DNA from: a phage
DNA length: 47,149 bases
Reading direction: 5' to 3' (one strand)
Sequence record: PZ445406.1
The notes under the pieces: model-generated
What the model saw: only the letters and a program-made list of their open reading frames with translations
Databases searched by the model: none
What the model was told of the DNA's origin: nothing
Part shown: one piece after another, positions 1 to 47,149 of the stretch
How positions within the stretch are numbered: the stretch's first letter is position 1
Layout: the number at the start of each line of letters is the position of its first letter
Position numbers and translations under genes: made by a program

Positions 1-13
1 GCCGTGATAAACT

Positions 14-35
14 AGCCCCTACATGGGGCTTTTTT
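14..35 (+). terminator. intrinsic terminator
   Basis: AGCCCC-tacat-GGGGCT hairpin plus T6. Confidence 0.6.
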
Positions 36-48
36 ATTGGAGAAAAAC

Positions 49-1314
49 ATGGTCAAGACAGACAGCTACGCCAATATCTTTCTAGGCGGCAGTGATGGCA
101 GTGAGATTTACGGAAGTTTACAGAATCAGGCGCCTACAATTCTGGCTTCGCTTTATGCGGATAATGCACTGGTGCGTCGAATTATAGACACAATCCCTGA
201 AACGGCATTGGCGGCAGGATTCCACATTGATGGTATTGATGACGAACCTGCATTCTGGTCACGCTGGGATGACCTGGAAATGACACAGAATATTAACGAT
301 GCCTGGTCATGGGCGAGATTATTCGGTGGAGCGGCAATTGTCGCTATCGTTAAGGACAATAGAGCGCTAACAAGTCCGGTAAGGGAAGGTGCCGAGCTTG
401 AAACTGTTCGCGTTTACGACCGTACTCAAGTAAAAGTGCAGACACGCGAGGAGAATCCCCGCAACGCACGTTTTGGCAAGCCTCTGACCTATCGGATCAC
501 TACTAATGAGAGCGATATGTTCTACGATGTGCACTACAGCCGAATTCACATCATTGACGGAGAGCGAGTACCTAACGTAATGCGTCGACAGAATGATGGC
601 TGGGGCCGTAGCGTTCTTTCCATTGACATCCTTGACTCAATTAAGGATTACACCAAATGCGAACAACTGGCAACTCAGTTGCTGAAGCGTAAGCAGCAAG
701 CGGTCTGGAAAGTAAAAGATTTAGCCTTGTTGTGTGATGATAGCGAAGGGGTTGGTGCTGCCAGATTGCGACTTGCCCAGGTAGATAACAATAGCGGCGT
801 TGGTCAGGCGATTGGCATTGACGCTGAATCTGAAGATTACAGCATTCTAAACTCTGATATTGGCGGGATTGATGCGTTCCTGGATAAGAAGTTTGATAGA
901 ATCGTTGCTCTGAGCGGCATTCATGAAATCATCTTGAAGAACAAGAACGTTGGCGGCGTATCATCAAGCCAGAACACAGCACTTGAGACATTCCACAAGC
1001 TGGTTGACCGCAAGCGCAACTCTGAACTTCTTCCGATTCTTGAGTTCTTAATCCCGTTCATCGTTAACGTTGACGAATGGTCAGTTGAGTTTAATCCTTT
1101 AGCTCAGGAATCAAGCAAGGACAAAGCAGAGATTCTGGAGAAGAACGTAAACAGCATTGCGGCGCTAATTGCAGCTGGCGCTATGGATACTAACGAGGCA
1201 CGTGATACACTACGAACTATCGCGCCAGAGATTAAGATTTCAGATGGCGATATTGACGCTCAACAACAAGAACCACCAGAGGAGGATGTAATTAATGAGC
1301 AAAATCCGCTATGA
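49..1314 (+). CDS. portal protein (putative)
   Basis: First gene after terL; ATG 49 with GGAG SD (track start 37 is TTG); size and position fit a siphovirus portal. Confidence 0.55.
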   Translation: MVKTDSYANIFLGGSDGSEIYGSLQNQAPTILASLYADNALVRRIIDTIPETALAAGFHIDGIDDEPAFWSRWDDLEMTQNINDAWSWARLFGGAAIVAIVKDNRALTSPVREGAELETVRVYDRTQVKVQTREENPRNARFGKPLTYRITTNESDMFYDVHYSRIHIIDGERVPNVMRRQNDGWGRSVLSIDILDSIKDYTKCEQLATQLLKRKQQAVWKVKDLALLCDDSEGVGAARLRLAQVDNNSGVGQAIGIDAESEDYSILNSDIGGIDAFLDKKFDRIVALSGIHEIILKNKNVGGVSSSQNTALETFHKLVDRKRNSELLPILEFLIPFIVNVDEWSVEFNPLAQESSKDKAEILEKNVNSIAALIAAGAMDTNEARDTLRTIAPEIKISDGDIDAQQQEPPEEDVINEQNPL

Positions 1315-2386
1315 CAGCGCAAAGGTGAAAGCCAGATTTGATGAAAACGGCTTTCTGGTTGATACCCCGATTGTTGCTCGCGTCGGGGTGCAAACATACT
1401 ACCTTCCGGACGGCACAGAACGCAGAGAATTTAGACCAGCCTCAGAGGTCTTTAAACCTGATTCTCTGGCTAGTTATCAGGGAAAGCCAATTACCTTAGG
1501 TCATGTGTTTGTTAACGCAGATAATGCTAAAGAGGTCGTTGTAGGTTCGGTATCTGGCTCGGCAATGCGTGAAGATTCAAATGTGATTGTTCCGCTAACT
1601 GTTTACGACAAGGAATCAATCGAGAAGGCCAAGAATGGCATCGCTGGTGAGTTGTCAGTAGGCTACCATACTGTTGATATTGAGTCTAAGGGCTGGGGTA
1701 GCAACGAAACCGGTGAGTATAAGCTGGATGGAGAGTATCAATCACAAGATGAGATTCCTACTGACTGGGTTAGATTTGATGCCCTGCAAACTGAAATTAA
1801 GGTAAACCACGTCGCCCTGGTATATAAAGGTCGCGCTGGTGTGGCCAAACTTAACTTTGACGCTCAACAGGAAAACCCGTATACTACTGACGTTGATATC
1901 AATAAAGAGGATAAACAGGAAATGACAGTTAAAATTAAACTCGACGGCGCGCAGGAATTCGAAGTTGCCACGGAAATCGCTTCTCACATCGAAGCACTGA
2001 ACGCAAAGGCTGACACCGCAATCGCAGAGCGTGATGCGCTGAAAGCTAAAGTAGATGCAATTCCCTCTGAAATCGAGGCAGCCGTAGCTAAAGCTAAAGC
2101 TGATGCTGACGCCCTGGCGGCACTAGTTGCTGTTGCTGCTGAAGCTGGCGTTAAGGCTGATGGTATGGATGCTAAAGGCATTAAAGTTGCTTACGTTAAA
2201 GAAGTCTCCGGCCTTGATGTTTCTGAGAAATCCGACGCATACATCGACGCAGCGTTCGACATTGCCAAAGAATCTGATAAAATGGCTGAAGTACGTAAAG
2301 CGACTACCGCTTCCGACAAATCTGACAGCGCCAATGAGCCTAAGAAATTAGACCCGCGTGCTCGTTTAGCTAAAATCAAGAAATAA
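1295..2386 (+). CDS. head scaffolding protein, possible protease-scaffold fusion
   Basis: GAGGAGG SD; Ala/Lys/Glu-rich coiled-coil C-terminus; sits between portal and capsid genes. Confidence 0.45.
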   Translation: MSKIRYDSAKVKARFDENGFLVDTPIVARVGVQTYYLPDGTERREFRPASEVFKPDSLASYQGKPITLGHVFVNADNAKEVVVGSVSGSAMREDSNVIVPLTVYDKESIEKAKNGIAGELSVGYHTVDIESKGWGSNETGEYKLDGEYQSQDEIPTDWVRFDALQTEIKVNHVALVYKGRAGVAKLNFDAQQENPYTTDVDINKEDKQEMTVKIKLDGAQEFEVATEIASHIEALNAKADTAIAERDALKAKVDAIPSEIEAAVAKAKADADALAALVAVAAEAGVKADGMDAKGIKVAYVKEVSGLDVSEKSDAYIDAAFDIAKESDKMAEVRKATTASDKSDSANEPKKLDPRARLAKIKK

Positions 2387-2398
2387 GGAGTTATAAAC

Positions 2399-2893
2399 AT
2401 GGCAATTCGTTCTGTAGCACTCGCTGGTATGATTTCTGATACCTCTCTGTATAACATCGACGGCGCTTGTGTGGTTGGCGGCGCGACTGCAATTCCAGCT
2501 GGGACCGCGGTTTCTGTTACCTCAGCCCAGCCGGTTGATGGTCACAAGATTGTTACTGCTGCTAACGTAGCGGCGGACCCGGCAACCGGCGCAGGCGCTC
2601 TCGGCGTTGTAGTTCGCTCTCATTATGATACTCCTGACGGCACCGCGCGAGTAAATGAGGCAGTGAACGTTCTCACTGCTGGCAGAATCTGGATGCGAAC
2701 CACGCTTTCTTCAGCACCCACCTTTGGAGCTTCAGTGTTGATTAACGAAGCTGGTGTCGTGGCAGCTGGTGGCGTAGCAACTGGCTGGACATTCGCAGGT
2801 GGATTTGTGACTGGTTACACTGGTACTGACCCAATTCAACCTGGCCAATCAGTTGATGGCGCGCTTGTTGAAGTCCAGGTTAAGCAGAAGTAA
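2399..2893 (+). CDS. head structural or decoration protein (putative)
   Basis: AAGGAG SD; Gly/Ala/Thr/Val-rich; immediately upstream of major capsid gene; terminator follows. Confidence 0.4.
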   Translation: MAIRSVALAGMISDTSLYNIDGACVVGGATAIPAGTAVSVTSAQPVDGHKIVTAANVAADPATGAGALGVVVRSHYDTPDGTARVNEAVNVLTAGRIWMRTTLSSAPTFGASVLINEAGVVAAGGVATGWTFAGGFVTGYTGTDPIQPGQSVDGALVEVQVKQK

Positions 2894-2911
2894 TTGAGTA
2901 AAATATAAACC

Positions 2912-2936
2912 AACCTCCTTCGGGAGGTTTTTTTTT
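2912..2936 (+). terminator. intrinsic terminator
   Basis: AACCTCC-ttcg-GGAGGTT hairpin plus T9. Confidence 0.65.
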
Positions 2937-2942
2937 ACACCA

Positions 2943-2970
2943 TTGCGTGGGCTAAAAACTCGTGTATAAT
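2943..2970 (+). promoter_or_regulatory. sigma70-like promoter for major capsid gene
   Basis: TTGCGT, 16-bp spacer, TG-extended TATAAT. Confidence 0.5.
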
Positions 2971-3008
2971 GAATCCGTAGACACCTAACTGAAAAGGAAC
3001 AATAAAGA

Positions 3009-3953
3009 ATGGCCATTAAATTTGATGCAGAACAAGCAAAAATCACCGCTCACCTCGAGCAAATGGGCGTAGAGAAGGCCGATGCCGCCGGTATCTGGAC
3101 CGTCAATCAGCTGACCGCCGCTCTGAATCGTGCTTACGAAAAAGAATATGCAGACAATTCTGTTGTTAATATCTTCCCGGTAACCAATGAAATTCCTGGT
3201 CACGCTAAGTATTTCGAATATCCAGAATTTGATGGCGTTGGTATTGCTCAGATTATCGCTGATTACTCTGACGACCTGCCGCTGGTTGATGCTTTCATGA
3301 CCGAGAAACAAGGTAAAGTGTTCCGTTTCGGTAACGCATTCCTGATTTCTACTGATGAAATTAAGGCTGGGGCTGCAACTGGTCAGTCGCTATCAACTCG
3401 CAAACAAGCACTGGCTTTCGAGGCGCACGACAACCTGCTGGATAAACTGGTTTGGTCTGGCTCCACTCCGCACGGTATCGTGAGCGTGTTCGACCAGCCG
3501 AACATCAACAACGTTGTTGCGACGCCAGACTGGAGTGAACCTCTGAACGCAATCAATGACGTCACTGCGATGATTGATGCAGTTGAGACTTCAACTCATG
3601 GTGTCCATCATGTGACTGACATTCTGCTTCCGGCATCAGCTCGCCGAGTAATGCAGCGCCTGGTTCCGAACACCACCCTGAGCTACGGTGAGTTGTTCAC
3701 TCGTAACAACCCAGGTCTGACAATTCGTTTCTTGCAGTTCCTGGATAACTACGATGGTGCTGGTGGTAAAGCTGCCCTGGCGTTTGAAAAGAACCCGTTG
3801 AACATGTCTATCGAGATTCCAGAAGCTACCAACGTACTTCCTGGTCAACCGAAAGATTTGCACTTTAAGTACCCAGTAACTTCTAAAGCGACCGGTCTGA
3901 TTGTTTATCGCCCTCTGACGATGGCAGTAATCAAAGGCATTACCTTCGCGTAA
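3009..3953 (+). CDS. major capsid protein (putative)
   Basis: Own strong sigma70-like promoter upstream and intrinsic terminator downstream; 314 aa; position in head module. Confidence 0.6.
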   Translation: MAIKFDAEQAKITAHLEQMGVEKADAAGIWTVNQLTAALNRAYEKEYADNSVVNIFPVTNEIPGHAKYFEYPEFDGVGIAQIIADYSDDLPLVDAFMTEKQGKVFRFGNAFLISTDEIKAGAATGQSLSTRKQALAFEAHDNLLDKLVWSGSTPHGIVSVFDQPNINNVVATPDWSEPLNAINDVTAMIDAVETSTHGVHHVTDILLPASARRVMQRLVPNTTLSYGELFTRNNPGLTIRFLQFLDNYDGAGGKAALAFEKNPLNMSIEIPEATNVLPGQPKDLHFKYPVTSKATGLIVYRPLTMAVIKGITFA

Positions 3954-3959
3954 TAAATC

Positions 3960-3981
3960 GCCCTCTTCGGAGGGCTTTTTT
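3960..3981 (+). terminator. intrinsic terminator after capsid gene
   Basis: GCCCTC-ttcg-GAGGGC hairpin plus T6. Confidence 0.65.
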
Positions 3982-4045
3982 ACGTCTGTACCAAATGGAT
4001 TTGTTGGGTTATAATCACCAAATCAGATAAACAAAGGAGACAAAA

Positions 4046-4291
4046 ATGATTCGCTTAGAACACACTGGCGCCTGCCTAATCGTTTACAAGGGTGAGAAAT
4101 ATTTGCCTGGTGACACTTTCGAGGTTGATGCCATTTGCGACGGTCTTAAGCGTTTAATCGCAGAGGGTAAGCTCACGATTGAGGGTGACGCCAAAACAAC
4201 CAAGCAGATCGCGCAAGAAATTGTTAGCAAGAAAAAGCGCAAAGAACCGAAAACCATCTCCGAGGCTGAGGCTGGCAACGAGTACAAATAA
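4046..4291 (+). CDS. hypothetical small protein with Lys-rich C-terminus
   Basis: AAGGAG SD; bracketed by two hairpin terminators inside the structural operon. Confidence 0.5.
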   Translation: MIRLEHTGACLIVYKGEKYLPGDTFEVDAICDGLKRLIAEGKLTIEGDAKTTKQIAQEIVSKKKRKEPKTISEAEAGNEYK

Positions 4292-4297
4292 CAAACA

Positions 4298-4318
4298 GGG
4301 CGCTTCGGCGTCCTTTAT
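4298..4318 (+). terminator. weak terminator or attenuator
   Basis: GGGCGC-ttcg-GCGTCC hairpin with short interrupted T-run. Confidence 0.35.
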
Positions 4319-4332
4319 TGTATGGAGCTAAT

Positions 4333-4731
4333 ATGAATGATGCAATTTTGGCATTTATGCGATCGCTTGTACCTGCGCTCAAGGCAGTGGATGACGAATC
4401 AATTAATGTGTGGATCGATTTGGCACGTCTCTACGTATGTGAGGGTAAGTTTGGTAATGATGCAGATCGCGCTGTGGGCCTTTATGCACTACACCTGATG
4501 CTTGCTGATGGTGCATTTAAGGGTGAGAGTGAAGGGCTGGAAACATACAGTCGCAGAATGGCAAGTTACGCACTGAGCGGTGAATTCTCTATCACTTATG
4601 ATAACCAGTCGGCAATCCAGGGTGACTTATCATCTTCATCGTGGGGCCGTATGTATAAGGCACTCCTCCGCAAGAAAGGTGGAGGCTTTGGGTTGATTAC
4701 TTCCGCTCGTGGCGGTGGGTGCGGTTGCTGA
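4333..4731 (+). CDS. head-tail connector/adaptor protein (putative)
   Basis: ATG 4333 with GGAG SD (track start 4318 is TTG); synteny after capsid gene. Confidence 0.4.
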   Translation: MNDAILAFMRSLVPALKAVDDESINVWIDLARLYVCEGKFGNDADRAVGLYALHLMLADGAFKGESEGLETYSRRMASYALSGEFSITYDNQSAIQGDLSSSSWGRMYKALLRKKGGGFGLITSARGGGCGC

Positions 4732-5102
4732 TGAACTACAACGAAATCGAATCAATCACTCGCGCTGGCATTAACTTCTTTAGTGATTCTAATGGCGTTT
4801 ACGAGATGAGTACAGGCGCTGGATATGTTGAAGTCGTTAACGGTGTTGAGGTTAATATTCCAGCAAGAATATTCCAGCTAAAGGGCTTGGTGAGAGAAAT
4901 CAAGACGCGCGATATCGATGGCGATTTTATCCAGTTTGGCGATAAGCGTGGAATATTCACAGCTCAGGTGGAAATCAAGCAGGGTTATCAGATCAAAGTT
5001 GATGGCGAGACTTTTGTTGTTGTTGACCCGCGCCCCGTTAAACCAACAGGTACAGTGGTTGGTTATAGACCAATCCTTCGTAGGGTGGCTACTTATGGCT
5101 AG
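4731..5102 (+). CDS. head-tail joining protein (putative)
   Basis: ATG overlaps upstream stop (translational coupling); synteny. Confidence 0.4.
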   Translation: MNYNEIESITRAGINFFSDSNGVYEMSTGAGYVEVVNGVEVNIPARIFQLKGLVREIKTRDIDGDFIQFGDKRGIFTAQVEIKQGYQIKVDGETFVVVDPRPVKPTGTVVGYRPILRRVATYG

Positions 5103-5532
5103 AAATATTGGAAGCGTGGCTACCTTTGAGAAATCTATTGCTGACTGGATTGACAGGGCTGATAAAGGTTTCGATATTGTAGTGGCTAATACTGTCATTA
5201 AGACAGCTAACGCAATTGTAGACCTTTCCCCTGTCGACACAGGTAGGTTCAAAGCTAACTGGCAAATCACCGCAAATTCACCAGCCCAGCAATCATTGAA
5301 TGAGTACGATCAGACTGGTGGGCAGACGAAAACATATCTCGCCAGACAGGCTAGGGCAGTCGCCAACTCAAAAGCCACTAGTGTTATTTATATCACCAAC
5401 CGACTTGATTACGCAGCAGACCTTGAGTACGGGGCTTCAAATCAGGCTCCGGCTGGCGTTCTTGGTGTGGTGCAAGCAAGGTTGGGCAGGTATTTCCAGG
5501 AAGCGGTAGAGGAGGCTCGTCGTGCAATATGA
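5095..5532 (+). CDS. HK97 gp10-like neck/tail component (putative)
   Basis: ATG 5095 overlaps upstream stop; track ORF 4918 extends upstream in same frame; synteny. Confidence 0.4.
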   Translation: MARNIGSVATFEKSIADWIDRADKGFDIVVANTVIKTANAIVDLSPVDTGRFKANWQITANSPAQQSLNEYDQTGGQTKTYLARQARAVANSKATSVIYITNRLDYAADLEYGASNQAPAGVLGVVQARLGRYFQEAVEEARRAI

Positions 5533-5923
5533 ATTATCATTAGCAGCAAGGAAATTCGTCAACGATTTGTTGGTAAATGAATTTCCGGTCAGGTATCCAG
5601 TTGCGTGGGAGAATGCTGCATTCACTCCTCCGGCTGATGGCTCAATCTGGCTTAAGTACGACTACACAGAAGCTGACACGGTAACCTATGGCCTGAGCAG
5701 GAAGTGCAAATACTACTTAGGCATGGTCCAGATTTCTGTTTTCTTCAGCCCGGGCACTGGAGTTGATAAGCCTAGGCAAATCGCTAATCAATTGGCAGAA
5801 TCTATCGTTGATGGTACAATGCTTGACAGCGGGACCATTTATGAGTCTGGAGTTGTTAACCCGGTTATCAAATCCAAATCTGGGTGGTTTATCCCGGTTC
5901 GTTTTTATGTTCGTCTAGACTAA
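5522..5923 (+). CDS. tail terminator/completion protein (putative)
   Basis: GTG start with GGAGG SD 8 nt upstream; overlaps upstream stop; directly precedes major tail gene. Confidence 0.4.
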   Translation: MQYELSLAARKFVNDLLVNEFPVRYPVAWENAAFTPPADGSIWLKYDYTEADTVTYGLSRKCKYYLGMVQISVFFSPGTGVDKPRQIANQLAESIVDGTMLDSGTIYESGVVNPVIKSKSGWFIPVRFYVRLD

Positions 5924-5938
5924 CAAAAGGAAAAATAC

Positions 5939-6595
5939 ATGGCTCATTTATCAAACGGCACTCAGGTGTTCGTAGAAGGCTCTCGCGGAGCTGCAATTGA
6001 CGTAACTGCAATCTCTAACGCAGTTACCCCTGTTTTAACTGTATCTGACGCATCCGGATTGGTTGTTGGTGATTATCTGCTTTTCACCTCCTCAGCCTCC
6101 ACGCTTCTGGCTGATAAGCAAGTTCGCGTAACTGCAATCACTGGCACGTCAGTAACTGTTGAGGGTATTGATACCTCCAGCACCACCAAGTTCCCGGCTG
6201 GCTTAACTGGTGAAGTTGTTAAGATTACTTCCTGGTTCGAAGTTCCGTGCGTTCAGGACGTATCTACTGATGGCGGCGAACAGCAGTTCGTTAACTTCCA
6301 GTGTCTTTCTGATGACCGTGAACAGCAGATTCCGACTTACAAGTCTGCCGTAACAAACACCTTTACCTTTGCTCACGAGTACACTAACCCGGTTTACCCG
6401 GTTCTGCGTAACTATGATGAGTCTGGTCAGGTTGTTGCAATTCGTCTGTTCGTACCTCGCGCTCAGGAAATGCGCTTGCAGTCCGGAACCATCGCTTTCA
6501 ACGACACCCCTACCATTGGTGTTAACGAAATCGAGACGGTATCCATCGCAGTATCCATTCGTGGTCGCCTGTCATCTGTGGCAGCTGAAGTTTAA
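5939..6595 (+). CDS. major tail (tube) protein (putative)
   Basis: AAAGGA SD; 218 aa; followed by strong terminator; lies before chaperone and tape measure genes. Confidence 0.55.
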   Translation: MAHLSNGTQVFVEGSRGAAIDVTAISNAVTPVLTVSDASGLVVGDYLLFTSSASTLLADKQVRVTAITGTSVTVEGIDTSSTTKFPAGLTGEVVKITSWFEVPCVQDVSTDGGEQQFVNFQCLSDDREQQIPTYKSAVTNTFTFAHEYTNPVYPVLRNYDESGQVVAIRLFVPRAQEMRLQSGTIAFNDTPTIGVNEIETVSIAVSIRGRLSSVAAEV

Positions 6596-6601
6596 AACAC
6601 A

Positions 6602-6622
6602 AACCCTCTTCGGAGGGTTTTT
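6602..6622 (+). terminator. intrinsic terminator after major tail gene
   Basis: ACCCTC-ttcg-GAGGGT hairpin plus T6. Confidence 0.65.
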
Positions 6623-6627
6623 TATTG

Positions 6628-6671
6628 CATAGCACTTTTTGATAAAGCGTTAATTCAATCTTCCTGTATAG
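6628..6671 (+). promoter_or_regulatory. phage-type promoter module
   Basis: ATAGCAC-N4-TTGATA, 22-bp spacer, TATAGT; leader CATCTAAACGAAA follows. Confidence 0.5.
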
Positions 6672-6705
6672 TTAACTCATCTAAACGAAATGAGAGATTA
6701 AAGAA

Positions 6706-6954
6706 ATGAATAACGTTAAAAACATCATCAAACTTACTGCGGTTCTTGTTGCTTTTTATGCAGTGGTTCAGATTGTTAACCCAACTAGCGAGGCTGATGC
6801 CAGCAGCAAGGTAAATAAATATACTGTTGAATTTGCTAAGGCTGAGAGAGCATGTCAGGAGCTTGTAGGAGGAAAAGTTGACCAAATCATGAAATATGGC
6901 AAAGAGGTTTGTAAGGACTCGGCTGCTAAGATTGCAAAAGAAAACACTAAGTAA
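6706..6954 (+). CDS. small secreted protein (signal peptide, moron-like)
   Basis: N-terminal hydrophobic signal with ADA/SS cleavage-like site; own phage-type promoter after a terminator. Confidence 0.5.
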   Translation: MNNVKNIIKLTAVLVAFYAVVQIVNPTSEADASSKVNKYTVEFAKAERACQELVGGKVDQIMKYGKEVCKDSAAKIAKENTK

Positions 6955-6993
6955 TAGAATACATACTCACAAACAATAAGAGGATTAACTAAG

Positions 6994-7308
6994 ATGGCAA
7001 AGTTCAAACTTTCACTGGCGGCACTGCCAGACTTCAAGCTACCAGTAAAATTCAAACTGGCTAACGACCAGGATGTAGAGGTTATTTTTACAGTTAAGCA
7101 CAAGAAGACCTCTGAGCTTCAGGAGTTACTACAGAAAGAAGACCTGAGTACTAAAGAATTGATTATGGCAATCGCCTCTGATTGGGACTTGGAAGAGGAA
7201 TACAACGAAGATAACGTCAATGAGTTCTCCGACCTGTTCCCTGCTTCAACTGTAGCGCTAACTACCGCTTACATGCAGGCGCTTGCTGGTCAGCGAGTAA
7301 AAAACTAA
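6994..7308 (+). CDS. tail assembly chaperone (lambda G-like)
   Basis: Position between major tail and tape measure genes; slippery A AAA AAC at its 3' end. Confidence 0.6.
   Translation: MAKFKLSLAALPDFKLPVKFKLANDQDVEVIFTVKHKKTSELQELLQKEDLSTKELIMAIASDWDLEEEYNEDNVNEFSDLFPASTVALTTAYMQALAGQRVKN
7299..7305 (+). promoter_or_regulatory. -1 programmed ribosomal frameshift slippery site
   Basis: A AAA AAC in X XXY YYZ register, one codon before chaperone stop; -1 frame open to 7616. Confidence 0.6.
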
Positions 7309-7616
7309 AACGAGCGGTGTATCTTCAGTACCAGTCAGAGCCAACAGATGCCGAACTGGAAGCTATTGGGATGCGCCGCTCTGATTACGAAGGTGAAGAG
7401 CCTGAAGTTTTACACTTCGATGACAACATGATGAAGGCGTGGGACATTTATTGTTCAATGGCTACACAGTGGCGAGTCGGAGTTAACGGAGCTACAGGAC
7501 TTGATTACAACGTGCTAAATTTCCTCTTTAGAGTGTATAATGTTTCTGAAGAAGAATTGGTGCTCAGCGATTTACGCATCCTTGAAGCTAAGGCTCTTGA
7601 GATGATGAAAACCTGA
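7299..7616 (+). CDS. tail assembly chaperone frameshift extension (lambda GT-like, -1 PRF)
   Basis: -1 frame open from slippery heptamer 7299-7305 to 7616; acidic extension typical of T domain. Confidence 0.55.
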   Translation, partial: KKLKRAVYLQYQSEPTDAELEAIGMRRSDYEGEEPEVLHFDDNMMKAWDIYCSMATQWRVGVNGATGLDYNVLNFLFRVYNVSEEELVLSDLRILEAKALEMMKT

Positions 7617-7627
7617 GAAAAAAAATA

Positions 7628-7647
7628 ACCCGCTTCGGCGGGTTTTC
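7628..7647 (+). terminator. terminator or attenuator before tape measure gene
   Basis: ACCCGC-ttcg-GCGGGT hairpin plus TTTT. Confidence 0.45.
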
Positions 7648-7663
7648 TATTATGGAGGCTTAG

Positions 7664-10639
7664 ATGGCAACAAATGAATTAGCCGGAATCACGCTAGCCG
7701 TAGACGTATCGCAGGTAGATAGGGGAACGCAATCCCTACAGAAGTTCAGGCAGGCTAACCAACAGGCCGCTTCCGGGATTAGTGAATTCATAAACGCTGA
7801 GCAGGTTGCTAAAAACCAGGCGAGAGATACAGCTCGCGCACTTGCTGAGCAACAGGCATCACTGGCTAAGCTGCAAACTGCGATTGATCCAACTGCGGCA
7901 AAGTTCCGTAAGCTGCAAGAGGCGGCCGTAGGTCTTGATAAGGCGTTCGCTGCTGGCGTAGTTCCTGATGAGGAATTTTTCCGATTAGGTGAGGCTCTTG
8001 AAACGCAGAATGCAAAACTTGCGCGTTCACGCGCAGCTTTAACCGAGGAGGGGAGGGCGGCGGCTCAAGCGGCAAAGGAGAAAGCGGCAGCAAAAGCAGC
8101 AGCGGATAGATTTATCGCATCACTTGAGCGACAAGCTCAAGCTGCGACGCTGACTCGTGAGGAGTACTTAAAGCTACAGGCTGCACAGCTTGGTGTTAGT
8201 TCTCAGGCTGCGCCTATTATTGACAGAATCGCTGAGGCTTCAGAGCGAGCAAATGTTCAATTAGCAAACCAAAGCAAGGCTTTTCAGAAGTCCGGGCTAA
8301 GTGCCGGGCAATACAAGAACGCCATTAGCCAACTGCCAGCACAGATTACAGATATTGGAACATCACTTGCTGGTGGCATTCCGATTTGGCTTATTGCAAT
8401 TCAGCAGGGCGGACAAATTAAGGATGCATTCGGAGGTATTGGTAACACATTTAGATTCGCGCTGGCTGCACTAAACCATTTTAATGTTGCTGTTGGCGTT
8501 TTGGGAGGCGCACTCGTCGCTCTCGGTATTGGCGCGGCTCAGGCTGAAAGTGAATTCAGGGCATTGAACTCTGCCATTGCATTCTCAAACAACTCGACAA
8601 TCACTTCAATCTCGCAAATTAGACAGTTGGTTAGCTCTGTTTCTGACGCTACCGGCGCCACCAGAGGACTGGTAACCAGCATCGCAACAAGCCTTGTTGA
8701 GCAAGGAAACCTTACGCTAACGCAGATTGATAAGATTACTAAATCAACAGCAAGATGGGCGCAGTTGACAGGTAAGGATGCAAAGGAGATTACTGGTTAC
8801 TACAACCAGATTGCAAGCGACCCAATCCAGGGTTTAGTTGACTTGGATAAGCGCTTTAACTTCCTCACACAGGGGCAGCTGACGACAATCGAAAACCTGA
8901 GAAAGACAAAGGGGGAGGTCGAGGCCGTTACCGCCGCGATTGATATTTTCAGCAAGTCGCAGGAAGCCAACCTTAACGACATTGCAGCTCAATTAACTCC
9001 ACTTGAGTTAGCATGGAATGACTTCAAGAAGTACATCTCTGATGTCTGGGATGCAATTAGCCGTAGAACACTAGGTGCTTTAAACCTGTTTGTTGACGTA
9101 ATAGCAGGAACAATTGAGCAAATCAGGGTCTTCCTTAACCAGGGTGACGTTCTGATTGGTGAATTCGTAATCAGCGCAACTCAGGCATTGCAGAACATAC
9201 CTGGCCTTGATGGTGTTGGTGATGATGTTATCAAGGGGCAGCAGAAGATTATCGATGCCGCCAAGAAGCAAAACCTTGAGCTAGAGAAGTCCATCAGGGA
9301 GCGAGATGCCAGAATCAGAGAGGGAGAGCTTGGTTACGTTAATCGCAGAGAGAATCAGAATACCAATGAGCAATCAGGGACCGATGAGGAATTCGCAAAA
9401 AGGAAGAAGGCACTTCAGGATGAGCTTGACGCGATCAAGAAAAACAGGAAAGAGGAAAATGGGAGGGTTAATGAGCAAAGGGATTTAACAATAGGTTATG
9501 AATCTGGCGTTCTGGCACTTCAGGCTCAACTCAAGGTTCTTCAGGAAAATCGGGATATTGGCGCAGTAATAAGCAATGAGCGCAAGCAGTATCTTCAGGA
9601 GGAGGCTAAATTCAGGATCCTTGAGCAGAGGCAGCTTGATGGCTCGATTACCAAAGAGCAAGCGAGACTTATCGTTGAAAAGGACAAAGTTCTTGAGTTG
9701 GCCAAGCAGAAGGCTGAACTAGGTGATCAGATTGTTTTGCAGGAGCGCGCCAATAAGTTAGCTGAAGATAACCGCAAGAAGATTCTTCAGATTAACAATG
9801 AGGCAAATAACATTGATTTAGGCGCTGGATTGTCATCTCGAGAGCAGCAGAGAGCCAAAGAGATTCAGGCCCTCCAGTCCAATCAGGTTAATGCTGGTGG
9901 CGCACTTGATGACGTGGATTTTCAGCAACTCCTCGAAGCAAGACGCAACTTTTACGCTCAGGAGGATGCGCTACGTGAAAACTGGCTCGCTGGCGTGAAT
10001 CAATCCTTTGCCAATTGGGCTGAGAGCGCTAAGGATGCATTCTCAATTGCTGGAAGTTTAACCACAACAGTCTTTGAGGGCATTACCGACCAGATTACAA
10101 ACCTTGTAACAACTGGCGAGACAAACTTCAGGGAGTTTACTGTAAGCATCCTTAAGCAGATTGCTAAGATTGCGGCTCAGCTTCTTGTTGTCAAGGCAAT
10201 TGAGTCTAGCTTAAGTAGCTTCGGTGGCACTGGTGGCGCTATTGGTTCAATTGCCTCAGCTATAGGTTTTGCTGGTGGCGGCTACACTGGTGATGGCGGG
10301 AAGTATCAGCCAGCAGGAACCGTACACCGCGGTGAGTTTGTATTCACAAAAGAAGCAACAAGCCGAATTGGTGTTAAGAACCTTTACGCGCTAATGAAGG
10401 GATACGCAAACGGTGGCGCTGTAGGTGGTCCATCTGGTTATGCTAATGGCGGTTTGGTTTCTGGTGGGTCAGATGTTAATGTTAGTGGCATCACCGTTAA
10501 CGTTAATGGTGGCGTTGGTAGCGACCCAGAACAGGCCAAGGCATTGCAGAGTGGCGTTAAGGCTATCGTTGCGGAAGAAATTGCTCAGTCTTTCCAGCAG
10601 GGTGGAAAAGCGTATGCCTACCTGAGGGGCTTTAACTAA
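7664..10639 (+). CDS. tail tape measure protein
   Basis: 991 aa, Ala/Gln-rich coiled coils, Gly-rich C-terminus; position after chaperone. Confidence 0.8.
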
Positions 10640-10682
10640 TAGCACTAAATGGTAAAGCCAAAAGGATTTGGCTTGCTATAAT
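10639..10682 (+). promoter_or_regulatory. phage-type promoter module (drives HNH 10711)
   Basis: ATAGCAC-taaa-TGGTAA, 22-bp spacer, TATAAT; tape measure stop abuts TAGCAC. Confidence 0.5.
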
Positions 10683-10710
10683 CAACTCATTAAAACTGTG
10701 AGGTGATAAA

Positions 10711-11187
10711 ATGAACTGGAATGATATTTTCGATTATAGGGATGGTGTTCTTTATTGGAAGATAAGTCCGAGGTCAAGAACCCCAATCGGATCAGTTGCC
10801 GGACATTTATCAAAGGCTGGCTATATAACAACGTCATACATGAAGAGGGCTCTTCTTGCCCATAGGGTTGTGTGGGAAATGCATAACGGACCAATACCAG
10901 AAGGAATGCAGATAGACCACATAAATCACAACAGAAGTGATAACAGGATTTGCAATTTAAGACTTGCTACTGTTTTTGATAACAATCAAAACATGAGCAG
11001 AGGTAAGGGAAATAGAAGTGGCGTTGTTGGTGTTAGCTGGCATAAGAGCGCAAAAAAGTGGTGCGCTGAGATTCATGCGAATGGCAAAAAGAAATACCTC
11101 GGCGTGTTTGATAGTTTTGATGATGCGGTTCTCGCTAGAAAGAGCGCAGAGTTACATTTTGGTTTTCATGAAAATCACGGAGCATAA
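10711..11187 (+). CDS. HNH homing endonuclease (HNH plus AP2-like domain)
   Basis: HINHNRSDNR motif then AP2-like GVSWHKSAKKW; free-standing with own promoter between tape measure and M genes. Confidence 0.75.
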   Translation: MNWNDIFDYRDGVLYWKISPRSRTPIGSVAGHLSKAGYITTSYMKRALLAHRVVWEMHNGPIPEGMQIDHINHNRSDNRICNLRLATVFDNNQNMSRGKGNRSGVVGVSWHKSAKKWCAEIHANGKKKYLGVFDSFDDAVLARKSAELHFGFHENHGA

Positions 11188-11189
11188 AA

Positions 11190-11540
11190 ATGGCAATAGA
11201 CAGTTTTAACTGGTGCACTCAGATACAAAATGGAGGAGCCGCATTTTCCAACACGAACAATGTGCGAATCGTTAGCTTTGGTAATGGCTACGAGGCTAGA
11301 GGAACGGGAGGCTACCGCAGCAACAAGCGCAGTTACCAGATGACCTACACCAACAAGGACTGGCGGGATGTGATGGATTTCTGCTTCAACCACATCATTA
11401 CACCGTTCTTCTGGACTACTCCGCAGGGAGATACATCAATGTTCGTTATCCAGCAAGATAGCATTAGCGTTACACCACTCAGTAAGGAAGTTCAGACTGT
11501 GAATATGCAATTCGTGGAAGTCTTTAGCTCAATGCGTTAA
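11190..11540 (+). CDS. minor tail protein M (lambda gpM-like)
   Basis: 116 aa; synteny with L/K/I/J. Confidence 0.7.
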   Translation: MAIDSFNWCTQIQNGGAAFSNTNNVRIVSFGNGYEARGTGGYRSNKRSYQMTYTNKDWRDVMDFCFNHIITPFFWTTPQGDTSMFVIQQDSISVTPLSKEVQTVNMQFVEVFSSMR

Positions 11541-11544
11541 ACTA

Positions 11545-11566
11545 AGCCCCATTAGGGGCTTTTTTT
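11545..11566 (+). terminator. intrinsic terminator between M and L
   Basis: AGCCCC-atta-GGGGCT hairpin plus T7; near-identical to element at 14-35. Confidence 0.55.
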
Positions 11567-11579
11567 ATTGGAGAAATGT

Positions 11580-12335
11580 ATGTTAAGTCCAAAGTTTGAA
11601 AATCAGTTACAAAGCCTTTTTCCTGGCGAGATTGTTACTCTAATCCAGGTGGACGGGACCTCGTTTGGTTCTAACGTTTATTCGTTCCACAATGAGAACA
11701 TTTCATACACGCCAGAAGAAATCATGCTAGCCCAAATGAACGGCGAGCCACTGCCAGAAAAGACAATTACATTTCGTGGTGAAGAGTACGGCCCAAGACC
11801 ATTTGGAATCTCGGGTATCAATATGACCTCTGACGGCAAGGCCAACAAGGTTACGCTAACGGTATCAAACGTAGACCAGAGAATTAGCGCGCTTATCCGC
11901 ACCTACAATGGATTGGTTAAGGCAAAGGTTACTATCTGGATTACTACGCGCGATAACATCAATGAGGATGGAAGCATTGCTGACGGGGACTATCGCAGAT
12001 TCGTTTACTTTATTGAGCGACCGAAGCAGGTTGATTACAAGACGGCATCATTTGAGCTTAGCTCACCTATGGATATGGATGGAATTTACATCCCTGCGAG
12101 ACTTGTTCAGTCGGTTTGCTATTGGGCGTCAAGGGGTTGGTATCGTAGCGGTAATGGTTGCGACTATTCAGGCAATAGATACTTCGATAAAGACGACAAC
12201 CCGGTCAGCGATCCTTCCTTAGACTTCTGTGCTGGTACTGTTAACAGTTGCAAGATTAGATTCGGCGAGAATAACCAGCTTTCATTTGGTGGATGCGCGG
12301 CTGCAAGCCTGCAAGCCAAAGCGAATCAGAGCTAA
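11580..12335 (+). CDS. minor tail protein L (lambda gpL-like)
   Basis: ATG 11580 with GGAG SD (track start 11568 is TTG); C-terminal Cys cluster. Confidence 0.75.
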   Translation: MLSPKFENQLQSLFPGEIVTLIQVDGTSFGSNVYSFHNENISYTPEEIMLAQMNGEPLPEKTITFRGEEYGPRPFGISGINMTSDGKANKVTLTVSNVDQRISALIRTYNGLVKAKVTIWITTRDNINEDGSIADGDYRRFVYFIERPKQVDYKTASFELSSPMDMDGIYIPARLVQSVCYWASRGWYRSGNGCDYSGNRYFDKDDNPVSDPSLDFCAGTVNSCKIRFGENNQLSFGGCAAASLQAKANQS

Positions 12336-12345
12336 GGGGAAATAA

Positions 12346-13104
12346 ATGTTAACACCGAAAGTTAAACTGGAAATATTCCAGCACGCAAAAGAAGTTTACC
12401 CGCACGAATGCTGCGGGGTTGTCACACAGAAGGGGCGGGCGCAGAAATATCACAGAATCACTAACGCCAGCAAAGACCCTGAAAATGAGTTTATCCTTGA
12501 TTCAAATGAGTATGGTGAAATTGTTTTCAGTCTGGCTTATAACGAATCAATTGTTTATGTAGTTCACTCTCACACTGGTGACGGAGCGACAACAAGACCG
12601 AGCCCCGCGGATATCTGTAGCTGCAACGAGTGCGAGATTCCTTACGTTATCGTAAGCATCCCAGAGGGAGATATGCGAATTCTTGAGCCATCAACCATGC
12701 CGCTGATTGGTCGCCCCTGGGGTCTTGGTGGCTTCGATTGCTGGGAGCTGGTGATGGCATTTCACAAGAAATACGGCGTCAAACTGAATGACTACCGTGT
12801 TAATTACCCGTGGTGGGAGAAGCGGTACAATGAAAATATCTATGACGACAACTGGGTTAAGGAAGGCTTTGAGCTGTTAAAAACTTCAGATATTCCGATT
12901 GGTTCCATGATTATGATGCAAGTGCAAAGTGAGGTGACAAACCACGCCGGAATCTACATTGGCAATAACAGATTCATCCACCATCTCTATGGTAAAATGA
13001 GCTCTGTTGATATCTACTCCGATTACTGGCGAGAGCGCACAGTGCGAATCGTTCGCCATAAGGATTTACCAGAGGACGTGATTTATGACCCAGAAACTGA
13101 TTGA
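12346..13104 (+). CDS. tail assembly protein K (MPN/JAB plus NlpC/P60-like)
   Basis: HSHTG...SPADI JAB-like motif and Cys/His peptidase-like C-terminal half; synteny. Confidence 0.75.
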   Translation: MLTPKVKLEIFQHAKEVYPHECCGVVTQKGRAQKYHRITNASKDPENEFILDSNEYGEIVFSLAYNESIVYVVHSHTGDGATTRPSPADICSCNECEIPYVIVSIPEGDMRILEPSTMPLIGRPWGLGGFDCWELVMAFHKKYGVKLNDYRVNYPWWEKRYNENIYDDNWVKEGFELLKTSDIPIGSMIMMQVQSEVTNHAGIYIGNNRFIHHLYGKMSSVDIYSDYWRERTVRIVRHKDLPEDVIYDPETD

Positions 13105-13657
13105 TATTAAGTTAGGCCTATCTCTAGGCCGAAAGTTTGGCAAGATTCACCAAATGGCTGTGAGTAGCGTGCCAGAGGCAATGAGAGCACTTTGTTCTCA
13201 GATCCCAGCCTTCAAGGAGTTCATGAATAGCCATGTAGGTCAAAACACAAGGTACGCCGTGTTCGTTGATGGTAAAAATGTGAACGAGCATCGAATCTCT
13301 GATTTTAGCGCCGTTCAGGAGATACGCATCTTACCAATTCCCCAGGGTCGTAAGTCTGGCGGTTTGTTTCAGACAATTTTAGGTGCCGCTCTTATCACGG
13401 TTGGCATCTTTACTGGTCAGATTTATCTTGTTGGCGCTGGTGTGTCTTTAGCTGCTGGTGGTATTGCGCAATTACTTTCACCACAAGCAACAGGATTAAA
13501 GACTCAGGACAACAAAACAAGCAACAGAGCATCTTACGCATTTGGTTCAGCTGTGAACACGGTGGCTGCTGGTTATCCAATCTGTCTCCCGTATGGCTAT
13601 AGAACGGTTGGCGGTTCTGTGTTTAGTGCCGGCAGTTATTCCGAAGACATTGCTTAA
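13085..13657 (+). CDS. tail assembly protein I (lambda gpI-like)
   Basis: Overlaps K stop; hydrophobic Gly-rich C-terminal segment; synteny. Confidence 0.7.
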   Translation: MTQKLIDIKLGLSLGRKFGKIHQMAVSSVPEAMRALCSQIPAFKEFMNSHVGQNTRYAVFVDGKNVNEHRISDFSAVQEIRILPIPQGRKSGGLFQTILGAALITVGIFTGQIYLVGAGVSLAAGGIAQLLSPQATGLKTQDNKTSNRASYAFGSAVNTVAAGYPICLPYGYRTVGGSVFSAGSYSEDIA

Positions 13658-13664
13658 ATATCAT

Positions 13665-13687
13665 ACCCGCCTAGTGCGGGTTTTTTA
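13665..13687 (+). terminator. intrinsic terminator before J
   Basis: ACCCGC-ctagt-GCGGGT hairpin plus T6. Confidence 0.55.
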
Positions 13688-13698
13688 TTTAGTGTAGA

Positions 13699-16600
13699 AT
13701 GGCACAAATGATCAAAACAAACGTGAGGCTTTGTGATATGGCTGAAGAGATTAAGATTTATGGTGCTAAAGGCGGTAGCCAGAAGCAGCATCAACCAGTG
13801 GAGCAGGAAGATAACCTTATTTCACTTAACAAGGTTAAGGTATTGCTTGCGGTTGCTGACGGAGAGGTGGATCCAAACTTCTCAATGAAGGATTTATACC
13901 TTGCTGACGTTCCGGTGCAAAACCAGGATGGTAGCTACAACTACGAAGGTGTTCGCGCTGAGTTCCGTGCTGGCACGCAGTATCAGGACTATATCGCTGG
14001 CCTTGATGGTGCAAACTCAGAGATTCAGGCATCCAGAGAAATCACGAACGATACCCCGTATATCATCGCGGTTAACAATACTCAGCTATCAGCAATTCGA
14101 GTTAAGCTATTTTGGCCTCGACTAGTTAAGCAAGAAAGTAACGGCGACCTGAACGGTACGACATGTGAGTATGCAATTGACCTATCTGTTAATGGTGGAG
14201 TATATCAGGAATACACTCGCGGAGTTGCTAACGGTAAGACAACTACAGGTTACGACCGCAGCATTCGTGTCAACCTTCCGGCAGAGTTTGATAGCGCACT
14301 GGTTCGAATCCGTAAGATTACGCCAGACTCAACTAGTAGCACGCTGGTCAACGGAATGCAGATTACAACCTATCAGGAAGTAATCGACGCTAAATTCCGC
14401 TATCCGCTTACCGCCCTGGTTTATGTTGAGTTTGGCTCTGACTTGTTCCCTAACGGAATCCCAACAATTTCTATAAAGAAGCGCTGGAAGTTGATTCAGG
14501 TACCGACAAACTACGACCCGGAGACGAGAACTTACAGCGGGACATGGAATGGACTGTTCAAAATGGCATGGTCAAACAACCCAGCTTGGGTTCTTTATGA
14601 CTTAGTGACAAACCGCCGATATGGTCTTGACCAGCGAGAACTAGGTGTAGAGATTGATAAGTGGGGTCTTTACGAGGCTGCGCAATTCTGCGACCAGATG
14701 GTGCCGGATGGTAAGGGTGGTTTAGAGCCTCGTTATCTTTGCGATATGGTTGTACAGAACAAGGTTGAGGCCTACACGCTAATTCGTGATATCTGTTCAA
14801 TCTTCCGTGGTCTGACTTTCTATGATGGAGAAAAGATTGGCATCGTAGTTGATAAGCCTCGTAATCCATCATACATCTTCACGAATGATAACGTTGTAAA
14901 CGGATTGTTCAGCCGCACCTTTGCCAGTGATAAGAGTCTTTACACCACTGCAAACGTTCAGTTTGATGATGTTGAGAACAACTATCAGCAGGATGTTGAG
15001 CCAGTTTTTGAACTCGAGGCTACTCGAAGATTTGGCTTTAACCCTGTTGACCTCACGGCTATTGGCTGTACTCGCAGAAGTGAGGCAAACAGGCGCGGCA
15101 GGTGGCTCCTAAAAACCAACCTGAGAAGCGAAACTATCAGCTTCACTACCGGGTTGGAAGGTATGATTCCGATGGTTGGCGAGGTAATTGCGGTCAATGA
15201 CGCTGCATGGTCGAGCAACTATCAGTTAAACCTTTCTGGTCGCATTGAATCAGTTCAGGGATTGCAGGTTTTCACCCCTTTTAAAGTTGACGCAGCGCCT
15301 GGTGACAGAATTCTTCTGAACAAGCCAGACGGAAGTCCAGAGGCAAGAACTATTGCCAGCGTTTCGGAGGATGGAAGAACAATCAACCTTAACACTGCTT
15401 TTAGTTTTGTAGCTCAACCTGACACTGTTTTCGCAATCGATAAGGATAATATCGCGCTTCAACAGTATGTTGTGACCGGGATTCAAAAAGCAGACTCTGA
15501 TGGTTCGGATTCATTTCAGTATACGATTACAGCAGTAGAGTATGACCCGAACAAGTATGACGAGATTGACTACGGGGTTAACATTGTTGACCGTCCAACT
15601 TCAATTGTGGAACCTGACAGATTGTCGCCGCCCGAGAACTTAACAGTATCAAGCTACAGTAAGGTTGTTCAGGGTTTGTCGGTTGAGACGATGGTTATCG
15701 GATGGGATAAAGCGCCATACGCTAAAACATACAATGTTCAGTGGAGAAAAGAAAATGGCAACTGGATTAACGTACCCAGAACAGCAAGTACAGAGGTTGA
15801 TATTGAGGGCATTTACGCAGGAATCTATGACGTTAGGGTTCGCAGCGTATCAGATACTGAAAACGTATCTGCCTGGTCTGACATTGTAACGGTATCGCTA
15901 ACTGGCAAGATTGGTCGCCCATCTGCGCCTACGGTTATCACGGCTTCAACTGATGAGGTATTTGGAATTCGTGTTAAGTGGGGTTTCCCTGAAGGATCCG
16001 GTGACACTGCTTACACTGAACTTCAGCAGGTCGCTGATAATGGTGACGGCACTTACAATCCTGATAACGCAAGTTTGCTTACGTTACTGCCGTACCCAGC
16101 ATATGAATACTGGCACACGCCAATTCAGCCAGGAAAGGTTATCTGGTATCGCGCTAGATTGATCGACAGAATAGGTAATACCTCTGATTGGTCTGACTTT
16201 GCTAGAGGTATGAGCACTGACGATGCCAACATCATCAACGATTACATCAAAGTTGATATTGAAGGCTCAGAAGGATTCAAATATCTCGAGCAGAATGCGA
16301 TTCAAAAGAATCAGGACATTCAGAATCAAGCTGAGGCAATTATCGAGAACGCATTAGCTAATGACACTGATGTTCGTCGCATGACTAAGGAGAACGGAAA
16401 ACGTAAGGCTGAATATGTTCAGGCAGTGAATCTCATAGCTGATGAAACTCAGGCGCGTGTGGAGGCTCTCACGGCCCTTAAAGCACAGATAGATGATGAG
16501 ATTGTTGGTCAGATTACGACTATTGAAACGGCGCTGGCTACAGAGACTGAAGCTAGAGCTACGGCTGACACTCAGCTATCAGCAAGGATTGGTGATAACG

Positions 16601-17109
16601 AGGCGGCGCTAAACCAGAAGCTAGACGCTTTTGCTAACGCTGAGTCAACTGGAGTTCAGTATGGGATTAGTTTGGGCCTTAACTATAATGGTCAGACTTA
16701 TTCATCCGGCATGAGCATGGAGCTAGTTGGTACTGGTGGTAATGTTCGTAGTCAGTTCATCTTTGACGCAAACAGATTCGCTATCAGTAACGGTATTGGT
16801 TCTGGTTCCGGTCAGTGGCAGCTGCCCTTTGTTGTCGAGAACGGAAACGTAATCATCCAGAGCGCAGTAATCGGTGACGGTTCAATCAGTAACGCTAAGA
16901 TTGGTAACTTTATTCAGTCTAACAACTACGTAGCAGGAACTACAGGTTGGAGGATTGATAAGTCTGGAAACGCCGAGATTCACGGAAGGCTGTACGCCAA
17001 CAGTGGGGAGTTCGCTTTTAATGGAACAAACAACACAGTACAGATTAACGGTAACGGAATCACAGTAAACTTACCTGGAGGTGGAAGAGTTGTGGTAGGT
17101 ACGTTCTAA
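13699..17109 (+). CDS. central tail fiber / host specificity protein J
   Basis: 1136 aa; blocks such as IQVPTNYDPETRTYSGTWNG match lambda J from memory; alternative ATG at 13738 has better SD. Confidence 0.85.
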   Translation: MAQMIKTNVRLCDMAEEIKIYGAKGGSQKQHQPVEQEDNLISLNKVKVLLAVADGEVDPNFSMKDLYLADVPVQNQDGSYNYEGVRAEFRAGTQYQDYIAGLDGANSEIQASREITNDTPYIIAVNNTQLSAIRVKLFWPRLVKQESNGDLNGTTCEYAIDLSVNGGVYQEYTRGVANGKTTTGYDRSIRVNLPAEFDSALVRIRKITPDSTSSTLVNGMQITTYQEVIDAKFRYPLTALVYVEFGSDLFPNGIPTISIKKRWKLIQVPTNYDPETRTYSGTWNGLFKMAWSNNPAWVLYDLVTNRRYGLDQRELGVEIDKWGLYEAAQFCDQMVPDGKGGLEPRYLCDMVVQNKVEAYTLIRDICSIFRGLTFYDGEKIGIVVDKPRNPSYIFTNDNVVNGLFSRTFASDKSLYTTANVQFDDVENNYQQDVEPVFELEATRRFGFNPVDLTAIGCTRRSEANRRGRWLLKTNLRSETISFTTGLEGMIPMVGEVIAVNDAAWSSNYQLNLSGRIESVQGLQVFTPFKVDAAPGDRILLNKPDGSPEARTIASVSEDGRTINLNTAFSFVAQPDTVFAIDKDNIALQQYVVTGIQKADSDGSDSFQYTITAVEYDPNKYDEIDYGVNIVDRPTSIVEPDRLSPPENLTVSSYSKVVQGLSVETMVIGWDKAPYAKTYNVQWRKENGNWINVPRTASTEVDIEGIYAGIYDVRVRSVSDTENVSAWSDIVTVSLTGKIGRPSAPTVITASTDEVFGIRVKWGFPEGSGDTAYTELQQVADNGDGTYNPDNASLLTLLPYPAYEYWHTPIQPGKVIWYRARLIDRIGNTSDWSDFARGMSTDDANIINDYIKVDIEGSEGFKYLEQNAIQKNQDIQNQAEAIIENALANDTDVRRMTKENGKRKAEYVQAVNLIADETQARVEALTALKAQIDDEIVGQITTIETALATETEARATADTQLSARIGDNEAALNQKLDAFANAESTGVQYGISLGLNYNGQTYSSGMSMELVGTGGNVRSQFIFDANRFAISNGIGSGSGQWQLPFVVENGNVIIQSAVIGDGSISNAKIGNFIQSNNYVAGTTGWRIDKSGNAEIHGRLYANSGEFAFNGTNNTVQINGNGITVNLPGGGRVVVGTF

Positions 17110-17111
17110 AA

Positions 17112-17135
17112 TAAAAGCCCCGAAAGGGGCTTTGT
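17112..17135. terminator. bidirectional terminator between convergent genes
   Basis: AAAGCCCC-gaaa-GGGGCTTT with A-run upstream and T-run downstream. Confidence 0.6.
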
Positions 17136-17137
17136 CT

Positions 17138-18073
17138 TTAATACATGTCTGGAAGGTAAGGCAATGGAGTGGATATTGTTACGTCAGGTCTGTTTCCAAT
17201 CTCATATCTTACAATCCTTGATCCAGTTCCCGATCGAACATAACCATTACTCATTACGATTCCTTTGTTTCTTAACTCCTTGTAAGCTGGAATTGCCCTG
17301 GTGTTAAATCCGCATCTTAATATTGGGAAGTAGGATTCGCCAATATACTGATTGCTACCTGATAGGTTTATGAATCCAGAAACAACCAACGGCCTTGTAA
17401 CGGTTGATAAAGTGCAAACACCATTAGAGTTAAATATGTTCAATCCGGGTCCTGGTATTGGCGCAACCATCTGAAAAATAATCAAGTCCATAGTGACACT
17501 TCCAGGAGTGTCTCCAGTATCTTCAGTGTTTATGTTTGTGCATATCAGTTGATTGCTCCCGTTGTATTCAACCGAGACGCCGGAGTTATTCCACTTTCCA
17601 AATGGTATCCCATAAATTGGCAGCGTGTATGTGTTGGTGAAAGATATCCTCTGAGCAAACTTGCACACCAACAACCTGTCAGTGGTGGTTATCGAAGTAA
17701 AATCTGTGCTATTGGCAACATAAATACCCTGACCAGTAGATGCTCTTAGTACCTCAACAACAGTACCAGAAAATTGAGTTATACGGTCAGAATATCCATT
17801 CTTATAGCCAATCGATATTGTTCCGCTTGATGCTGTTGATGAGAATCCATTTATGTAGTAAACCTCAACGCCCCTATCAAGTTCGAATGAGTAGGCACCA
17901 TTATTAGGGATTAGGAACCTTGACGCTCCTTCATTACCCTGGATTGAAAAAGTTTTGCTAAATCCACCACTAGAAACGTTGAAGTTGCCAGCAAAGTTCA
18001 AGGCACGCATCCCTGCGGTTATTGTCATTGGCTTTCTTCCGTCATTGAGGTCTATATAAATACCTTGAGCCAT
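17138..18073 (-). CDS. hypothetical beta-rich Gly/Ser/Asn-rich protein (possible receptor-binding or tail-associated)
   Basis: ATG 18073 with AAGGAG SD (track start 18082 is GTG); convergent with J across a bidirectional terminator. Confidence 0.5.
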   Translation of the reverse strand: MAQGIYIDLNDGRKPMTITAGMRALNFAGNFNVSSGGFSKTFSIQGNEGASRFLIPNNGAYSFELDRGVEVYYINGFSSTASSGTISIGYKNGYSDRITQFSGTVVEVLRASTGQGIYVANSTDFTSITTTDRLLVCKFAQRISFTNTYTLPIYGIPFGKWNNSGVSVEYNGSNQLICTNINTEDTGDTPGSVTMDLIIFQMVAPIPGPGLNIFNSNGVCTLSTVTRPLVVSGFINLSGSNQYIGESYFPILRCGFNTRAIPAYKELRNKGIVMSNGYVRSGTGSRIVRYEIGNRPDVTISTPLPYLPDMY

Positions 18074-18303
18074 TAATTCCACTCCTTAGAACCATAATCA
18101 CGAACGGACCCACTGGAGCCTTTAATTCCATCGTAGCGAATATCAATTTCACCAGCCGGAACAATTACGCCGCTTTTCCATTTAGCTACGCACACTCCGT
18201 TTGAGGATGTAGCGCACCAACCATCTGGGCGAGGACCAGATGAGCAGCCTACCATCATGATTGCTGCTGCGGAGATGATTACTGATTTGATGAAGTTATT
18301 CAT
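18073..18303 (-). CDS. small lipoprotein (candidate Cor/Llp-like superinfection exclusion protein)
   Basis: ATG 18303 with AAGGA SD; signal peptide ending in lipobox MVGC; about 76 aa; own phage-type promoter. Confidence 0.5.
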
Positions 18304-18342
18304 TTTTAAGTCCTTATTAAGTTTTCTCGTTTCGATGTGGTA

Positions 18343-18386
18343 ATGATAACTCATCCCTGCGGATTGTCTTTAGCAATTCGTGCTAT
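18343..18386 (-). promoter_or_regulatory. phage-type promoter module (drives lipoprotein gene)
   Basis: Minus strand ATAGCACGAATTGCTA, 22-bp spacer, TATCAT, leader CCACATCGAAACGAG. Confidence 0.5.
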
Positions 18387-19059
18387 TTGCAATGAAAACC
18401 GCCCTTGCGAATCCTCTCGGTGTAAGACTGCGGACTACCTTCGTTTTCTTACTCTTACCGCCTAGCTTCTTGTATTGGTCTGAGAATCCGTCATTAACAG
18501 GCACGGGAATAGCATCAGGCCATTTAAACCCATTGCCAGACCAAATACATGTCTTCTTAGGATATGCGTCGCGAGGCTTTATTAGGTCGCTAAAAAACGG
18601 GTGTAAATCATCTTCCGGCAAATAGCCTCCGTATTCGTAAGGGTGGAAAGTGTTATCAGGCTTTCGCCAAAGTGATGAAAGTACGCTTATCGGGTTCTCA
18701 ATCATGTATGGCACTTGGTACTTATTAGCCAGGTTAAAGGCAACTTTACACGCTTCAGCAGCTTCAATTTGGAAATTGGGGTTAGCAAGGCGCTTGCGCT
18801 CAAAGTGTCTTGACCCGCTCACCGCTAAATCCGTACAGGGCGGGAATGCCAAAATGAAATCAGGCTTCACATTAAAATCGAAGTCAGCATCTATCCATGC
18901 GTTAACATAGGTGATGTTGTGATGCTCAACCTTTGCATTTAAGTCACCGTAGCTCCCATGGTCAGAATCATCAAAGTTGAAACAGTAGCAAGTGTGACCA
19001 GCTTCAGCCCAATCTTTCACCGCAAGACCAGAGCCATCAAATAAAGACCAGATAACCAT
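18370..19059 (-). CDS. DNA cytosine-C5 methyltransferase-like protein
   Basis: Motif I-like LFDGSG, motif IV-like FPPCT, motif VI-like ENP; GAGAGGA SD. Confidence 0.45.
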   Translation of the reverse strand: MVIWSLFDGSGLAVKDWAEAGHTCYCFNFDDSDHGSYGDLNAKVEHHNITYVNAWIDADFDFNVKPDFILAFPPCTDLAVSGSRHFERKRLANPNFQIEAAEACKVAFNLANKYQVPYMIENPISVLSSLWRKPDNTFHPYEYGGYLPEDDLHPFFSDLIKPRDAYPKKTCIWSGNGFKWPDAIPVPVNDGFSDQYKKLGGKSKKTKVVRSLTPRGFARAVFIANSTNC

Positions 19060-19442
19060 TTTACAATCCTCTCTCGTTGTTTGTGCGACTAACTATACCA
19101 GGTTTTGCGTCTGAGTTTTAGCTATTCGTGCTATTGCATACACGTAACAGATGTAACTTGATGTATACAATCTAATCCGCGGAAAATGATATACGCCAAG
19201 TTACGCATGGTTACGCTATATTTACATTAAAATATCTATATATATCAACCATTTACTCTTATTATTATTATTATATATATTACTGTGTATATCATGTAAC
19301 TACCTCTATAGAGTGTTCCGGTTGCAATTTTAATATCATGTGGATTTATACAGTGTTGCACGGTGCTATACCAATGCACCCTCAGCAATAAATGATATAC
19401 ACGATATACACACTAGTTACATTGAGCTATAGCTGATCTGAG
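19060..19442. repeat. AT-rich divergent control region A with iterons and (TTA)5 microsatellite
   Basis: No credible ORF; tandem GATATACAC x2 at 19394-19411; (TTA)5 at 19259-19273; 19-mer ATATCTATATATATCAACC at 19232-19250 shared with region B. Confidence 0.6.
19092..19134 (-). promoter_or_regulatory. phage-type promoter module (leftward from region A)
   Basis: Minus strand ATAGCACGAATAGCTA, 21-22 bp spacer, TATAGT. Confidence 0.5.
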
Positions 19443-19787
19443 GTGCCAGAAAACGTAACTAGTGGCAATGCATACATGGAATTACAAGAATTCACACGTA
19501 AACTTAATAAATTGATAGGCACAAACGATTGGATTCCAGCAAGCCACGCGGATATAGTTAACCCATCGAAAGCAAGCAACCAAATAGATACGAAAATGGG
19601 AAAGAAAATAGATAGATACTCAGCTCACACCGTAATACTACCCAGCTATGCTCCGGTTTTTATTGGTGTAACTTACGAAGTGGCTCTTAGATTATGCGAG
19701 TCATCATATGGTAAAGACTGGAAAAACAAATCAATTAGAATAGAGAAGACAACTAGAGAACATATCAAAATCATCGCGGGGGTATAA
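19443..19787 (+). CDS. hypothetical protein
   Basis: First ORF rightward of control region A; start ambiguous (GTG 19443 or ATG 19476). Confidence 0.4.
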   Translation: MPENVTSGNAYMELQEFTRKLNKLIGTNDWIPASHADIVNPSKASNQIDTKMGKKIDRYSAHTVILPSYAPVFIGVTYEVALRLCESSYGKDWKNKSIRIEKTTREHIKIIAGV

Positions 19788-19788
19788 A

Positions 19789-19983
19789 ATGACTTACTAC
19801 ATTATCAAAGAGAAAAACAACGCGTTGTTCGGAGACTGCTACTTTGGCGGCCCAGCTGGATACACCACAGATAAGAACGAGGCCGACAGATTCGAGACTA
19901 AAGAAGAGGCTAGAGATGTACTGACCGGGTACTTCACTGAAGAAGATTTGAAGTCTGTTAAAGTTGTTAAAGTGAAGGAATAG
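19789..19983 (+). CDS. hypothetical protein
   Basis: 64-aa ORF, tightly packed. Confidence 0.45.
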   Translation: MTYYIIKEKNNALFGDCYFGGPAGYTTDKNEADRFETKEEARDVLTGYFTEEDLKSVKVVKVKE

Positions 19984-19986
19984 AAT

Positions 19987-20952
19987 ATGAGCTTTAAAGT
20001 TTTTACGAGAGAGGAACTAAGCAACGAGGCTTACCACGCTGAAACTGACCACATCTCAGGCTCCTCACTTGTTGAGATTATCCAGGGTTCACCAGCCAAG
20101 TGGAAGTTCAAGCAGCGCAATGGCGATAGCAAGGCTCTTAAATTCGGCACGCTGAGTCACACTTACATCCTGGAAGGTGACATGTTTGATAAAGAATACC
20201 TTCGCGCAACCGACCTTGACGCGATTGAAGGCTTAATTACAAGCCAGACCGGATTAGCAGCAGCACTTAAAAAAGTCGGTGTGGCTGGTACGTCAGGGAA
20301 GGGCTATAGCGAGCTAGTAGAGATGATGTATCGTTCAGGTGAGGATTGGCCTGTTAAATGGCTAATTGAGCAGCAGGAGAGCGCTCAGGCGCTTTTGGAG
20401 GGTAAGCAGCTAGTTAGCGCAGCAGACTATGACAAAGTGGTGGCAATGCGTGAAGTTCTTTGCAATATCCCGGCATACAATGCAATCGTGAATAGCGACA
20501 CCGCACAGAAAGAGCTATCAATCTTCGGTGAGATTCTCGGTGTCGGAGTAAAGATTCGAATCGACCATGTTGACGTTGTTGATGGAGTGGTCCGCATTAC
20601 AGATTATAAAACCACAGCGGACGCAAGCCCTGAAGGATTCGGTAAGTCTGCATTCTCTCACGGATACCTTGCAAAAATGGCTCTTCAGCGCGATCTGCTT
20701 GTGAAGGCGTTCAACGAGAAGCGAAAGGTTGTTGTGGGTTTGCTGGCGCAGGAGAAGGTGGAGCCATACTTACCAATGCTGTATACCCTAACTGACGAGC
20801 AGCTACGAATTGGCCGACTCCAGTATCTTGAGGCGCTAGCAAATTACAAGAAGTGCAGGGAGCTAGATATCTGGCCTGGCTACTCGAATGGCATTACAGA
20901 GCAAGAATTGATGATTCCTGAGTGGGCAATTAAACAATATAGAGAGATATAA
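19987..20952 (+). CDS. PD-(D/E)XK recombination exonuclease (putative)
   Basis: RIDHVD...ITDYKT nuclease-like motifs; adjacent to Erf and SSB. Confidence 0.5.
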   Translation: MSFKVFTREELSNEAYHAETDHISGSSLVEIIQGSPAKWKFKQRNGDSKALKFGTLSHTYILEGDMFDKEYLRATDLDAIEGLITSQTGLAAALKKVGVAGTSGKGYSELVEMMYRSGEDWPVKWLIEQQESAQALLEGKQLVSAADYDKVVAMREVLCNIPAYNAIVNSDTAQKELSIFGEILGVGVKIRIDHVDVVDGVVRITDYKTTADASPEGFGKSAFSHGYLAKMALQRDLLVKAFNEKRKVVVGLLAQEKVEPYLPMLYTLTDEQLRIGRLQYLEALANYKKCRELDIWPGYSNGITEQELMIPEWAIKQYREI

Positions 20953-20953
20953 A

Positions 20954-21418
20954 ATGAACAAAGATTGCTGGCAGACTCCTTTAGAGTTATTTAAACCAAT
21001 AGATGAAAAATACAACTTCGAGGTTGACGTATGTGCCAGTCCAGAGAACGCGCTTTGTGAATACTTCTGGACCGTAGATGATGACTGCTTGCAACAGGAT
21101 TGGGGTGATGATGGCGGTTTCGTTTGGTGTAATCCACCATATAGCAATCCATTACCATTTGTTGAAAAGTGCCAGCAATACGGATATGCAGTCATGCTAT
21201 TGAATCAGGATACGTCAACAAAATGGGCTAAGATAGTCTTTGAAAAAGCATCAAAGGTTATACTTTTATCAGACAGGGTTAGATTTATAAATCCAGTAAC
21301 ACTTGAGGTTGGCAAGTCAAACCCAAAATGCCAGATGATTGTTGTTTTCGACAAGAGCAGTAATACTGGTGTTGATATACGCTGGTGCTCAATAAAAGAA
21401 ATTCATAAGCACATATAA
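20954..21418 (+). CDS. dam: DNA N6-adenine methyltransferase (phage Dam family)
   Basis: WQTP N-terminal motif and catalytic NPPY. Confidence 0.75.
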   Translation: MNKDCWQTPLELFKPIDEKYNFEVDVCASPENALCEYFWTVDDDCLQQDWGDDGGFVWCNPPYSNPLPFVEKCQQYGYAVMLLNQDTSTKWAKIVFEKASKVILLSDRVRFINPVTLEVGKSNPKCQMIVVFDKSSNTGVDIRWCSIKEIHKHI

Positions 21419-21462
21419 ATAGCACTTTTTGTTAAAACGAAATTAATGTTTTTCGTTATAGT
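21419..21462 (+). promoter_or_regulatory. phage-type promoter module
   Basis: ATAGCAC-tttt-TTGTTA, 22-bp spacer, TATAGT; overlaps dam stop. Confidence 0.5.
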
Positions 21463-21494
21463 TAAAGAACACAAGAAAACAATGGGGGTTAGTC

Positions 21495-21710
21495 ATGTTA
21501 AAATTAGAATGCATCAATTTTCCAATCACGTTTAACAGCAATGGGAATGGTGAAATCACTTTCAACACAAAAGATAATGGGGTGTGGGAAGACGATGAAG
21601 TTTCCACTATTGGCCTGGATCATTTCATTGAACAACACAACATAAAGAACCCTAAGAACTCAAGCAAAAAAGATTACTATTACTACAGTATGGGTAACGA
21701 ACGAGGTTAA
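21495..21710 (+). CDS. hypothetical protein
   Basis: Phage-type promoter upstream; GGGGG SD. Confidence 0.45.
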   Translation: MLKLECINFPITFNSNGNGEITFNTKDNGVWEDDEVSTIGLDHFIEQHNIKNPKNSSKKDYYYYSMGNERG

Positions 21711-21714
21711 AAAC

Positions 21715-21789
21715 ATGAATCTTCACCCGCTTACATATATACACATTATCGCCTGGATCGGTTTATTCATTTACTTATTCAATCTATAA
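21715..21789 (+). CDS. 24-aa hydrophobic micro-ORF (MNLHPLTYIHIIAWIGLFIYLFNL)
   Basis: GAGG SD 8 nt upstream; fills the gap before erf; absent from ORF track (under 60 aa). Confidence 0.3.
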   Translation: MNLHPLTYIHIIAWIGLFIYLFNL

Positions 21790-21800
21790 GGATTCATATA

Positions 21801-22451
21801 ATGCAAATTTCAGAATCATTCAAGTCCATTTTAAGTGCGCTTCACAGAGCTAAATCGATGTTTGCTAAAGCTGAGAGATCGCAGCAAAACTCACATCTTA
21901 AGAACAGATACGCTAAATTAGAAGATGTTTTAGCGGCAGTTGAGCCCGGGCTTGATGAGTGCGGATTAGTGATGTTCCAAAGCGTAATTGACGATGAATC
22001 AACTAACCGATTAAAGGTTGAGACAAAAATCTTCCACGCGGAATCTGGAGAGTGGGTTAGCTTCTTAATGATTGTTCCAATCAGCAAGCAAGACGCTCAA
22101 GGTTACGGATCCGCACTTACATATGCTCGACGATATGGCATTACATCGGCTTTAGGGCTTAGCCAGGCTGATGATGATGGCAATCTCGCAGCTAAAGGCG
22201 TCAAGGACTTTAAACGAGAGCTTGAGAAGTGCAATACTCTTGATGAGCTTCGTAATGTATGGAAGGAGGCTAAGCAGTCACTTGATGCAGCAGGATGGAA
22301 GGTTTTCGAACCTCACATTATAGAGCGAAAAGCTGAAATCGAAGCAAACGCAGCAACTGGATTCAACCCAGCCACACCCAAGAAAGTTGCAGAAAAAAGT
22401 AGTGATAAAGAAAAGATTGAAGTAGAATCTCAACAAATCGACACATTCTAA
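21801..22451 (+). CDS. erf: Erf-family single-strand annealing protein
   Basis: 216 aa; placed between exonuclease and SSB; family call from memory. Confidence 0.55.
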   Translation: MQISESFKSILSALHRAKSMFAKAERSQQNSHLKNRYAKLEDVLAAVEPGLDECGLVMFQSVIDDESTNRLKVETKIFHAESGEWVSFLMIVPISKQDAQGYGSALTYARRYGITSALGLSQADDDGNLAAKGVKDFKRELEKCNTLDELRNVWKEAKQSLDAAGWKVFEPHIIERKAEIEANAATGFNPATPKKVAEKSSDKEKIEVESQQIDTF

Positions 22452-22491
22452 ATTTAACGGGGCTACGTCCCCAACAATAGAGAGATAAAAA

Positions 22492-22920
22492 ATGCACGTA
22501 ATTACTGGTCAGATTCGCCGCGCTCCGTTCACTAAAGAAGGTCAAAACGCCAATGGTACATGGAAAATGTTTGCTGTTGATTTGAGTGAGAGATACAAGG
22601 ATAAAGATGGGCAGACTCAGTATAGTAACTATCGCGCAGTCTTCTTCGCGAAAGAGTCTATGCTGGATTGGTATAACGAGGCATTTCAAGAAGGTAAAGT
22701 TGTTAGCGTTAGCGCAGATACTCTTTCTGTTGATGTTCGTGATAAAGATGGTAAGACTTACGTAACAATCAACATGAACAACCCTAGACTTGAGTTTAGT
22801 CAGCGAGGTGAAAGTGGTGTTCAGCAGCAACAGCCAAGACAACAGCAGCAACAACCGCAAGCACAACAGCAGAAGCTTCAGCCGCAGCAGCAGCAATTTG
22901 ATGACTCCATTCCATTCTAA
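22492..22920 (+). CDS. ssb: single-stranded DNA-binding protein
   Basis: Gln/Pro-rich linker and acidic C-terminal tip DDSIPF resembling E. coli SSB DDDIPF. Confidence 0.7.
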   Translation: MHVITGQIRRAPFTKEGQNANGTWKMFAVDLSERYKDKDGQTQYSNYRAVFFAKESMLDWYNEAFQEGKVVSVSADTLSVDVRDKDGKTYVTINMNNPRLEFSQRGESGVQQQQPRQQQQQPQAQQQKLQPQQQQFDDSIPF

Positions 22921-22927
22921 TAAAAGA

Positions 22928-22951
22928 TAAAGCCCCTTTCGGGGCTTTTTT
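22928..22951. terminator. bidirectional terminator between ssb and tail fiber gene
   Basis: AAAGCCCC-tttc-GGGGCTTTTTT. Confidence 0.65.
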
Positions 22952-22952
22952 A

Positions 22953-25481
22953 TTAACCTATCTTAGTATAAGTCCATTGGTATGTTGCAGCGCCCTGTGC
23001 AGTTATCCCGACAGTTCTTCCGCTTACATCCATTGAAGTGAAAACGCCAGTTTTTGTAATTGTTATTGATGATGTTGTACCATCAAAAAGTACATCAGCA
23101 ATTACACTATAGTTAGCCCCGGCCCCAGTAACCCAGGTCGAAACCTTGTATAAACCTGCGTTGTTTGGCAACTCAAAAAGACCAGTTGAAACATTAGCCT
23201 GAACAGCCATAGCGCCCTTTCCGGTGTATACACCGTCAGTTTTAAGTCCTAATGATGAATACGTTTGCTTATAACCGCCAACGATCATGCCACCCATTGG
23301 TTCAGTAAACCAGTTCACATTACCCTGACTAACAACCGATATAGCAGGAGAGCCACCTTTAGCTGACTGGAACCTACCGCTCAAAACGTCAATTCTAGAT
23401 GTTGAATCCTGGGCGTAGATAGTTACAGGATACCCACCAGAACCAGTGTAAACCAAGCCGTTATCATTAATATCATCTTCAGATGAGTCAATGATTACAT
23501 GGGAAGTTCCAGACGCCTTGATGTACGAAACAACACCACCGGAACCAGCGCCTGTTGTTCTAACTTCATTCTTCCATGATGTTAGGCCTGAAATCCTGCC
23601 ATTTGAGTTATTAAACCTAATCAGGCAACAATCCTGAGAACCGTTCGTGTCAATAATGTTACCTTCGACGTCCATTCCCAGTATGTTTACGCTATGACTG
23701 TTAATAAAGTTAATTCCAGCACCACCGTAAGAACCAGATGTTGATGATATATTGCTGGCATCCATTGCGCAGTTAATCATCGTCACGCTCATCACTGAAC
23801 CAAATTCATAAGGTGAAATGCAATCTGATGCGTAACAAGTCTCAAGCAATATTGTCGTCCCAGTCGCCTTGATGAATCCCGTCCTGCAATTCCTGGCCCA
23901 AACATTCTGTAACTTAGTTTGGTATGTTCCAGTGGTATCCGTGTAACAGCCCCACGCTCCATGTACCGTGCAATCTTTGATGCATGAATTTTCCAGACCA
24001 GTTGCAGAACCAACATTAGAAACGAAGTTAAATGCTATCTTTTGATCATTCCCTGGTGCTGAGGTAGGCGTAGTGCCTGGGTTATAAAAAATGTAAAGTC
24101 CCTCAATAAACACTTGATACATTCTTATGTTTTGCGCATCACCCTGAACCAGGGCAAACAGGTTAATGTTCCCATCAACTGAGATAAATGCTTGCGCCCT
24201 GTTAATTTGGTCTGTCCCCTCCCCAATAATTCTTGTGCTGTTCCCAATCCTTACCGTCCTGTTAATAAACATAAAACCTTTTGGTATGTATACAGTTTTA
24301 CCGGTATTAACTGCCGCCTGAAGCGCAACTGAGTCAAGTGACTCATTAAGGTTTGATGCAAATGGATAAACAGCCCGTGCAGCCTCAATTGTAGAGAATT
24401 TAGATGACAGCGGAACTAAAGTGCCATTGTTTGTAGCACCAAAATCCATGACGTTAACAAAGTCACCAAGTTTACTTTCCTTGCTCCTTTCTACAGATGA
24501 GGTCAATGTCGATTTGTAATTCATCGAACTGAATCGTGATTGAGCCTCAGTCGTTGAATAAACATCAAGCAGACCCCTTACCCTTAAGGCGCTGGATCCA
24601 CCAGTAGCTCCATCTCCACCAGGAACGCTTAGAAGTTCCCTTACATAAAAATTCCTAGAACCAGTAGCTCCAGTAATGGTAATTTCCGCAACCCTAAAAA
24701 CGGCGTTTGAGGTTGTAGAAGGAGAAATTCTTACTACGTTACTTCCATTAACACCACGCGTCGCAAGAACATCAATACAAATAGTAGTGTTTGTCGCCGG
24801 GAACATTGAACTTAAGGCTGACGGAATGTTAACCATGTTTGCAATTTTGCACTGGTAGCTACCACCTGAATAAAATTGCATTGTCTGCCAGTCAAGGGAT
24901 GTAAGCAGTGGTGTTGTAGTACTTCCTATGCCGTGTTCTGCAAAGTAAGCCACTGCGGCCGTATTCCCAGCTGCATTTATTGCGTTAACGGTTCTGTTGT
25001 ATGAGTTCAGTGCATTATTGCTAGCACCAACGGCAGTTGATGCACTTTCTGCGGCAGAAATTTGACTAGCAAGTGCCTCTGCAGCTCCGGTAGTTGACTG
25101 AGTTGCTAACTGTTCAAATCGAGGCCAATCGAAGGTGTCTTGACCAATAAATTGCAGCAATCCTTCGATGGATGTCTCCTTTGACTGATAGTAACGCAGA
25201 GTCTCAGCAACATTCTGAGCTAAACCCGGAGCGGTAATCCCATCGTGCGCAAGAATCGCGTAACCAGTTCCGGCAGGAACAGTTTCAGAGTTAGGGTTAT
25301 AAACATTAATCTTAGTGTCGCTGACAATTTCCGAGATGGCGTAGATCTTTATCGGGTTAGTTTTGAAAATGATAGTAGCACCTACGCGAATCAGTGTAAG
25401 CGGTGCTTTCCATGTTGTACCAACACCAGTTACCTCTCCATTCGCGGCTAGTGACGCTGTTCCTAAGTCATAAATTGCCAT
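22953..25481 (-). CDS. tail fiber / tailspike protein
   Basis: About 840 aa, Thr/Ser/Gly/Asn-rich; probable ATG at 25481 (track start 25511 is GTG). Confidence 0.6.
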   Translation of the reverse strand: MAIYDLGTASLAANGEVTGVGTTWKAPLTLIRVGATIIFKTNPIKIYAISEIVSDTKINVYNPNSETVPAGTGYAILAHDGITAPGLAQNVAETLRYYQSKETSIEGLLQFIGQDTFDWPRFEQLATQSTTGAAEALASQISAAESASTAVGASNNALNSYNRTVNAINAAGNTAAVAYFAEHGIGSTTTPLLTSLDWQTMQFYSGGSYQCKIANMVNIPSALSSMFPATNTTICIDVLATRGVNGSNVVRISPSTTSNAVFRVAEITITGATGSRNFYVRELLSVPGGDGATGGSSALRVRGLLDVYSTTEAQSRFSSMNYKSTLTSSVERSKESKLGDFVNVMDFGATNNGTLVPLSSKFSTIEAARAVYPFASNLNESLDSVALQAAVNTGKTVYIPKGFMFINRTVRIGNSTRIIGEGTDQINRAQAFISVDGNINLFALVQGDAQNIRMYQVFIEGLYIFYNPGTTPTSAPGNDQKIAFNFVSNVGSATGLENSCIKDCTVHGAWGCYTDTTGTYQTKLQNVWARNCRTGFIKATGTTILLETCYASDCISPYEFGSVMSVTMINCAMDASNISSTSGSYGGAGINFINSHSVNILGMDVEGNIIDTNGSQDCCLIRFNNSNGRISGLTSWKNEVRTTGAGSGGVVSYIKASGTSHVIIDSSEDDINDNGLVYTGSGGYPVTIYAQDSTSRIDVLSGRFQSAKGGSPAISVVSQGNVNWFTEPMGGMIVGGYKQTYSSLGLKTDGVYTGKGAMAVQANVSTGLFELPNNAGLYKVSTWVTGAGANYSVIADVLFDGTTSSITITKTGVFTSMDVSGRTVGITAQGAATYQWTYTKIG

Positions 25482-25504
25482 TGTGTAAAGTCTCCATTTG
25501 TAAA

Positions 25505-25522
25505 ATAGCACGATTTGCTAAA
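25505..25522. promoter_or_regulatory. isolated copy of the TAGCAC/TGCTA palindrome (operator-like)
   Basis: ATAGCACGATTTGCTAAA between primase terminator and tail fiber start, with no matching -10 at the usual spacing. Confidence 0.35.
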
Positions 25523-25546
25523 GTTGATTGTAGCATCTTTAGGGCA

Positions 25547-25570
25547 TAAAAAAACCTCCCGAAGGAGGTT
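25547..25570 (-). terminator. intrinsic terminator after primase (minus strand)
   Basis: ACCTCC-cgaa-GGAGGT hairpin with A7 on plus strand (T7 on minus). Confidence 0.55.
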
Positions 25571-26492
25571 AGTCTAGTAATTCGCTTGCTTTATATATTC
25601 TCTTCCTTATGCCTGACTTGAAAAAATTATCATCATTTGGGATTACAACATCAAGATTGCGATCATCAGCAACAGCGAGTAAATCAAAAGCGTGGCGAGT
25701 ACAAGCGATGCGTAACTTGTAGTTTCTAAGCGCGTAAGCAACCATTTCCATGTTGTAACTGGAGTGGCAAACAAGCACGCAGCGGTTGCCAGTAGCAATA
25801 TTGACGCGAACACCATCAATCCAATTATCGACCAGATAAGCGTACTCATCATCCTTAAAGGAACCAATAACAGAAACAGATTGGCGAGTATAATCTTTTG
25901 CAGCATAACTAACATTTCCCTCTTCATTGATAAACATTACATTGCACATTTCTTCTGATATACCTTCACTATAAGCCATAAAGCACGGTACTGCGTGGAT
26001 TAGTTCGCCTGACTTTGCCCTGCCAACATCAAAACCGAACTCACTATAAATACCCTCGTATGTACTTAGCGGCGTTGATTCTACTCTTTCCGTCCTTTCC
26101 ATTATCTCTAGGCATCTTTCGTGGTCAATCTGAGCGCCCATCTTGTAGAGCTGGGTTCTTGATGCTTGCTTATTTGCCTTATTAACAACTTCTACAGGGA
26201 TAAGGTTTAGCCACTCACCGAGAACGTCGATACATTCACTGAATGACTGCCCTCTCATTTTTTGAACCCAGACAATTCCATCTCCCGAGCCGCACTGGTT
26301 GCAGATAATTCCACCGTCACCATCTACACTAACCTTGTTTGTCCACCTTGCCCTATCGTGACCTCCACAATAAATACATGGCTGGTGCTTCTTGGTCTGG
26401 AAGAACTTTGGGTCAGCGCCGCAGATATTGATAAGCGCCTTATCCCACAGGCCGCGCATTCTGGGTAAAACCTCTTTCTTATCGTGGTGCAT
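25569..26492 (-). CDS. DNA primase (zinc-ribbon plus Toprim-like)
   Basis: CIYCGG...CNQCGS zinc-binding motif; terminator on minus strand directly downstream. Confidence 0.55.
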   Translation of the reverse strand: MHHDKKEVLPRMRGLWDKALINICGADPKFFQTKKHQPCIYCGGHDRARWTNKVSVDGDGGIICNQCGSGDGIVWVQKMRGQSFSECIDVLGEWLNLIPVEVVNKANKQASRTQLYKMGAQIDHERCLEIMERTERVESTPLSTYEGIYSEFGFDVGRAKSGELIHAVPCFMAYSEGISEEMCNVMFINEEGNVSYAAKDYTRQSVSVIGSFKDDEYAYLVDNWIDGVRVNIATGNRCVLVCHSSYNMEMVAYALRNYKLRIACTRHAFDLLAVADDRNLDVVIPNDDNFFKSGIRKRIYKASELLD

Positions 26493-26550
26493 ATCAGTCT
26501 ATCTCTTAACAAATAAAAAAGGATGTACCGATTATGGCACATCCAATTCT

Positions 26551-27024
26551 TTACTCTTTAGCTTTTCGTGCTGCTTCGTTGGCGGCCTTGATCTTGCGCC
26601 ATGATCGACACTCTGGCTTGGTGGCTAATTCAGCCTCAGTAACAACGCGCAGCATGTGACGTTTTTTGCATCGTAGTGTAAGCGGTTTTCCGTTACCGTC
26701 GAATTGCAGGTCCGGTCGACAGAATGTAGCGCGAAAACCTTCCCCAGTTCGTTTGTAGTAGTTATGCGACAGTTGAGCGCCACGTGCAGAAATCATACCA
26801 CGCTTAAACCATTCTTCCACGGCCTGAGGAGTTACCTTTAGCTGCTTTGCGATATTCGCCTTTGTGCCGAAGAAATCAAGTAGCATCTCAAGCCGCGCAC
26901 GTAGCCCTGCCCTTACTTCATCTTTTAAAACGTAGTAGCCTGAAGGTCGTTTGCGCTTCTTTTTGTCTTCAGTGCGGACGGTTCCGTTATTCCCGTTAAT
27001 GGTTCGCTTGTCTACTGCATTCAT
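26551..27024 (-). CDS. HTH DNA-binding protein (candidate transcriptional regulator)
   Basis: Basic protein with Cro-like segment IAKQLKVTPQAVEEWFKRG; divergent from helicase promoter. Confidence 0.5.
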   Translation of the reverse strand: MNAVDKRTINGNNGTVRTEDKKKRKRPSGYYVLKDEVRAGLRARLEMLLDFFGTKANIAKQLKVTPQAVEEWFKRGMISARGAQLSHNYYKRTGEGFRATFCRPDLQFDGNGKPLTLRCKKRHMLRVVTEAELATKPECRSWRKIKAANEAARKAKE

Positions 27025-27036
27025 TTCATCACCTCA

Positions 27037-27080
27037 ATAGCATTTTTTGTTAAAAGTCATTCTGGTTTAATGGTATTATT
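27037..27080 (+). promoter_or_regulatory. phage-type promoter module (drives helicase)
   Basis: ATAGCAT-tttt-TTGTTA, 21-22 bp spacer, TATTAT. Confidence 0.45.
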
Positions 27081-27106
27081 GTAATCAATTAAACGCTACA
27101 AGACAA
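27078..27106 (-). promoter_or_regulatory. sigma70-like promoter for HTH gene 26551-27024
   Basis: Minus strand TTGTCT, 17-bp spacer, TACAAT; overlaps helicase promoter back-to-back. Confidence 0.4.
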
Positions 27107-27125
27107 TTTTTATAGGAATTTAGAT

Positions 27126-29120
27126 ATGTTACCTATCGAGAAGCTGGTTGCAAACTTTGATAAAGAAAGAATTAAACAGATTCAGAAAGATTACCAGTTT
27201 GGCGAGATAACCCCTTACGAGTTCCAGTGCGTTACATTTGATGCAATTGGGAAGGCTATTGGCAAGTATGAGGCCCCATTTATCGCAGATCTTTCTGTGT
27301 CTGCTGGTAAGACAATCATTCTTGCCATGATTGGTAAGCGCATGGAGCAATTGGGATTGCCTTACATGGTTCTATCTCGCCAGTCAGAGATAATCAGCCA
27401 GAACTCAGAGGAACTTCGTAACTTCGGCATCCGTAACAGCGTATATTGCGCCGGCCTTAACGTTAAATCAGTTTATTACCCAACCATAGTTGCTAGTGAG
27501 GGCACGGCAGCCAACGGCTTGTTTAAGGGGCTTGGTGACTACGTCCCTGCAGTTATCGCAATAGACGAATGTCACATGGTCGATCACATGGATATTGTAG
27601 AAGCTGAGGAGAACGAAGAAACATTTGAGCAAATGAGCACAAAGAAAGGAGAAATGGTATTTAAAGATGGCGTTAATACCGGATTGCTTGGCACTGGTCG
27701 TGCGCAGTACACGCTAATCATCACCGAAATGAAAAGGCGATGCCGCGAGAAGTACGGTCGCGAGCTTAGAATTTTTGGCCTAACTGGCAGCCCGTATCGA
27801 AATAACGATCACATAGTGGTTAGCAATCCAAATGTTCGTGGATTCTGGCGCAAGACAGTGATTCAGGTGCCAACTAATTACCTTGTTGATTTGGGATTTG
27901 TTGTGCCTACTGTTTATGGCGAGGTTGGCGATTTGGGTTACGATCTTAGTGAGTTTGTGCCCGATGGGAACGATGGCGTGAAGGACTTTGGCAAGAAAGA
28001 AATGGATGCAATGGAAGAGAAAATCCACCAAAGCCAATCCATGACGCAAAAGATTATGCAATTTGCTGCAAAGTTCATGGAGACTCGTAACTCGGCTCTT
28101 GTGACATGTTCTGGTAAGCGTCACTGCGAGGAAGCGGCAGCGTCGCTTCCTGATGGTGTGACATGGGCTATAGTAACTGACTCTACAGGTGAGAAAAAGC
28201 GCCGTGAGATTCTGGCTGATGCATATGAAGGTAAGTATAAATTCATATTTCAGATAGGTTGCCTCACAACCGGCGTTAACGTTCCACCATGGGATACATC
28301 AATCATTCTGCGCAAAGTTGGTAGTATCACGCTTCTTATTCAGCTTTTGGGTAGAGGAATGCGAATTCTTAAGAAGAAGCATAAGGAAATGGGAATGGTT
28401 AAGGATGATCACGTGGTGCTTGACTTTGCTGGTACTCTTGATGACATGGCAGAATTGTACTTTGACCCAATCATAGAAGAAGTTCAGGACCAGAAGTTCA
28501 AATCGTCACGAAAAAGTGGCGACAATCCAAGGGTATGTCCTGCCTGCGGCTATGAGAACTCTCCTTTTGCTCGTCGCTGCAATAACGTAATTGATGGGAA
28601 ACGTTGTGAGCATTTTTTTAAATTTCGCTTGTGCGAAGACATAGAGGACCAGCAGACAAAAGTTACTATTAAGAAAGGTTGTGGTGAGAAGAATGATATT
28701 GCCGCTAAAAACTGCAGGTGCTGTGGCGAGATGCTTATTGACCCTAACGCAAAGTTGTCTGGAAAGATGTATCGACAAGGGGATTGGTTGAGAGTTTACG
28801 GATTCAGTATTGGGTTAACTAAAAACCAAACCGGAATCGTTGCTCGATATGAAATCATGGCTCACAGCGGGGATAGGTTTGTTGCTTACGAAACTTTCTT
28901 TCCAGAGAGTGATCATCGCGTCTGCTCTGTAAAGTGGAAGGCGTTTTGCCAAACCCACATCGCCAACAAAACAGAAGCATTTCGCATCGGAAGACTTCGA
29001 AACACTAAAATGATTATGACCAATGCAAGTCAATTCCGTGAACCTATGAGAGTGACGCACAGAAAAAACCAGAAAGGTCAGGATATTATCGCAAATAAAT
29101 CTTTTACTATGGAGGATTGA
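27126..29120 (+). CDS. SF2 DNA helicase with C-terminal zinc ribbons
   Basis: Walker A-like SAGKT, DECH box, multiple CxxC pairs at C-terminus. Confidence 0.65.
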   Translation: MLPIEKLVANFDKERIKQIQKDYQFGEITPYEFQCVTFDAIGKAIGKYEAPFIADLSVSAGKTIILAMIGKRMEQLGLPYMVLSRQSEIISQNSEELRNFGIRNSVYCAGLNVKSVYYPTIVASEGTAANGLFKGLGDYVPAVIAIDECHMVDHMDIVEAEENEETFEQMSTKKGEMVFKDGVNTGLLGTGRAQYTLIITEMKRRCREKYGRELRIFGLTGSPYRNNDHIVVSNPNVRGFWRKTVIQVPTNYLVDLGFVVPTVYGEVGDLGYDLSEFVPDGNDGVKDFGKKEMDAMEEKIHQSQSMTQKIMQFAAKFMETRNSALVTCSGKRHCEEAAASLPDGVTWAIVTDSTGEKKRREILADAYEGKYKFIFQIGCLTTGVNVPPWDTSIILRKVGSITLLIQLLGRGMRILKKKHKEMGMVKDDHVVLDFAGTLDDMAELYFDPIIEEVQDQKFKSSRKSGDNPRVCPACGYENSPFARRCNNVIDGKRCEHFFKFRLCEDIEDQQTKVTIKKGCGEKNDIAAKNCRCCGEMLIDPNAKLSGKMYRQGDWLRVYGFSIGLTKNQTGIVARYEIMAHSGDRFVAYETFFPESDHRVCSVKWKAFCQTHIANKTEAFRIGRLRNTKMIMTNASQFREPMRVTHRKNQKGQDIIANKSFTMED

Positions 29121-29121
29121 T

Positions 29122-29541
29122 ATGAAAATTACAGATAAGGTTGATTACATTGAGTTTTACCCAGGCCCTGTTAATTCATGCCCTAAAGAGGATGACGAAC
29201 AAATCTTTTGCTCTGATTGGGTTAAGTATAACTATCCAGACATGGTGTTTTTCCACTGCGTGAATGAGGGTAAGAAAACAATTGGACAAGCAAGAAAAGA
29301 CCAGGCTAAGGGTTTATTGAAGGGCGTATCTGACTGCATGTTTCTGATACCTGAATCTATCCGAGGCAAATACCCTTTCGGAGCCATAGAGCTAAAGAGG
29401 GCAGGAAAAACACAGGCAAGCCCAGTCAGTGACGAACAGAAGTCCTTCCTGAAAAGCGTAAGAGAATCAGGCGGCTTCGCGGCTGTAGCCTATGGTCGCG
29501 AGGGTTTTCTGGCAGCATTCAAAGAAATGATTTCAAAATAG
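29122..29541 (+). CDS. VRR-NUC-like PD-(D/E)XK nuclease
   Basis: D...ELK signature (SDCMF...IELKRAGK); GGAGGA SD. Confidence 0.5.
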   Translation: MKITDKVDYIEFYPGPVNSCPKEDDEQIFCSDWVKYNYPDMVFFHCVNEGKKTIGQARKDQAKGLLKGVSDCMFLIPESIRGKYPFGAIELKRAGKTQASPVSDEQKSFLKSVRESGGFAAVAYGREGFLAAFKEMISK

Positions 29542-29581
29542 CACGAATTGCTAAAGGTATTTCGCAGGGATGCGATATAGT
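29538..29581 (+). promoter_or_regulatory. phage-type promoter module
   Basis: ATAGCACGAATTGCTA, 22-bp spacer, TATAGT, leader TTACCCCATCGAAACGAAA. Confidence 0.55.
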
Positions 29582-29619
29582 TACCCCATCGAAACGAAAC
29601 ACTAAAAGAGAGAAACAAA

Positions 29620-29823
29620 ATGGCCACTATCTACACCACTAAGAAATACATTTCACGTAAAACTGGTTACGAGTATAACCTGGTTCTTGATGACTCGCTC
29701 GGCATGCTTCTCGCTGACGCTGAAGATGCTGAATACTGCTTTGAAGTTAGCTCGACTTACAAAGATGATTTAGAAACTGTTAAAAACGTATTCGGCGAAA
29801 AATTTGATGAGGTGTCAGAATGA
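29620..29823 (+). CDS. hypothetical small protein, paralog A1
   Basis: C-terminus identical to next gene; own phage-type promoter. Confidence 0.55.
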   Translation: MATIYTTKKYISRKTGYEYNLVLDDSLGMLLADAEDAEYCFEVSSTYKDDLETVKNVFGEKFDEVSE

Positions 29824-29863
29824 GAGTGGTAGTTGTAAACTGGAAAACTGGAGAGGATTCAAA

Positions 29864-29907
29864 ATAGCACGAATTGCTAAACTATGACGCATGGAAGCGT
29901 GTATTAT
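29864..29907 (+). promoter_or_regulatory. phage-type promoter module (duplicated copy)
   Basis: ATAGCACGAATTGCTA, 22-bp spacer, TATTAT. Confidence 0.55.
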
Positions 29908-29940
29908 CAACTCATCGAAAAGAAACTAGGAGAGAAAAAA

Positions 29941-30134
29941 TGAATACTATCTATACTGCTAAATTCTACGAATCACGCAAAACCGGTTACCAGTATGAAT
30001 TAGTAATTACAGATGACGGTTATTTTCTTGATGATGGTGAGGGGTACTCATTCGAAGTTAGCCCAACCTACAAGGATGATTTAGAGACTGTTAAAAACGT
30101 ATTCGGCGAAAAATTTGATGAGGTGTCAGAATGA
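29941..30134 (+). CDS. hypothetical small protein, paralog A2
   Basis: ATG 29941 after phage-type promoter; last 22 aa identical to A1. Confidence 0.55.
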
Positions 30135-30289
30135 GAGTGGTAGTTGTAAACTGGAAAACTGGAGAGGATTCAGAATTCTTCTTCAATACATTCTCGCAAT
30201 ACATTGATAAGTATGTTTTCGTTATTGATGGTGAGTGTGAGGTTGTTGTTCCTATTAAGCTAATTGATGGATTGGGAGTATCAGGATAA
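30131..30289 (+). CDS. hypothetical 52-aa protein
   Basis: ATGA overlap with A2; a 15-aa truncated copy follows A1; not in ORF track. Confidence 0.4.
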   Translation: MRVVVVNWKTGEDSEFFFNTFSQYIDKYVFVIDGECEVVVPIKLIDGLGVSG

Positions 30290-30510
30290 TGGCAATTTTT
30301 ACATTTGAGAATCAATGGGAAGCATTTAAGGTAATGGCAGCGGAGGAATTATACAAGGCATATTATAAGCGTGATTTATGGGGATTGGTGCATTGCCTGG
30401 ATATGAGCTTTGAAGAAGACTACCTGAACACCGATATCGAAACATGGCGAGACAGGATGGTTGCTGATATCGAAGAGATGAAAAAAGATTGCCCGGAGGA
30501 TTTTTTATGA
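30289..30510 (+). CDS. hypothetical acidic protein
   Basis: TAATG overlap with upstream ORF. Confidence 0.45.
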   Translation: MAIFTFENQWEAFKVMAAEELYKAYYKRDLWGLVHCLDMSFEEDYLNTDIETWRDRMVADIEEMKKDCPEDFL

Positions 30511-30692
30511 TTGGCATCTGCGTAAAAACGAATGGGCAATTTACACTACTCGAGGATTACGAAATCAACTCTCATTCAGATGAGGTAACAGTGTTTAGCG
30601 ATGATGGATGCTATTGGTTCCTTAGTTATCAAGGTGATGGCTACTACGGATGCATTGATTCAAACGGAAAAGAAGTTAGTTTCTTAGTCTAA
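30507..30692 (+). CDS. hypothetical protein
   Basis: ATG 30507 with GGAGGA SD (track start 30489 is TTG). Confidence 0.45.
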   Translation: MIGICVKTNGQFTLLEDYEINSHSDEVTVFSDDGCYWFLSYQGDGYYGCIDSNGKEVSFLV

Positions 30693-30735
30693 TAGCACTT
30701 TTTGTTAAAACTAAAATCCACGGATGGATTATATT
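30692..30735 (+). promoter_or_regulatory. phage-type promoter module
   Basis: ATAGCAC-tttt-TTGTTA, 22-bp spacer, TATATT. Confidence 0.5.
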
Positions 30736-30767
30736 AAGCACATAAACAACGCAGAGGATTTTGAATA

Positions 30768-30893
30768 ATGAAAATCGTAGACAAAGAAATGTTTGAAATT
30801 GCACAGACTTATGCAAATGAAGCAGTTAAAACCGGCTCATATTTCTACTGGATGTGCGCTAAAGAATACCTGAAAATGGCTTACGGGTTATGA
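30768..30893 (+). CDS. hypothetical 41-aa protein
   Basis: After phage-type promoter; ATGA coupling to next gene; not in ORF track. Confidence 0.35.
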   Translation: MKIVDKEMFEIAQTYANEAVKTGSYFYWMCAKEYLKMAYGL

Positions 30894-31138
30894 TAATTGA
30901 AACTGGGCGCGAAGCTGTATGGGCGCATTGCGGGGAGGCTGGATTGCAAGATGACATTAAGCAGATATCCCGCTTCTTTGAAATAAAAGATATCAGCGTT
31001 GTCTTTAATGGTAAATTCTCATACATGGATGAGCGACCAAGAAAATACGTAAGAGTTAAGCCAGGTGTCAGGATTGATGTTAATGAATTCCTTAAATCTG
31101 AGGGATTCAAGTTTAAGATAACGAAGTCTAAGGATTAA
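30890..31138 (+). CDS. hypothetical protein
   Basis: 82-aa ORF. Confidence 0.45.
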   Translation: MIIETGREAVWAHCGEAGLQDDIKQISRFFEIKDISVVFNGKFSYMDERPRKYVRVKPGVRIDVNEFLKSEGFKFKITKSKD

Positions 31139-31140
31139 GT

Positions 31141-31392
31141 ATGTTGGGTTTAGATTTTCAGCCAGAGCATTATGATTTAGTGTATGGGCAAAGTGGATCG
31201 AAGTTTAGAGCGATACCTATTGCTGACTGGTTCCCTCCTGACTATGTTGATGTGAACGCAAAAACTAAAGAAGGAAAGTGGGTACAGATTTACTACTCCC
31301 CAGCATGCGGAAACCTTTGCATGACTGACCTTGATCAGAAATTAGCAATTAGTGCGGAAGTGATAGACTACTGGTTGAAAGAAGTTGAATGA
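31141..31392 (+). CDS. hypothetical protein
   Basis: AAGGA SD. Confidence 0.45.
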   Translation: MLGLDFQPEHYDLVYGQSGSKFRAIPIADWFPPDYVDVNAKTKEGKWVQIYYSPACGNLCMTDLDQKLAISAEVIDYWLKEVE

Positions 31393-31475
31393 CGAGCCTA
31401 ATACTAGTAGCATCGTTACCACTGTTTAGCTTTACTATCTTATACTTTATCGTAATGAATTAAGGAACTTTTATA

Positions 31476-32606
31476 ATGGCAACCGCAAAAATCACCAACG
31501 AACAATTGCGCGAAGAGTTAGCAAATGGCATGACCAACAAGGCAATCGCAGAGAAGTACGGAATGAACATTCGCAACGTTGAATTGCGTCGCAGTAAATT
31601 AGCTAAACAAGGCGAAGGGCATGGTCGCGATGTAAGCAACTTAATCCCTCAGGGCTATGCAGTTAAAGGCGTCTCCAGCTTAATTGGTGCTGATGGCGAG
31701 ATTAAGCAACAGTGGGTTAAATCAGATATCGACAAGGAGAAGCAAGAAGAGATGATGCTTCAGGCAATTCAGGCCCTAACTGATGAGTTGCCGCGTGAGA
31801 AAGCTAAAGCTTTAAGGGTTGGTTTATGGGAAGATACTTTAAGCCTTTACCCCGTGTTCGACCTCCACATTGGAGCAATGGCTCATCATGCTGAGTGTGG
31901 TGAGAACTATAGTACTGAAATCGCTGAGAGAGTTCTTAATGATTACTTTGATTACGCGGTTGCAAAGGCCCCCAACTCCAAGAAAGCTGTATTGCTGATT
32001 GGGGGTGACTTCCTTCACTCTGACGGAATGGAAGCGGTAACACCAACCAGTCGTCATGTTCTTGATCAAGATAGCCGTTATCACAAACTTGTTTACGTAG
32101 CAGTGCGAGCGACACGTCGAGCAATTAGCCGTATGCTTGATAAGCACGCCGAGGTTGAGGTTCAGATTATTCCAGGTAACCACGATCTCTCAGGTATGAT
32201 TTGGCTTCGTGCTGCAATGGCAGCTTTCTATATGGATGAGCCTCGAGTTAATGTTGATGCGTCCCCCGCTGCGCTTCACGTAACGCAATTTGGGAAGACG
32301 CTGCTTGGTTACTGCCATGGGCACGAACTCAAAAAGCCTGATACCCGACTATCAGCACTGGCTCGTGACCATCGCAAAGCATTTGGTGAATCAGAGTATG
32401 TTTACACCCATTCAGGCCACTATCACCATCAAACTATTACGGAAGGAAATCTGGGTATTGATGAATCACACGGCCAGCTTGGAGCGAAAGATGCGTACAG
32501 TGCTAACGGAGGTTATCGCTCTTACCGACAGGCTTCGGTGATAATTTATAGTCCTGAGTTTGGTGAGATTGGACGATTTACTTGCCGCCCGGAAATGTTT
32601 AGTTAA
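31476..32606 (+). CDS. calcineurin-like metallophosphoesterase with N-terminal HTH-like segment
   Basis: DLHIG, GGDFLHSDG and IPGNHD motifs in phosphoesterase order; HTH-like KAIAEKYGMNIRNVELRRSKL. Confidence 0.5.
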   Translation: MATAKITNEQLREELANGMTNKAIAEKYGMNIRNVELRRSKLAKQGEGHGRDVSNLIPQGYAVKGVSSLIGADGEIKQQWVKSDIDKEKQEEMMLQAIQALTDELPREKAKALRVGLWEDTLSLYPVFDLHIGAMAHHAECGENYSTEIAERVLNDYFDYAVAKAPNSKKAVLLIGGDFLHSDGMEAVTPTSRHVLDQDSRYHKLVYVAVRATRRAISRMLDKHAEVEVQIIPGNHDLSGMIWLRAAMAAFYMDEPRVNVDASPAALHVTQFGKTLLGYCHGHELKKPDTRLSALARDHRKAFGESEYVYTHSGHYHHQTITEGNLGIDESHGQLGAKDAYSANGGYRSYRQASVIIYSPEFGEIGRFTCRPEMFS

Positions 32607-32649
32607 TAGCACTTTTTGCCTAACGCATGCCGTAGAAATGCGGCATAAT
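32606..32649 (+). promoter_or_regulatory. phage-type promoter module
   Basis: ATAGCAC-tttt-TTGCCT, 22-bp spacer, CATAAT, leader TACCACATCGAAACGAAA. Confidence 0.5.
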
Positions 32650-32690
32650 TACCACATCGAAACGAAATGAACTAAACGAGGAAACACAAA

Positions 32691-32867
32691 ATGACTAAAA
32701 TGATTTATTGCACCAAAAACAACTCCAAGACGCTACCATTTACAGTTAACCAGCCGTACAATGCAGAGTACCAGGGTGATGGATATTACAAGATTTACGG
32801 CGACGATATGACGTGGATTTTAGCGCCGATTGAAGGTTCACTGGTTGAATTCATTATCGCTGACTAG
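32691..32867 (+). CDS. hypothetical 58-aa protein
   Basis: Phage-type promoter and leader upstream, terminator downstream; not in ORF track. Confidence 0.4.
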   Translation: MTKMIYCTKNNSKTLPFTVNQPYNAEYQGDGYYKIYGDDMTWILAPIEGSLVEFIIAD

Positions 32868-32893
32868 CACAGAAAAAACATAGCGTTACGAAC

Positions 32894-32919
32894 GGGGAGC
32901 CTTTTGGCTCCCTTTTTTT
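32894..32919 (+). terminator. intrinsic terminator before lysis cassette
   Basis: GGGAGCC-tttt-GGCTCCC hairpin plus T7. Confidence 0.6.
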
Positions 32920-32997
32920 GTGCTTCTTTTACGAGCAGGGCTAATGTATCATTCTTTTACTAACTTAAACATTGACAAATACATAAAGGTGGATCAC

Positions 32998-33213
32998 ATG
33001 AGGGAAGTAATTAACGCCGCTACGGCATCAACTGGCGGTGCCGCGGTAACTGGCGCAGCAACTGGTCAAATGACCATAGCAATAATCAGTCTTATCGCTC
33101 TTATCATTTTTGGTGCGTGGGGGGCTTACTGGAAGTATAAGGACAGCCAGGCGATTCGCAGAGCACTTGAGTCGGGAGATTTAAAGACAGCAATCAAGAT
33201 AAGGAGCAAATAA
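32998..33213 (+). CDS. holin (putative)
   Basis: ATG 32998 with AAGGTGG SD; one strong TM helix; directly upstream of endolysin. Confidence 0.5.
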   Translation: MREVINAATASTGGAAVTGAATGQMTIAIISLIALIIFGAWGAYWKYKDSQAIRRALESGDLKTAIKIRSK

Positions 33214-33699
33214 ATGAAGCAGAAGCTGCTAATTAGCGCGGCTACGGCTGCGGCAATATACATCGCAGCACCGCTTATTGAGCTCGTTGAGGGTGTGGAG
33301 AACGAGACTTACATAGACATTGCCGGGGTGAAAACCGTATGCGCAGGTGTCACTGGCCCTGACGTGGTTTGGGGTAAAACATACAGCAACAGTGAATGCC
33401 GGAAGCTGCTGGAGAAACACATTCAAATTCACGCAAAGCATGTTCAGAATGCAGTTACCCACCCAATTGCACCGCAGACAATGGCGGCTTTAATCAGTTT
33501 TAGCTACAACGTTGGCGGTCATGCCATGAAGAATTCAACGGCAATCCGACTAATCAATCAGGGTAAAGTGGAGCAGGGTTGCAAGGCTCTCGGGATGTGG
33601 ACAAAGGCTACCGTTAATGGCAAGAAGGTTGTCGTTAAGGGGTTAGTGAATCGCAGGAATGAGGAGATTAAGTTATGCTTAAGTGGGTTGCAGCGTTAG
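33214..33699 (+). CDS. SAR endolysin (lysozyme, P1 Lyz / phage 21 R-like)
   Basis: Ala-rich weakly hydrophobic N-terminal SAR-like helix; blocks resembling P1 Lyz from memory. Confidence 0.8.
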   Translation: MKQKLLISAATAAAIYIAAPLIELVEGVENETYIDIAGVKTVCAGVTGPDVVWGKTYSNSECRKLLEKHIQIHAKHVQNAVTHPIAPQTMAALISFSYNVGGHAMKNSTAIRLINQGKVEQGCKALGMWTKATVNGKKVVVKGLVNRRNEEIKLCLSGLQR

Positions 33700-34064
33700 T
33701 AATGTGCGTATCTTTATCTGGATGTTCAGCGACTGATGCACTGACCGGATTGATTGGCAGTAAGCCGGAAATTAGTGCGCAGGCTGGTGCAGAGAATAAC
33801 AAGGTTGGAGTTGGGTTAACGAATAAGGTTGACTCAAGTAACTCCAGCGAAGCCACTGTGAAAGACTCTAAAGTTGGCTCGCTAGATAGCTCAAGCGGGA
33901 AAAAGACTGCTGACAACTCTATTAAGGCATCTACAATCACCGCGGAAAAGATTGAGATTACCAACAACGAATCATCCGCACTTCCGTGGATTGGAACTGG
34001 AGCAATGGGGTTGCTGGTTCTGATTCTCATGGCATTAATCTTAAGACGTAAAAAAGCCTCCTAA
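33675..34064 (+). CDS. unimolecular spanin (T1 gp11-like)
   Basis: Lipobox LSGC plus C-terminal TM helix; overlaps endolysin 3' end. Confidence 0.6.
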   Translation: MLKWVAALVMCVSLSGCSATDALTGLIGSKPEISAQAGAENNKVGVGLTNKVDSSNSSEATVKDSKVGSLDSSSGKKTADNSIKASTITAEKIEITNNESSALPWIGTGAMGLLVLILMALILRRKKAS

Positions 34065-34080
34065 TGGAGGCTATATTTTT
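34051..34080. terminator. bidirectional terminator after spanin
   Basis: AGCCTCC-taat-GGAGGCT with flanking A-run and T-run. Confidence 0.55.
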
Positions 34081-34414
34081 AGCTAAATAACTCGTCGTCA
34101 GTCATTGTTCCTATATTCATCATCTCTTTTATGTACTTGCTTTGATACCCGTTAAGCGCCTCGAAGTTAAACTCAAATGGCCTCTTCAAGCTACCCTTGC
34201 TAGCAAACTCACCGCACTTACCATCAATGTATCCCATGCTAAGCATCTTCGCGCAGAACTCCTTTGAAGCGGCGCTGCAAAATTCTCTGTGAGATAATCC
34301 TGCTGCTTTGCTAAATCTCTCAGAGTCCTTGTGTTGGTAGATGAATCGCGCCAAATGCTGGCGCGTAAAGTATGAATACGACTCACAGAAGCGGTATAAA
34401 TCCAAAATGAACAT
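34079..34414 (-). CDS. hypothetical protein
   Basis: 111-aa ORF downstream of ATPase gene; bidirectional terminator at its 3' end. Confidence 0.45.
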   Translation of the reverse strand: MFILDLYRFCESYSYFTRQHLARFIYQHKDSERFSKAAGLSHREFCSAASKEFCAKMLSMGYIDGKCGEFASKGSLKRPFEFNFEALNGYQSKYIKEMMNIGTMTDDELFS

Positions 34415-34417
34415 TCA

Positions 34418-36001
34418 TCACCCCAGCAATCTCGGATTAATATAAACTTTATCACCAATCAGGCACGTATAGTTTTTCTCATCAAGCATTGGCAGTAAGT
34501 GATCTTTAATCTTCGTCATCACCCCAGCCTGAGCCTCGAACGGCTTAACCTTGCGCGCTGCCTCATACAATGAACGAACACCAACAACTCCCTTACCGTT
34601 TTTGCCTTGCTTGATCAGGATATCAATAAGCTTATTCATCTCGGCATTGTCTCCAGCGTGACCCGCAGCGTTGGCAGATGATAGATACGTCTTGCTCAGC
34701 TCCTGGAACATAATTACTGCCTCTTGCATGGTGTCTAGCTCAATCTCTCTTGACTTCTGTGGACTTCCACCGTTAGGGTTGAACCAGTTACGCACAGTGT
34801 GAAGAACCGCTGCAATCCTGATGGCCTGTTTATCGAACTTCCCCAACGCGCCGCGCAACATTGTGTGGGAATACTTACCGCCGTCAGCAAGGTGAGGTTC
34901 CATTTCCTGACGAGCGCGGTTTAGGTATTTCATTGCTGAATTACTCACTGTCAACTTTACTTCTTGCTCGTTCATTATTTCGTGAACCAATCGGAAGTAG
35001 TCAGCCTTCAACCCGCCATCAATTGGTTCATAAGTCGATTCGCCATTTTCATCAACGAATACACGCTCACCCAGGAATGACTTTTCACGAACCAAAAGGA
35101 AACGTTCAGATACACCGATACCGCGCGCACCAGCATTCATGATTGCGTTAATTGTTTCGTCTTGCGCAATTACAGAGATGCAGCCCATAGCAACGAAGCT
35201 CATGTTGTTCTCTGCGTTCGCACGGGCGATAGATACGTTACCAGCATCCCATGCTTTAAGCACAAGCTCGCTGTTCGTTTTCTTTGAGCCATCGCCATAC
35301 GTCATGCCAAGAAGTGAATTCACGCTCGTTGCTTCATCCGAGATTACTGCGAAGTTTCCCTGGCGGTTGTTTATTCGGGCCAAGCCTTCAGGCGTAGTGT
35401 CTGATACGGGGAAAACGATATCGCAAAGTTTCTCGAGCTTCTCCTCTAAATCTTCTTTTTCCTCAAATAGTGAAGCCATCTCTGACGGAGATTTTTCCTG
35501 CTTCATCTCTTTGGATAATGCAGATAGTTTGGCCATGATCTTTTTACGCTCACGCTTTCGCACTTCATTCAGTCGCTCAGTCTCGGCAATCATTGGAGCA
35601 ATTGAAAGTGAGTTAATAGCTGATTTACCAGTAGATGGTGGCTGGCTTGTTACGACGTAAAGCGACGTGGGCTGCTGAGTTCCGTGATACTCTACAGTGA
35701 ATCGACCAAGCATAGCAGCGGAAATACACCCCAGGAAGTGCATGTAAGCTGAAGATTCAGGGAACTGAACCGAACGAGCAATGTTGGCTGACAGTTTACC
35801 AACAACATCAATATCATTTCCTAGTGAGATTACAGGATACTTGTCATTGGCAGCGTCAATCTCTACTGGCGCCTTCCAGAATGATTGGGACTGTCGATAG
35901 CCATTAGCATTGATGGCGACACGCAAAGGCGGGAGGTTGTCTGCGGCAGCGATTGCCATAACCTGTTCAACAGATAGTTTATCTTCGTTGAAATCAAACA
36001 T
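34418..36001 (-). CDS. P-loop ATPase (possible replication helicase-like protein)
   Basis: Walker A-like PPSTGKS and Walker B-like VISDEA; coiled-coil insert; termini shared with 39187-39714 protein. Confidence 0.5.
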   Translation of the reverse strand: MFDFNEDKLSVEQVMAIAAADNLPPLRVAINANGYRQSQSFWKAPVEIDAANDKYPVISLGNDIDVVGKLSANIARSVQFPESSAYMHFLGCISAAMLGRFTVEYHGTQQPTSLYVVTSQPPSTGKSAINSLSIAPMIAETERLNEVRKRERKKIMAKLSALSKEMKQEKSPSEMASLFEEKEDLEEKLEKLCDIVFPVSDTTPEGLARINNRQGNFAVISDEATSVNSLLGMTYGDGSKKTNSELVLKAWDAGNVSIARANAENNMSFVAMGCISVIAQDETINAIMNAGARGIGVSERFLLVREKSFLGERVFVDENGESTYEPIDGGLKADYFRLVHEIMNEQEVKLTVSNSAMKYLNRARQEMEPHLADGGKYSHTMLRGALGKFDKQAIRIAAVLHTVRNWFNPNGGSPQKSREIELDTMQEAVIMFQELSKTYLSSANAAGHAGDNAEMNKLIDILIKQGKNGKGVVGVRSLYEAARKVKPFEAQAGVMTKIKDHLLPMLDEKNYTCLIGDKVYINPRLLG

Positions 36002-36075
36002 TACTTCTCTCCGTATTGTTTTTGAGAGGCCATTATATCAACGACCTCTTATAAAGCATTATCAATTTGTGCTAT

Positions 36076-36429
36076 TTACAGGTATTGAGCTTCAAATAAG
36101 TAAGTCTGGCAAAGAGTGTAAAAACCAACGTCCTCGCTGCGGTAAAGCTGCCAGGCATTACCATCTTCATCGTAAATGTAACCGGCAGACTGACCAAGGC
36201 CAGCATGAAGTGCCACCTGATAGCGCTTCCCTTCTTTAAAGTCTTTTTTAACACCTGATTTGTGGTTAACCCTTGTGCAGTAAAGCGTCTTAGTCTTGAT
36301 GTACTTACCGCGTTCTTCAAGGTTAATCCATTTTCCACCTTTCTTGATCTGCTCTACACCATCTTTAACGCGAGCTTTGTAGAGTACGTTTTCTTTGCTG
36401 ATGAAGTTTTTAGTCAGTGTAGTAGTCAT
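36076..36429 (-). CDS. hypothetical protein
   Basis: 117-aa ORF. Confidence 0.45.
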   Translation of the reverse strand: MTTTLTKNFISKENVLYKARVKDGVEQIKKGGKWINLEERGKYIKTKTLYCTRVNHKSGVKKDFKEGKRYQVALHAGLGQSAGYIYDEDGNAWQLYRSEDVGFYTLCQTYLFEAQYL

Positions 36430-36589
36430 TTTTTACTCTCTTCGTTGTCCACATGAATTTGTTAGGTACTGACTTGCGCACGATACGCACAACAATCTTG
36501 TCAACCTTCTGAACTAAGCCGTAAATCTTTCCATCAAGTGATGCTCTATAGGTGGCCTCTTCCATTGCGTCATTGAAGTTGTCGAACAT
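36410..36589 (-). CDS. hypothetical 59-aa protein
   Basis: Hand-translated; overlaps next gene start; not in ORF track. Confidence 0.3.
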   Translation of the reverse strand: MFDNFNDAMEEATYRASLDGKIYGLVQKVDKIVVRIVRKSVPNKFMWTTKRVKNDYYTD

Positions 36590-36592
36590 TTT

Positions 36593-36784
36593 CTATCTCT
36601 TTGTTGCGTAAGTAATGTTGCTTGCTGGAGTTGAGCATATGATATCAAGTGGTTTGCTATTGTGCTTAATTGTCTTGCTTTGTTCTCTAGCTGCCAAAAT
36701 TGAATCAATAATCCTTTGAATGATAACCTTATCTCGCTTGCTTGACAGCTTGTGGCGTCTCATTAAAGTTTTGATGTCTTGCAT
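36593..36784 (-). CDS. hypothetical basic protein
   Basis: Phage-type promoter and GGAGGGG SD upstream on minus strand. Confidence 0.5.
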   Translation of the reverse strand: MQDIKTLMRRHKLSSKRDKVIIQRIIDSILAAREQSKTIKHNSKPLDIICSTPASNITYATKR

Positions 36785-36814
36785 TTTTCGTACCCCTCCC
36801 GTTTCGATGAGATT

Positions 36815-36858
36815 AATATACAGGAAAAGCCCCTAAGGGCTTTAGCAATTCGTGCTAT
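36815..36858 (-). promoter_or_regulatory. phage-type promoter module with terminator hairpin in its spacer
   Basis: Minus strand ATAGCACGAATTGCTA, 22-bp spacer containing AGCCCTTAGGGGCT hairpin, TATATT. Confidence 0.5.
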
Positions 36859-37006
36859 TTTGTGCCTTTTCTATCGCCTTGAGCATAATTTCATGACTCT
36901 CAAGCAAGTCTTCTCGGAACCAGTCTCCGCAAGGCCAACCCTTTCCGCTGTAGGCACTTATGACCTCAAGATCAAAATAATTTATCTCAGATGGTAATAG
37001 CATCAT
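36842..37006 (-). CDS. hypothetical 54-aa protein
   Basis: Hand-translated; ATGA overlap with upstream gene; stop lies in TGCTAA half of promoter palindrome. Confidence 0.3.
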   Translation of the reverse strand: MMLLPSEINYFDLEVISAYSGKGWPCGDWFREDLLESHEIMLKAIEKAQNSTNC

Positions 37007-37242
37007 TTCACCTCGTCAAAAGTTGCAATACCAGGGATAAACATTCCAACCTTCCAGCGCGCAATGGCAATCCACCCAGAATCGTGCTTGTGAGGTCGCT
37101 CAGCGCCATTAATCAACCACTCGTTCGGGATTGTCTTGCCGTTAATGATTAGCGGCTCAGCGTCGTATACACAGCCTTTAACGAATGGCGTTAAGACTTT
37201 TTTGTCGGTGCTGGTAATAACATTGGTGCAGCGAATTTTCAT
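37003..37242 (-). CDS. hypothetical protein
   Basis: 79-aa ORF. Confidence 0.45.
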   Translation of the reverse strand: MKIRCTNVITSTDKKVLTPFVKGCVYDAEPLIINGKTIPNEWLINGAERPHKHDSGWIAIARWKVGMFIPGIATFDEVK

Positions 37243-37412
37243 TGCACCACCTCAAACTCATCAGGGTGAATAACAAGTGGCTTACCACTCCCATCAATAA
37301 TTACCACTCTACCATCGCCACACTCATTTAATACCGCGTAGACTCCACCAATCTCAATCCCGTAATAACATGGCGTGTAAATCGTATCAAACTTAACTAA
37401 CTTAATTTTCAT
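37239..37412 (-). CDS. hypothetical 57-aa protein
   Basis: GAGGA SD; ATGA overlap with next gene; not in ORF track. Confidence 0.35.
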   Translation of the reverse strand: MKIKLVKFDTIYTPCYYGIEIGGVYAVLNECGDGRVVIIDGSGKPLVIHPDEFEVVQ

Positions 37413-37422
37413 ATCTCAATCC

Positions 37423-37599
37423 TCAAAATGGTAAGCATTCAGTGCAGCCGAGGCCGTCACAACAGAAAAACTCATCCTCTGACTGGAATTGCTTGGCTAA
37501 ATCTATATCCAGTTTTCCACGAACCACAAGGTCGGTGTAATCTTCATTAAGCCCAATCAGTGCACATTCGTGGCGTAGCACGTCTTTTCTGTTCATCAT
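37423..37599 (-). CDS. hypothetical 58-aa Cys-rich protein
   Basis: GGAG SD; CCDGLGCTEC cluster; not in ORF track. Confidence 0.35.
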   Translation of the reverse strand: MMNRKDVLRHECALIGLNEDYTDLVVRGKLDIDLAKQFQSEDEFFCCDGLGCTECLPF

Positions 37600-37931
37600 T
37601 TTTTCAACTCCGCTTTCTGAACACTTGAAATCTCACCTTTGCTTAACAACCGCCCTTTACTGAACCGATGACAAATGAACTTAACGGAAAAGTAGTCACT
37701 CGGATCGAGCGCCACACGCTTTTCCATGAAGACCTTGCGGCTTGAGGCCAGAAATACTTTGCTGCCTTTCTTACCCACTCTTGATCGCAACAGCTCATAG
37801 GTTGAATCGACAAACTGATACTTAAAGCGCCAGGCTCCGTAAGCCCACAAATACATCCGGCCAGACGGAGTCATGAACCTGGTCTTTCCGTCAGTTGCGT
37901 CCTTCCAGACAACTCCGTAAACAATGCTCAT
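37596..37931 (-). CDS. hypothetical protein
   Basis: First leftward gene from control region B; phage-type promoter and AAAGGAG SD. Confidence 0.5.
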   Translation of the reverse strand: MSIVYGVVWKDATDGKTRFMTPSGRMYLWAYGAWRFKYQFVDSTYELLRSRVGKKGSKVFLASSRKVFMEKRVALDPSDYFSVKFICHRFSKGRLLSKGEISSVQKAELKK

Positions 37932-37964
37932 TTATTTCTCCTTTCCTCTCGTTTCTAGGACTGA

Positions 37965-38009
37965 ATCATAGCAACCAACCACTGATAGGTCATTAGCAAA
38001 AAGTGCTAT
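37965..38009 (-). promoter_or_regulatory. phage-type promoter module (leftward from region B)
   Basis: Minus strand ATAGCAC-tttt-TGCTAA, 22-bp spacer, TATGAT. Confidence 0.5.
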
Positions 38010-38569
38010 TCGTTAGATTTATGGATTGTTGCAGATATTGAAATTATTATCATGATTATTGCACATATAGCAATATTGCTTCAGATGCAATGATGTTTTT
38101 GATTGTTGCGGATTGAGCAATGAAGTGGTGGGGGAGTGAATGAAAGATGGATGGACTAACATACAAGTTGATTTTGACTCCCGATAACCTATCCTGTGGT
38201 ATACACGTAACCGCCGTATACTCAGTGTCGTCACAAAAGTTAGTGGACACTAACCTACGTTTTTTACGCCAATATACACTCGATATACAATATAATATCT
38301 ATATATATCAACCTTTTACTTTATTATTATTATTATTATTATATATATGTATACCGTGTATACCGGTCATGGATGGAATAGTTGATATGTTCCGCGCAGA
38401 TATTCTGACACTTGTCAGAAAGGGATGACATTGTAGGAATAAAAAGGCACATATATAGGAAATATCCTCAAAAATCTGTACACAGTGGATACGGCAGGTT
38501 TACAACCAGTGCCGGAGCGGGCTTGAGAGGCAAAATGCGTATCCATGATAAAATATACTAAAATATACA

Positions 38570-38598
38570 TTGACCGACACGTAAATAGGTGGCAATAT
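38570..38598 (+). promoter_or_regulatory. sigma70-like promoter (rightward from region B)
   Basis: TTGACC, 17-18 bp spacer, CAATAT/AATATA; leader CACTGAAACGAAG follows. Confidence 0.4.
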
Positions 38599-38638
38599 AG
38601 CAATCACTGAAACGAAGTAAACCAAACGAGGTATTAAC

Positions 38639-39187
38639 ATGCAGAAAGTAACACTAGGTGAAGTTATCCGCGAGATGGTTCGTAACGCGATGGCGTCTGA
38701 TGGTGGTGAATTCAAAGTTCCGGTTAGCCAGATATTCAAGCTGGTTCGCGGGAAAGAATACCCTGAGATGCGGTATGATGAGGATACCAGTGAGATCCTA
38801 AACCTTGCAGATAGGGCGATGCCGGAACTAAAGAACTCATACATTTATAATACGGTTTCGAGAATGACCGAGCTTCGAGATGCAAACAAGCGAGCGCGCT
38901 ATAAGTTCATCTGGATTGATGAGGATGGCGAGCAGGTAAGCCCTGGTAGCTTCGATGGTGATGGCGCCGATAAATACCTGGTAATATACATTGAGGACGG
39001 CGCGCACTGGACTGGAAGTCGCGAGAAGAAAAAGCAGGAATCGGAGAGGGAGGCAGCAACCATTGAAAGGTTTAAATCTCGATTGCTCAAGCTGTCACCT
39101 AGCGTCGCTGGGCTGGAAGGTGATGAACTTAAGGGTGCTGTTGCAATGATTAATGCTTATCAGGAAATGATTAAGGAAACCAAATAA
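38639..39187 (+). CDS. hypothetical protein (first rightward early gene)
   Basis: sigma70-like promoter and conserved leader upstream. Confidence 0.5.
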   Translation: MQKVTLGEVIREMVRNAMASDGGEFKVPVSQIFKLVRGKEYPEMRYDEDTSEILNLADRAMPELKNSYIYNTVSRMTELRDANKRARYKFIWIDEDGEQVSPGSFDGDGADKYLVIYIEDGAHWTGSREKKKQESEREAATIERFKSRLLKLSPSVAGLEGDELKGAVAMINAYQEMIKETK

Positions 39188-39714
39188 TGTTTGATTTCAA
39201 CGAAGAAAAGCTGACAGATGAGCAGGTCATGAGTATTGCGAAGCAGGATGGGATTCCCCCGCTACGGGTTGCAATCAATGCAAACGGGTATCGTCATGTT
39301 CAACACCTCTGGAGTCATCCTGATGCGTCATCAATCCACAAGGGTGAGGCTGTTGAGGTTCTGCTGACAGCGATAAGGACTGAATCTATAGCTCGCAGGG
39401 GAGTTGTTGGCTTACAGAAGTCTTATGACCTAATTAGGAAGCTAAAGAGGTTTAAAGGTGACAATGACGGGCTAATGGAGAGGATTAAGGACGAAATGAT
39501 TCCAGAGCTAGAGAAAGCGAATCTCGTTTGCCTCATTGGAGATAAGATTTATGTCCACCCGGCTATCATTGAGGAGTCCTGGCAACCCAACTTCAAAACT
39601 TACGAAGGTGATCACACTAGTAGACTACCATACCACTTGCGGTACAGTGAGGCGGAGGTGGAAGAGGCTATTGAGTTCTACCGGAAGACTAAATCACTCC
39701 TGAATGGCGAATAG
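39187..39714 (+). CDS. hypothetical protein sharing N- and C-termini with the 34418-36001 ATPase
   Basis: First ~40 aa and last ~30 aa align with the 527-aa protein; central domain absent. Confidence 0.5.
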   Translation: MFDFNEEKLTDEQVMSIAKQDGIPPLRVAINANGYRHVQHLWSHPDASSIHKGEAVEVLLTAIRTESIARRGVVGLQKSYDLIRKLKRFKGDNDGLMERIKDEMIPELEKANLVCLIGDKIYVHPAIIEESWQPNFKTYEGDHTSRLPYHLRYSEAEVEEAIEFYRKTKSLLNGE

Positions 39715-39754
39715 CACGAATTGCTAAACAATGGATCGGGTAGTCAGCTATGAT
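39711..39754 (+). promoter_or_regulatory. phage-type promoter module
   Basis: ATAGCACGAATTGCTA, 22-bp spacer, TATGAT. Confidence 0.5.
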
Positions 39755-39784
39755 TACCCTATCAACAACGAAGAGGAAATGAAG

Positions 39785-39994
39785 ATGGAAGCTGTAATTA
39801 TCGAAGATTTCGCAGGTGACAGCACGGAGGTGTCGACTTCAGTATATTACGACGGCATCGTGAGCATTGACATTGACCTGGATAACTTAGGCGATAGATA
39901 CACGCTCGCCCACTATACACCAGAGGCGGCCCGCAAATTGGCGGCGGCATTAATCCTGGCGGCGGACGAGGCGGACGAGGTGGAGAAAAAATGA
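39785..39994 (+). CDS. hypothetical acidic protein
   Basis: ATG 39785 downstream of phage-type promoter; track start 39731 lies upstream of the -10. Confidence 0.4.
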   Translation: MEAVIIEDFAGDSTEVSTSVYYDGIVSIDIDLDNLGDRYTLAHYTPEAARKLAAALILAADEADEVEKK

Positions 39995-40254
39995 AACGTT
40001 TAATGACATGCATGACCATTATTGCGGCAATTATTGCTCTTACTGGTTGCGAGAAAGCACCGGAGGTTCAGATTCAGTCAGGTGAATTCAATGTGGAGCG
40101 TCTATTCACAGTGGATGGATGTACCGCCTACCGATTCCGAGATAGCGGTAAAGCCGTCTACTACACAAATTGCCATGGCAGTACGCAGAGTGAGTACAAG
40201 TCCGGCAAGGTCACGAAACAAGAAATAGTTCAGACAAATCGCACGAATTGGTAA
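39991..40254 (+). CDS. small lipoprotein (early-expressed; candidate exclusion or envelope effector)
   Basis: Signal peptide with lipobox LTGC; ATGA overlap with upstream gene. Confidence 0.5.
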   Translation: MKRLMTCMTIIAAIIALTGCEKAPEVQIQSGEFNVERLFTVDGCTAYRFRDSGKAVYYTNCHGSTQSEYKSGKVTKQEIVQTNRTNW

Positions 40255-40281
40255 AAGGGGATTCATCCTGACTGGTATAAT
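40238..40281 (+). promoter_or_regulatory. phage-type promoter module (variant)
   Basis: ATCGCACGAATTGGTA, 22-bp spacer, TATAAT. Confidence 0.45.
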
Positions 40282-40436
40282 CCAACGCATCAACCAAATG
40301 AATGGAAGTTAAGTGACGATATACGAACATAAATTCAGTAGCAGGGGTATTGATATGCTCCTGCACTATGTAGACGAAAAATACGCAAAGCTAATGCTTA
40401 AGACGCATGGCGGCACAATAACGAGGATTAACATAA

Positions 40437-41054
40437 ATGGCTAAAATAATCATTCTTAATGGACCTGCTTCTATTGGTAAGGACACTATCGGTAACGCGC
40501 TTGTGAAAGATTACAATTGCATCCCGACAAGCTTTAAGCTTCCTATTTTTGAGATCGCAGCTTCAGTCCTTGGCACTCGGGCGTTCAGTAAGTTCATCAC
40601 GGCTTATAATGACCGAGATCAGAAAGAGATGCCTCATGATTTTCTCGGTGGGAAAACGTGTCGAGAGTTCATGATCTGGATTAGCGAGTCGGTGGTCAAG
40701 CCGCTATTTGGCAATCAGCACTTCGGTAAGCTGACGAGCGAGCGTATCCAGCTTTGTGACGAGGGATTTAGCTTTGTTTGCACTGATGGCGGTTTTCCTG
40801 ATGAGGTTATACGCCTGGTGGAAGATGGTCACTATGTTACCGTTGTGCGCCTGTTCATGGATGGCAAGACCTTCGCGGGAGATAGCCGTGATTATATCCG
40901 CATCAAGGAATCGCACTTCCCTGATTATAGGCAATATAACGAGCATGATGTACATCTGGTGAATGGTGATATTGACGGCGGCGTCATGGCAGTGGTTCGC
41001 GCCTGCGGTATCCGTCCTGCAATCGACGAGTGGGCCGACGATATTCCCTGGTAA
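40437..41054 (+). CDS. P-loop nucleotide kinase (dNMP kinase-like)
   Basis: Walker A GPASIGKDT resembling T4 gp1 P-loop; ~155-nt leader after phage-type promoter. Confidence 0.5.
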   Translation: MAKIIILNGPASIGKDTIGNALVKDYNCIPTSFKLPIFEIAASVLGTRAFSKFITAYNDRDQKEMPHDFLGGKTCREFMIWISESVVKPLFGNQHFGKLTSERIQLCDEGFSFVCTDGGFPDEVIRLVEDGHYVTVVRLFMDGKTFAGDSRDYIRIKESHFPDYRQYNEHDVHLVNGDIDGGVMAVVRACGIRPAIDEWADDIPW

Positions 41055-41098
41055 ATAGCACGAATTGCTAAACCAGCTCCGGCGGGTTCTGTTATAGT
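41055..41098 (+). promoter_or_regulatory. phage-type promoter module
   Basis: ATAGCACGAATTGCTA, 22-bp spacer, TATAGT. Confidence 0.55.
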
Positions 41099-41127
41099 TA
41101 GTTCACACCAAACGAGAGGAAAGATAA

Positions 41128-41319
41128 ATGATTACGATTAACCTATCAGAAGAAATGGCCGCTGACCTTATTGATTCACTAAGCCTGGTTAAAATTCGAT
41201 ATGGAACTTACCACATGAGCGAATCAGTAAAGGAAGTGGTAAAGCAAGTTAAGCAGCAGGTCGGAGCTACCAAAATCGAATTGCAGAACACCCCATACGA
41301 TTTTAATAAAGGTGAATAA
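41128..41319 (+). CDS. hypothetical small protein (MITINLS family, copy 1)
   Basis: Phage-type promoter and GAGAGGA SD. Confidence 0.5.
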   Translation: MITINLSEEMAADLIDSLSLVKIRYGTYHMSESVKEVVKQVKQQVGATKIELQNTPYDFNKGE

Positions 41320-41320
41320 G

Positions 41321-41548
41321 ATGATTACAATCAACCTGTCAGACAAGCAGGCGGCAGAACTCAAGTCCATGATGAACTCTTTCATGCCAACGCGCTGCGA
41401 CGGTCAGCGTAATGTGGTAGATGAGGTTAGAGACCAAATCAACAATCAGCAATTCGACGTCAGTGACTTCGAGTCATCACGTCAGTACGAGGCGCTTAGC
41501 GTTAATGCTGCATACCTGGCTAACTGGGATAAGGCAACGAAGAAATGA
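41321..41548 (+). CDS. hypothetical small protein (MITINLS family, copy 2)
   Basis: ATG 41321 with AAGGTGA SD; same N-terminus as copy 1. Confidence 0.5.
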   Translation: MITINLSDKQAAELKSMMNSFMPTRCDGQRNVVDEVRDQINNQQFDVSDFESSRQYEALSVNAAYLANWDKATKK

Positions 41549-41691
41549 TTTACATCCACACTTACTACACTGGCAAGTTCAATAGCGTTAAGCACGTTCG
41601 GGTTTATGAGGATTTTAAAGAAGCATTCAAGCAGCAGGAGGTTCTTGGTGGAGTTGTCCAGGAATGTGAAATTCTAGAAGAATACAAATAG
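41545..41691 (+). CDS. hypothetical 48-aa protein
   Basis: ATGA overlap; stop TAG is part of next promoter TAGCAC; not in ORF track. Confidence 0.35.
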   Translation: MIYIHTYYTGKFNSVKHVRVYEDFKEAFKQQEVLGGVVQECEILEEYK

Positions 41692-41731
41692 CACTAATTG
41701 TTAAAACAACATTGGGGTAATTTGATATAGT
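41688..41731 (+). promoter_or_regulatory. phage-type promoter module
   Basis: ATAGCAC-taat-TGTTAA, 22-bp spacer, TATAGT, leader TTACCCCATCGAAACGAA. Confidence 0.55.
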
Positions 41732-41761
41732 TACCCCATCGAAACGAATGAGGACAAACAG

Positions 41762-42007
41762 ATGGATAAAGACCCAATATTTGACATGATGATGAGTCAG
41801 TGTGAGGCAGTGGGTAAAGAAATGGCAATGCGGTTCCACCAATCAGAGCCCAAGCTACAGGCCAACCACTTCGACGGCTACGCAACATTCATCATTGCCC
41901 AGGCGTGCGGTATGCGTGAAGAGCCACAGGTTCACAGCATTCACTTGACCGAAGAACAGGCTAGAGAACTGGCTTACGAAATTCTAGAGCAACTTAATAA
42001 AATTTGA
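41762..42007 (+). CDS. hypothetical acidic protein
   Basis: Phage-type promoter, leader and GAGGA SD. Confidence 0.5.
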   Translation: MDKDPIFDMMMSQCEAVGKEMAMRFHQSEPKLQANHFDGYATFIIAQACGMREEPQVHSIHLTEEQARELAYEILEQLNKI

Positions 42008-42016
42008 GGTTACAAA

Positions 42017-42172
42017 ATGGCTACTTGGGTTCTTGTTATAATGATTTACAATGCTGGAGTTGAGAGCATTGAGATGGATAGTAAGCAAACCTGCATAGAG
42101 GCAGTGGAAATTATAATGGATAATAAGGTGTCATCTCAAACAAAGGCTGTTTGCATCAGGAAAAAAGAATAA
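42017..42172 (+). CDS. hypothetical 51-aa protein with hydrophobic N-terminus
   Basis: GAGGT SD; not in ORF track. Confidence 0.35.
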   Translation: MATWVLVIMIYNAGVESIEMDSKQTCIEAVEIIMDNKVSSQTKAVCIRKKE

Positions 42173-42217
42173 CAACACGCATTCTAACTAACAATAATTT
42201 AAGCAAGGTGATTCATC

Positions 42218-42349
42218 ATGAAAGTGCAAGAAAGCCCAGTGGAGTGGTGTAAGCGAATGCAGGACAAAGCCGAGACTGGTGAAGAGGCGATGGCTTATTA
42301 CGAGCTGGCGCAAATGTGGATGGAACGGGAGAAGAAGAGCGATGATTAA
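42218..42349 (+). CDS. hypothetical 43-aa protein
   Basis: AAGGTGA SD 6 nt upstream; not in ORF track. Confidence 0.35.
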   Translation: MKVQESPVEWCKRMQDKAETGEEAMAYYELAQMWMEREKKSDD

Positions 42350-42494
42350 CACTTGTATATTTTTCTATGGCCATGAATTTATTGATGACCTAATCTACTT
42401 TCATGAAAAGTATGGTGACACATTCGAGTGTGACGGCGACAAAATTGAGGTGCTAGCGGTGTTTTATAGAGGTGGCAAAAATGAGCTTCACTGA
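42342..42494 (+). CDS. hypothetical 50-aa protein
   Basis: ATG 42342 overlaps upstream stop; in frame with track ORF 42279. Confidence 0.35.
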   Translation: MINTCIFFYGHEFIDDLIYFHEKYGDTFECDGDKIEVLAVFYRGGKNELH

Positions 42495-42633
42495 ATACGT
42501 TATCGCATGTGAACGACTGGTCTTTGATATGAAGACTTTTCACTGGTTCATCATTAAGGATTTGATTAAGCCTTATAAGCAGGGTGTGACACCTGAGGCA
42601 TTTATCAAGAACTTCTATAGCACTAAAAGCTAA
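42481..42633 (+). CDS. hypothetical 50-aa protein
   Basis: GAGGTGG SD; 3' end overlaps next phage-type promoter. Confidence 0.35.
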   Translation: MSFTEYVIACERLVFDMKTFHWFIIKDLIKPYKQGVTPEAFIKNFYSTKS

Positions 42634-42660
42634 ACGCAGTCGCCAGGGATGGCATATAAT
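42617..42660 (+). promoter_or_regulatory. phage-type promoter module (variant)
   Basis: ATAGCAC-taaa-AGCTAA, 21-22 bp spacer, TATAAT, leader TACCCCATCAACACAACGAG. Confidence 0.45.
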
Positions 42661-42690
42661 TACCCCATCAACACAACGAGAGACTGAGAA

Positions 42691-42930
42691 ATGTTCGGAC
42701 TAAATGAAGCGATGTTCAATGCGGTAAAGCGCCAGGCTAAAAAGCTCAACGATAAGTATGAGTCACTAAGCAAGCTGGACCGCAAGAATGATAAGTTGGT
42801 TGCTGGTATCATAACTGAGATTTGGCAGCCTGTTTCCACAGTTATCAGTAGGGATCGATTTGTGTGGGTATCTGGTTATCTTAAGGGTCGCGTTGGTCAT
42901 GACGAGAATGGGAATAGTCTTTATGAGTGA
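42691..42930 (+). CDS. hypothetical protein
   Basis: Phage-type promoter and leader upstream. Confidence 0.5.
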   Translation: MFGLNEAMFNAVKRQAKKLNDKYESLSKLDRKNDKLVAGIITEIWQPVSTVISRDRFVWVSGYLKGRVGHDENGNSLYE

Positions 42931-42991
42931 GTTGACAATCTGGTTTATTGCTGGGCTTATTACTTGGGCTTACTTTGGGGTATTGGCATGA
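42923..42991 (+). CDS. 22-aa hydrophobic micro-ORF (MSELTIWFIAGLITWAYFGVLA)
   Basis: Start overlaps upstream stop; its stop overlaps next ATG (ATGA); single TM-like segment. Confidence 0.3.
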   Translation: MSELTIWFIAGLITWAYFGVLA

Positions 42992-43215
42992 GAACATTGA
43001 GACAGATTTTACACGGTTGTAAGAAGCATCATTATGTTTACTTTCGTGATATTAAGTGGTTCGAGGATGCTCACTTTTTAGATGGCTACAAGACAAAGTT
43101 AGTATGCAAGAAATGCATGCACGTGGAGAACAGCATGGTGGATATGATGATTTGCCGCAGCACACTAGACTACATTGCGTATGGAAAGCTCAAACATCCA
43201 CCAGTTAAACCGTAA
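42988..43215 (+). CDS. hypothetical Cys/His-rich protein
   Basis: ATG 42988 (track start 42964 is upstream alternative); CKKHH and CKKC motifs. Confidence 0.4.
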   Translation: MRTLRQILHGCKKHHYVYFRDIKWFEDAHFLDGYKTKLVCKKCMHVENSMVDMMICRSTLDYIAYGKLKHPPVKP

Positions 43216-43229
43216 TTTTTAGAAAGAGC

Positions 43230-43258
43230 TTGCATCACTGACTGGAACCATCTAAAAT
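43230..43258 (+). promoter_or_regulatory. sigma70-like promoter upstream of tRNA leader
   Basis: TTGCAT, 17-bp spacer, TAAAAT. Confidence 0.45.
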
Positions 43259-43485
43259 TAACCACGTAGACAAACGAGGCCACCAATTGGCAACGGCGCA
43301 CGGAGCGCGCTACAAGGTAAGTCCGTTGCTCATTAAGTAGCGTATGCGGCACATAAGGCCAGTGAGGATAAGGCGAAAACCTCGATAAGTCGGCCCCAAG
43401 TCGAATAGTACGAGTCGATGTAAGGTTGCAGAATACAACCGGTCGTTTCAGCCGACCCCGGAGCCGTAACCGGGACTCATTCAAA

Positions 43486-43563
43486 GCTCTGCTAGCTCAA
43501 CAGGACAGCAGCAACGACCTTCTAAGTCGTAGGTTACTGGTTCGAATCCAGTGCGGAGCGCCA
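43486..43563 (+). tRNA. tRNA-Arg (anticodon UCU)
   Basis: Hand-folded cloverleaf: 7-bp acceptor with one GU, anticodon arm ACGAC/CTTCTAA/GTCGT with U33 and A37, T-arm with GGTTCGAATCC, encoded CCA. Confidence 0.7.
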
Positions 43564-43594
43564 GATTTAACCAATAACTCTAGGGAGTTTAATT

Positions 43595-43816
43595 ATGAAA
43601 ACTGTAACAATCATCGTAAAAGATTCAGAAACCGGAACCATTCAGAAGTTTAACGCAAAACTCGACTTTGAGCATCAGTGCTTAAAGGGCGTAATCGGTG
43701 GCGTATCAGTAAATGCAAATATTTACGGCTGGCTAATGAATTCAAATAACAAAGATGAAGTCTCTTTGGCTGGTAAAAAATTCGAATTTAAAGAAGCGGC
43801 CAATGACGACGAGTAG
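43595..43816 (+). CDS. hypothetical protein
   Basis: GGGAG SD; first ORF after tRNA. Confidence 0.45.
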   Translation: MKTVTIIVKDSETGTIQKFNAKLDFEHQCLKGVIGGVSVNANIYGWLMNSNNKDEVSLAGKKFEFKEAANDDE

Positions 43817-44000
43817 ACTGTGGAACGTCAAACTTTCAATCAGATTGATGGGCCGCTCGTGCAAAAATTGCACTCAAGATTATATCGCGTCAGTTGCCGC
43901 AACCAGCGCTGAGGATGCGGTAGCGAAAGTAAAAGAGATGTCGGGTGCTGACCCTGACACTCACAAATTCCTGGTAGCTTACGTTCGTGAGCGAAAGTAA
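43803..44000 (+). CDS. hypothetical protein (start uncertain)
   Basis: In frame with track ORF 43755; ends before terminator 44044-44067. Confidence 0.3.
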   Translation: MTTSRLWNVKLSIRLMGRSCKNCTQDYIASVAATSAEDAVAKVKEMSGADPDTHKFLVAYVRERK

Positions 44001-44043
44001 AAAGTGTTATACCCTCGTTAAGTTTCGTTTCTCTCGTTGTTTT

Positions 44044-44067
44044 AGCCCTCGCTTGAGGGCTTTTTTT
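44044..44067 (+). terminator. intrinsic terminator
   Basis: AGCCCTC-gctt-GAGGGCT hairpin plus T7. Confidence 0.65.
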
Positions 44068-44077
44068 CGTCTGTATG

Positions 44078-44106
44078 TTGACAATAATATATAGGTGCAT
44101 TAGTAT
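44078..44106 (+). promoter_or_regulatory. sigma70-like promoter
   Basis: TTGACA, 17-bp spacer, TAGTAT; directly after terminator. Confidence 0.5.
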
Positions 44107-44147
44107 TAACTCATCGGGGCGACCCACTAACCAGAAGGAGATTCAAA

Positions 44148-44387
44148 ATGATTACATTAAAAGCAATTCACAAAGATGGTAGCGAGCAGGTTTTTGAAGT
44201 TAAGAACTTCGGCCACAGAGCAATGCAGAACCGGATTGATGCTGTTGATTGTGATCGCGAGCCATTCAGTATTTACCTTAATGATGACTCGGTTGTCGTT
44301 GTGTACGCAATGAATTCGGCGGGTTCAACTGTTGGCAAGTACTTTTATTTTGATTCAGCAGGAGCCCGAGAAGATTACATATCTTAA
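44148..44387 (+). CDS. hypothetical protein
   Basis: sigma70-like promoter, AAGGAG SD, terminator downstream. Confidence 0.5.
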   Translation: MITLKAIHKDGSEQVFEVKNFGHRAMQNRIDAVDCDREPFSIYLNDDSVVVVYAMNSAGSTVGKYFYFDSAGAREDYIS

Positions 44388-44392
44388 AGCAT

Positions 44393-44415
44393 AGCCCCTT
44401 AATTGGGGCTTTTTT
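44393..44415 (+). terminator. intrinsic terminator
   Basis: AGCCCC-ttaatt-GGGGCT hairpin plus T6. Confidence 0.65.
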
Positions 44416-44436
44416 ACGTCTGCAGTATGGTATAAT
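44408..44436 (+). promoter_or_regulatory. extended -10 promoter for membrane peptide gene
   Basis: TGgTATAAT directly after terminator; weak -35. Confidence 0.4.
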
Positions 44437-44460
44437 CTGACCTCAAGAAAGGAGGATTTA

Positions 44461-44553
44461 ATGCATAATATTATTGCTACAATTATCTTTGGTGCCACTT
44501 GCCTATCATTTATCCTTGGCGTGGTATGGTTACTAACTTTATTGGGGTTTTAA
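44461..44553 (+). CDS. 30-aa hydrophobic membrane peptide (MHNIIATIIFGATCLSFILGVVWLLTLLGF)
   Basis: Extended -10 promoter and AAGGAGG SD 7 nt upstream; not in ORF track. Confidence 0.4.
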   Translation: MHNIIATIIFGATCLSFILGVVWLLTLLGF

Positions 44554-44557
44554 TGAC

Positions 44558-45064
44558 ATGAGCAAAGCAGCATTAAAGATGGGTGAGGGAAATTTCAAGG
44601 CACTCTACAACAAGAAGTATGGCGATATTGCTATGGTGGCAATCAACCGTAAGTATACGCCTGAGGAGGTTTTCGATTTCGCAGTGAGATACTTCTCCTG
44701 GGCTGAGGGTGAGGCAATTAAAGCCATTGAGACGGCGGCATTCCGGGGTGTGGTTAGTGAGAGCTTAGTGCACAAGCCTAGAGTGTTCACATTAACCGGC
44801 CTGGCACTATTCATGGGTGTTAACATCAATAGATTCGCTCGTTGGCGTGCTGAGGCTGGATACTCTGACGTGATGGAATTCATTGATAACGTAATCTACG
44901 AACAGAAATATCAGCTCTGCGTTGCAGGCATTATCAACTCCACCATTGTTGGTAAAGAGCTTGGCATTGATAAGCCGCAGGAGATCACCATTAGCAACAA
45001 CTCCACAGCCAACGACGTTGATAGCATGAAGGAAGCGCTTGAGTCTGTTATTGGTAAGTTGTAG
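44558..45064 (+). CDS. terminase small subunit (putative)
   Basis: 168 aa; position upstream of terL with an HNH gene between; call by synteny only. Confidence 0.45.
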   Translation: MSKAALKMGEGNFKALYNKKYGDIAMVAINRKYTPEEVFDFAVRYFSWAEGEAIKAIETAAFRGVVSESLVHKPRVFTLTGLALFMGVNINRFARWRAEAGYSDVMEFIDNVIYEQKYQLCVAGIINSTIVGKELGIDKPQEITISNNSTANDVDSMKEALESVIGKL

Positions 45065-45104
45065 CACTTATTGTTAAAAGAAGAGCCCCAATCAGTGAGA
45101 TAAT
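45061..45104 (+). promoter_or_regulatory. phage-type promoter module (drives HNH 45133)
   Basis: TAGCAC-ttat-TGTTAA, 22-bp spacer, GATAAT; terS stop TAG is part of TAGCAC. Confidence 0.45.
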
Positions 45105-45132
45105 GGTCCCAATAAACTAACGAGGTGATGAT

Positions 45133-45609
45133 ATGGATTGGGGTGATTTTTTCTATTTAAGCAGCGAATCTCCTAGTGGTCTAAAATGGAAAGTTGACAA
45201 AGGGAGGGTAAGGGCTGGCGATAACGCTATAACGGCAATTGGTAATGGCTATTACAAGGGCAGGTTAAACCAGGTGACTGTTTATGCCCACAGGGTAGTT
45301 TATTTTCTTGCGTACGGAGTAAAGCCAGAGGTAATAGATCACATTGATGGTGATGGCCTTAATAACTCAATAGACAATCTTCGAGACGGAACAACAAGGC
45401 AGAATATGCAAAACAGAGCGTGTAAGGGCTACAGCTACAACAAAAGGGATGACGTTTATTACGCGCAGATAACAAAGAATGGGGTGACTAGACATATTGG
45501 GTCTTTCTCCACAAAGGAATCAGCCATAGCTGCATACCTAAGAGAGAAGTCTTTAGTTCATGAGTTTTATAATGAGGAAAGAGATATATGCTCATCTGGG
45601 AAGAAATGA
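45133..45609 (+). CDS. HNH homing endonuclease (HNH plus AP2-like domain)
   Basis: HIDGDGLNNSIDNLR HNH motif and AP2-like C-terminus; stop overlaps terL ATG. Confidence 0.75.
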   Translation: MDWGDFFYLSSESPSGLKWKVDKGRVRAGDNAITAIGNGYYKGRLNQVTVYAHRVVYFLAYGVKPEVIDHIDGDGLNNSIDNLRDGTTRQNMQNRACKGYSYNKRDDVYYAQITKNGVTRHIGSFSTKESAIAAYLREKSLVHEFYNEERDICSSGKK

Positions 45610-47149
45610 CAAGTCAGGAGAAGCTAGCCGTTAAGGCCATCTCAGAGCATAGTTTTGAGGGCTTTTTAAGGTGTTGGTTTTCAATAACGCAAGGAGAGCG
45701 ATACATCCCCAATTGGCATCACAAGTACTTGTGCAGAATTATCGACGAGATTATTGCCGGAGAGCGGAAAGACACCATCATTAACATAGCTCCGGGTAGC
45801 GGAAAGACAGAAATTACATCAATCCACTTCCCGGTTTACTCGATGCTAAAGCTAAAGAAGGTTCGCAACCTGAACATCTCGTTCGCCGACTCAAACGTGA
45901 AGCGAAACTCAAAGCGCGTCCGTGACTTGATATCATCAAAGGAGTTCCAGGAGCTATGGCCTTGCAAGTTCGGGACAAATAAAGATGACGAGATTCAGAT
46001 CGTTGATGACAATGGAAAGGTTAGATTCGAGTCCATATCAGCATCAAAAGGAGGTAGGATTACTGGCACGCGTGGTGGGTATATTACCGACACATACAGT
46101 GGCGCGGTAATGCTGGATGACTTCGATAAACCCGACGAGATGTTTTCATCTGTATACAGAGCCAAGAGTCACACGCTGCTTGGTAATACCATTCGTTCGC
46201 GTCGAGCAAGCTCGGTAAAGGGGAAGGCAACTCCAATTATCCAGATTCAGCAGAGACTTCACGTCAATGACTCAACATGGTTCATGCTTAGCGGCGGCAT
46301 GGGGATTGATTTTGATTTGGTTAAGATACCAGCACTGGTTACTGAAGATTACGCCGATACATTACCTGACTGGATTAAGCAGCAATTTATTGATGATGTA
46401 TTATCAAGCGAATATGTTGAGCGTGATGGGGTGAGGTATTATAGCTACTTTCCAGGAAAGGAGTCTGTGCATGACCTGGTTGCGATGTGGGATAGTGACC
46501 CGTACACGTTCCTTAGCCAGTATCAACAGGAACCCGTAGCGCTCGGCGGCAATCTGATTAACGTGGACTGGTTCCAGCGAATCAGTGATACATTCAGACC
46601 TCCAGCTAAGTACGATTACCGATTCATCACATGCGATACTGCAATGACTACAAAGAGTTATAGTGACTTCTCTGTACTTCAGCTGTGGGGCTATAAGGAT
46701 GCTAAGATTTACCTGATAGACCAGCGTAGAGGTAAGTGGGAGGCACCAGAGTTGGAGGCTGAGCTTCTGGATTTTGAGAAGAAATCAAGGGCAACCAGTC
46801 AGACGGATGGCATCCTTCGAAAGATTATCATCGAGAAGAAAGCCTCTGGCATAGGCTTGATTCAATCGGCGGGTAGAGTTATGCGAACACCGATAGAGCC
46901 ATACGTACCGGATAACGACAAGCTTACTCGCGTAATGAGCGCATTACCACAGATTAAGACTGGTAACGTCGTTCTTCCAGAGTCAGCGACATGGCTAAAT
47001 GGATTGCTTACTGAGGTTGCGGCTTTTACCGCAGACGACTCACATAAGCACGATGACCAAATTGACTGTCTAACAATGGCAGTAAACCTTGTTCTCAATA
47101 TCGCAGATGATCCTAAGTCCAGATTAATGCGCATAGCGGGAATTAAATA
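45606..47149 (+). CDS. terL: terminase large subunit (3' end runs off window; TAG completed by base 1 if circular)
   Basis: Walker A-like APGSGKT; not in ORF track because no in-window stop; ATGA overlap with HNH stop. Confidence 0.8.
   Translation, partial: MTSQEKLAVKAISEHSFEGFLRCWFSITQGERYIPNWHHKYLCRIIDEIIAGERKDTIINIAPGSGKTEITSIHFPVYSMLKLKKVRNLNISFADSNVKRNSKRVRDLISSKEFQELWPCKFGTNKDDEIQIVDDNGKVRFESISASKGGRITGTRGGYITDTYSGAVMLDDFDKPDEMFSSVYRAKSHTLLGNTIRSRRASSVKGKATPIIQIQQRLHVNDSTWFMLSGGMGIDFDLVKIPALVTEDYADTLPDWIKQQFIDDVLSSEYVERDGVRYYSYFPGKESVHDLVAMWDSDPYTFLSQYQQEPVALGGNLINVDWFQRISDTFRPPAKYDYRFITCDTAMTTKSYSDFSVLQLWGYKDAKIYLIDQRRGKWEAPELEAELLDFEKKSRATSQTDGILRKIIIEKKASGIGLIQSAGRVMRTPIEPYVPDNDKLTRVMSALPQIKTGNVVLPESATWLNGLLTEVAAFTADDSHKHDDQIDCLTMAVNLVLNIADDPKSRLMRIAGIK

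Follow-up and report, generated by a model that had tools for sequence, protein, structure and literature searches.

A recurrent leader motif in the T1-like phage JeanPiccard is probably the start site and initially transcribed sequence of PeSL-like promoter cassettes

The window, the whole stretch of 47,149 bp analysed here, covers the entire genome of Escherichia phage JeanPiccard (Bas02, MZ501080.1), a T1/Rtp-like siphovirus of the Braunvirinae within the Drexlerviridae. Relative to MZ501080.1 the window is rotated by 2,592 bp and differs at two bases (positions 4512 and 17803, both T in the window and C in MZ501080.1). An RNA polymerase gene is absent from the JeanPiccard genome, and T1-like phages are expected to depend on the RNA polymerase of the host (TLS and SU57 genome papers). 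A tRNA gene at 43486-43560 (Rfam, 55.5 bits) is annotated in MZ501080.1 as tRNA-Arg (AGA).

The sequence under study, TTACCCCATCGAAACGAAA at 29581-29599, lies in the intergenic region upstream of the ORF at 29620-29823. This region comprises the following elements, where DR denotes the upstream direct repeat of the cassette and negative and positive numbers refer to the predicted transcription start:

29539-29555, plus strand: DR, TAGCACGAATTGCTAAA, at about -49 to -33; its TAG is the stop codon of the ORF at 29122-29541, and the consensus is as for TLS (PMC11447400)
29556-29575, plus strand: variable spacer of 20 nt with a small palindrome, TCGCAgggaTGCGA
29576-29581, plus strand: -10 hexamer, TATAGT
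29582-29587, plus strand: C-rich discriminator, TACCCC, at -6 to -1
29587-29598, plus strand: motif CATCGAAACGAA at -1 to +11; predicted +1 at the A at 29588, start codon at 29620, leader of 32 nt

The ORF at 29620-29823 and its neighbour at 29940-30134 are small paralogues, 72% identical, and each has a cassette of its own, which suggests a cassette-linked duplication. At the same place Rtp carries one cassette/ORF copy instead of two.

The preliminary description of this DNA had singled out 29581-29599 as a leader motif recurring behind most promoters, and the recurrence itself was borne out. Across the whole genome CATCGAAACGAA has three exact matches (29587, 32655 and 41737), all on the plus strand. 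Allowing up to two mismatches there are 15 matches compared to 4.66 +/- 2.07 expected, a number reached in 0 of 100 shuffles. Nine of these lie directly 3' of a -10-like hexamer (6678, 18326 on the minus strand, 19564, 29587, 29913, 32655, 36798 on the minus strand, 38605 and 41737), while the remaining six are intragenic and correspond to the chance level. All seven places named in the earlier description proved correct; 'most promoters' was generous, since the motif is found at -1 to +11 with up to two mismatches in only 7 of 19 promoter-like cassettes, the others carrying looser A/C-rich variants such as ACACCAAACGAG and ATCAACACAACGAG. Besides the copy at 29587, the copies and one looser variant are:

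32655-32666, plus strand: exact copy; DR 32607-32623, -10 CATAAT at 32644-32649, +1 at 32656, start codon at 32691
41737-41748, plus strand: exact copy; DR 41689-41705, -10 TATAGT at 41726-41731, +1 at 41738, start codon at 41762
6678-6689, plus strand: CATCTAAACGAA, one mismatch; DR 6630-6646, -10 at 6667-6672, +1 at 6679, start codon at 6706
29913-29924, plus strand: CATCGAAAAGAA, one mismatch; DR 29865-29881, -10 at 29902-29907, +1 at 29914, start codon at 29940
18326-18337, minus strand: CATCGAAACGAG, one mismatch; DR 18385-18369, -10 TATCAT at 18348-18343, +1 at 18336, start codon at 18303
36798-36809, minus strand: CATCGAAACGGG, two mismatches; DR 36857-36841, -10 at 36820-36815, +1 at 36808, start codon at 36784
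38605-38616, plus strand: CACTGAAACGAA, two mismatches; promoter without DR, TTGACC upstream; start codon at 38639
19564-19575, plus strand: CATCGAAAGCAA, two mismatches; 3' of TATAGTTAACC, with only a degenerate upstream repeat
42666-42677, plus strand: looser variant CATCAACACAAC, 3' of TATAATTACCCC; DR 42618-42634, +1 at 42667, start codon at 42691

All promoter-linked copies are located 6 nt 3' of the -10. The distance from the -10 is thus fixed, whereas that from the motif to the start codon varies between 24 and 35 nt in the motif-bearing copies.

The motif is one block of a composite cassette of about 100 bp that is used about 20 times in JeanPiccard. More specifically, the cassette consists of a 21-nt repeat (aaATAGCACnnnTTGnTAAA) at -51 to -32, a 20-nt spacer, a -10 of the form (TGn)TATAGT or TATAAT, a 6-nt C-rich discriminator with the consensus TACCCC, A(+1)TCGAAACGA, a Shine-Dalgarno sequence at about +14 and a predicted start codon 22-40 nt from +1. 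The upstream pattern TAGCACnnnTTGnTAAA has 20 matches in the JeanPiccard genome compared to 1.03 expected. There are 19 promoter-like copies (for example at 6630, 10640, 29539, 32607 and 41689 on the plus strand and at 18385, 36857 and 38008 on the minus strand), in which repeat and -10 are separated by exactly 20 nt in 16 cases and by 19 or 21 nt in the remaining three; in many copies the repeat overlaps the stop codon of the gene before it. This rigid distance to the -10 makes the 21-nt repeat a putative upstream promoter element at -51 to -32. A lone repeat without a -10 is found at 25506-25522 on the plus strand; read on the minus strand, it is flanked on one side by a terminator-like hairpin that follows the primase gene and on the other by the lateral tail fibre gene, which starts with the ATG at 25481. 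T1 and TLS also have repeat-plus-terminator arrangements near the regulator and primase genes. At two other places, the annotated starts at 19443 (GTG) and 39731 (ATG) lie upstream of the predicted transcription starts at 19565 and 39761, and in-frame ATGs behind the promoters, at about 19596 and 39785, look better.

Rtp, T1 and TLS, representing three subfamilies, carry the JeanPiccard-type composite cassette. The JeanPiccard repeat is the same, in the same orientation to the genes (co-oriented), as the 21-nt intergenic repeat aaATAGCACnnnTTGnTAAAA reported about 76 nt upstream of start codons in TLS, whose function was listed as an open question (PMC11447400). The TLS distance corresponds to a repeat starting at -51 together with a leader of about 26 nt. 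That paper covers the repeat alone, and the fixed 20-nt spacing to the -10, the C-rich discriminator and the start-site motif are undescribed there. No -35 is present at 16-18 bp in the cassettes, the TTGCTA of the repeat being 22 bp from the -10. A classical -35/-10 scan of the JeanPiccard genome returned 29 sites compared to 29.7 expected and missed the cassettes; in TLS, standard prediction gave only three sigma-70 promoters (2024 paper, PMC11447400).

To describe the cassette beyond one genome, we assembled 147 non-redundant cassettes from the JeanPiccard, Rtp, T1 and TLS genomes and from IMG/VR contigs, retrieved by the repeat alone and therefore unbiased for the sequence 3' of it. The motif is present in 28 of them at up to two mismatches and in 40 at up to three, compared to none at up to three in the control register +25 to +36. 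The position profile shows the repeat at -51 to -32, the -10 hexamer, C at -4, -3 and -1 (C-1 in 93 of the 147), A+1 in 102, and the consensus T C G A A A C G A A from +2 to +11 at 0.2-0.4 bit per position, falling to zero past about +20. String counts peak in the same register (CATC at -1, 39 cassettes; ATCGA at +1, 23; AACGA at +6, 24), Shine-Dalgarno-like strings peak at +13 to +15 (SD at +13 to +16) and the commonest predicted start codon lies about 26 nt after +1. An extended -10 is frequent family-wide (G-14 in 103/147, T-15 in 68/147), but an in-register TGn is present in only 8 of 18 JeanPiccard copies.

The cassettes also contain hairpins. Folding of the region from -32 to +12 gave a mean z of -2.1 over the 147 cassettes, with 51% of copies below -2, and two forms can be distinguished: hairpins within the spacer, some then followed by T-runs and terminator-like, and hairpins bracketing the -10. 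An example of the former is the 36798 copy on the minus strand, whose spacer has GCCCttagGGGCTTTT, terminator-like in look. The bracketing form occurs in about one fifth of cassettes, with 6-11 bp, the TGnTAT of the -10 in the loop and the discriminator as 3' arm; at least six consecutive pairs are formed in 24 of 119 copies in this register, compared to 1-7 in shifted registers. Bracketing hairpins include:

JeanPiccard 41697-41737, in which GGGGTA..TACCCC brackets the -10 of the 41737 copy
JeanPiccard 36049-36026, minus strand
Rtp 43849, minus strand
T1 3536
TLS 1930 and 4062

The bracketing arms covary between copies (GGGGTA/TACCCC, AAGGCC/GGCCTT, GCGTG/CACGC) and include a compensatory change, GAGGTC/GGCCTC in JeanPiccard versus GCGGTC/GGCCGC in Rtp. 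Several examples have G.T pairs on the sense strand, as in GAGGTC/GGCCTC at 36074 (minus strand) and in the T.G pair of AAGGCCATT/AGTGGCCTT in T1. Having the -10 in a hairpin loop and the discriminator as an arm could couple termination of upstream transcripts with re-initiation in an undescribed way.

This anatomy resembles that of the promoter-early stem-loop (PeSL) cassettes of T4-type phages, in which very strong promoters are combined with stem-loops that terminate transcription (Arbiol et al. 2010, PMC2839356). Both have a strong promoter for the host RNAP, a stem-loop of variable sequence, with G.T pairs, that either brackets the -10 (G_n-loop-C_n) or lies between it and the upstream element, and, at the 3' end, a Shine-Dalgarno sequence with ATG before small ORFans. 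The PeSLs of phage JSE even have an identical TACCCC/ATCGAAACGAAAC. The T1-like cassettes differ in that the 21-nt repeat at -51 to -32 takes the place of a -35 hexamer 17 bp from the -10, and in that the -10 is extended (TGn) in about half of the copies; furthermore, JeanPiccard is a siphovirus, whereas PeSLs have been described only in T4-like myoviruses. By its anatomy the T1-like cassette matches what would be expected of a PeSL-like promoter-terminator element.

If the -10 occupies -12 to -7 and the discriminator the next 6 nt, the canonical +1 is the A of CATCG, which has a pyrimidine before it, and only the first C of the motif lies upstream of the start. A literature search for start-site mapping or a transcriptome of any T1-like/Drexlerviridae phage returned nothing usable. 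The nearest analogy is found in the experimentally defined host-polymerase promoters of T7, where the annotation of NC_001604 gives A1 as GATACT-TACAGCC/ATCGAGAGGG with +1 on CC/ATCGAG, and A3 as TACGAT-GTACCAC/ATGAAACGACAG with +1 on CAC/ATGAAACGA. T7 A3 aligns with JeanPiccard 32650-32665, TACCACAT(C)GAAACGA, with a single 1-nt gap. The T7 promoters differ from the cassettes in having classical -35/-10 elements, 7-nt discriminators and long leaders, and lack both the upstream repeat and an identical 12-mer. Because the first T7 gene lies 175-430 nt downstream of A1/A3, the resemblance at the start cannot concern a ribosome-binding site. From the -10 geometry and this analogy we infer that +1 in T1-like phages is probably the A of CATCG and that the motif is probably transcribed, so that its earlier placement in transcribed sequence is likely to be right.

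The same block, a -10 followed by TACyCC and ATCGAAACGAAAC, is also found in phi80-type pL promoters, in the PeSL cassettes of RB49-like phages and in an RB43-like Klebsiella phage. For exact matches of the 14-mer CCCATCGAAACGAA in IMG/VR, a -10-like hexamer ends exactly 6 nt 5' of the A in 66 of the first 97 unique contexts listed, compared to 0-5 at neighbouring offsets; these contexts comprise T1-like repeat cassettes, pL of the phi80/HK639/HK225 type, the JSE PeSL, and short-leader promoters on other contigs. The phi80 pL, with annotated -35 and -10, reads TTGACC-17-TTTAAT-TACTCC-ATCGAAACGAAACATCGAC, with ATCGAAACGAAAC as the block, and continues into a long leader with nutL. HK639 pL has the same block, a leader with a putL-like RNA, and its next annotated gene about 185 nt downstream. 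From -12 to +14, TTTAAT-TACTCC-ATCGAAACGAAACA of the phi80-, HK639- and HK225-type pL is nearly identical to TATAGT-TACCCC-ATCGAAACGAAACA of JeanPiccard, although these lambdoid promoters differ in being repressor-controlled, with a -35 box, CI operators and a long untranslated leader carrying nutL or a putL-like antiterminator RNA. The JSE (RB49-like) PeSL reads TTGACA-17-TAAGAT-ACCCC-ATCGAAACGAAAC. The RB43-like Klebsiella phage phi1_146002 (178 kb) has a full T1-type cassette with repeat, spacer hairpin, -10 and motif (positions 560-650 of the locus), which precedes one of the phage's own conserved genes. When eight promoters from four phage groups are aligned, the sole invariant block is CATCGAAA.GAA. 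In 185,579 bacterial genomes the exact extended 20-mer has 14 matches: seven in pL-type promoter contexts of Enterobacterales, four of unclear nature, and three in cassettes of T1-like or T4-like phages that probably contaminate otherwise unrelated assemblies.

Between the motif and nutL/putL, phi80/HK639-type prophages have a conserved stretch of about 50 nt (ACATCGACAGCTGAGCGAAGTTAGCCAGCGGCGG or a second variant) that is common to phages with quite different operators (loci 6278-6570; 308-375; 307-375). This stretch has no Rfam family, and an Rfam scan of five prophage loci with the phi80-type leader returned nothing. A resemblance to rrnB P1 (13/19 identical with the phi80 initially transcribed sequence, 10/19 with that of JeanPiccard) is suggestive of A/C-rich strong starts and was set aside as too weak.

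The distribution of the repeat also bears on its possible reader. The Rtp genome paper reportedly proposed Rtp52 as a binder of the upstream repeat and described 10 inverted repeats for it. The corresponding JeanPiccard gene is:

26551-27024, minus strand: putative transcriptional regulator, homologue of Rtp52 / T1 gp23, with a weak Cro-like HTH

By BLAST, T4-type phages of the RB16-like and Slopekvirus-like groups have 3-5 copies of the repeat per genome. Homologues of the T1-type regulator were detected by tblastn only in Drexlerviridae and, weakly, in one Alteromonas phage, and none in the repeat-bearing T4-type phages. The occurrence of the repeat in phages without a regulator homologue weakens the idea of the regulator as its universal binder, and the repeat may instead be read by host factors.

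The preliminary description had gone one step further and read the motif as an RNA-level signal, such as a processing site, a ribosome standby site or a regulator-binding site. This part found no support: the motif is locked to the -10, unstructured, without Rfam match, absent away from promoters, and its block is shared across phage families. An Rfam scan of the whole genome returned only the tRNA-Arg. The leaders fold with an MFE of 0 to -2.5 kcal/mol (z of at least 0.3; mean z of +0.24 over 147 leaders), no better than shuffles, and in JeanPiccard the full motif does not occur above chance before promoter-less genes or inside operons. Since transcripts of other phage families begin with this block but continue into unrelated RNA, a phage-specific site for processing or for a regulator is unlikely. 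The motif is not a new class of regulatory RNA.

A number of more specific candidates were considered and rejected. An RNA hairpin TCG-AAA-CGA within the motif is broken in several copies and carries no folding energy. A translational element linked to the ribosome-binding site is at odds with the variable distance of 24-35 nt and with the lack of the full motif before promoter-less genes. The sigma-70-dependent promoter-proximal pause element requires, on the non-template strand within the initially transcribed region, a -10-like hexamer with A at position 2 and T at position 6, and AACGAA/AACGAG does not have this T. The consensus for NAD-capping has a purine at -1 and does not fit C-1/T+2. 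By inspection, a likeness to sigma-32 promoters (CCCCATnT) lacks TTGAAA at 13-15 bp, and a likeness of the repeat to sigma-54 promoters (TGGCAC-N5-TTGC) has a spacing 2 nt short and AG in place of GG.

Taken together, we favour, with somewhat better than even confidence, the explanation that CATCGAAACGAA is the start site (C-1/A+1) and initially transcribed sequence (ITS, +1 to +11) of strong host sigma-70 RNAP promoters carried on PeSL-like cassettes. The presence of the same block 3' of the -10 in unrelated coliphage promoters read by the host polymerase means that it most likely serves transcription initiation. The cassette comprises the repeat, a spacer that in most cases contains a hairpin able to stop upstream transcripts, a -10 (often with TGn), the C-rich discriminator, ATCGAAACGA, a Shine-Dalgarno sequence and the start codon. 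Within it, the single A after the pyrimidine run (CCCC) would concentrate initiation at one position, started with ATP; the A-rich, T-poor and purine-rich first dozen bases, avoiding YG around +6, would then favour productive escape over abortive cycling or pausing; and the A-rich, G/U-poor 5' end would keep the short leader (22-40 nt) unstructured for ribosome loading. The near-identity of copies would be kept by selection together with exchange of whole cassettes, as for the PeSL of T4-type phages.

The composition of the ITS is in line with what is known of such regions: it is 48% A and 14% T, and YG steps at +5, +6 and +7 are present in only 4, 4 and 2 of the 147 cassettes. The ITS can change promoter strength more than 10-fold, productive yield is correlated with how many purines it contains, and a YG close to +6 slows escape or promotes initial pausing (PMC5961368). 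In strong promoters, the region between +1 and about +20 influences pausing, escape and abortive cycling (Kammerer et al. 1986 as cited in PMC5961368; T5 N25, PMC12464699). That literature reports no obvious consensus motif, whereas here a specific 12-13-mer recurs across phage families. The CG steps at +3/+4 and +8/+9 of the motif are of a kind tied to slower escape (PMC5961368), and it is thus not a textbook 'ideal' ITS.

Conservation up to about +13 exceeds what start-site selection alone explains, which counts against the start-site reading and in favour of a function of the RNA 5' end. In such a scenario the A-rich unstructured AUCGAAACGAA would act as a ribosome/S1 standby for short leaders or slow 5'-end-dependent decay (RppH/RNase E entry). 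The short leaders (22-40 nt; family mode about 26) place +1 to +11 at about -25 to -15 from the start codon, within reach of the ribosome, they are less structured than shuffles, and AACGAG/AACGAA is also found beside the Shine-Dalgarno sequence of some genes (31141, 36429 on the minus strand, 40437). The motif abuts the Shine-Dalgarno sequence in the commonest architecture, and a translational role is therefore hard to separate by sequence alone. Yet the register follows the -10 and not the start codon, the motif is missing before promoter-less genes, and the phi80/HK639 pL leaders with the same block show no nearby start codon; T7 A1/A3, whose starts are similar but not identical to the motif, have their first gene 175-430 nt downstream, the Rfam search was empty and no specific RNA partner is known. 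We therefore consider a dedicated RNA function rather unlikely, while an A-rich unstructured 5' end may be of general benefit to ribosome loading, translation or stability. A bolder version, distinctly unlikely in our estimate, takes the 26-nt TATAGT-TACCCC-ATCGAAACGAAAC as a horizontally mobile core promoter plus 5'-end module of at least four unrelated enterobacterial phage groups, whose RNA 5' end AUCGAAACGAAAC would be directed at the host on top of its promoter activity; such an end may protect the triphosphate from RppH/RNase E or may recruit a host factor.

The identity of the copies could also be a by-product of duplication, gene conversion and cassette exchange, with only the -10 and a purine start under selection and no function for the specific sequence. 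In line with this, the paralogues at 29620-29823 and 29940-30134 each lie behind their own cassette, the 25-mer TATAGTTACCCCATCGAAACGAAAC is 100% identical in many Klebsiella T1-like phages, cassettes are present in unrelated phage families, and recombination through PeSLs has been documented (PMC2839356; Comeau et al. 2014, PMC4122927). The family-wide information content is low, so that much of the exact identity within JeanPiccard may reflect copying between cassettes and not selection on each base. Two observations make this account, taken by itself, quite improbable: the copies keep the blocks on either side but differ completely in the 20-nt spacer, which points to selection on blocks and not to wholesale copying, and the block is joined in the same 6-nt register to three different upstream halves (DR, TTGACA -35 and operator-laden pL). 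Very improbable, finally, is a DNA operator, in which a phage protein such as the Cro-like regulator at 26551-27024 would bind the dyad TCGaaaCGA at +2 to +10 and repress or time the promoters. TCG/CGA does form an inverted repeat at a site overlapping the start, a frequent place of repressor action, but its arms of 3 bp are too short for specificity, the dyad is broken in the functional-looking copies CATCTAAACGAA, CATCGAAAAGAA and CACTGAAACGAA, and the block is common to phi80-, RB49- and RB43-type phages, in which tblastn detected no regulator homologue.

Reading repeat, spacer, -10 and start-site motif as one cassette, with the motif as start site and initially transcribed sequence, turns them into a testable promoter map for JeanPiccard and its relatives that predicts about 20 starts, and links the cassettes of these siphoviruses to the PeSL elements of T4-type phages. 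The reuse of the block in phi80-type phages and the likeness to T7 A1/A3 suggest an initiation module that is favoured by, or exchanged for use with, the enterobacterial RNA polymerase. This module could serve genome annotation and provide a compact strong promoter part.

Follow-up and report, generated by a model that had tools for sequence, protein, structure and literature searches.

What does a phage gain from a metallophosphoesterase (MPE) with a helix-turn-helix (HTH) at its N-terminus, and on what substrate does such an enzyme act? The question is raised by bas02_0047, a coding sequence at positions 31476 to 32606 (plus strand) of the window, that is, of the whole 47,149-nucleotide stretch of DNA analysed here. 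This stretch is the entire genome (47,149 bp) of JeanPiccard (Bas02, MZ501080.1), an Escherichia phage from the BASEL collection; it is a virulent, T1-like siphovirus classified in the Drexlerviridae, Braunvirinae. The sequence is rotated relative to GenBank, and the coordinates used here equal the MZ501080.1 record coordinate minus 2592; in that record the gene occupies 34068-35198 and is labelled 'hypothetical protein'. It encodes a protein of 376 aa from an ATG start, and a ribosome-binding site (AAGGA, 31462 to 31466, plus strand) could be read from the sequence 9 nt 5' of the ATG.

Despite that label, bas02_0047 is a member of an already annotated family, PHROG 704 / T1 gp16. The phrog_704 profile ('DNA repair exonuclease') matched the protein at E=8.7e-149, with residues 4-375 aligned to positions 2-389 of the 390 in the profile, and T1 gp16 (ST16) is its ortholog. 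In the closest full-length annotated comparison made, the protein was 57% identical to a 'putative phosphoesterase' of Warwickvirus tunus. The earlier note on this DNA had missed that the gene belongs to this known and widely annotated phage family (T1 gp16, PHROG 704). Relatives were found in 2,049 phage records by tblastn, and an exhaustive HMMER scan returned 4,699 clusters at 50% identity (E≤1e-3), 1,010 of them at E≤1e-30 and with most members 375-420 aa long. The family is thus present in over 2,000 sequenced phages, including T1, Klebsiella weberviruses, Salmonella jerseyviruses and many marine phages, and several of the phage groups that carry it serve in phage therapy. Its public names are 'DNA repair exonuclease' and 'putative phosphoesterase' (RefSeq), T1 gp16 and PHROG 704, the first of which is best read as a prediction. 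A literature search found no functional or essentiality study of any PHROG 704 member, a single-sequence phmmer search with bas02_0047 matched nothing in the PDB, and a structure search of BFVD returned only uncharacterised or automatically named viral relatives.

To define the catalytic residues, conservation was assessed in an alignment of 111 representatives with 30-40% identity to bas02_0047. Five motifs were identified on the plus strand: motif I, DLHIG, with the metal ligands D129-L-H131 (31860 to 31868); motif II, GGDFLHSDG, in its GDFLH form (G177-D178-F-L-H181-S-D183; 32004 to 32024); motif III, GNHD (G234-N235-H236-D237; 32175 to 32186); motif IV, HGH (H281-G282-H283; 32316 to 32324); and motif V, GHYHH (G314-H315-Y-H317; 32415 to 32426). 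The earlier note had picked out DLHIG, GGDFLHSDG and GNHD in canonical order, and all three are present, with HGH and GHYHH completing the set. D129, H131, D178, N235, H236, H281 and H317 are invariant in the 111 homologs, while H315, G234, D237, H181 and D183 are nearly so, H181 being kept in at least 90% of them. The reservation attached to the earlier observation, that the metal-binding residues might prove unconserved, falls away, since the invariant columns comprise the full set of binuclear-metal ligands together with the catalytic His. The Pfam model PF00149 (Metallophos) scored just below its cutoff on bas02_0047 (20.8 bits vs 21.5, E=5.6e-4) and matched 26 of the 111 relatives at E<0.01, some of them above threshold (e.g., 25.6 bits). 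Together with the four-layer alpha/beta/beta/alpha fold, which is present in bas02_0047, the conserved residues indicate that the protein is in the calcineurin-like metallophosphoesterase superfamily (PF00149 clan), with the five-motif signature DxH / GD / GNH(D/E) / H / GHxH. Judged from the alignment, the predicted binuclear active site is intact and of the nuclease type.

The MPE domain, which was delimited by Pfam, the alignment, the model, and fold and profile comparisons, comprises aa 119-376 (31830 to 32603, plus strand), and what precedes it is equally characteristic of the family. The N-terminus forms a three-helix HTH (aa 1-45, with helices at 8-16, 21-27 and 32-44; 31476 to 31610, plus strand) that is seen in the AlphaFold (AF2) model and matched by GerE and family-level HTH models. 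In bas02_0047 alone the Pfam match is weak (GerE, E=0.044); individual relatives match Sigma70_r4_2 (1.5e-9), GerE (2.4e-8), HTH_8, HTH_1, HTH_50 and other HTH models, and the family profile matched GerE in the PDB at E=0.0096. The HTH is therefore real at the family level, and the HTH-like segment of about 50 aa that had been suspected from the sequence is borne out by these matches and by the three helices of the model. Between the HTH and the catalytic domain lies a linker that is conserved in the alignment and resolved in the AF2 model as a beta-hairpin (aa 61-85) followed by a helix (aa 87-102; 31656 to 31781, plus strand), with hairpin residues G74 and W80 near-invariant among the 111 homologs. 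This conserved hairpin and helix had been absent from the earlier description. All 111 homologs have at least 105 residues (median 133) ahead of the MPE core, and the longer relatives carry a second HTH. Apart from a single or double HTH, no recognisable domain is found fused to an MPE of this type. Conservation is unevenly distributed over this architecture, the recognition helix of the HTH being poorly conserved and the catalytic residues invariant in the 111 homologs.

To which branch of the superfamily does the catalytic domain belong? Comparison of the model with known structures gave the highest figure for T. maritima Mre11 (3qg5; 14.6), followed by the proofreading exonuclease DP1 of PolD (13.9), S. 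aureus SbcD (13.8), MJ0936 (13.5), M. jannaschii Mre11 (12.5), the Pol delta B-subunit (12.4), E. coli SbcD and eukaryotic Mre11 (both 12.3), LpxH (12.1), GpdQ (11.4), the cNMP phosphodiesterase Rv0805 (11.0) and Protein phosphatase 5 (8.3). When a profile restricted to the MPE domain was compared with all PDB sequences at E≤10, 11 were matched, ten of them DNA nucleases and the remaining one a spurious oxidase; the E-values were 0.008 for T. maritima Mre11/SbcD, 0.015 for MPE, a Mn-dependent ssDNA endonuclease of P. putida, and about 1 for archaeal Mre11. By fold and profile, the closest structures are DNA nucleases (Mre11/SbcD, PolD DP1 and P. putida MPE), although the link to them suggested by sequence is marginal, with E about 0.01. 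In the alignments with the PDB nucleases, motifs I, III and V fall at matching positions, and motif II reads lGDflH against TGDLLH in Mre11 and LGDFLH in P. putida MPE. A His three residues past the motif-II Asp is characteristic of the nuclease branch of MPEs, and D178 and H181, which align with GDLLH of T. maritima Mre11, have this spacing. We take H181 to be the counterpart of the motif-II His on which the exonuclease activity of Mre11 reportedly depends (Williams et al. 2008); in P. furiosus Mre11, mutating this His selectively removes that activity. The PPP Ser/Thr phosphatase signatures GDxHG, GDxVDRG and GNHE, on the other hand, were not found in bas02_0047.

The genomic surroundings provide a second line of evidence. 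The JeanPiccard gene belongs to a rightward-oriented block that begins with an SF2 helicase (27126-29120) and a VRR-NUC nuclease (29122-29541), both on the plus strand, and continues with about eight small ORFs, the HTH-MPE gene, a 58-aa DUF7244 ORF and a strong intrinsic terminator (32894 to 32913, plus strand; 8-bp GC-rich stem and T-run), after which come the holin, endolysin and spanin genes. A primase and a regulator diverge upstream of the block, and downstream of it the opposite strand encodes a DUF3987 helicase. As bas02_0047 is the last large gene of the helicase / VRR-NUC unit and thus ends a replication block next to the lysis cassette, its assignment to an early operon in the earlier note is not established. 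The order helicase, VRR-NUC, HTH-MPE is kept in T1, in tunus and in a metagenomic relative, and synteny is conserved across the Drexlerviridae. Elsewhere the surroundings vary: in jerseyviruses the gene lies within an island among tail genes, in podovirus PP99 it is located between an endonuclease VII / exonuclease and a PNKP-type phosphatase, kinase and ligase, in a Vibrio phage it adjoins SSB, in marine contigs it lies directly upstream of TerL or of TerS-TerL, and it is often within a few genes (1-4) of an endolysin. In three lineages, represented by 18 loci, the HTH-MPE gene is followed first by a gene for a HAD_PNKP phosphatase that stands alone (PF25109, E 4.5e-20 and 1.4e-14) and then by a kinase-like P-loop gene, which resembles dNMP kinases (PF21448) and not polynucleotide kinases. 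In T1 this pair of HAD_PNKP and kinase genes is located at another place in the genome, and JeanPiccard has kept only the kinase-like gene (40437-41051), with no HAD_PNKP and no ligase. No obligatory partner gene was detected in about 170 clustered loci; the only genes that recur there are those for endolysins and HNH homing endonucleases and, in certain lineages, the pair of HAD_PNKP and kinase genes. What these neighbourhoods have in common is a link to DNA and nucleotide metabolism, and none of the partners is constant. We also considered whether the protein might replace the small terminase subunit, given a TARA contig (L010) in which it abuts TerL, and rejected this, as related lineages have a separate TerS in between and JeanPiccard has a TerS of its own.

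Based on the data presented above, we think it probable, with moderate confidence, that bas02_0047 encodes a predicted HTH-tethered, stand-alone DNA nuclease that would function in phage DNA metabolism. Protein phosphatase, nuclease and messenger-degrading activities had been left side by side in the earlier note; profile and fold now favour the nuclease, and the phosphatase is disfavoured by the missing signature. In the mechanism that we envisage, the HTH, and perhaps the conserved hairpin, would hold the enzyme on DNA and so replace the tethering role of Rad50/SbcC, while the catalytic domain would be an active binuclear (Mn/Fe-type) MPE of the nuclease branch. The tethered enzyme might then act as a Mn-dependent endo/exonuclease. 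The role that we prefer for it would be to attack host DNA, or branched or ended DNA, releasing 5'-mononucleotides for phage DNA synthesis in a pathway of breakdown and salvage; trimming the ends or structures of replication and recombination intermediates would be a second possible role. DNA as the substrate and the biological role are both points that we infer.

Several observations fit a nuclease of this kind, namely the fusion to HTH modules only, the context of DNA and nucleotide metabolism, the invariant active site and the PDB profile matches, which apart from one spurious match are to nucleases exclusively. Two phage MPEs of another family that have been studied experimentally, Bxb1 gp47 and A10ZJ24 gp48, behave in keeping with this mechanism, although their relationship to bas02_0047 is remote. 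The dNMP-kinase-like and phosphatase neighbours fit a role in degradation and salvage; the processing of replication and recombination intermediates would be in keeping with the neighbours that encode a helicase, VRR-NUC, endonuclease VII, SSB and a ligase. Against a nuclease, the sequence matches to nucleases are marginal, the capping domain and the Rad50/SbcC partner that define Mre11/SbcD are missing, the HTH could serve gene regulation instead of substrate binding, and no neighbour that would pin down the pathway recurs from lineage to lineage. Against a part in host-DNA breakdown specifically, JeanPiccard has other nuclease candidates, among them a RecE-like exonuclease VIII, VRR-NUC and HNH proteins.

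According to classical work, T1-like phages, which lack a DNA polymerase, break down the DNA of their host. This agrees with the restriction of Bas12, a phage of the Tunavirinae, by a defence whose sensor detects m6-dAMP set free as the chromosome is degraded (bioRxiv 10.64898/2026.01.15.699771). A more specific proposal, which we put forward tentatively and consider rather doubtful, is that the HTH-MPE is the nuclease that degrades the host chromosome to mononucleotides in T1-like phages and in many other siphoviruses and podoviruses (the T1 'gene 2.5' function), and that it would thereby feed the adjacent or co-encoded dNMP-kinase/phosphatase salvage genes, shut down host defence genes and trip m6-dAMP-sensing defences (Metis, PUA-Cal-HAD). 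To our knowledge, the classical 'gene 2.5' function of T1 has never been cloned; T1 mutants in gene 2.5 show better generalized transduction. A literature search for a T1 gene for host-DNA degradation returned nothing usable. The 'phosphoesterase' mentioned in the Metis and PUA-Cal-HAD preprints was considered as a possible reference to the phage gene and rejected, as it refers to defence proteins. If bas02_0047 is indeed a host-DNA-degrading or DNA-end-processing nuclease, this would explain the nucleotide supply of the polymerase-less T1-like phages, reveal what sets off the defences that respond to degradation products, and provide a minimal, Rad50-independent, Mre11-like nuclease for mechanistic study. 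In our view, the activity with which T1-like phages degrade host DNA has a concrete candidate in bas02_0047, whose family is probably Rad50-independent and Mre11-like.

The HAD_PNKP and kinase-like genes that follow the HTH-MPE gene at the 18 loci, accompanied by a ligase in PP99 and present as a pair elsewhere in T1, raise the possibility of an enzyme that heals nucleic-acid ends. In Clostridium thermocellum Pnkp, the MPE domain removes 3'-phosphates or 2',3'-cyclic phosphates, and an MPE doing the same here could work alongside a kinase, a ligase and a phosphatase of the PNKP type to repair DNA or RNA ends broken by host nucleases. We consider this unlikely. JeanPiccard keeps the MPE without the phosphatase or the ligase, and the resemblance of the P-loop neighbour to dNMP kinases fits nucleotide salvage equally well. 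Moreover, the MPE of CthPnkp is lambda-phosphatase-like, whereas bas02_0047 is closest to Mre11/SbcD/DP1.

The position of the gene at the boundary between replication and late genes in many unrelated lineages (ahead of holin/endolysin in T1-like phages, directly ahead of TerL or TerS-TerL in marine contigs), as well as the strong matches of some members to sigma-70 region 4 and LuxR-type HTH models, could be accounted for by an HTH transcription factor that governs the transition to late-gene and lysis-gene expression and in which the MPE would be a sensor or an accessory enzyme. We regard this as improbable, since a regulator of this kind is at odds with a family in which the catalytic residues are invariant and the recognition helix is poorly conserved. 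A position at a module boundary is also weak evidence, and in jerseyviruses the gene lies among tail genes instead.

Degradation of the second messengers of host defence had been raised speculatively in the earlier note. An anti-defence phosphodiesterase that destroys the cyclic (oligo)nucleotides or other nucleotide messengers on which CBASS, Pycsar, Thoeris or type III CRISPR rely gained no support from matches to PADLOC, to anti-defence phosphodiesterases or to cNMP phosphodiesterases, and appears very improbable. The fold of the cNMP phosphodiesterases is only slightly poorer a match than that of the nucleases, but they gave no sequence match at E≤10, whereas nucleases did. PADLOC returned no family at E≤1, and the NCBIfam 'anti-phage phosphoesterase' model scored 12.7 bits against a cutoff of 420 (E=0.041). 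The obligatory HTH fusion would serve no purpose in such an enzyme, the gene belongs to the syntenic core of the replication block and not to a variable anti-defence island, and a literature search found no MPE-type degrader belonging to the HTH-MPE family.

A proofreading or accessory subunit of a polymerase, like archaeal PolD DP1 or the eukaryotic B-subunits, is highly improbable, as neither JeanPiccard nor T1 has a DNA polymerase gene, the model has no OB-fold domain, and no polymerase gene is a conserved neighbour. To a Ser/Thr/Tyr protein phosphatase that reprograms host proteins like lambda-PP (NinI) we give almost no credence: the superfamily is the same, and in lambda the MPE gene ninI lies just upstream of the late and lysis genes, but GDxVDRG is absent and the fold similarity to Protein phosphatase 5 is the lowest of those compared.

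With the nuclease as the preferred reading, how does bas02_0047 compare with systems already described? With PHROG 704 / T1 gp16 it shares full-length homology, the architecture of HTH, hairpin and MPE, and Drexlerviridae synteny, and there is no substantive difference between them. Stand-alone five-motif MPEs of mycobacteriophages with a role in DNA metabolism are Bxb1 gp47, a weak exonuclease and recombination directionality factor that is required for DNA replication (PMC11795197), and A10ZJ24 gp48, a phosphodiesterase that reportedly disrupts the integrity of host genomic DNA (PMC12287305). For these proteins, too, Mre11 and DP1 come first in structural comparisons (PMC11795197, PMC12287305), and their motifs III-V, including the HGH of motif IV, are in register with those of bas02_0047. 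They nonetheless form a separate family, phrog_221, of about 255 aa and with neither HTH nor hairpin. Close kinship between bas02_0047 and Bxb1 gp47 was rejected, given an hhalign probability of 8.8%, no match of bas02_0047 to phrog_221 and no match of gp47 to phrog_704.

Mre11/SbcD proteins have a C-terminal capping domain and Rad50/SbcC-binding helices, whereas in the model bas02_0047 has neither, ending at residue 376 directly past the MPE core, and instead carries the N-terminal HTH and hairpin. The model aligned with 191 of the 362 residues of Mre11, with 13-18% identity to Mre11/SbcD. No gene for a Rad50/SbcC-like ABC-ATPase is present among the 84 annotated features of the JeanPiccard genome, and Rad50/SbcC was not a conserved neighbour in about 170 related loci. 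An NCBIfam scan at E≤1 recovered no SbcD/Mre11 model, only sub-threshold local matches, such as that of TIGR04123 (PdeM), which was confined to residues 212-240 and scored 19.8 bits against the 150 required. A true Mre11/SbcD was accordingly ruled out by the missing capping domain, Rad50/SbcC partner and curated-model match. Given the lack of a cap, of such a partner and of a match to the SbcD/Mre11 or PdeM models, we regard the HTH-MPE proteins as a distinct stand-alone family in which the HTH is the sole accessory module. The nuclease MPE of P. putida, or PdeM (6nvo), a ligase-associated DNA-damage-response endonuclease, is identical to bas02_0047 in motif II (LGDFLH) and in the context of motif III, with 23% identity over the aligned core, and, like bas02_0047, it has no Rad50-like partner and lies near an SF2 helicase.

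Phage contigs of marine and environmental origin carry the gene encoding HTH-MPE, the helix-turn-helix metallophosphoesterase, directly ahead of the gene for the large terminase subunit, TerL, or of a pair encoding the small and large subunits, TerS and TerL (compared loci L010:8001-10816, L139 and L149), and in L010 the HTH-MPE and TerL genes overlap by 4 bp. With this placement, HTH-MPE lies where the replication and structural modules meet. An endolysin gene (lysozyme or M15 peptidase) was also observed 1-4 genes from HTH-MPE across unrelated lineages (L004, L007, L015 and L098-L177), a proximity that probably stems from a common genome layout and not from a functional connection. In the case of JeanPiccard, the window is the complete genome, circularly rotated so that it is offset by 2,592 bp from GenBank MZ501080.1, and as a result the terminase genes straddle or abut the window's ends.

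The flank of HTH-MPE is also a repeated insertion site for HNH homing-type endonuclease genes in different lineages, with adjoining copies at L009:14029-14511 (T1 ST15), L014:9213-9698, L004:7153-7779 and L079:7137-7709. No HNH endonuclease gene is present beside HTH-MPE in JeanPiccard, but two occur at other sites in the genome, one at MZ501080.1 576-1052, spanning the window's ends, and the other at MZ501080.1 13303-13779 (window about 10711-11187). Product names in the Bxb1 RefSeq record NC_002656 (L006:7876-8788) appear to be shifted, in that gp46 is labeled "Recombination directionality factor" and gp47 "metallo-phosphoesterase", whereas published work assigns the recombination directionality role to gp47 itself (PMC11795197).

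Jersey-like, webervirus-like and PP99-like phages carry, immediately downstream of HTH-MPE, a stand-alone phosphatase gene of the PNKP type (HAD_PNKP) and a dNMP-kinase-like P-loop gene (L050:7128-8170, L023:7172-7660 and L003:7168-8324), and the stop and start codons within this run of genes often overlap. T1 carries both HAD_PNKP and dNMP-kinase-like genes (ST64 and ST62), but away from HTH-MPE, while the JeanPiccard genome lacks HAD_PNKP and retains only the kinase-like gene of the pair (window 40437-41051; 45% identity).

Several small ORFs, all on the plus strand, surround HTH-MPE in JeanPiccard. Two of these (29620-29823, 67 aa; 29940-30134, 64 aa) are adjacent tandem paralogs with 72% identity that share the C-terminal stretch TYKDDLETVKNVFGEKFDEVSE. 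A third (32691-32867, 58 aa), matching DUF7244 (E=2.6e-29), lies between the MPE and holin genes and is conserved in T1-like phages. The helicase-to-MPE-to-DUF7244 block is set apart from the genes for holin, endolysin and spanin by a strong intrinsic terminator at 32894-32913 (+), whose 8-bp stem includes 6 GC pairs and leads into a T7 run. A hairpin with an 8-bp stem capped by a GAAA tetraloop is found at 32627-32646 (+), 20 nt past the MPE stop codon; it lacks a U-tract, and its folding energy does not reach significance (z=-1.65). In T1, an annotated terminator follows ST16, the ortholog of HTH-MPE, at the position equivalent to this hairpin.

Follow-up and report, generated by a model that had tools for sequence, protein, structure and literature searches.

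Motor-less relatives of replicative helicases or initiators, made from the same gene as their parent, are already known, and include OBPC (UL8.5) beside UL9 in HSV-1, gp4B beside gp4A in T7, A* beside A in phiX174, and small t and 17kT beside large T in SV40. These shorter isoforms share a non-catalytic domain with the helicase or initiator and modulate replication or host functions; SV40 small t, for example, joins the shared N-terminal domain to a private C-terminal effector. Because a single gene gives rise to both forms, through internal starts or splicing, their shared parts are identical in sequence. In the T1-like phage analysed here, by contrast, the shorter protein is encoded by a separate and diverged gene in another operon, with both ends of the helicase kept and the middle gone.

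The type of helicase concerned is likewise known. DUF3987 proteins are SF6, MCM-related replicative phage helicases that carry a C-terminal wHTH and, as a rule, go together with a primase (PMC4889955). For one of them, AgaPH, oligomerisation, 5'-3' helicase activity and binding to its own primase are proven, and ATP-dependent DNA unwinding by DUF3987 helicases has been shown only for this protein (PMC11724360). AgaPH differs from the helicase described below in having a PriCT domain where the latter has a three-helix N-terminal module (N-module) specific to Drexlerviridae.

The nearest precedent in a bacterial virus is P4, in which the small protein Cnr controls copy number (PMC8628076) and the alpha protein carries a C-terminal winged-helix origin-binding domain (PMC2777425). 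The likeness to our locus is one of logic, in that a small protein, in P4 a regulator of the primase-helicase and here a putative one, accompanies a replication helicase with a C-terminal winged helix, and the T1 primase is annotated as P4-alpha-like. However, the P4 helicase belongs to SF3 and is not MCM-like, and Cnr has no N-module, no tail and no evident paralogy to the P4 helicase. In hhalign comparisons the small protein reached probabilities of only 0.2% with Cnr and 3.9% with the origin-binding domain of alpha, and so has no sequence relationship to either. The origin-binding winged helix of P4 alpha and Cnr was reportedly described by Yeo et al. in 2002.

The 527-aa helicase and its genome setting

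The window, 47,149 nucleotides in length, is the whole genome of Escherichia phage JeanPiccard (BASEL Bas02; MZ501080.1), a T1-like coliphage of the Drexlerviridae, Braunvirinae, in rotated form, with each window coordinate equal to the record coordinate minus 2592. The two open reading frames singled out in the initial annotation are both present (Table 1) and are both annotated as CDSs, bas02_0053 as a "putative helicase" and bas02_0063 as a "hypothetical protein". ORF coordinates and annotation also confirmed that the small protein belongs to the opposite operon, since the two genes lie in divergent operons with a 707-nt intergenic region between them, the small gene being a separate one on the other strand, 3.2 kb from the helicase gene. 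The window contains no third copy of the shared modules.

Table 1. Features of the helicase and small-protein loci of JeanPiccard (window coordinates)
Feature	Position	Strand	Basis or remark
Bidirectional terminator-like hairpin	34055..34072		Ends leftward (helicase) operon, facing lysis cassette
527-aa DUF3987/MCM-like (SF6) replicative helicase, bas02_0053	34418..36001	-	Pfam, PHROG, AlphaFold, Foldseek
Helicase C-terminal winged helix, residues 448-527	34421..34660	-	BLASTP E 2e-15; predicted topology H-S-H-H-S-S at 451-521
Helicase AAA+ core, residues 66-446	34664..35806	-	No small-protein counterpart; BLASTP, Pfam, AlphaFold, alignment invariants
Helicase N-module, residues 1-45	35867..36001	-	Predicted helices 11-21, 25-33, 36-41; BLASTP, AlphaFold
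Intergenic region between divergent operons	37932..38638		About 170-nt conserved non-coding core, GATTGTTGC repeats (38024-38113), AT-rich (TTA)n tract
DUF7174 gene, bas02_0062	38639..39187	+	Pfam DUF7174 E 8e-48; opens rightward operon
175-aa ATPase-less paralogue, bas02_0063 (phrog_7327)	39187..39714	+	phrog_7327 E 2.1e-66; AlphaFold
Small-protein N-module, residues 1-45	39187..39321	+	Homologous to helicase 1-45; BLASTP, alignment, AlphaFold
Small-protein winged helix, residues 51-128	39337..39570	+	Homologous to helicase 448-526
Private tail, residues 129-175	39571..39711	+	SWQPNFKTYEG..SRLPYHLRY conserved; alignment; no helicase counterpart

The large protein matched Pfam DUF3987 (PF13148) over residues 81-430 (E 2.7e-41), its score of 142.4 bits lying far above the gathering cutoff of 27, and phrog_2373, "DNA helicase", with an E value of 6.6e-259. 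Its AlphaFold model (pLDDT 89.6, pTM 0.87) comprises four parts, namely the N-module, a linker, an AAA+ core with a hairpin, and a winged helix at residues 451-521. The best 50 Foldseek matches of this model in the PDB were all MCM subunits (MCM2-7 or archaeal MCM), the best of them with E 3e-6, probability 1.0 and a TM score of about 0.35. The protein had been described as a P-loop ATPase with a coiled-coil insert; the DUF3987 match and the two Walker motifs (A, PPSTGKS at 121; B, VISDEA at 219) bear out the former, a SERF motif lies at 298, and the insert corresponds in the model to a long helical hairpin at 126-191, made of helices 126-166 and 172-191. Residues Q120, P121, P122, S123, G125, K126, S221 and E223 are invariant in 42 homologues. 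Judged from its Pfam match, Walker motifs and predicted MCM-like fold, the 527-aa protein is a member of the DUF3987/SF6 helicases, which it also resembles in its winged helix and in having a separate primase gene.

The 707-nt region between the two operons could harbour the origin, a pac site or the early promoters, and an Rfam search of it returned no family. In the rightward operon, the stop codon of the DUF7174 gene overlaps the ATG of the small gene (TAATG), an overlap kept in all 16 genomes examined; the order of the two genes is identical in L006, L007, L009, L037 and L038, and many small ORFs follow downstream, toward the terminase genes. The replication and recombination genes annotated in JeanPiccard are those for a primase (bas02_0035), two helicases (the second belonging to SF2), SSB, an exonuclease and a recombinase, with no DNA polymerase among the annotations of the genome.

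Homology and architecture of the 175-aa protein

BLASTP aligned the helicase and the small protein in two terminal segments with nothing significant between them. The N-terminal segment pairs residues 1-45 of both proteins, with 31 of 45 identical (69%, E 4e-20), in agreement with the first 40 or so residues reported as common, and the C-terminal segment pairs helicase residues 448-526 with residues 51-128 of the small protein, with 29 of 80 identical (36%, E 2e-15). The initial annotation had placed the second similarity in the last 30 or so residues of both proteins; the similarity stands, but it covers about 80 residues, the whole winged helix, and in the small protein it is internal rather than terminal. 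As had also been proposed, the ATPase core is missing, for only the ends align and the small protein has no Pfam DUF3987 match. The AlphaFold model of the small protein (pLDDT 80.5, pTM 0.69) has three helices within residues 11-41, as in the helicase, and a winged helix at 55-123 with the same topology as that of the helicase model. The terminal similarity is significant by pairwise alignment and is matched in the structure predictions. A 140-aa protein of phage DTL, predicted independently (BFVD), gave a superposition of 1.8 A with the JeanPiccard model across 141 columns (TM score 0.93), and the two modules therefore make up a single compact unit.

Profile comparisons gave the same relationship, phrog_7327 matching the helicase with an E value of 2.3e-54 and phrog_2373 matching the small protein with 2.7e-19. 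The small protein is a full-length member of phrog_7327 (residues 1-175 on profile positions 1-179 of 179) and has 326 database relatives, but the family is unannotated and its description does not record the relationship to the helicase. Neither the shared modules nor the tail matched a named family in Pfam at E values up to 10, and nothing was found in NCBIfam, PADLOC or PDB sequences. The sequence comparisons show that bas02_0063 is an old helicase paralogue from which the AAA+ motor, about 390 residues, has been deleted in frame, the product being roughly the helicase without residues 46-435/447 and with a private tail added. Because it differs from DUF3987/SF6 helicases in lacking any ATPase domain, we regard it on the same grounds as a derivative, and not a member, of that family.

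At the DNA level, an identical run of 22 nt, TAATGTTTGATTTCAACGAAGA, extends across both start codons, in line with the 20 or so nt noted earlier. Such a run might represent a shared RNA-level or translational operator, but in 15 other genomes the early codons vary without restraint at their synonymous sites, and the identity is therefore a coincidence of JeanPiccard.

The true C-terminus of the small protein, which escaped the initial annotation, is a tail of 47 residues (129-175) without helicase counterpart. This tail is the best-conserved segment of the family: its mean top-residue frequency is 0.89, whereas the N-module reaches 0.80 and the winged helix 0.77. It is predicted to contain a linker modelled with low confidence (142-146) and, at its end, an amphipathic helix (155-172; EVEEAIEFYRKTKSLL). 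More distant members of the family differ in their linkers but still end in an amphipathic helix, of the type EEVxxAIxFYRKAK. When 1.84 billion representative proteins were searched with HMMER, the tail was found on no other protein; only 49 clusters were matched, of which about 10 are full-length small paralogues (164-185 aa) and the others are fragments or helicases matching at one or both ends. At 50% identity, these 10 or so full-length clusters retain the same three-part architecture.

The N-module is specific to this phage family, with the motif PPLRVAINANGYRQS nearly invariant in both proteins and the stretch PPLRVAINANGYR found in both. This near-invariant and family-specific core, the position of the small gene in an early operon and the lack of an annotated polymerase in JeanPiccard would fit a purely inferential reading in which the shared N-module binds a component of the host replisome, and the small protein, made early, captures or redirects that component before the helicase is made. 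We consider this very doubtful. Replication proceeds without the small protein in T1 and most Drexlerviridae. When the wider family is compared, the N-module and the winged helix are the least conserved parts of the helicase, and for the N-module this is unexpected if it contacts a conserved host protein.

Age, selection and loss of the small gene

The duplication had been proposed to be old and maintained, and the substitution data support both points. Between the paralogues of a single genome, pS ranged from 0.63 to 1.0 and was saturated in 14 of 14 genomes tested, while dN was 0.20-0.40 in the N-module and 0.28-0.96 in the winged helix; identities, depending on the phage, were 60-73% for the N-module, 36-66% for the winged helix and 52-63% for the nucleotide sequences. 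Synonymous saturation with retained protein similarity therefore indicates an ancient duplication whose similarity has been held by selection at the protein level. Recent gene conversion between helicase and paralogue was considered, as identity between the winged helices exceeds 60% in some phages, and was rejected because pS was 0.63-1.0 in every genome and in both modules. Within-genome co-variation of the N-modules was absent (0.629 versus 0.629), in what is a weak test with helicases that are nearly invariant.

Comparing the same pairs of phages, we found that synonymous divergence was 0.48-0.71 for the helicase and 0.50-0.83 for the small gene, whereas pN was 0.01-0.06 for the helicase and 0.19-0.43 for the small protein. 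Thus, when synonymous divergence is matched, amino-acid change in the small protein runs 10-20 times faster than in the helicase, and horizontal replacement as the main cause of its divergence is contradicted by the nearly equal synonymous values. Variability in the region is highest in the small gene and its DUF7174 neighbour and lowest in the helicase gene. Orthologues of the small gene have a pN/pS of about 0.33-0.36 in all three segments, indicating purifying but relaxed selection.

Searches with tblastn found helicase-type matches in 739 phage records and a full-length small paralogue in 111 of these (about 15%), 43 of the 111 being records of one Veterinaerplatzvirus clone. The carriers are Drexlerviridae of E. 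coli (Braunvirinae, Nouzillyvirus, and phages that include JK06, phiEB49, AHS24, e4/1c and C119); in T1 the small paralogue is absent and the DUF7174 gene is undetectable. Broken alleles were also found. The small gene is interrupted by TGA at codon 141 in vB_EcoS-12210-type phages, by TAG at the adjacent codon in DTL, by TGA in place of the invariant R146 in OR861626-type phages and by TAA at codon 37 in CEB_EC3a; it has multiple lesions in L019 and is split into separate ORFs in IME542, and the Veterinaerplatzvirus clone is also among the broken alleles. In L029, the slot after DUF7174 is occupied by an unrelated 66-aa ORF in which only the first residues, MFDLDE, are kept.

Three of the four single nonsense mutations, independent of one another, fall within codons 141-146, inside the predicted disordered linker, where a stop removes the tail alone and leaves the body that is homologous to the helicase. 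Beyond the two older stops, residues of the tail that are invariant elsewhere have been substituted, and one lineage has lost the terminal stop. This decay indicates that the stops are true truncations, and that constraint operates on the intact alleles. Programmed read-through is an unlikely explanation, given three positions, two types of stop codon, decayed tails and the loss of one terminal stop. The clustering of stops in a six-codon window is suggestive, in a small sample of about 18 distinct genomes.

One reading of these lesions is that the small ORF is a functionless leftover of the helicase duplication on its way to being lost. The broken alleles of DTL, CEB_EC3a, the Veterinaerplatzvirus clone, OR861626-type phages, L019 and IME542, the replacement of the gene in L029 and its absence from most of the Drexlerviridae point in that direction. 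A functionless remnant would, however, hardly have kept an N-module 60-73% identical to that of the helicase after saturation of synonymous sites, a pN/pS well under 1, one three-part architecture in some 10 full-length clusters, many invariant residues in the tail and a conserved start-codon coupling to DUF7174; nor would tails be expected to decay at otherwise invariant positions specifically in truncated alleles. We therefore regard this reading as highly improbable. The small protein is accessory, probably a modulator and not a core replication factor, and the frequent loss of its gene shows that phages can do without any regulation it provides, at any rate in laboratory hosts.

A more serious rival looks to host defence. 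The small protein may imitate the exposed termini of the helicase and soak up a host immune sensor or inhibitor, or, in a variant of the same idea, the tail may act on a host factor. The protein would then be engaged in an arms race, and some hosts could recognise its tail. The rapid change of the small protein (pN 0.19-0.43 against 0.01-0.06 for the helicase), its rank with DUF7174 as the most variable genes of the region, their joint position at the head of an early operon of small ORFs, the patchy distribution of the gene and the filling of its slot in L029 by an unrelated ORF are all consistent with a role of this kind, and three independent stops that remove the tail and spare the body form the pattern expected of a conditionally harmful tail. 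On the other hand, no PADLOC or NCBIfam model was matched, the papers searched report no known defence system that senses DUF3987 helicases, and the overall pN/pS of about 0.33 gives no sign of gene-wide positive selection; the truncations could equally represent relaxed constraint during laboratory propagation. On balance we take counter-defence to be somewhat unlikely, but fast evolution, a variable slot and recurrent tail loss fit a host-facing role almost as well as the one we put forward below. A narrower proposal, that the small protein is a mimic of the exposed helicase termini which shields the phage replisome from an immune sensor or inhibitor of the host and whose tail is itself the target in some hosts, seems to us distinctly unlikely; a tail that was a host-recognised liability would nevertheless explain why three lineages have cut the tail alone and kept the body.

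Possible role and significance

In the reading that we put forward, which we hold tentatively and at a little short of an even chance, the small protein mimics docking surfaces of the helicase and regulates or diverts recruitment of the helicase, in analogy to Cnr and alpha of P4 or to OBPC and UL9 of HSV. The initial annotation had suggested a decoy, adaptor or regulator that competes for the partner of the helicase; this is a reasonable proposal, and the near-invariance of the motif PPLRVAINANGYRQS in both proteins strengthens it indirectly. With the motor lost in frame, the N-module is joined almost directly to the winged helix, and the 47-residue tail was added afterwards. As a member of the first cistron pair of the rightward operon, the protein is probably expressed early, by translational coupling to the DUF7174 gene. 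The retained modules are peripheral, non-catalytic surfaces of the helicase, of a sort that in MCM, SF3 and DUF3987 helicases serves in recruitment, loading or origin contact; in related helicases, peripheral modules mediate recruitment and loading or origin contact (PMC11724360, PMC4889955). A protein with the same surfaces and without the motor would therefore bind the ligand of the helicase, with a partner protein such as a P4-alpha-type primase, or the conserved intergenic DNA, as the candidate ligand. Such binding would time, limit or redirect helicase loading, and the private tail would add a second contact.

The models bear on the nature of the ligand. In both proteins the third, or "recognition", helix of the winged helix is neutral to acidic, and a basic patch lies at H1-S1-H2, so that sequence-specific binding of an origin through the recognition helix is doubtful. 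A protein ligand or a non-specific contact with DNA thus appears more likely than classical major-groove recognition. Strict competition for a single conserved ligand is hard to square with the fast divergence of the small protein's winged helix (36-66% identity to its helicase counterpart), and the missing co-variation of the N-modules, in a test of little power, also speaks against the regulator reading. The literature searched contained no report on the expression or phenotype of the small protein and nothing relevant on the helicase in connection with Drexlerviridae escape mutants or T1-like phages, and the searchable literature held no description of the helicase-paralogue pair, of phrog_7327 or of DUF7174.

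Against the known background of DUF3987 helicases and of motor-less relatives made from the same gene, three features of this locus are unusual, namely a separate and anciently diverged gene that has both ends of an MCM-like helicase and a conserved private tail, a rate of evolution an order of magnitude above that of the helicase parent, and the recurrent loss of the tail alone. Replication of T1-like phages, with an MCM-like helicase, a P4-type primase and no polymerase, is poorly understood. A motor-less helicase isolates the two peripheral modules in one small soluble protein, which could serve as a probe for binding of primase, origin or host factor, and the question is experimentally tractable, as JeanPiccard is part of the BASEL collection and grows on E. 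coli K-12, and truncated alleles exist in its relatives. Should the small protein prove to be a decoy, a host system for sensing phage helicases would be implied, and a helicase-derived decoy with a built-in liability would, if real, be a class of phage counter-defence so far undescribed. If it is a regulator of loading, it would represent in a bacterial virus what winged-helix-mediated control of MCM loading is in archaea and eukaryotes.

Premature stops and replacement of the small paralogue

The gene for the small paralogue is interrupted by in-frame stop codons in three diverged lineages, namely TGA at codon 141 in the vB_EcoS-12210-type sequences L012 and L006, TAG at codon 141 (aligned with JeanPiccard codon 142) in L014 and L004 (DTL), and TGA in place of R146 (positions 6421-6423) in the OR861626-type sequence L038. 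These three stops are independent, fall within six codons of the linker just before the tail, and remove only the tail. The tail sequence 3' of the stops can still be recognised, and for the two older stops it is undergoing decay.

Among seven Braunvirinae-type alleles, synonymous divergence (pS) was 0.32 in the tail versus 0.55-0.57 in the N-module and winged helix, and this clearly lower value could reflect a separate recombination history of the tail or a constraint at the nucleotide level. An unrelated 66-aa ORF occupies the small paralogue's slot (about 2590-2790, minus strand) in the related phage sequence L029, whose helicase is 93.5% identical to that of JeanPiccard and whose DUF7174 protein is nearly identical. 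This ORF retains the start MFDLDE, as if recombination had taken place a short way into the gene.

Features of the JeanPiccard genome considered in this section
Feature	Position	Strand	Basis
phrog_2794 ORF (111 aa)	34079-34414	minus
Conserved intergenic stretch	37995-38165		conservation across 8 phages
Core repeats	38024, 38101
Conserved intergenic stretch	38300-38350
DUF7174 gene	38639-39187
N-module and winged helix	39187-39570
Tail	39571-39711
Equivalent of linker stops	about 39607-39624

Divergent intergenic region and flanking genes

Eight phages with differing flanks share a conserved, non-coding core of roughly 170 nt between the divergent operons. This core contains repeats of GATTGTTGC(A/G)GAT (38024, 38101) and palindromes resembling ATTGCAAT, and a conserved (TTA)n/TATA tract follows it. 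The region is a candidate for an origin, a pac site or an early operator. The equivalent gap in T1 holds the genome end and the terminal repeat.

The rightward operon opens with the DUF7174 gene. No other gene of the region diverges as much between phages (33-80% identity), and in every case the DUF7174 stop codon overlaps the small-paralogue start. We found no structure, family description or paper for DUF7174. On the helicase side, the phrog_2794 ORF (no assigned function) lies directly downstream in the same operon and shares 87-92% identity within Braunvirinae, a figure that drops to 56% in Nouzillyvirus. The helicase gene of T1 has an HNH endonuclease gene immediately upstream. BFVD matches revealed that the DUF3987 helicase is annotated in at least two fragments (e.g. 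116 aa and 335 aa) in several related phages, including Salmonella phage 36, Vibrio phage Vc1 and Shigella phage 2019SD1, suggesting split genes, insertions or assembly errors.

N-module-like repeats in a eukaryote-like protein

Protein P0271 of the representative library (633 aa), which is eukaryote-like with a DnaJ domain at the C-terminus, carries TAEEALAAAEAEGLPLIRSAASSSGYKHV in five tandem repeats. The repeats align with the N-module profile at positions 9-38 in five stretches (E 2.3e-8), so a wider, unnamed motif may include E..IA..DGLPPLRVA..NGYRHV.

Follow-up and report, generated by a model that had tools for sequence, protein, structure and literature searches.

A conserved control region of T1-like phages in Escherichia phage JeanPiccard: candidate packaging site, putative edge promoters and a duplicated AT-rich module

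The window analyzed in this work, a stretch of 47,149 nucleotides (PZ445406.1), corresponds to Escherichia phage JeanPiccard (Bas02), a T1-like member of the Drexlerviridae, and is 100% identical to MZ501080. The region under study, referred to as region B, is the 707-bp gap between positions 37932 and 38638. A previous reading made from the sequence only had described it as the largest noncoding stretch of the genome, and it is the top gap in the deposited annotation, followed by region A with 383 bp. Region B separates two divergent operons, of which one runs leftward from bas02_0061 onward, and the other comprises bas02_0062 and further small genes that are transcribed rightward. Homologs of this region were found in about 130 phage records across subfamilies. 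Conservation along the region is blockwise, since blocks that are conserved to 81-96% adjoin blocks with values of 40-50%. The features that were recognized are compiled in Table 1.

Table 1. Features of region B of phage JeanPiccard, with positions in the window
Feature	Position	Strand	Content or basis
Leftward leader and putative core promoter, bas02_0061 onward	37932-37989	-	Promoter scan
Copy of the Drexlerviridae 21-nt intergenic repeat	37990-38012	-	AATAGCACTTTTTGCTAATGA; about -37 to -58 of the leftward promoter
Array of eight ATTGC/GCAAT units with dyad symmetry	38024-38125	none	Center at 38074/38075; proposed TerS recognition site
ATTGC/GCAAT cores	38029, 38040, 38059, 38070, 38076, 38087, 38106, 38117	both	
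Inferred pac cleavage zone	38150-38180	+	GAATGAAAGATGG/ATGGACTAACATACAAGTTGATTTTGA/C; aligned termini of relatives; packaging rightward
Left flank of the AT-rich module	38198-38292	+	GGTATACACGTAAC, CGTATAC motifs, palindrome GTTAGTGGACACTAAC (38239-38254), phased repeats
AT-rich core common to region A	38293-38348	none	AATATCTATATATATCAACCTTTTACT, (TTA)7 (38321-38341), (AT)4
Right flank of the AT-rich module	38348-38365	-	Two copies of TGTATACCG, 9-bp period (TRF)
Palindrome TTCTGACAcTTGTCAGAA, then TTGTAGGAAT	38403-38420, 38431-38440	none	Alignment
Putative rightward promoter, bas02_0062 and small-gene operon	38549-38605	+	Sequence, TRF
Leader of bas02_0062	38606-38638	+	Ribosome-binding site GAGG (38628-38631)

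Putative promoters were identified at both edges of region B, with sigma-70 hexamers at spacings of 16-18 bp whose position is kept in homologs. The leftward promoter is composed of a -35-like ATGACC (37993-37988) and a TG-extended -10 TATGAT (37970-37965). This -10 element is present at the same alignment columns in 16 of 18 homologs, in a leader that is otherwise only 43% conserved. Next to it is a copy of the 21-nt intergenic repeat that was described in phage TLS with the consensus aaATAGCACnnnTTGnTAAAA (PMC11447400). The JeanPiccard copy matches the pattern ATAGCAC-N3-TTG-N-TAA at 37993-38009 with no core mismatch, reads in the minus-strand sense and is intergenic, and the block containing it is 95% conserved across 17 homologs. 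The core of the repeat is located 62-78 nt, and the full 21-nt repeat up to 81 nt, upstream of the ATG of bas02_0061, and the corresponding distance in TLS is about 76 nt (PMC11447400). A search of the genome for TTAGC-N5-GTGCTAT identified 23 matches versus 4.4 expected, oriented with transcription.

At the right edge, a -35 TTGACC (38570-38575) is followed by a 17-nt spacer and an extended -10 TGg-CAATAT (38590-38598), and two copies of TAAAATATAC occupy the UP-element position (38549-38568). Of the 18 homologs, 9 have a -35/-10 pair at this place in the alignment, such as TTGATA-N17-TAATAT in Rtp. The GAGG in the leader is 7 nt before the ATG of bas02_0062, which encodes a DUF7174 protein. 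The earlier suggestion of an early-promoter hub is supported by this positional conservation of putative -35/-10 pairs at both gap edges. Host sigma-70 promoters would fire outward from the two edges, the leftward one under the copy of the 21-nt repeat. No transcript-start or origin data for Drexlerviridae were found in a literature search.

The next element is an array of eight ATTGC/GCAAT units, whose cores are spaced in a mirror-symmetric manner (11-19-11-6-11-19-11). The sequence-only reading had reported three direct copies of the 13-mer GATT(G/A)TTGC(A/G)(G/C)AT. All three are present and are the exact matches in the whole window, at 38024-38036 (one base to the left of the 38025 reported), 38054-38066 and 38101-38113, but they represent three units of this larger array, which contains both orientations. 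When one mismatch was allowed, five matches to the 13-mer were obtained versus 0.61 expected, a number that was reached in none of 100 shuffles, and the count of ATTGC in the region is 5 versus 0.48 expected. One of the eight units has been lost in JeanPiccard (38037-38048). Of 50 positions compared across the center, 28 are complementary in this phage and 32 in the family consensus. Since the mean value is 14 for shuffled sequences and 12.5 (sd 3.1) over the whole genome, the array is the joint best dyad in the genome. It is also the best-conserved stretch of the gap that is longer than the 21-nt repeat, with a conservation of 84% even in distant relatives in which the neighboring DNA is 45% identical. 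In T1, GATTGTTGC units are found exactly at the record start, and the rest of the gap has diverged. The about 130 records with the array and the about 121 records with a small terminase (TerS) that is at least 60% identical have similar distributions.

The 13-mers had previously been considered as iterons of a replication origin. This idea is not supported: the units occur in both orientations and not as direct repeats of the same orientation, region A lacks the 13-mer, and the dyad array coincides with the record starts of T1 and Rtp, with read-based termini located 25-50 bp rightward.

Information on the function of the left part of region B is available from the genome ends of relatives. 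These ends were placed in the window by alignment. Position 1 of the T1 and Rtp records aligns to 38075 and 38069, respectively, both within the array. Of the ends further to the right, that of Rao1, a record start as distinct from read-based termini, aligns to 38151, and that of UDF157lw, whose record was re-organized at its PhageTerm terminus (PMC10838988), aligns to 38152. The PhageTerm peak of MSK at 36,862 (PMC8421802), which is on the forward strand only, aligns to 38159, assuming that this coordinate refers to the deposited record, and the start of the SU57 record, which was set from PhageTerm and a coverage step (PMC7718038), aligns to about 38177. UDF157lw and MSK were both classified as headful/pac phages by PhageTerm (PMC10838988, PMC8421802). 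The record starts of T1 and Rtp (38069-38075) and the read-based termini (38151-38177) are about 80-100 bp apart, and the older T1 and Rtp starts may have been chosen by eye at the palindrome. The T1 record carries the annotation 'repeat_region 1..2800' at its opening, inside the equivalent 700-bp divergent gap. The TLS record was opened at its pac end in the equivalent gap, directly after the 21-nt repeat and at a distance of 195 bp from the final leftward gene; this end was mapped with restriction enzymes, and the pac fragment is submolar (PMC11447400). Several other records with a start in region B were probably co-linearized with T1 or Rtp and do not count as independent. The records of ESCO41, XT34, FP, OzMSK, IMM-001, Rogue1, CEB_EC3a and ZL19, which start at 38000-38197 and may be of this kind, were left out as evidence.

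The small terminase of JeanPiccard, bas02_0001 (44558-45064), matches PF16677 (GP3_package) with an E value of 4.8e-12 and a score of 46.4 bits, versus a cutoff of 29.4, and is about 27% identical to P22-like gp3, as expected for a pac-type small terminase. Because the ends of relatives map to the left third of region B (38013-38180) and because TerS is of the P22 gp3 type, this segment is most likely the pac site, composed of a recognition array and a cut zone, with rightward packaging. The proposal of a pac region in the sequence-only reading is hence well supported for the left third, but not for the rest of the gap. We infer that an oligomer of bas02_0001 would bind the approximately 100-bp array, and that each concatemer would then be cut for the first time by the large terminase 25-50 bp rightward, at about 38150-38180; the position of this cut in JeanPiccard was placed from the termini of relatives only. 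Headful packaging would proceed rightward through the small-gene operon and then towards the terminase and structural genes. The rightward direction is matched by MSK, since its peak is on the forward strand only.

The candidate pac site is located 6.4 kb upstream of terS. A P22-like pac core, AGATTTAT, is conserved at 38015, yet this 8-mer is uninformative because it occurs 7 times in the JeanPiccard genome. The type of site known from P22, short, asymmetric and within terS, like GAAGATTTATCTGAAGTCGTTA, was not found either, as the candidate is outside terS and shares only AGATTTAT.

The array might alternatively be a cluster of operators for a phage regulator, such as the Cro-like HTH protein bas02_0036, that switches the leftward promoter, with the pac signal elsewhere in the gap. 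Its beginning is upstream of the leftward promoter and the 21-nt repeat, at a distance of 12 bp, operators are typically dyad-symmetric, and a 157-aa protein of the phage gave a sub-threshold match to a P22_Cro-like HTH. However, a usual operator is far smaller than eight units over 100 bp, and the other divergent promoter regions lack a similar unit array, the 13-mer being exact only here. In addition, the genome ends of seven relatives are inside the array or at most 52 bp to its right, and T1 has kept the GATTGTTGC units at its record start in spite of a diverged gap. A role as an operator cluster is therefore considered quite improbable.

The center of region B is occupied by a (TTA)n module of about 100 bp (38198-38365), which is duplicated in region A (19190-19300 of the window). 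The two regions had been noted to share a block, and the 19-mer ATATCTATATATATCAACC was indeed found exactly twice in the genome, at 19232 and 38295, versus 0.02 expected. The copy number of the microsatellite differs as previously noticed: region B contains (TTA)7.3 at 38321-38342, followed by (AT)4, and region A contains (TTA)5.3 at 19259-19274. The other repeats that had been listed were also retrieved, namely, AATATACAC at 38271-38279, GATATACAA at 38282-38290, and the tandem GTATACC copies at 38349-38364, which correspond to the two TGTATACCG copies of the right flank (38348-38365). None of the features that had been listed deviates by more than one base from the position given. The left flank contains the phased repeats TTTACGC, ATATACAC and ATATACAA (38263-38290) with a period of 10-11 bp, and the right-flank TGTATACCG faces these repeats because its TATACA is on the minus strand. 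A perfect 10-bp inverted repeat (38198-38207 and 38355-38364) was identified as well. A phased WTACRC series precedes the AT core of both regions in 8 phages, and TATACA is the top enriched hexamer in the AT-core flanks of JeanPiccard, T1 and TLS.

The AT core is conserved to 81-87%. The comparison of TTA copy numbers that had been recommended revealed a variable tract, with 4 to 9 (ATT)n copies in the 19 homologs that possess it; T1 has instead a T-run and an AT-rich block. This variation, together with the ATTGC unit lost in JeanPiccard, could be taken to indicate that the space between the divergent operons evolves neutrally and that repeats and microsatellite are no more than strain-specific noise, the outcome against which the sequence-only reading had been set. 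As judged from the aligned sequences, this explanation is already contradicted by the conservation pattern, in which blocks of 81-96% are found beside blocks of 40-50%, and by the presence of region B in about 130 records across subfamilies. Moreover, the twin modules hold their positions in T1 and TLS, and chance is disfavored by the enrichment statistics for the 13-mers, ATATCTATATATATCAACC, ATTGC and the dyad. Neutral noise is thus extremely unlikely.

The least stable duplex of the genome is the 60-bp segment 38289-38348 (z 5.5), and region A ranks second (z 5.1), followed by a segment with a z of 3.2. The two least stable segments of T1 and TLS are likewise at positions that are syntenic with the modules of JeanPiccard. 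The IHF consensus WATCAANNNNTTR is matched at 38306-38318 and 19243-19255, and the genome contains 10 matches versus 3.2 expected; the match at the 38306 position is absent in Jk06, AHP42 and T1. Two minus-strand sites of the form TATACA-N16-AATAAT were obtained in the promoter scan, and their AATAAT is part of the TTA tract. Promoter-like matches in the module, which come cheaply in AT-rich DNA, were found at the same columns in 10-12 of 18 homologs for the leftward direction but in only 6-7 of 18 for the rightward one. The best guess is that the AT module would be a strong face-to-face early promoter pair with its -10 hexamers inside the trinucleotide tract, an arrangement that would let promoter function tolerate 3-bp slippage. 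The region may also be an unwinding element. A point against such promoters is that they would imply untranslated leaders of 190-300 nt, and in region B a module promoter would be redundant because the rightward promoter at 38570-38598 exists.

Another explanation, which is possible but rather unlikely, would make the module of both regions an origin of replication, or a bipartite one, resembling P4 ori plus crr or SPP1 oriL plus oriR. The inward-facing repeats (TATACA/TTACGC) would be the binding sites of a phage protein and the core would be bent by IHF, and melting of (TTA)n/(AT)n would allow the phage helicase and primase to be loaded. This explanation agrees with the finding that the modules are the two least stable genome segments in JeanPiccard, T1 and TLS and are syntenic in three subfamilies, with the arrangement of the flanks, one of which carries short repeats in a 10-11 bp phase and the opposite one inverted copies, and with the IHF-consensus match within the core. 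In TLS, the region A copy is between two rightward genes and downstream of a terminator-like hairpin, so that a leftward promoter role is not needed there. The phage also has genes for a P4-alpha-like primase zinc ribbon and for helicases of the DUF3987 and SF2 types, and two papers report that no origin was found for T1-like phages (PMC11447400, PMC7718038). On the other hand, the repeats have just 6-8 bp and are similar to -35 hexamers. These phased repeats flank the least stable duplex, but this arrangement would also fit promoters, and strong early phage promoters equally show AT-rich DNA of low stability. The whole genome is devoid of DnaA boxes, and clusters of GATC or CCWGG of the kind seen in oriC or P1 pac are absent from region B. 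A Pfam search of the JeanPiccard proteins retrieved the primase zinc ribbon, Helicase_C and DUF3987, and none of the matches was a known initiator. GC skew was discarded as an origin marker, as it merely tracks gene orientation.

The second-origin idea of the sequence-only reading may thus survive, on sequence grounds, only for the (TTA)n module that is common to region A. That both modules are the long-sought origins of T1-like phages, perhaps a two-site system like P4 ori/crr, is doubtful. If this were true, the region B origin would be about 150 bp from the pac cut, and the initiation of replication and of packaging would be physically coupled at the genome end.

Several other elements of the gap were inspected. 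The halves of the palindrome at 38403-38420 co-vary in relatives (TTCCTACAcTTGTAGGAA), but its role as a repeated operator was dismissed as it is present in a single copy in the genome. A search of Rfam with positions 37700-38900 (E value of at most 1) gave no match, and the right half folds no better than shuffled sequences (z -0.6), so that a noncoding RNA was rejected. Hidden genes were equally rejected: the 93-aa ORF at 38147-38428 crosses the (TTA)n tract and has indels in relatives that are not multiples of three, CJ19, GaoY1 and T1 have not retained the 15-codon ORF at 38140 (MKDGWTNIQVDFDSR), and BEK6 is the only relative with an annotated 40-aa CDS across the array. In region A, TACTGTGTATATCATG is not a LexA box, as inspection by eye revealed that the CAG half is absent.

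Sequence anatomy, conservation, the positions of the relatives' termini and the TerS family are direct observations, and in view of them region B is probably a conserved 'genome-end' control region of T1-like phages with a mosaic structure, in which pac is at the left, promoters are at the edges and the AT module is in the center. The location of pac is already roughly known for this family; its signal has so far been undefined at the sequence level, and no description of the array anatomy or of the twin AT modules was found in the accessible literature on T1-like phages. These phages frequently contaminate laboratories and fermentations; they are also generalized transducers and candidates for therapy. 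A defined array of about 100 bp with a cut zone may be helpful to open genome records consistently, to predict which foreign DNA is transduced and to engineer the packaging of plasmids. The twin AT modules provide two specific candidate sites at which to seek the origin, or alternatively the strongest early promoters.

Clear similarities emerge with the corresponding regions of T1 (NC_005833) and TLS (NC_009540). Both have a gap of about 700 bp between leftward and rightward small-gene operons, a 21-nt repeat at its left edge and an AT-rich core about 215 bp to the right of the record start, which is the pac-proximal end according to the terminal 'repeat_region' annotation of T1 and the restriction mapping of TLS. 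The JeanPiccard repeat has the exact core of the TLS repeat, is oriented with transcription and precedes the start codon by about 80 nt, although it constitutes only one small part of region B. T1 differs in that only about four or five units are recognizable instead of eight, and TLS has GATTG/GATTT repeats in place of ATTGC. According to the account given in PMC8421802, the Rtp paper took ATATA repeats as pac in T1, and pac of TLS was assigned from a P22-like AGATTT hexamer (PMC11447400).

JeanPiccard resembles the P22/Sf6 type in its PF16677 TerS with about 27% identity to P22-like gp3. Headful packaging that begins at a preferred site and cuts imprecisely is known for P22, and in view of the data on relatives JeanPiccard would behave likewise. 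In P22, pac is asymmetric, comprises 22 bp and is contained in terS itself, whereas the JeanPiccard candidate is a dyad-symmetric, repetitive site of about 100 bp, 6.4 kb upstream of terS. In SPP1 pac (pacL-pacC-pacR), lambda cosB (R sites and the IHF site I1) and P1 pac (hexamer repeats surrounding the cut), multiple short TerS-binding repeats are placed beside and not at the cleavage point, with an optional site for a host bending protein. By analogy, the JeanPiccard repeats would be beside the candidate cut, but JeanPiccard has no conserved repeat set to the right of it (this block is 45-56% conserved). Also different is the IHF-consensus match, which is separated from the candidate cut by 150 bp and forms part of the duplicated AT module, and a methylation control as in P1 is not expected, because region B has no GATC sites.

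With respect to replication, the JeanPiccard repeats are shorter than those of P4 and unlike type I iterons, and no initiator with an origin-binding domain was found. In T4 ori(uvsY) and the primary origin of T7, a promoter is combined with an AT-rich unwinding element. As for P4 ori/crr and SPP1 oriL/oriR, JeanPiccard has two copies of the module per genome, with short repeats and an easily melted AT core, and like P4 it encodes a P4-alpha-like primase domain.

The window covers the whole genome of Escherichia phage JeanPiccard (Bas02, MZ501080; Drexlerviridae, Braunvirinae) but is rotated with respect to the record, and subtracting 2592 from a record position gives the window position. Region B (37932-38638) separates two divergent small-gene operons: bas02_0061 is the first gene of the leftward operon, at the end of which a DUF3987 helicase gene is found, and bas02_0062 is the first gene of the rightward operon, which runs towards the terminase genes. 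No unannotated gap of the genome is longer than the 707 bp of region B; region A (19060-19442, 383 bp) ranks second and is flanked by a Dcm-like methyltransferase gene on one side and recombination genes on the other. All features that the sequence-only reading had listed for region B are present. The three copies of its 13-mer, termed iterons, are exact and start at 38024 (not 38025, the sole coordinate error), 38054 and 38101, with no exact match elsewhere in the window and 5 matches against 0.61 expected when one mismatch is allowed. The TTA copy number indeed differs between the two gaps, (TTA)7.3 at 38321-38342 versus (TTA)5.3 at 19259-19274; the tandem placed at 38349-38364 corresponds to two copies of TGTATACCG at 38348-38365, and the block common to both gaps is the 19-mer ATATCTATATATATCAACC, which occurs only at 19232 and 38295.

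Homologs of region B were identified in about 130 phage records, nearly all of E. coli and Shigella Drexlerviridae, and almost none of these records has any annotation within it. An alignment of 18 homologs, later extended to 20, and block identities computed against ten distant relatives revealed strongly block-wise conservation, so that region B is a mosaic of discrete functional elements rather than a single one. Rtp (AM156909, 45750-46219 and 1-545) has a gap of 1015 bp instead of about 700 bp, owing to about 300 bp of inserted DNA at the left edge, in which a second copy of the 21-nt repeat lies. Campylobacter phage A110b (MG065688) and Pseudomonas phage PsgS01F (PP134917) contain an E. 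coli T1-like region B with 86-91% identity, which probably reflects mislabelled hosts or contaminated lysates. Enterococcus phage vB_EfeBG-143 (PQ433353.1; Herelleviridae, 143 kb) has two stretches of T1-like DNA, at 4001-4158 and 4916-5014: a noisy copy of window 38008-38178 in a locus of 35% GC, including a near-exact cut-zone copy of about 65 nt ending at GATTTTGA, and 100 bp from the SSB region (window 22534-22634) with 87% identity. A T1-like phage sequenced alongside it was probably assembled into this record, making it chimeric.

Elements of region B and of the AT-rich module shared with region A, with block identities (versus ten distant relatives) and duplex stability.
Feature	Position	Sequence or value
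TG-extended -10	37965-37970	TATGAT; about 30 nt downstream of the 21-nt repeat copy at 37993
21-nt intergenic repeat copy, left edge	37993-38009	
TTGC/GCAA cores	38029, 38040, 38059, 38070, 38076, 38087, 38106, 38117	
Palindrome	38403-38420	TTCTGACAcTTGTCAGAA
Predicted right-edge promoter	38549-38598	TAAAATATAC twice, then TTGACC, 17-nt spacer, TGgCAATAT
Module part 1		three or four WTACRC repeats, 10-11 bp period
Module part 2		AATATCTATATATATCAACC-W-TTTAC, matching the IHF consensus
Module part 3		(TTA)n, then (TA)n
Module part 4		two TGTATAYC repeats, 9-bp period, inverted relative to the left-hand repeats
21-nt repeat block		identity 96%
Block	38013-38130	identity 84%
AT core block		identity 81-82%
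Blocks between conserved elements		identity 40-50%
Two least stable segments, JeanPiccard		z 5.5 and 5.1; next z 3.2
Two least stable segments, T1	214-273 and 30009-30068	z 5.8 and 5.5; next z 3.8
Two least stable segments, TLS	216-275 and 28823-28882	z 5.1 and 5.1; next z 3.4

The view of the 13-mers as origin iterons was not borne out, as they belong to a larger dyad-symmetric array of eight TTGC/GCAA cores, spaced 11-19-11-6-11-19-11 and with orientations mirrored about 38074/38075; the unit consensus is roughly AT(T/C)(A/G)TTGC(A). Complementarity across the array centre amounts to 28/50 positions in JeanPiccard and 32/50 in the family consensus, compared with about 14/50 in shuffles and a genome-wide mean of 12.5 (sd 3.1). 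No 100-bp segment of the genome has higher dyad symmetry, and just one other equals the array: 25099-25198 (centre 25148; 28/50), within the gene for the lateral tail fibre. Of 17 aligned relatives, 16 keep the unit at 38040; window 38037-38048 reads ATTGAAATTATT in JeanPiccard versus ATTGCAATGATT in those 16, and therefore one of the eight ATTGC units is mutated in JeanPiccard. T1 retains GATTGTTGC units at the array, though its identity over most of the gap is just 31-45%, a figure that leaves out the 21-nt repeat and the AT module.

The genome ends of relatives fall in or near this array. In the T1 record, a terminal 'repeat_region' of 2.8 kb comes first, so that the record begins with the pac-proximal end; T1 position 1 falls within the corresponding 700-bp gap between divergent operons and aligns to window 38075, and that of Rtp aligns to 38069. 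For TLS, pac was located by restriction mapping (PMC11447400), and the TLS record, too, opens in this gap, within GATTG/GATTT repeats directly beyond the 21-nt repeat and at a distance of 195 bp from the last leftward gene. Read-based termini are available for three relatives, namely, MSK and SU57 (Braunvirinae) and UDF157lw (Rogunavirinae). The UDF157lw record was re-organised at its PhageTerm terminus (PMC10838988), and its first base aligns to 38152; the MSK PhageTerm peak at 36,862, seen on the forward strand only (PMC8421802), aligns to 38159; and the SU57 start, picked from PhageTerm and an abrupt coverage change (PMC7718038), aligns to about 38177. Together with the start of Rao1 at 38151, counted as a record start, they lie at most 27 bp apart and 25-50 bp to the right of the array. 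Fragmentation bias is an unlikely source of the read-based termini, since none falls in the AT-rich core. The small terminase (TerS) of JeanPiccard is a P22 gp3-family protein (PF16677), and the array is carried by about 130 records, close to the about 121 with a TerS at least 60% identical. The termini, the TerS family and the similar record counts support the pac option of the sequence-only reading and point to 38013-38180 as the probable pac site, consisting of a putative recognition array and a cut zone from which packaging would proceed rightward. We infer from these data that TerS binds the array, and likewise the cut position in JeanPiccard itself.

Of the proposed early-promoter hub, predicted promoters at both edges are supported by positional conservation. 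The -10 at the left edge is positionally kept in 16 of 18 homologs, and the -35/-10 pair occurs at the right-edge columns in 9 of 18, where these elements precede the leader and ribosome-binding site of bas02_0062. The 21-nt repeat, described for TLS (PMC11447400), has a core TTAGC-N5-GTGCTAT (read against transcription) with 23 matches versus 4.4 expected in the genome, always oriented with transcription of the downstream gene, and looks like a family-wide promoter or activator element. Copies are spread over the window, for example at 18370, 19118, 25505, 29538, 29864, 36842, 37993, 39711, 41055 and 42617.

The AT-rich module has the same order of parts in regions A and B in eight phages. 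In JeanPiccard, T1 and TLS alike, its two cores rank as the least stable of all 60-bp duplex segments in the genome; their positions in T1 and TLS are syntenic, and TATACA is the most enriched hexamer in the core flanks of all three. Region A, with a homolog in about 130 records, holds phased TTACGC repeats, an IHF-consensus core, (TTA)5, inverted TGTATA/TGTAAC repeats, a tandem of two GATATACAC at 19394-19411 and, at 19118, a leftward 21-nt repeat of its own; among the duplex segments of the genome, its stability is the second lowest. The (ATT)n copy number ranges from 4 to 9 across the 19 homologs with the tract, indicating that it slips yet is always kept; T1 has a T-run and an AT-rich block instead. 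Promoter-like matches are frequent in the module. Leftward matches of the form TATACA-N16-AATAAT, whose -10 falls within the trinucleotide tract, are the best conserved (10-12 of 18 homologs); rightward matches are kept in 6-7 of 18. One of two remaining readings is a pair of early promoters that face each other and would tolerate slippage by 3 bp. Something beyond a plain promoter is favoured by the 190-300-nt untranslated leader that module transcripts would have, and by the TLS region A copy, which has a rightward gene on either side and is preceded by a terminator-like hairpin. The other reading, a replication origin (possibly a two-site one) in which the module would be the DNA-unwinding element, appears rather unlikely: JeanPiccard has no recognised initiator, region B has no GATC cluster, and the DnaA-box consensus TTWTNCACA is absent from both strands of the 47-kb genome, against 5.3 expected (sd 2.1). 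The suggested second origin would be confined to this module. According to PMC11447400 and PMC7718038, no replication origin is known in T1-like phages. GATC occurs 63 times in 47 kb (254 reported for TLS) and CCWGG 88 times, neither within region B, despite the Dcm-like and N6-adenine methyltransferases that JeanPiccard encodes. To the right of the module, both halves of a palindrome that is unique in the genome change together in relatives (TTCCTACAcTTGTAGGAA); no stable RNA fold including it was found.

Region B is homologous to the region of T1 and TLS that contains the genome end and pac, and the SU57 authors place pac in the same untranslated region (PMC7718038), so that the family-level location is already in the literature. 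We found no description there of the eight-unit dyad array as a likely recognition site, of the read-based termini that converge 25-50 bp rightward of it, or of the twin AT modules. Earlier pac proposals pointed to other sequences: ATATA repeats for T1, as relayed second-hand in PMC8421802, and a P22-like AGATTT for TLS (PMC11447400). The conserved 8-mer AGATTTAT at 38015 has 7 occurrences in the JeanPiccard genome. Although P22 has a TerS of the same family, the candidate site of JeanPiccard is much larger, symmetric and repetitive, and lies 6.4 kb from terS, whereas the P22 site is inside terS. In SPP1 pacL/pacC and lambda cosB/cosN, repeats are placed beside the cut, and by analogy these systems would be the nearer match in layout to the candidate pac site.

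Follow-up and report, generated by a model that had tools for sequence, protein, structure and literature searches.

A motor-less paralogue of the MCM-like helicase encoded in a divergent operon of Escherichia phage JeanPiccard

The stretch of DNA analysed here (the window; 47,149 nucleotides, sequence record PZ445406.1) is the complete genome of Escherichia phage JeanPiccard (BASEL Bas02, MZ501080.1), a T1-like coliphage of the Drexlerviridae (Braunvirinae), in rotated form. Window positions are converted into those of MZ501080.1 by adding 2592. The gene under study, an ATG-initiated open reading frame of 175 codons, coincides exactly with the CDS bas02_0063, whose 175-aa product is annotated as “hypothetical protein” and will be called the short form. 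It matches phrog_7327 over its full length (E 2.1e-66, residues 1-175 to profile positions 1-179 of 179), but that family carries no annotation: it is listed with unknown function, and only a cross-hit reveals its tie to the helicase family phrog_2373. Searches of Pfam, NCBIfam and PADLOC gave no family for bas02_0063. The features discussed below are collected in Table 1.

Table 1. Features of the short-form locus and of its helicase paralogue, in window coordinates
Feature	Position	Strand	Evidence
Short form, motor-less helicase paralogue (bas02_0063, 175 aa, phrog_7327)	39187..39714	+	ORF, PHROG, BLASTP
Short-form N-terminal module, aa 1-45, three short helices, motif PLRVAINANGYR..W	39187..39321	+	matches helicase aa 1-45
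Short-form winged-helix domain, aa 55-128, paralogous to helicase aa 450-526	39349..39570	+	
Short-form C-terminal tail, aa 129-175, family-specific, no helicase counterpart	39571..39711	+	invariant columns, model
22-nt block CTAGTAGACTACCATACCACTT within the short-form tail	39617..39638	+	every synonymous site unchanged in 8 genomes
Large paralogue, DUF3987 / MCM-like AAA+ helicase (bas02_0053, 527 aa)	34418..36001	-	
Helicase N-terminal module, aa 1-45, common to the short form	35867..36001	-	BLASTP, model
Helicase AAA+ core, aa 81-430, missing from the short form	34712..35761	-	Pfam, alignment
Helicase C-terminal winged helix, aa 450-527, common to the short form	34421..34654	-	BLASTP, model, hhalign
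DUF7174 protein, first cistron (bas02_0062, 182 aa)	38639..39187	+	Pfam, PHROG
Sigma-70-type promoter-like element, -35 TTGACC, 17-nt spacer, -10 CAATAT	38571..38599	+	conserved in relatives

An AT-rich intergenic region of 700 bp (37932-38638) separates two divergent operons, one leftward and one rightward. The helicase is the ninth gene of the former and the short form the second gene of the latter, so that the coordinates agree with the original prediction, which had placed the two paralogues in different, oppositely oriented operons. It had also described the short form as the second gene after a promoter, and this description holds: the DUF7174 gene (bas02_0062; Pfam DUF7174, E 8e-48; phrog_4841) comes first and is preceded by a promoter-like element with a -35 hexamer TTGACC (38571-38576) and a -10 hexamer CAATAT (38594-38599). 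Fifteen related loci, although their surrounding sequence differs, have conserved a -35/-10 pair spaced by 16-17 nt ahead of the DUF7174 gene, and in the phage of locus L023 the homology starts at 38570, one base ahead of the -35 hexamer. A generic promoter scan missed the element, the -10 box of which is weak. The ATG of the short form starts on the last base of the TAA that ends the DUF7174 gene (joint sequence TAATG), and since this overlap is retained in Rtp and Rogue1, translational coupling of the short form to the DUF7174 gene is likely. Early expression of the rightward operon is plausible from its layout and position. The literature searched contained no mention of DUF7174.

The intergenic region contains a (TTA)n microsatellite (about 38323-38345), a palindrome (38055-38094) and several short inverted repeats, while a search for iterons or operators found short repeats in two copies and no prominent repeat family. 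The sequence records of Rtp, Rogue1 and T1 begin in the equivalent region, a few hundred bases ahead of the operon, and in T1 this region is the terminal repeat. Downstream of the short form, bas02_0065 (39991-40254, plus strand) starts with MKRLMTCMTIIAAIIALTGC and carries a lipoprotein signal peptide with a lipobox; its product is 85% identical to Rtp rtp3 and is possibly a superinfection-exclusion lipoprotein. Another gene of this strand, bas02_0067 (40437-41054), annotated as “putative P-loop NTPase”, matches the PHROG of deoxynucleoside monophosphate kinases (E 2e-41) and has a T1 homologue with 46% identity.

When the short-form product was compared with the whole window by tblastn, the two significant non-self matches both fell inside the 527-aa reading frame that encodes the helicase (34418-36001, minus strand). 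In BLASTP, residues 1-45 of the short form align without gaps with residues 1-45 of the helicase (69% identity, E 4e-20), and residues 51-128 with helicase residues 448-526 (36% identity, E 2e-15). The PHROG cross-hits are reciprocal, from the short form to the helicase family phrog_2373 (E 2.7e-19) and from the helicase to the short-form family phrog_7327 (E 2.3e-54), and a profile-profile comparison of the C-terminal domain (hhalign, 53 short forms against 52 helicases) gives a probability of 99.5% with E 1.5e-22. What had been predicted was a short terminal-domain paralogue of the ATPase. BLASTP, PHROG and hhalign all bear out the paralogy; the single terminal domain does not stand, since both termini match. 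Going by these alignments, the short form is a helicase from which approximately residues 50-445, that is the whole ATPase core, have been removed and which carries a 47-residue tail. This tail (residues 129-175) has no tblastn counterpart anywhere in the window. Two other ATPases of the window, a 664-aa helicase and a 205-aa dNMP-kinase-like P-loop protein, were rejected as the paralogue because neither gave a match.

At their 5' ends the genes of the short form and of the helicase are about 77% identical as DNA, and the differences are mainly synonymous. This argues that the similarity has been kept by protein-level selection, and recent gene conversion between the two ends was rejected on the same grounds. 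Antisense pairing of the two mRNAs was also rejected, since both similar sequences are sense strands. The first ~20 nt, ATGTTTGATTTCAACGAAGA, are identical in the short form (39187-39206) and the helicase (35982-36001, minus strand), and the first ~17 nt of the short form remain in L023 (around 6770-6790, minus strand) though an unrelated gene (MFDLDE...) replaces the rest. Such conservation of the translation start region could reflect a constraint on the region itself or mark a recombination junction.

The large paralogue, bas02_0053, is annotated as “putative helicase”. Its residues 81-430 match Pfam DUF3987 (E 2.7e-41), with a Walker A motif QPPSxGKS (aa 119-126) and a Walker B motif DE (aa 221-222) at positions that are invariant or conserved when 52 sequences are aligned, and its predicted model is MCM-like with N-terminal helices at residues 10-40, the same as in the short form. 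DUF3987 proteins are classified as superfamily-6, MCM-related phage replicative helicases, typically primase-coupled and with a winged helix at the C-terminus (PMC4889955). One of them, AgaPH, is a 5'-3' helicase which binds its own primase and has a small C-terminal domain (PMC11724360). Their layout consists of an N-terminal partner-binding module, an AAA+ core and a small C-terminal winged helix (PMC11724360, PMC4889955). The term “ATPase” used in the earlier description of the locus is correct, and the protein is more precisely the phage's MCM-like (DUF3987, AAA+ superfamily 6) helicase. In comparison with AgaPH, PriCT-DUF3987 proteins and phage SF6 helicases, the parent gene is a clear member of the group whereas the short form is devoid of the DUF3987 core; and unlike in PriCT-DUF3987 proteins, the N-terminal module is not PriCT but a 45-residue motif specific to T1-like phages.

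Neither a Walker A (GxxxxGK[ST]) nor a Walker B (DE) motif is found in the short form, as both fall in the missing segment, and it has no Pfam DUF3987 match. A C-terminal winged helix homologous to that of the DUF3987 helicases is present, with the same predicted topology in both models. Judged by its sequence, the short form stands functionally outside the DUF3987 helicase family, the defining ATPase core being absent; without this core, ATP binding or hydrolysis and DNA unwinding would be ruled out in principle.

The structural model of the short form (pLDDT 81, pTM 0.70; built on 53 homologues) predicts an N-terminal module of three helices (11-21, 25-33 and 36-41; pLDDT ~90), a winged helix (helix 55-69, strand 73-75, helices 76-85 and 93-110, hairpin 114-123) and a tail made up of a loop and a terminal helix (155-172). 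The confidence of the N-terminal module is high (pLDDT ~90) in the models of both the short form and the helicase. The best match in a viral structure library (BFVD) is a 140-aa protein of phage DTL (TM 0.91 on target), a tail-less homologue with an independently built model in which the N-terminal module and the winged helix are arranged alike. The high confidence of the module in both models and the superposition of the DTL model suggest one compact unit in which the N-terminal module is packed against the winged helix. Many of the residues common to the short and long forms are polar (RVAINANGYR, KGVVG.RS.YE.ARKVKPF, CLIGDKIY.NP), and these would fit retained binding surfaces. In the tail, W132, F136, K137 and RLPYHLRY form invariant columns among 53 homologues, and other tail types occur in the short forms of relatives. 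A sequence search of solved structures returned no match for the short form, the helicase or the DUF7174 protein.

Among 50,697 phage records at least 739 match the short-form query, mostly at the helicase ends; a full-length short form is found in 113 and the DUF7174 gene in 136 phage records. A metagenome collection holds 326 homologous proteins, and an HMM scan of 1.84 billion representative proteins gave 50 matches, about ten of them full-length short-form clusters (164-185 aa) and the rest fragments or helicases. The helicase is present at every short-form locus with enough sequence. T1 has the helicase (57% identity) and is devoid of both the short form and the DUF7174 gene; Rtp possesses a helicase 97% identical to that of JeanPiccard, together with a short-form stub, and Rogue1 also has a helicase match. 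The notion that the short and long forms always co-occur across phages is refuted by T1 and Rtp, and since they do not, the short form cannot be an obligatory helicase partner. Two findings had been named beforehand as jointly speaking against the original prediction, and T1 and Rtp provide the comparative one by keeping the long form without a full short form; the other concerned the phenotype of a deletion.

When the shared modules were aligned, the short forms showed 41-66% identity to the helicase termini of Braunvirinae/Rogunavirinae and 26-34% to those of T1, and in a crude neighbour-joining tree all but one (P0273) cluster beside the helicases of their own lineage. Both the similarity and the tree grouping point to a duplication and core loss specific to the Braunvirinae/Rogunavirinae lineage, followed by acceleration. 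The exception, P0273 (167 aa), is very divergent, comprises an N-terminal module, a winged helix and a tail helix ...KKALKLYRYVKNLK, and is placed by the tree with more distant helicases; it represents an old family member or else a second independent core loss. A eukaryote-like protein of the representative library (P0271, 633 aa) contains five tandem copies of a motif MTAEEALAAAEAEGLPLIRSAASSSGYKHV that resemble the shared N-terminal module LTDEQVMSIAKQDGIPPLRVAINANGYRHV, each followed by an AP2-like segment. We judged this resemblance uninformative.

The short form has been lost repeatedly. Rtp rtp2 (L003 1064-1123) is a 19-residue stub, MFDFTEEKLTDEQVMRIVE, which leads directly into the next conserved gene, while Rogue1 gp04 (L004 1103-1189; 28 aa) joins in frame 14 residues from each end of a short form of the phiEB49 type. 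P0259 and P0250 are deletion derivatives similar to the latter, and in the stub of IMM-001 (L029 1125-1226) only the last ~33 codons are left. The L023 phage has a DUF7174 gene 97% identical to that of JeanPiccard; its homology ends 17 nt past the ATG of the short form and is followed by an unrelated 67-codon ORF. Among metagenomic proteins there are many more in-frame deletion derivatives and frameshifted stubs. Moreover, four out of 14 related genomes (L006, L008, L009 and L013) carry in-frame stops or a frameshift in a sequence that is otherwise well preserved. The TGA of L006 (10421-10423) and the TAG of L008 (9091-9093) correspond to codons 141/142 (window 39607-39612); the sites in L009 and L013 are codons 37 and 34, respectively. 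The L006 and L008 stops are independent and lie just upstream of the block CTAGTAGACTACCATACCACTT, the tail beyond them being perfectly conserved in frame, and these alleles could represent tail-less isoforms, read-through or very recent knock-outs. Given this repeated deletion, truncation and replacement, the short form is dispensable for growth, an accessory gene in a hypervariable slot.

Selection was compared by means of Nei-Gojobori estimates of dN/dS. In 13 genome pairs of comparable synonymous divergence the helicases are 91-99% identical and the short forms 34-90% identical among themselves, the relatives' short forms sharing 40-67% identity with that of JeanPiccard. For the short form, dN/dS is 0.21 in the N-terminal module, 0.24 in the winged helix and 0.31 in the tail (0.13-0.31 across the regions, 0.17-0.30 among homologues); for the helicase it is 0.037 in the N-terminal module, 0.021 in the core and 0.025 in the winged helix (0.01-0.04 overall). 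These estimates mark the short form as a real gene on which purifying selection acts, about 6-10 times more weakly than on the same domains of the helicase.

Our preferred explanation, held tentatively and at somewhat less than an even chance, is that the short form is an accessory, non-catalytic mimic of the helicase appendages which competes for their partners or modulates them. The helicase gene was copied in the Braunvirinae/Rogunavirinae lineage with loss of approximately residues 50-445; the three-helix motif at the N-terminus and the winged helix at the C-terminus survived in the copy, whose 47-residue tail was either acquired or preserved. Its layout suggests transcription from the sigma-70-type promoter by the divergent intergenic region and translation as a second cistron whose start codon overlaps the upstream stop. 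Activities common to the short form and the helicase would then be limited to the two appendages, which in MCM-type helicases are docking or allosteric elements (PMC4357721, PMC4889955, PMC11724360). Since the motor is missing and only such docking or allosteric modules are left, the short form would most likely act by occupying appendage-binding sites. These could belong to the AAA+ ring of the helicase itself or to a partner in the replisome, be it the primase of the phage or a replication factor of the host. Occupation of these sites could tune or pre-empt the recruitment or activity of the helicase. The alternative of a poison subunit that co-assembles into the hexamer was considered unlikely because the AAA+ ring contacts lie in the missing core. 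An accessory role fits the absence of the core, the fast evolution, the patchy distribution and the frequent loss, and is in line with the regulatory or anti-host rather than structural role originally proposed. Against the mimic explanation, the short form changes 6-10 times faster than the helicase termini, which are almost invariant among these phages (dN/dS ~0.03), and this is unexpected if both have to fit one conserved partner. The dispensability of the short form, with its in-frame stops, deletions and replacements in relatives, also counts against it.

The nearest functional analogies of the short form are the regulatory winged helix of MCM proteins and viral proteins of the small t type. 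Compared with the C-terminal regulatory winged helix of MCM proteins, the domain is here part of a separate polypeptide, fused to the N-terminal motif of the helicase and to an extra tail and encoded as the second gene of another operon; no free-standing MCM winged-helix paralogue was found in the searches made. SV40 small t and T7 gp4B, which accompany large T antigen and gp4A, are short viral proteins with a terminal domain of the replicative helicase. Small t is without motor function, and its unique C-terminal part serves other interactions. The likeness lies in a small protein that has an end of the replicative helicase. However, both of these pairs come from one gene each, via splicing or internal initiation, whereas here a separate, diverged and oppositely oriented paralogue possesses both ends. 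This paralogue was not described in the literature searched.

The main rival, which we regard as somewhat unlikely, attributes an anti-defence function to the short form: helicase appendages displayed early in infection would serve as a decoy that soaks up a host immune sensor or inhibitor or, conversely, the protein would be a defence trigger that is sensed in other hosts. The gene lies among small accessory genes behind the promoter by the divergent region, evolves fast relative to its parent, is patchy (full-length copies in the 113 records out of at least 739 with helicase matches) and has given way to an unrelated gene in the same slot of the L023 phage. Inactivation has occurred repeatedly and very recently, through nonsense codons in otherwise intact sequence, as expected if a sensed protein is selected against. 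Speed, patchiness and fresh knock-outs are expected of a protein facing variable host factors, and for this reason a decoy or trigger is retained as the main competitor. On the other hand, relaxed constraint alone can account for both speed and losses, the literature searched held no link from Drexlerviridae DUF3987 helicases to a defence system, and the family searches (PADLOC, NCBIfam, Pfam) found nothing, although PADLOC is a weak test here as it covers defence and not anti-defence proteins. A more specific version, in our estimate unlikely, would have the short form act as a decoy of the helicase appendages from the start of infection, either blinding an immune sensor or blocking helicase loading by a co-infecting related phage, the recent knock-outs reflecting hosts that sense the decoy.

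Two further explanations are less well supported. The short form could use the DNA-binding domain of the helicase as a transcriptional regulator of the early region or as an origin-recognition factor. Its winged helix is canonical, passing as such in a test of the fold, and among its best structural matches are the DNA-contacting winged-helix domains of ORC/Cdc6; it is the winged-helix part alone that matches, the AAA+ initiator module that precedes it in ORC/Cdc6-type proteins being absent. The winged-helix segment is mildly basic (net charge +2, pI 8.9), and the AT-rich, repeat-containing intergenic region of 700 bp lies just upstream. However, protein-binding winged-helix domains of kleisins, Snf8 (ESCRT-II) and RPA32C match equally well; the third helix, in the usual DNA-recognition position, has a net charge of -3, the wing one of 0, and the whole short form is acidic (pI 5.8). 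These charges make DNA binding less likely. Nor does the intergenic region offer a prominent operator or iteron family, given that its short repeats occur in two copies only, and the viability of relatives without the gene speaks against an essential origin-recognition factor. Altogether we find such a role quite unlikely. Equally improbable in our view is a decaying, functionless duplicate kept open mainly so that translation or transcription reaches the downstream genes: nonsense, frameshift and in-frame deletion alleles are many, the deletion derivatives (Rogue1 gp04 and, similarly, P0259 and P0250) preserve both the start region and, in frame with it, the 3' end, and the first ~17 nt persist even where the gene has been replaced, but dN/dS is well under 1 for each of the three regions, 53 homologues share invariant residues in the tail that has no paralogue, hundreds of metagenomic homologues are intact, and the family has diversified into several full-length types instead of simply eroding.

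The replication of T1-like phages is poorly understood. These phages supply an MCM-like helicase and a primase and no polymerase, so that the helicase must dock onto other factors, and a free-standing copy of its two non-catalytic ends is a natural probe for their partners. Close relatives in which the copy is intact, tail-less, reduced to a stub or absent constitute a natural experiment. Should the short form prove to be a regulator, bacterial viruses would have a counterpart to arrangements of the small t / large T type; if it is a decoy, it would represent a new logic for phage counter-defence; and if it is neither, it would be an ordinary accessory gene of a hypervariable early region.

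A last observation concerns the DNA that encodes the tail. Its dS is 0.42, compared with 0.8-1.2 in the rest of the short-form gene, and 8 genomes share the block CTAGTAGACTACCATACCACTT without a single difference, even at synonymous positions and in the rare codons AGA and CTA, while neighbouring codons vary. Besides the window (39617-39638), it is found in L005 (9148-9169), L006 (10431-10452), L007 (1573-1594), L008 (9098-9119), L009 (1317-1338), L010 (1202-1223) and L013 (10432-10453). An overlapping reading frame was rejected as the cause because the alternative frame is interrupted in relatives; the block could be a recombination joint or a nucleic-acid element.

Follow-up and report, generated by a model that had tools for sequence, protein, structure and literature searches.

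The DNA analysed here (the window, 47,149 nt in full) is that of Escherichia phage JeanPiccard (Bas02; Drexlerviridae, Braunvirinae). A leader of 221 nt (approximately 43265-43485, plus strand) is located some 1 kb upstream of terS, between a promoter and a gene for tRNA-Arg(UCU), which is entered in the record as bas02_0078; the leader itself is unannotated. The small-gene unit headed by this leader element lies just upstream of the terminase operon and comprises the following features:

43230-43258, plus strand: sigma70-type promoter with -35 TTGCAT (43230-43235), 17-nt spacer and -10 TAAAAT (43253-43258), from sequence and conservation
43265-43278, plus strand: predicted transcript start (43265/43266) and conserved 5' single strand CGUAGACAAACGAG(G), from conservation
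43279-43291, plus strand: hairpin H1, GCCAC-CAA-UUGGC, whose closing pair 43283:43287 is a C-U mismatch in JeanPiccard, from covariation
43292-43295, plus strand: linker AACG, part of the family-wide (G)CAACG, from conservation
43296-43308, plus strand: hairpin H2, GCGC-ACGGA-GCGC, invariant within Braunvirinae
43321-43350, plus strand: hairpin H3 with internal loop, Braunvirinae only, containing the boxA-like GCUCAUUAA (43328-43336), from the RNAalifold consensus
43364-43383, plus strand: hairpin H4, GAGG-AUAAGGCGAAAA-CCUC, optional and found in some Braunvirinae only, from alignments
43384-43440, plus strand: JeanPiccard-specific middle segment, including the hairpin GGUUG-CAGAAUA-CAACC (43424-43440), from alignments
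43441-43457, plus strand: hairpin H9, GGUCG-UUUCAGC-CGACC, with compensatory changes UA to CG and CG to UA
43457-43474, plus strand: hairpin H10, CCCGG-AGCCGUAA-CCGGG, the element's final hairpin, whose loop carries the family-wide CCGUAA motif, from covariation
43475-43485, plus strand: spacer ACUCAUUCAAA, the homologue of the stretch before the RBS (..CAUUCAGGAG) in tRNA-less relatives
43486-43563, plus strand: tRNA-Arg(UCU) with encoded CCA (43561-43563), from ARAGORN (anticodon tct), Rfam and the record
43595-43816, plus strand: first ORF of the leader/tRNA unit, 73 aa, phrog_16862, with an N-terminus resembling the 53-aa phrog_6666
43818-44000, plus strand: 60-aa CxxC protein, phrog_2919, the constant companion of the leader across Drexlerviridae
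44044-44068, plus strand: intrinsic terminator ending the unit of leader, tRNA and small genes, from a terminator scan

In T1-like phages the slot of the first ORF is filled by the 53-aa phrog_6666 protein, and the companion gene phrog_2919 is present in 790 phage records. A PDB profile search with the 60-aa CxxC protein gave at best HMA (MxCxxC) domains at a non-significant E of 0.23, and profile and family searches with the small proteins adjoining the leader assigned none of them a function and recognised no N-like or Q-like family and no RNA-binding partner. The leader/tRNA unit is self-contained: it closes with its own terminator, and terS has a conserved extended -10 promoter of its own.

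The promoter can be read directly from the DNA, as an earlier sequence-only reading had done (TTGCAT-N17-TAAAAT), and comparison with relatives bore it out. Its JeanPiccard form is kept in 16 of 17 Braunvirinae relatives, and phage ES carries TTGACA-N17-TACATT instead, with CGTAGAC at an equal distance; this conservation together with the replacement in ES speaks in favour of a genuine promoter, from which transcription would begin near 43265/43266. In other subfamilies the promoter takes the form TTGACx-N17/18-TAnnnT, mostly with an extended -10, and always lies 6 nt before CGT, and it is from this constant distance of 6 nt to the -10 that the start is predicted. A simple consensus scan did not list the JeanPiccard promoter because its -35 fits at only three of six positions. 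The promoter spacer holds the family-wide motif CTGACTGG (43238-43245), and a CTGAYYGG motif was conserved inside the spacer in the family comparison. Behind the promoter, no other part of the element is as well conserved across Drexlerviridae as the 5' single strand. A candidate second copy of the promoter and element at 31317 (one mismatch) was rejected, as it lies inside a coding region with no leader behind it.

The tRNA gene downstream of the promoter, also proposed earlier, was confirmed by the ARAGORN call and by the match of 43486-43563 to the Rfam tRNA family RF00005 (55.5 bits vs a gathering score of 29). AGA and AGG are the rarest arginine codons in E. coli, and the long ORFs of the window use them at about 11 and 8-9 per 1000 codons, respectively. 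This usage lends plausibility to the suggested AGA supplement: the tRNA may assist translation at the AGA, and possibly AGG, codons that the phage uses heavily.

As had been noticed, the leader is GC-richer than its flanks (49-55% vs 36-45%). It is non-coding: the longest closed ORFs, of 11-49 aa, change strand and frame from one relative to the next, and no conserved ORF was found among the relatives compared, in agreement with the earlier remark that none was convincing. The three hairpins previously named as strong are present, the first of them in the conserved form GCGC-ACGGA-GCGC at 43296-43308, but in terms of energy their strength was no better than chance. The whole leader folds at -61.6 kcal/mol vs a shuffle mean of -61.4 (z = -0.04, plus strand; z = -1.21 for the minus strand). 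Its folding energy equals that of the shuffles, a result that speaks neither for nor against structure; the evidence for structure in the leader comes only from covariation. At the gathering threshold, Rfam 15 revealed in the window the tRNA alone, and lenient scans of the leader (E<=10) and of nine relatives' loci (E<=1) added chance-level matches only. Nothing similar to the leader was found in E. coli genomes, so that it was not copied from the host, and the literature on small RNAs or transcriptomes of T1 and Drexlerviridae yielded no description of it. The leader is a structured non-coding RNA element that was previously undescribed.

Comparative analysis revealed the leader to be conserved and unannotated in 94 phage records. 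The element stands at the head of the pre-terminase small-gene unit in all Drexlerviridae subfamilies that were compared, T1 and TLS included, and 80 IMG/VR loci carry it, T1 and TLS among them. From the CGUAGACAnAnGAGG start it runs through H1, CAACG, H2 and a variable set of hairpins to a final hairpin that bears the CCGUAA loop. Its 5' core was made into a covariance model (R1), which matched once in each of 97 of 98 sources, always on the plus strand and at the same place, and the 98th locus carries the element just below the R1 threshold. In the window R1 has a single match in 47 kb (43265-43315, 51.6 bits, E 3.6e-14). JeanPiccard shows the proposed family pattern, namely promoter, 6 nt, CGURRAC-N-GAG(G), H1, (C)AACG, H2 and phrog_2919 downstream, with the terminal CCGUAA-loop hairpin (43457-43474) before the tRNA. 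In Webervirus all that is kept is the 5' strand, H1 and a single additional hairpin; thus H2 and H10 are not universal. In the genomes of the family the leader region is at present blank or mis-annotated.

The 16-nt pattern AACGGCGCNCGNAGCG hit at least 120 IMG/VR loci, with one real element among the matches listed; with a longer pattern that contained gaps, 8 loci were obtained, nearly all of them known isolates. The metagenome scan contained five real loci among the matches listed, all Braunvirinae-like. For genome contigs with CGTAGACANANGAGGC, the 120 matches listed represent the seed alone and are due to chance, with no bearing on bacterial genomes.

In the covariance-model alignment A5, H2 was paired in 78.8%, a figure that is too low because the Braunvirinae H2 is misaligned there; pairs were therefore recounted in a plain MAFFT alignment of 30 non-Braunvirinae sequences, with Braunvirinae left out. 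In this alignment (n = 30), 97.8% of cells were paired vs 67.8% in shuffles. The covariation score of 0.823 vs 0.265 when shuffled was reached by none of 500 shuffles, and slid controls did not exceed 0.139. Changes on both sides occurred in eight of nine pairs, and G-U pairs were present, which fit the plus strand only, with no A-C counterparts in the clean alignment. For H1, all four pairs showed both-side changes, with 98.2% of cells paired in alignment A5 and 95.8% in alignment A8. In other subfamilies H2 was 99.3% paired, with both-side changes in four of five pairs and a semi-conserved loop GCGAUA.

Compensatory changes support H1, H2, H3, H9 and H10. In H3, pair 62:84 changes from GC to AU and pair 63:83 appears as UG, CG or UA; the stem of H10 covaries within Braunvirinae, and across the family six different stems carry one CCGUAA loop. 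The middle region (43384-43440) is variable in length and content, and the JeanPiccard segment takes the place of other hairpins that relatives carry. Some relatives, from several lineages including Webervirus, have a long stem in H10 or the last hairpin and then a U-tract. H10 of JeanPiccard is followed by ACUCAUUCAAA and the tRNA and has no U-tract, which excludes attenuation as the mechanism in this phage. A loop theme CG(U/A)(A/U)A can be recognised as a reading of the alignments without statistics, and its clean copy in JeanPiccard is that of H10 only.

The ancestral layout places H10 about 10 nt before the RBS of the first small ORF. As judged from sequence, it is exactly between H10 and this RBS that the tRNA gene is inserted in Braunvirinae and a few others. 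Depending on the lineage, this slot holds an Arg-UCU, Arg-CCU or Ser-GCU tRNA, and in non-Braunvirinae it is without a tRNA, save for one Nouzillyvirus contig and one other contig. The homologous element precedes protein genes, without a tRNA, in T1, TLS, Webervirus, Tlsvirus, Sertoctavirus, Kyungwonvirus and most Nouzillyvirus, and further tRNA-less carriers are TH27, P818, GS166, Sushi, Shfl1, ESP2949-1 and SRT8, with others among the 80 IMG/VR loci. Because most T1-like phages examined have no tRNA at this place, the tRNA represents a later insertion into the RNA element.

Taken as a whole, the 221 nt are, with moderate confidence, the Braunvirinae version of a leader RNA common to T1-like phages, which would have a protein-binding regulatory role and received the tRNA as a later insert. 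Host RNA polymerase would start near 43265, and the transcript would open with the conserved single strand (C)GUAGACAnAnGAGG, span the leader, tRNA-Arg and the two small ORFs, and stop at the terminator at 44044-44068. RNase P is expected to cut after 43485 (43485/43486), which would define the 3' end of a free, presumably stable leader RNA of about 220 nt (221 nt by the predicted ends) and separate it from tRNA and mRNA. Of the processed sRNA suggested earlier, the conserved, structured plus-strand RNA thus stands, and its release by RNase P is a prediction. In the proposed mechanism the single strands and the CG(U/A)(A/U)A-type loops would serve as recognition sites for a protein, and the stems would need only to pair. 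The leader would set the level of transcription or translation into the downstream small genes, and in some lineages H10 may function as an intrinsic-terminator-like attenuator. Since the leader is conserved after the tRNA split it from the ORFs, it would have to act co-transcriptionally or as a free RNA. The conservation right at +1 could partly reflect promoter or operator constraint at the DNA level.

Such a leader resembles bacterial 5' UTR leaders and attenuators and 5' UTR-derived sRNAs in its covarying stems, its conserved loops and junctions, and an expression platform that differs by lineage, with a terminator-like or a plain hairpin near the RBS. It differs from them in that no alternative antiterminator pairing was found, and in having no ligand or protein assigned and no Rfam family match. 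The chain of small hairpins, which can be added, deleted or doubled and in which one loop motif recurs, is reminiscent of CsrB/RsmZ; however, the leader motif is CG(U/A)(A/U)A-like and not GGA, and is present in 1-4 copies. A CsrA (GGA) sponge was dropped by eye, as leaders of T1-like phages have no GGA loops. CRISPR-repeat mimics and ToxI-like repeats were likewise dropped by eye because the stems and loops are unlike those repeats, and mimicry of the tRNA-Thr anticodon loop by CGUAA loops is no more than speculation, as the loop sizes do not fit.

Several other explanations were weighed against the protein-binding leader RNA. It is possible, though doubtful, that the element functions as a free trans-acting sRNA, whose 5' end (GUAGACAnAnGAGG) would be a seed for mRNAs or whose loops would be a decoy or sponge for a protein, released by RNase P in Braunvirinae or by a terminator in Webervirus and others. 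The position of the most conserved segment as a 5'-terminal single strand suits this role, and a discrete 3' end could be formed in most lineages by a hairpin with U-tract or by the tRNA. The leader is also conserved, and even gains hairpins, once parted from the ORFs by the tRNA, and the H9-H10 unit is duplicated in JulesPiccard. However, sites complementary to the conserved 5' strand occur in the phage genome at chance level (6 vs 3.4 expected), the genes downstream of the element are the same in every case, and T1-like phages, Tlsvirus and Nouzillyvirus have neither terminator nor tRNA between leader and ORF. The 3' terminator with U-tract typical of Hfq-dependent sRNAs is absent from JeanPiccard; U-tracts are present in Webervirus and several lineages. 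Processive antitermination or an anti-Rho function in the manner of put, nut or rrn boxA is unlikely; it would guard the untranslated leader and the tRNA from Rho, or allow read-through into the terminase operon. The promoter-proximal position is that of putL and nutL, conserved single strands lie beside short hairpins with conserved loops, strong terminators stand between the leader unit and terS, and a co-transcriptional role would survive the insertion of a tRNA. Yet behind every terminator stands a conserved extended -10 promoter, which makes read-through unnecessary. Put RNA acts by binding to the beta' zinc-binding domain of RNA polymerase, whereby terminators further downstream are suppressed. 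The put RNA of HK022 is a promoter-proximal, cis-acting antiterminator of about 70 nt that comprises two long stem-loops and an RNA triplex (PMC9378689). The leader shares with it the promoter-proximal position, the candidate protein-independent hairpin RNA and the setting of an E. coli phage on host RNA polymerase, and a put-like role would tolerate a tRNA insertion; its helices, in contrast to the two long put stems, are of 4-5 bp and variable in number, with conserved single strands between them, and the downstream operons have their own promoters. With lambda nut and rrn it has in common a single-stranded box beside a 5-bp hairpin with conserved loop, an early-type promoter and small genes after it. 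The boxA-like GCUCAUUAA would also favour antitermination, but the one match to the boxA consensus (GCUCUUUAA-like), GCTCATTAA at 43328-43336, is weak, with one mismatch, lies partly inside H3, is confined to Braunvirinae and would be expected at such a position with a chance of about 0.05, and no boxA was found in the family-wide universal core. A boxB-type hairpin with a conserved GNRA-like pentaloop is likewise not apparent, as the H1 loop varies both in sequence and in length and the H2 loop is GCGAUA or ACGGA, and no N-like or Q-like protein was recognised among the neighbours.

Ownership of the leader by the tRNA was close to the original proposal and is now improbable, whether the leader is taken as a long precursor segment needed to express or mature the tRNA or as the decayed remnant of a second tRNA or RNA gene from an earlier tRNA cluster. 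Leader and tRNA do adjoin on the same strand in one unit behind the conserved sigma70 promoter, as had been stated. Small stable RNAs, species 1 and 2 (rnaC/rnaD), are co-transcribed with the tRNA cluster of T4, and these too are non-coding structured RNAs on a phage tRNA transcript, freed by tRNA processing. By description, however, the JeanPiccard-type element is set apart from them: it mostly occurs without a tRNA, adjoins a promoter, has the same small genes downstream and shows no tRNA-like fold. The homologous leaders before protein genes in most Drexlerviridae contradict ownership by the tRNA, and three different tRNAs share the slot. A second, degenerate gene of the tRNA kind found no support either, since the tRNA model gave no second match in 43100-43700 at E<=10 and just a single gene was called by ARAGORN. 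Still less probable is an element acting as DNA, such as an operator, a replication origin or a pac site with an incidental transcript. Conservation that begins exactly at +1, the CTGAYYGG motif in the promoter spacer and the proximity to terS (~1 kb) would fit such an element, but the stems vary and yet pair while the loops stay constant, which is the signature of an RNA and not of a protein-binding DNA site. The G-U pairs on the plus strand, with no A-C counterparts, likewise oppose it, and neither repeats nor AT-rich features of an origin are seen in the region. Hardly any weight can be given to a small protein or peptide encoded in the leader, be it a 16-17 aa ORF that begins 7 nt after GAGG or a 104-aa minus-strand ORF (43170-43484). 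The GAGG is Shine-Dalgarno-like with TTG or GTG at a suitable distance in JeanPiccard and type A relatives, and the 104-aa frame is among the listed ORFs; however, start codon and frame are lost in the type B and C hairpin variants and in other subfamilies, indels are not multiples of three, and the longest ORFs vary among relatives not only in strand and frame but also in length (11-49 aa).

Beyond the protein-binding leader RNA favoured above, a bolder reading can be offered, more tentatively than even the trans-acting sRNA. The element may represent a new class of regulatory RNA in all T1-like phages that works on host machinery, either by modifying the polymerase (anti-pausing or anti-Rho) or by serving as a decoy to a host protein, of RNA-binding or defence type, that reads the 5' strand and the CGUAA-type loops. 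In this reading the site would be a preferred landing pad for tRNAs because it is strongly transcribed and untranslated.

T1-like phages are classical and very common coliphages as well as notorious laboratory and fermentation contaminants. They depend on the host polymerase only and have few recognisable promoters (PMC11447400). For gene regulation in these phages, an RNA with structure and no Rfam match that in every one of them directly follows one of the few canonical promoters offers a concrete, testable handle. The single tRNA of Rtp-like phages appears as a passenger in an existing non-coding unit, with the slot used independently by different tRNAs, a pattern that bears on how phages acquire and express tRNAs. 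The leader element also supplies a family-wide covariance model for annotating Drexlerviridae genomes.

The window is Escherichia phage JeanPiccard (Bas02, MZ501080.1; Drexlerviridae, Braunvirinae) in rotated form, with coordinates 2592 lower than those of that record. Its tRNA-Arg(UCU) belongs to a self-contained unit of promoter, leader, tRNA, a 73-aa ORF, a 60-aa CxxC ORF and a terminator (44044-44068), and our comparative analysis revealed a family-wide element, structured at the RNA level, at the 5' end of this unit. The promoter described by the sequence-only reading (TTGCAT-N17-TAAAAT, 43230-43258) was recognized in the sequence as claimed and is conserved in alignments of Braunvirinae relatives; a simple consensus scan did not list it because its -35 agrees at only 3 of 6 positions. 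In phage ES it is replaced by TTGACA-N17-TACATT with the distance to CGTAGAC exactly unchanged, which argues for a real promoter and points to a predicted transcription start at about 43265/43266. The promoter spacer also carries a CTGAYYGG motif (43238-43245), conserved family-wide at a varying distance from the -10 and 12-19 nt from CGTAGAC, which could be a candidate regulator site; together with the leader it has no second occurrence elsewhere in the window.

The leader is GC-richer than its surroundings, as had been noticed (49-55% GC versus 36-45% in the flanks). Of the strong local hairpins proposed, the three named ones are present, but the leader as a whole is no more stably folded than its dinucleotide shuffles (z = -0.04), so that structure must be shown by comparison and not by energy. 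Alignments of 17 and then 23 distinct Braunvirinae relatives resolved the leader into a chain of local hairpins, some of them present or absent as whole units:

43279-43291, + strand, hairpin H1
43296-43308, + strand, hairpin H2
43321-43350, + strand, hairpin H3
43364-43383, + strand, hairpin H4, optional
between H4 and H9, + strand, variable middle region
43441-43457, + strand, hairpin H9
43457-43474, + strand, hairpin H10, the last of the leader

Among Braunvirinae H1 occurs as GCCAC/GUGGC, CCAUC/GAUGG and CUAGC/GCUAG, pairs of H3, H9 and H10 have changed on both sides, and H2 is invariant. In JulesPiccard (locus L017, ~1180-1285) the H9-H10 hairpin pair is tandemly duplicated, the second loop having diverged (AAUCAUAA). 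The leader does not code for protein, in agreement with the earlier impression that it holds no convincing ORF: none is kept among relatives, the longest closed ORFs (11-49 aa) differ in strand and frame, and indels among Braunvirinae are not multiples of three. From the end of the upstream CDS at 43215 up to the tRNA, the JeanPiccard record is unannotated, as are almost all of the 94 phage records with the leader over this stretch.

The Nouzillyvirus TH27 gave a similarity match only to the promoter and the first leader bases. Its locus contains the promoter, an identical start and H1, more hairpins and a last hairpin CCGG-ACUCCGUAA-CCGG; directly after it, without an intervening tRNA, comes the RBS of a 65-aa CxxC protein. 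This protein is a homologue of the one encoded at 43818-44000 (phrog_2919), which occurs in 790 phage records spanning the whole Drexlerviridae. With the CxxC protein as anchor, loci were obtained from Nouzillyvirus, Tlsvirus, Webervirus, Tunavirus, Kyungwonvirus and Sertoctavirus, and a further sample comprised 80 IMG/VR loci, T1 and TLS among them. All these loci share a series of features in the intergenic gap upstream of the small genes:

1-2, canonical promoter, then 6 nt
3, CGURRAC-A-n-A-n-GAG(G)
4, H1, its stem sequence lineage-specific
5, (C)AACG
6, H2 with a GCGAUA-like loop, in all but Webervirus
7, last hairpin with a CCGUAA loop about 10 nt 5' of the RBS, in most

Since a related element thus precedes protein genes without a tRNA in TH27 and most of these other loci, the idea of a second, degenerate RNA gene or a leader tied to the tRNA is not supported. 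The Cronobacter phage ESP2949-1 (locus L277, 655-844) has an unusually long gap behind the leader, with sub-threshold Rfam matches to permuted tmRNA (24.9 bits) and beta-tmRNA (19.2 bits); ARAGORN finds nothing in this gap.

A 49-position covariance model (R1) built on the 5' core matched 97 of 98 sources once each, and every match lay on the + strand and in the same place; in the remaining source the element is present just below threshold. Its sole match in the 47-kb window is 43265-43315 (51.6 bits, E 3.6e-14). In a plain MAFFT alignment of 30 distinct non-Braunvirinae sequences, not fitted to structure, 97.8% of cells formed a standard pair against 67.8% in shuffles, and 8 of 9 pairs had changed on both sides. 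The covariation score was 0.823 against 0.265 in the control, with none of 500 shuffles reaching the observed value, and at most 0.139 when partners were slid by 1-3 columns. G-U pairs were seen in this alignment and their A-C counterpart was absent, which fits an RNA of the + strand and not a DNA palindrome. The alignment fitted to the model, which mis-aligns the Braunvirinae H2, gave the same picture for H1 (98.2% paired). The loop of H10 stays the same on at least six different stems.

The tRNA itself proved as good as claimed: ARAGORN calls tRNA-Arg(UCU) at 43486-43563 with CCA encoded, and the Rfam tRNA model gives it 55.5 bits (gathering score 29). At non-Braunvirinae loci ARAGORN finds no tRNA except in one Nouzillyvirus contig and one contig with tRNA-Ser(GCU), the latter occupying the same slot as Arg-UCU, between the last leader hairpin and the RBS; two Braunvirinae have Arg-CCU there instead. 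The ARAGORN calls in the slot are:

L286 (Nouzillyvirus contig) 802-879, tRNA-Arg(UCU)
L287 (contig) 894-981, tRNA-Ser(GCU)
L004 1733-1808 and L015 967-1042 (Braunvirinae loci), tRNA-Arg(CCU)

The slot behind the leader has been used repeatedly for tRNA insertion and looks like a hot spot. In tRNA-less relatives, the counterpart of the spacer ACUCAUUCAAA that lies 5' of the JeanPiccard tRNA is by alignment the ..CAUUCAGGAG pre-RBS spacer; therefore, the tRNA was inserted at the old RBS. The leader is independent of the tRNA. The suggestion of an AGA supplement agrees with codon usage in the window's long ORFs, where AGA (~11 per 1000 codons) and AGG (~8-9) together make up ~40% of arginine codons; in E. 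coli each accounts for a few per 1000. Such usage is uncommon among coliphages and consistent with the retention of AGA- and AGG-reading tRNAs, and the JeanPiccard tRNA-Arg is most simply a codon supplement. ARAGORN also found tRNA-Arg(UCU), unannotated in the records, in Rtp (locus L002, 1794-1870) and DTL (locus L008, 1014-1091), contrary to its stated absence from both phages (PMC8421802).

Downstream, the small units that follow, and terS as well, are each served by a separate promoter placed immediately after a terminator, and every subfamily keeps the module of terminator plus GCCTGCAATATGGTATAAT in front of terS; late genes thus do not require read-through from the leader promoter. In this module (44393-44434) a conserved extended -10 promoter (..GCCTGCAATATGGTATAAT..) comes immediately after a strong intrinsic terminator, with homologous sites in every subfamily (loci L007, L273, L274, L276, L278, L291 and L318). 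T1-like copies continue ATAGCAC..TTG.TAAA, the 21-nt repeat described for TLS, a phage with few reported promoters (PMC11447400). The phrog_2919 protein, named "putative RNA polymerase inhibitor" in one record, resembles heavy-metal-associated MxCxxC domains only non-significantly (E 0.23); its JeanPiccard copy starts with CTG (ATG in relatives), with an in-frame ATG at 43755. Directly after terS lies a 158-aa ORF (45133-45609), at the position that corresponds to an HNH endonuclease annotation in the Rtp record.

The leader matched no Rfam 15 family, whether in the window or at the loci of nine relatives, and nothing similar was found in E. coli genomes. Phage T4 co-transcribes its species 1 and 2 RNAs with tRNAs, a feature shared by the leader, which is not tRNA-dependent. 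The genome paper mentions only the tRNA (PMC8421802), and the openly readable literature searched contained nothing on this leader RNA. We class it among phage non-coding or 5'-leader RNAs, with good support for the structure.

As to function, transcription would start at about 43265 and an RNase P cut at 43485/43486 would release a free leader RNA of ~221 nt. The closest alternative to the reading we favour is that this RNA acts in trans, as a small RNA or sponge. Next comes a polymerase-modifying role. The leader has its promoter-proximal position in common with HK022 put RNA, but not the architecture, and shares the box-plus-hairpin logic of nut and rrn leaders, but not their consensus. A boxA-like GCUCAUUAA/GCTCATTAA (43328-43336), which differs at a single position from the boxA core GCTCTTTAA, falls in the H3 loop and stem, and UGCUCAUUAAGUA agrees with the rrn boxA at 10 of 13 positions; the site is restricted to Braunvirinae, a match of this kind has a chance of ~0.05 in the leader, and GCUCAUUAA is too weak to support a put/nut-like role.

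The reading we prefer is a regulatory leader that would bind a protein and persist as a free RNA. Sequence varies freely in its stems and is fixed in the 5' strand, in CAACG and in the loops (GCGAUA, CCGUAA and, in relatives' H4, GGCGUAAAC), a pattern that would suit recognition by a protein or other macromolecule. In the short Webervirus leader the second hairpin precedes UUUUAUU and is called terminator-like, and other lineages form a group in which U4-U8 comes after a CCGUAA hairpin with a long GC stem; T1-like phages, Tlsvirus, Nouzillyvirus and Braunvirinae lack the U-tract. The terminator-like form that the last hairpin takes in some lineages and its position next to the RBS suggest that the leader may control expression of the downstream small genes. 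That Braunvirinae have kept, even expanded, the leader though the tRNA separates it from the ORFs argues that it would act during transcription or as a free RNA rather than by masking the RBS.
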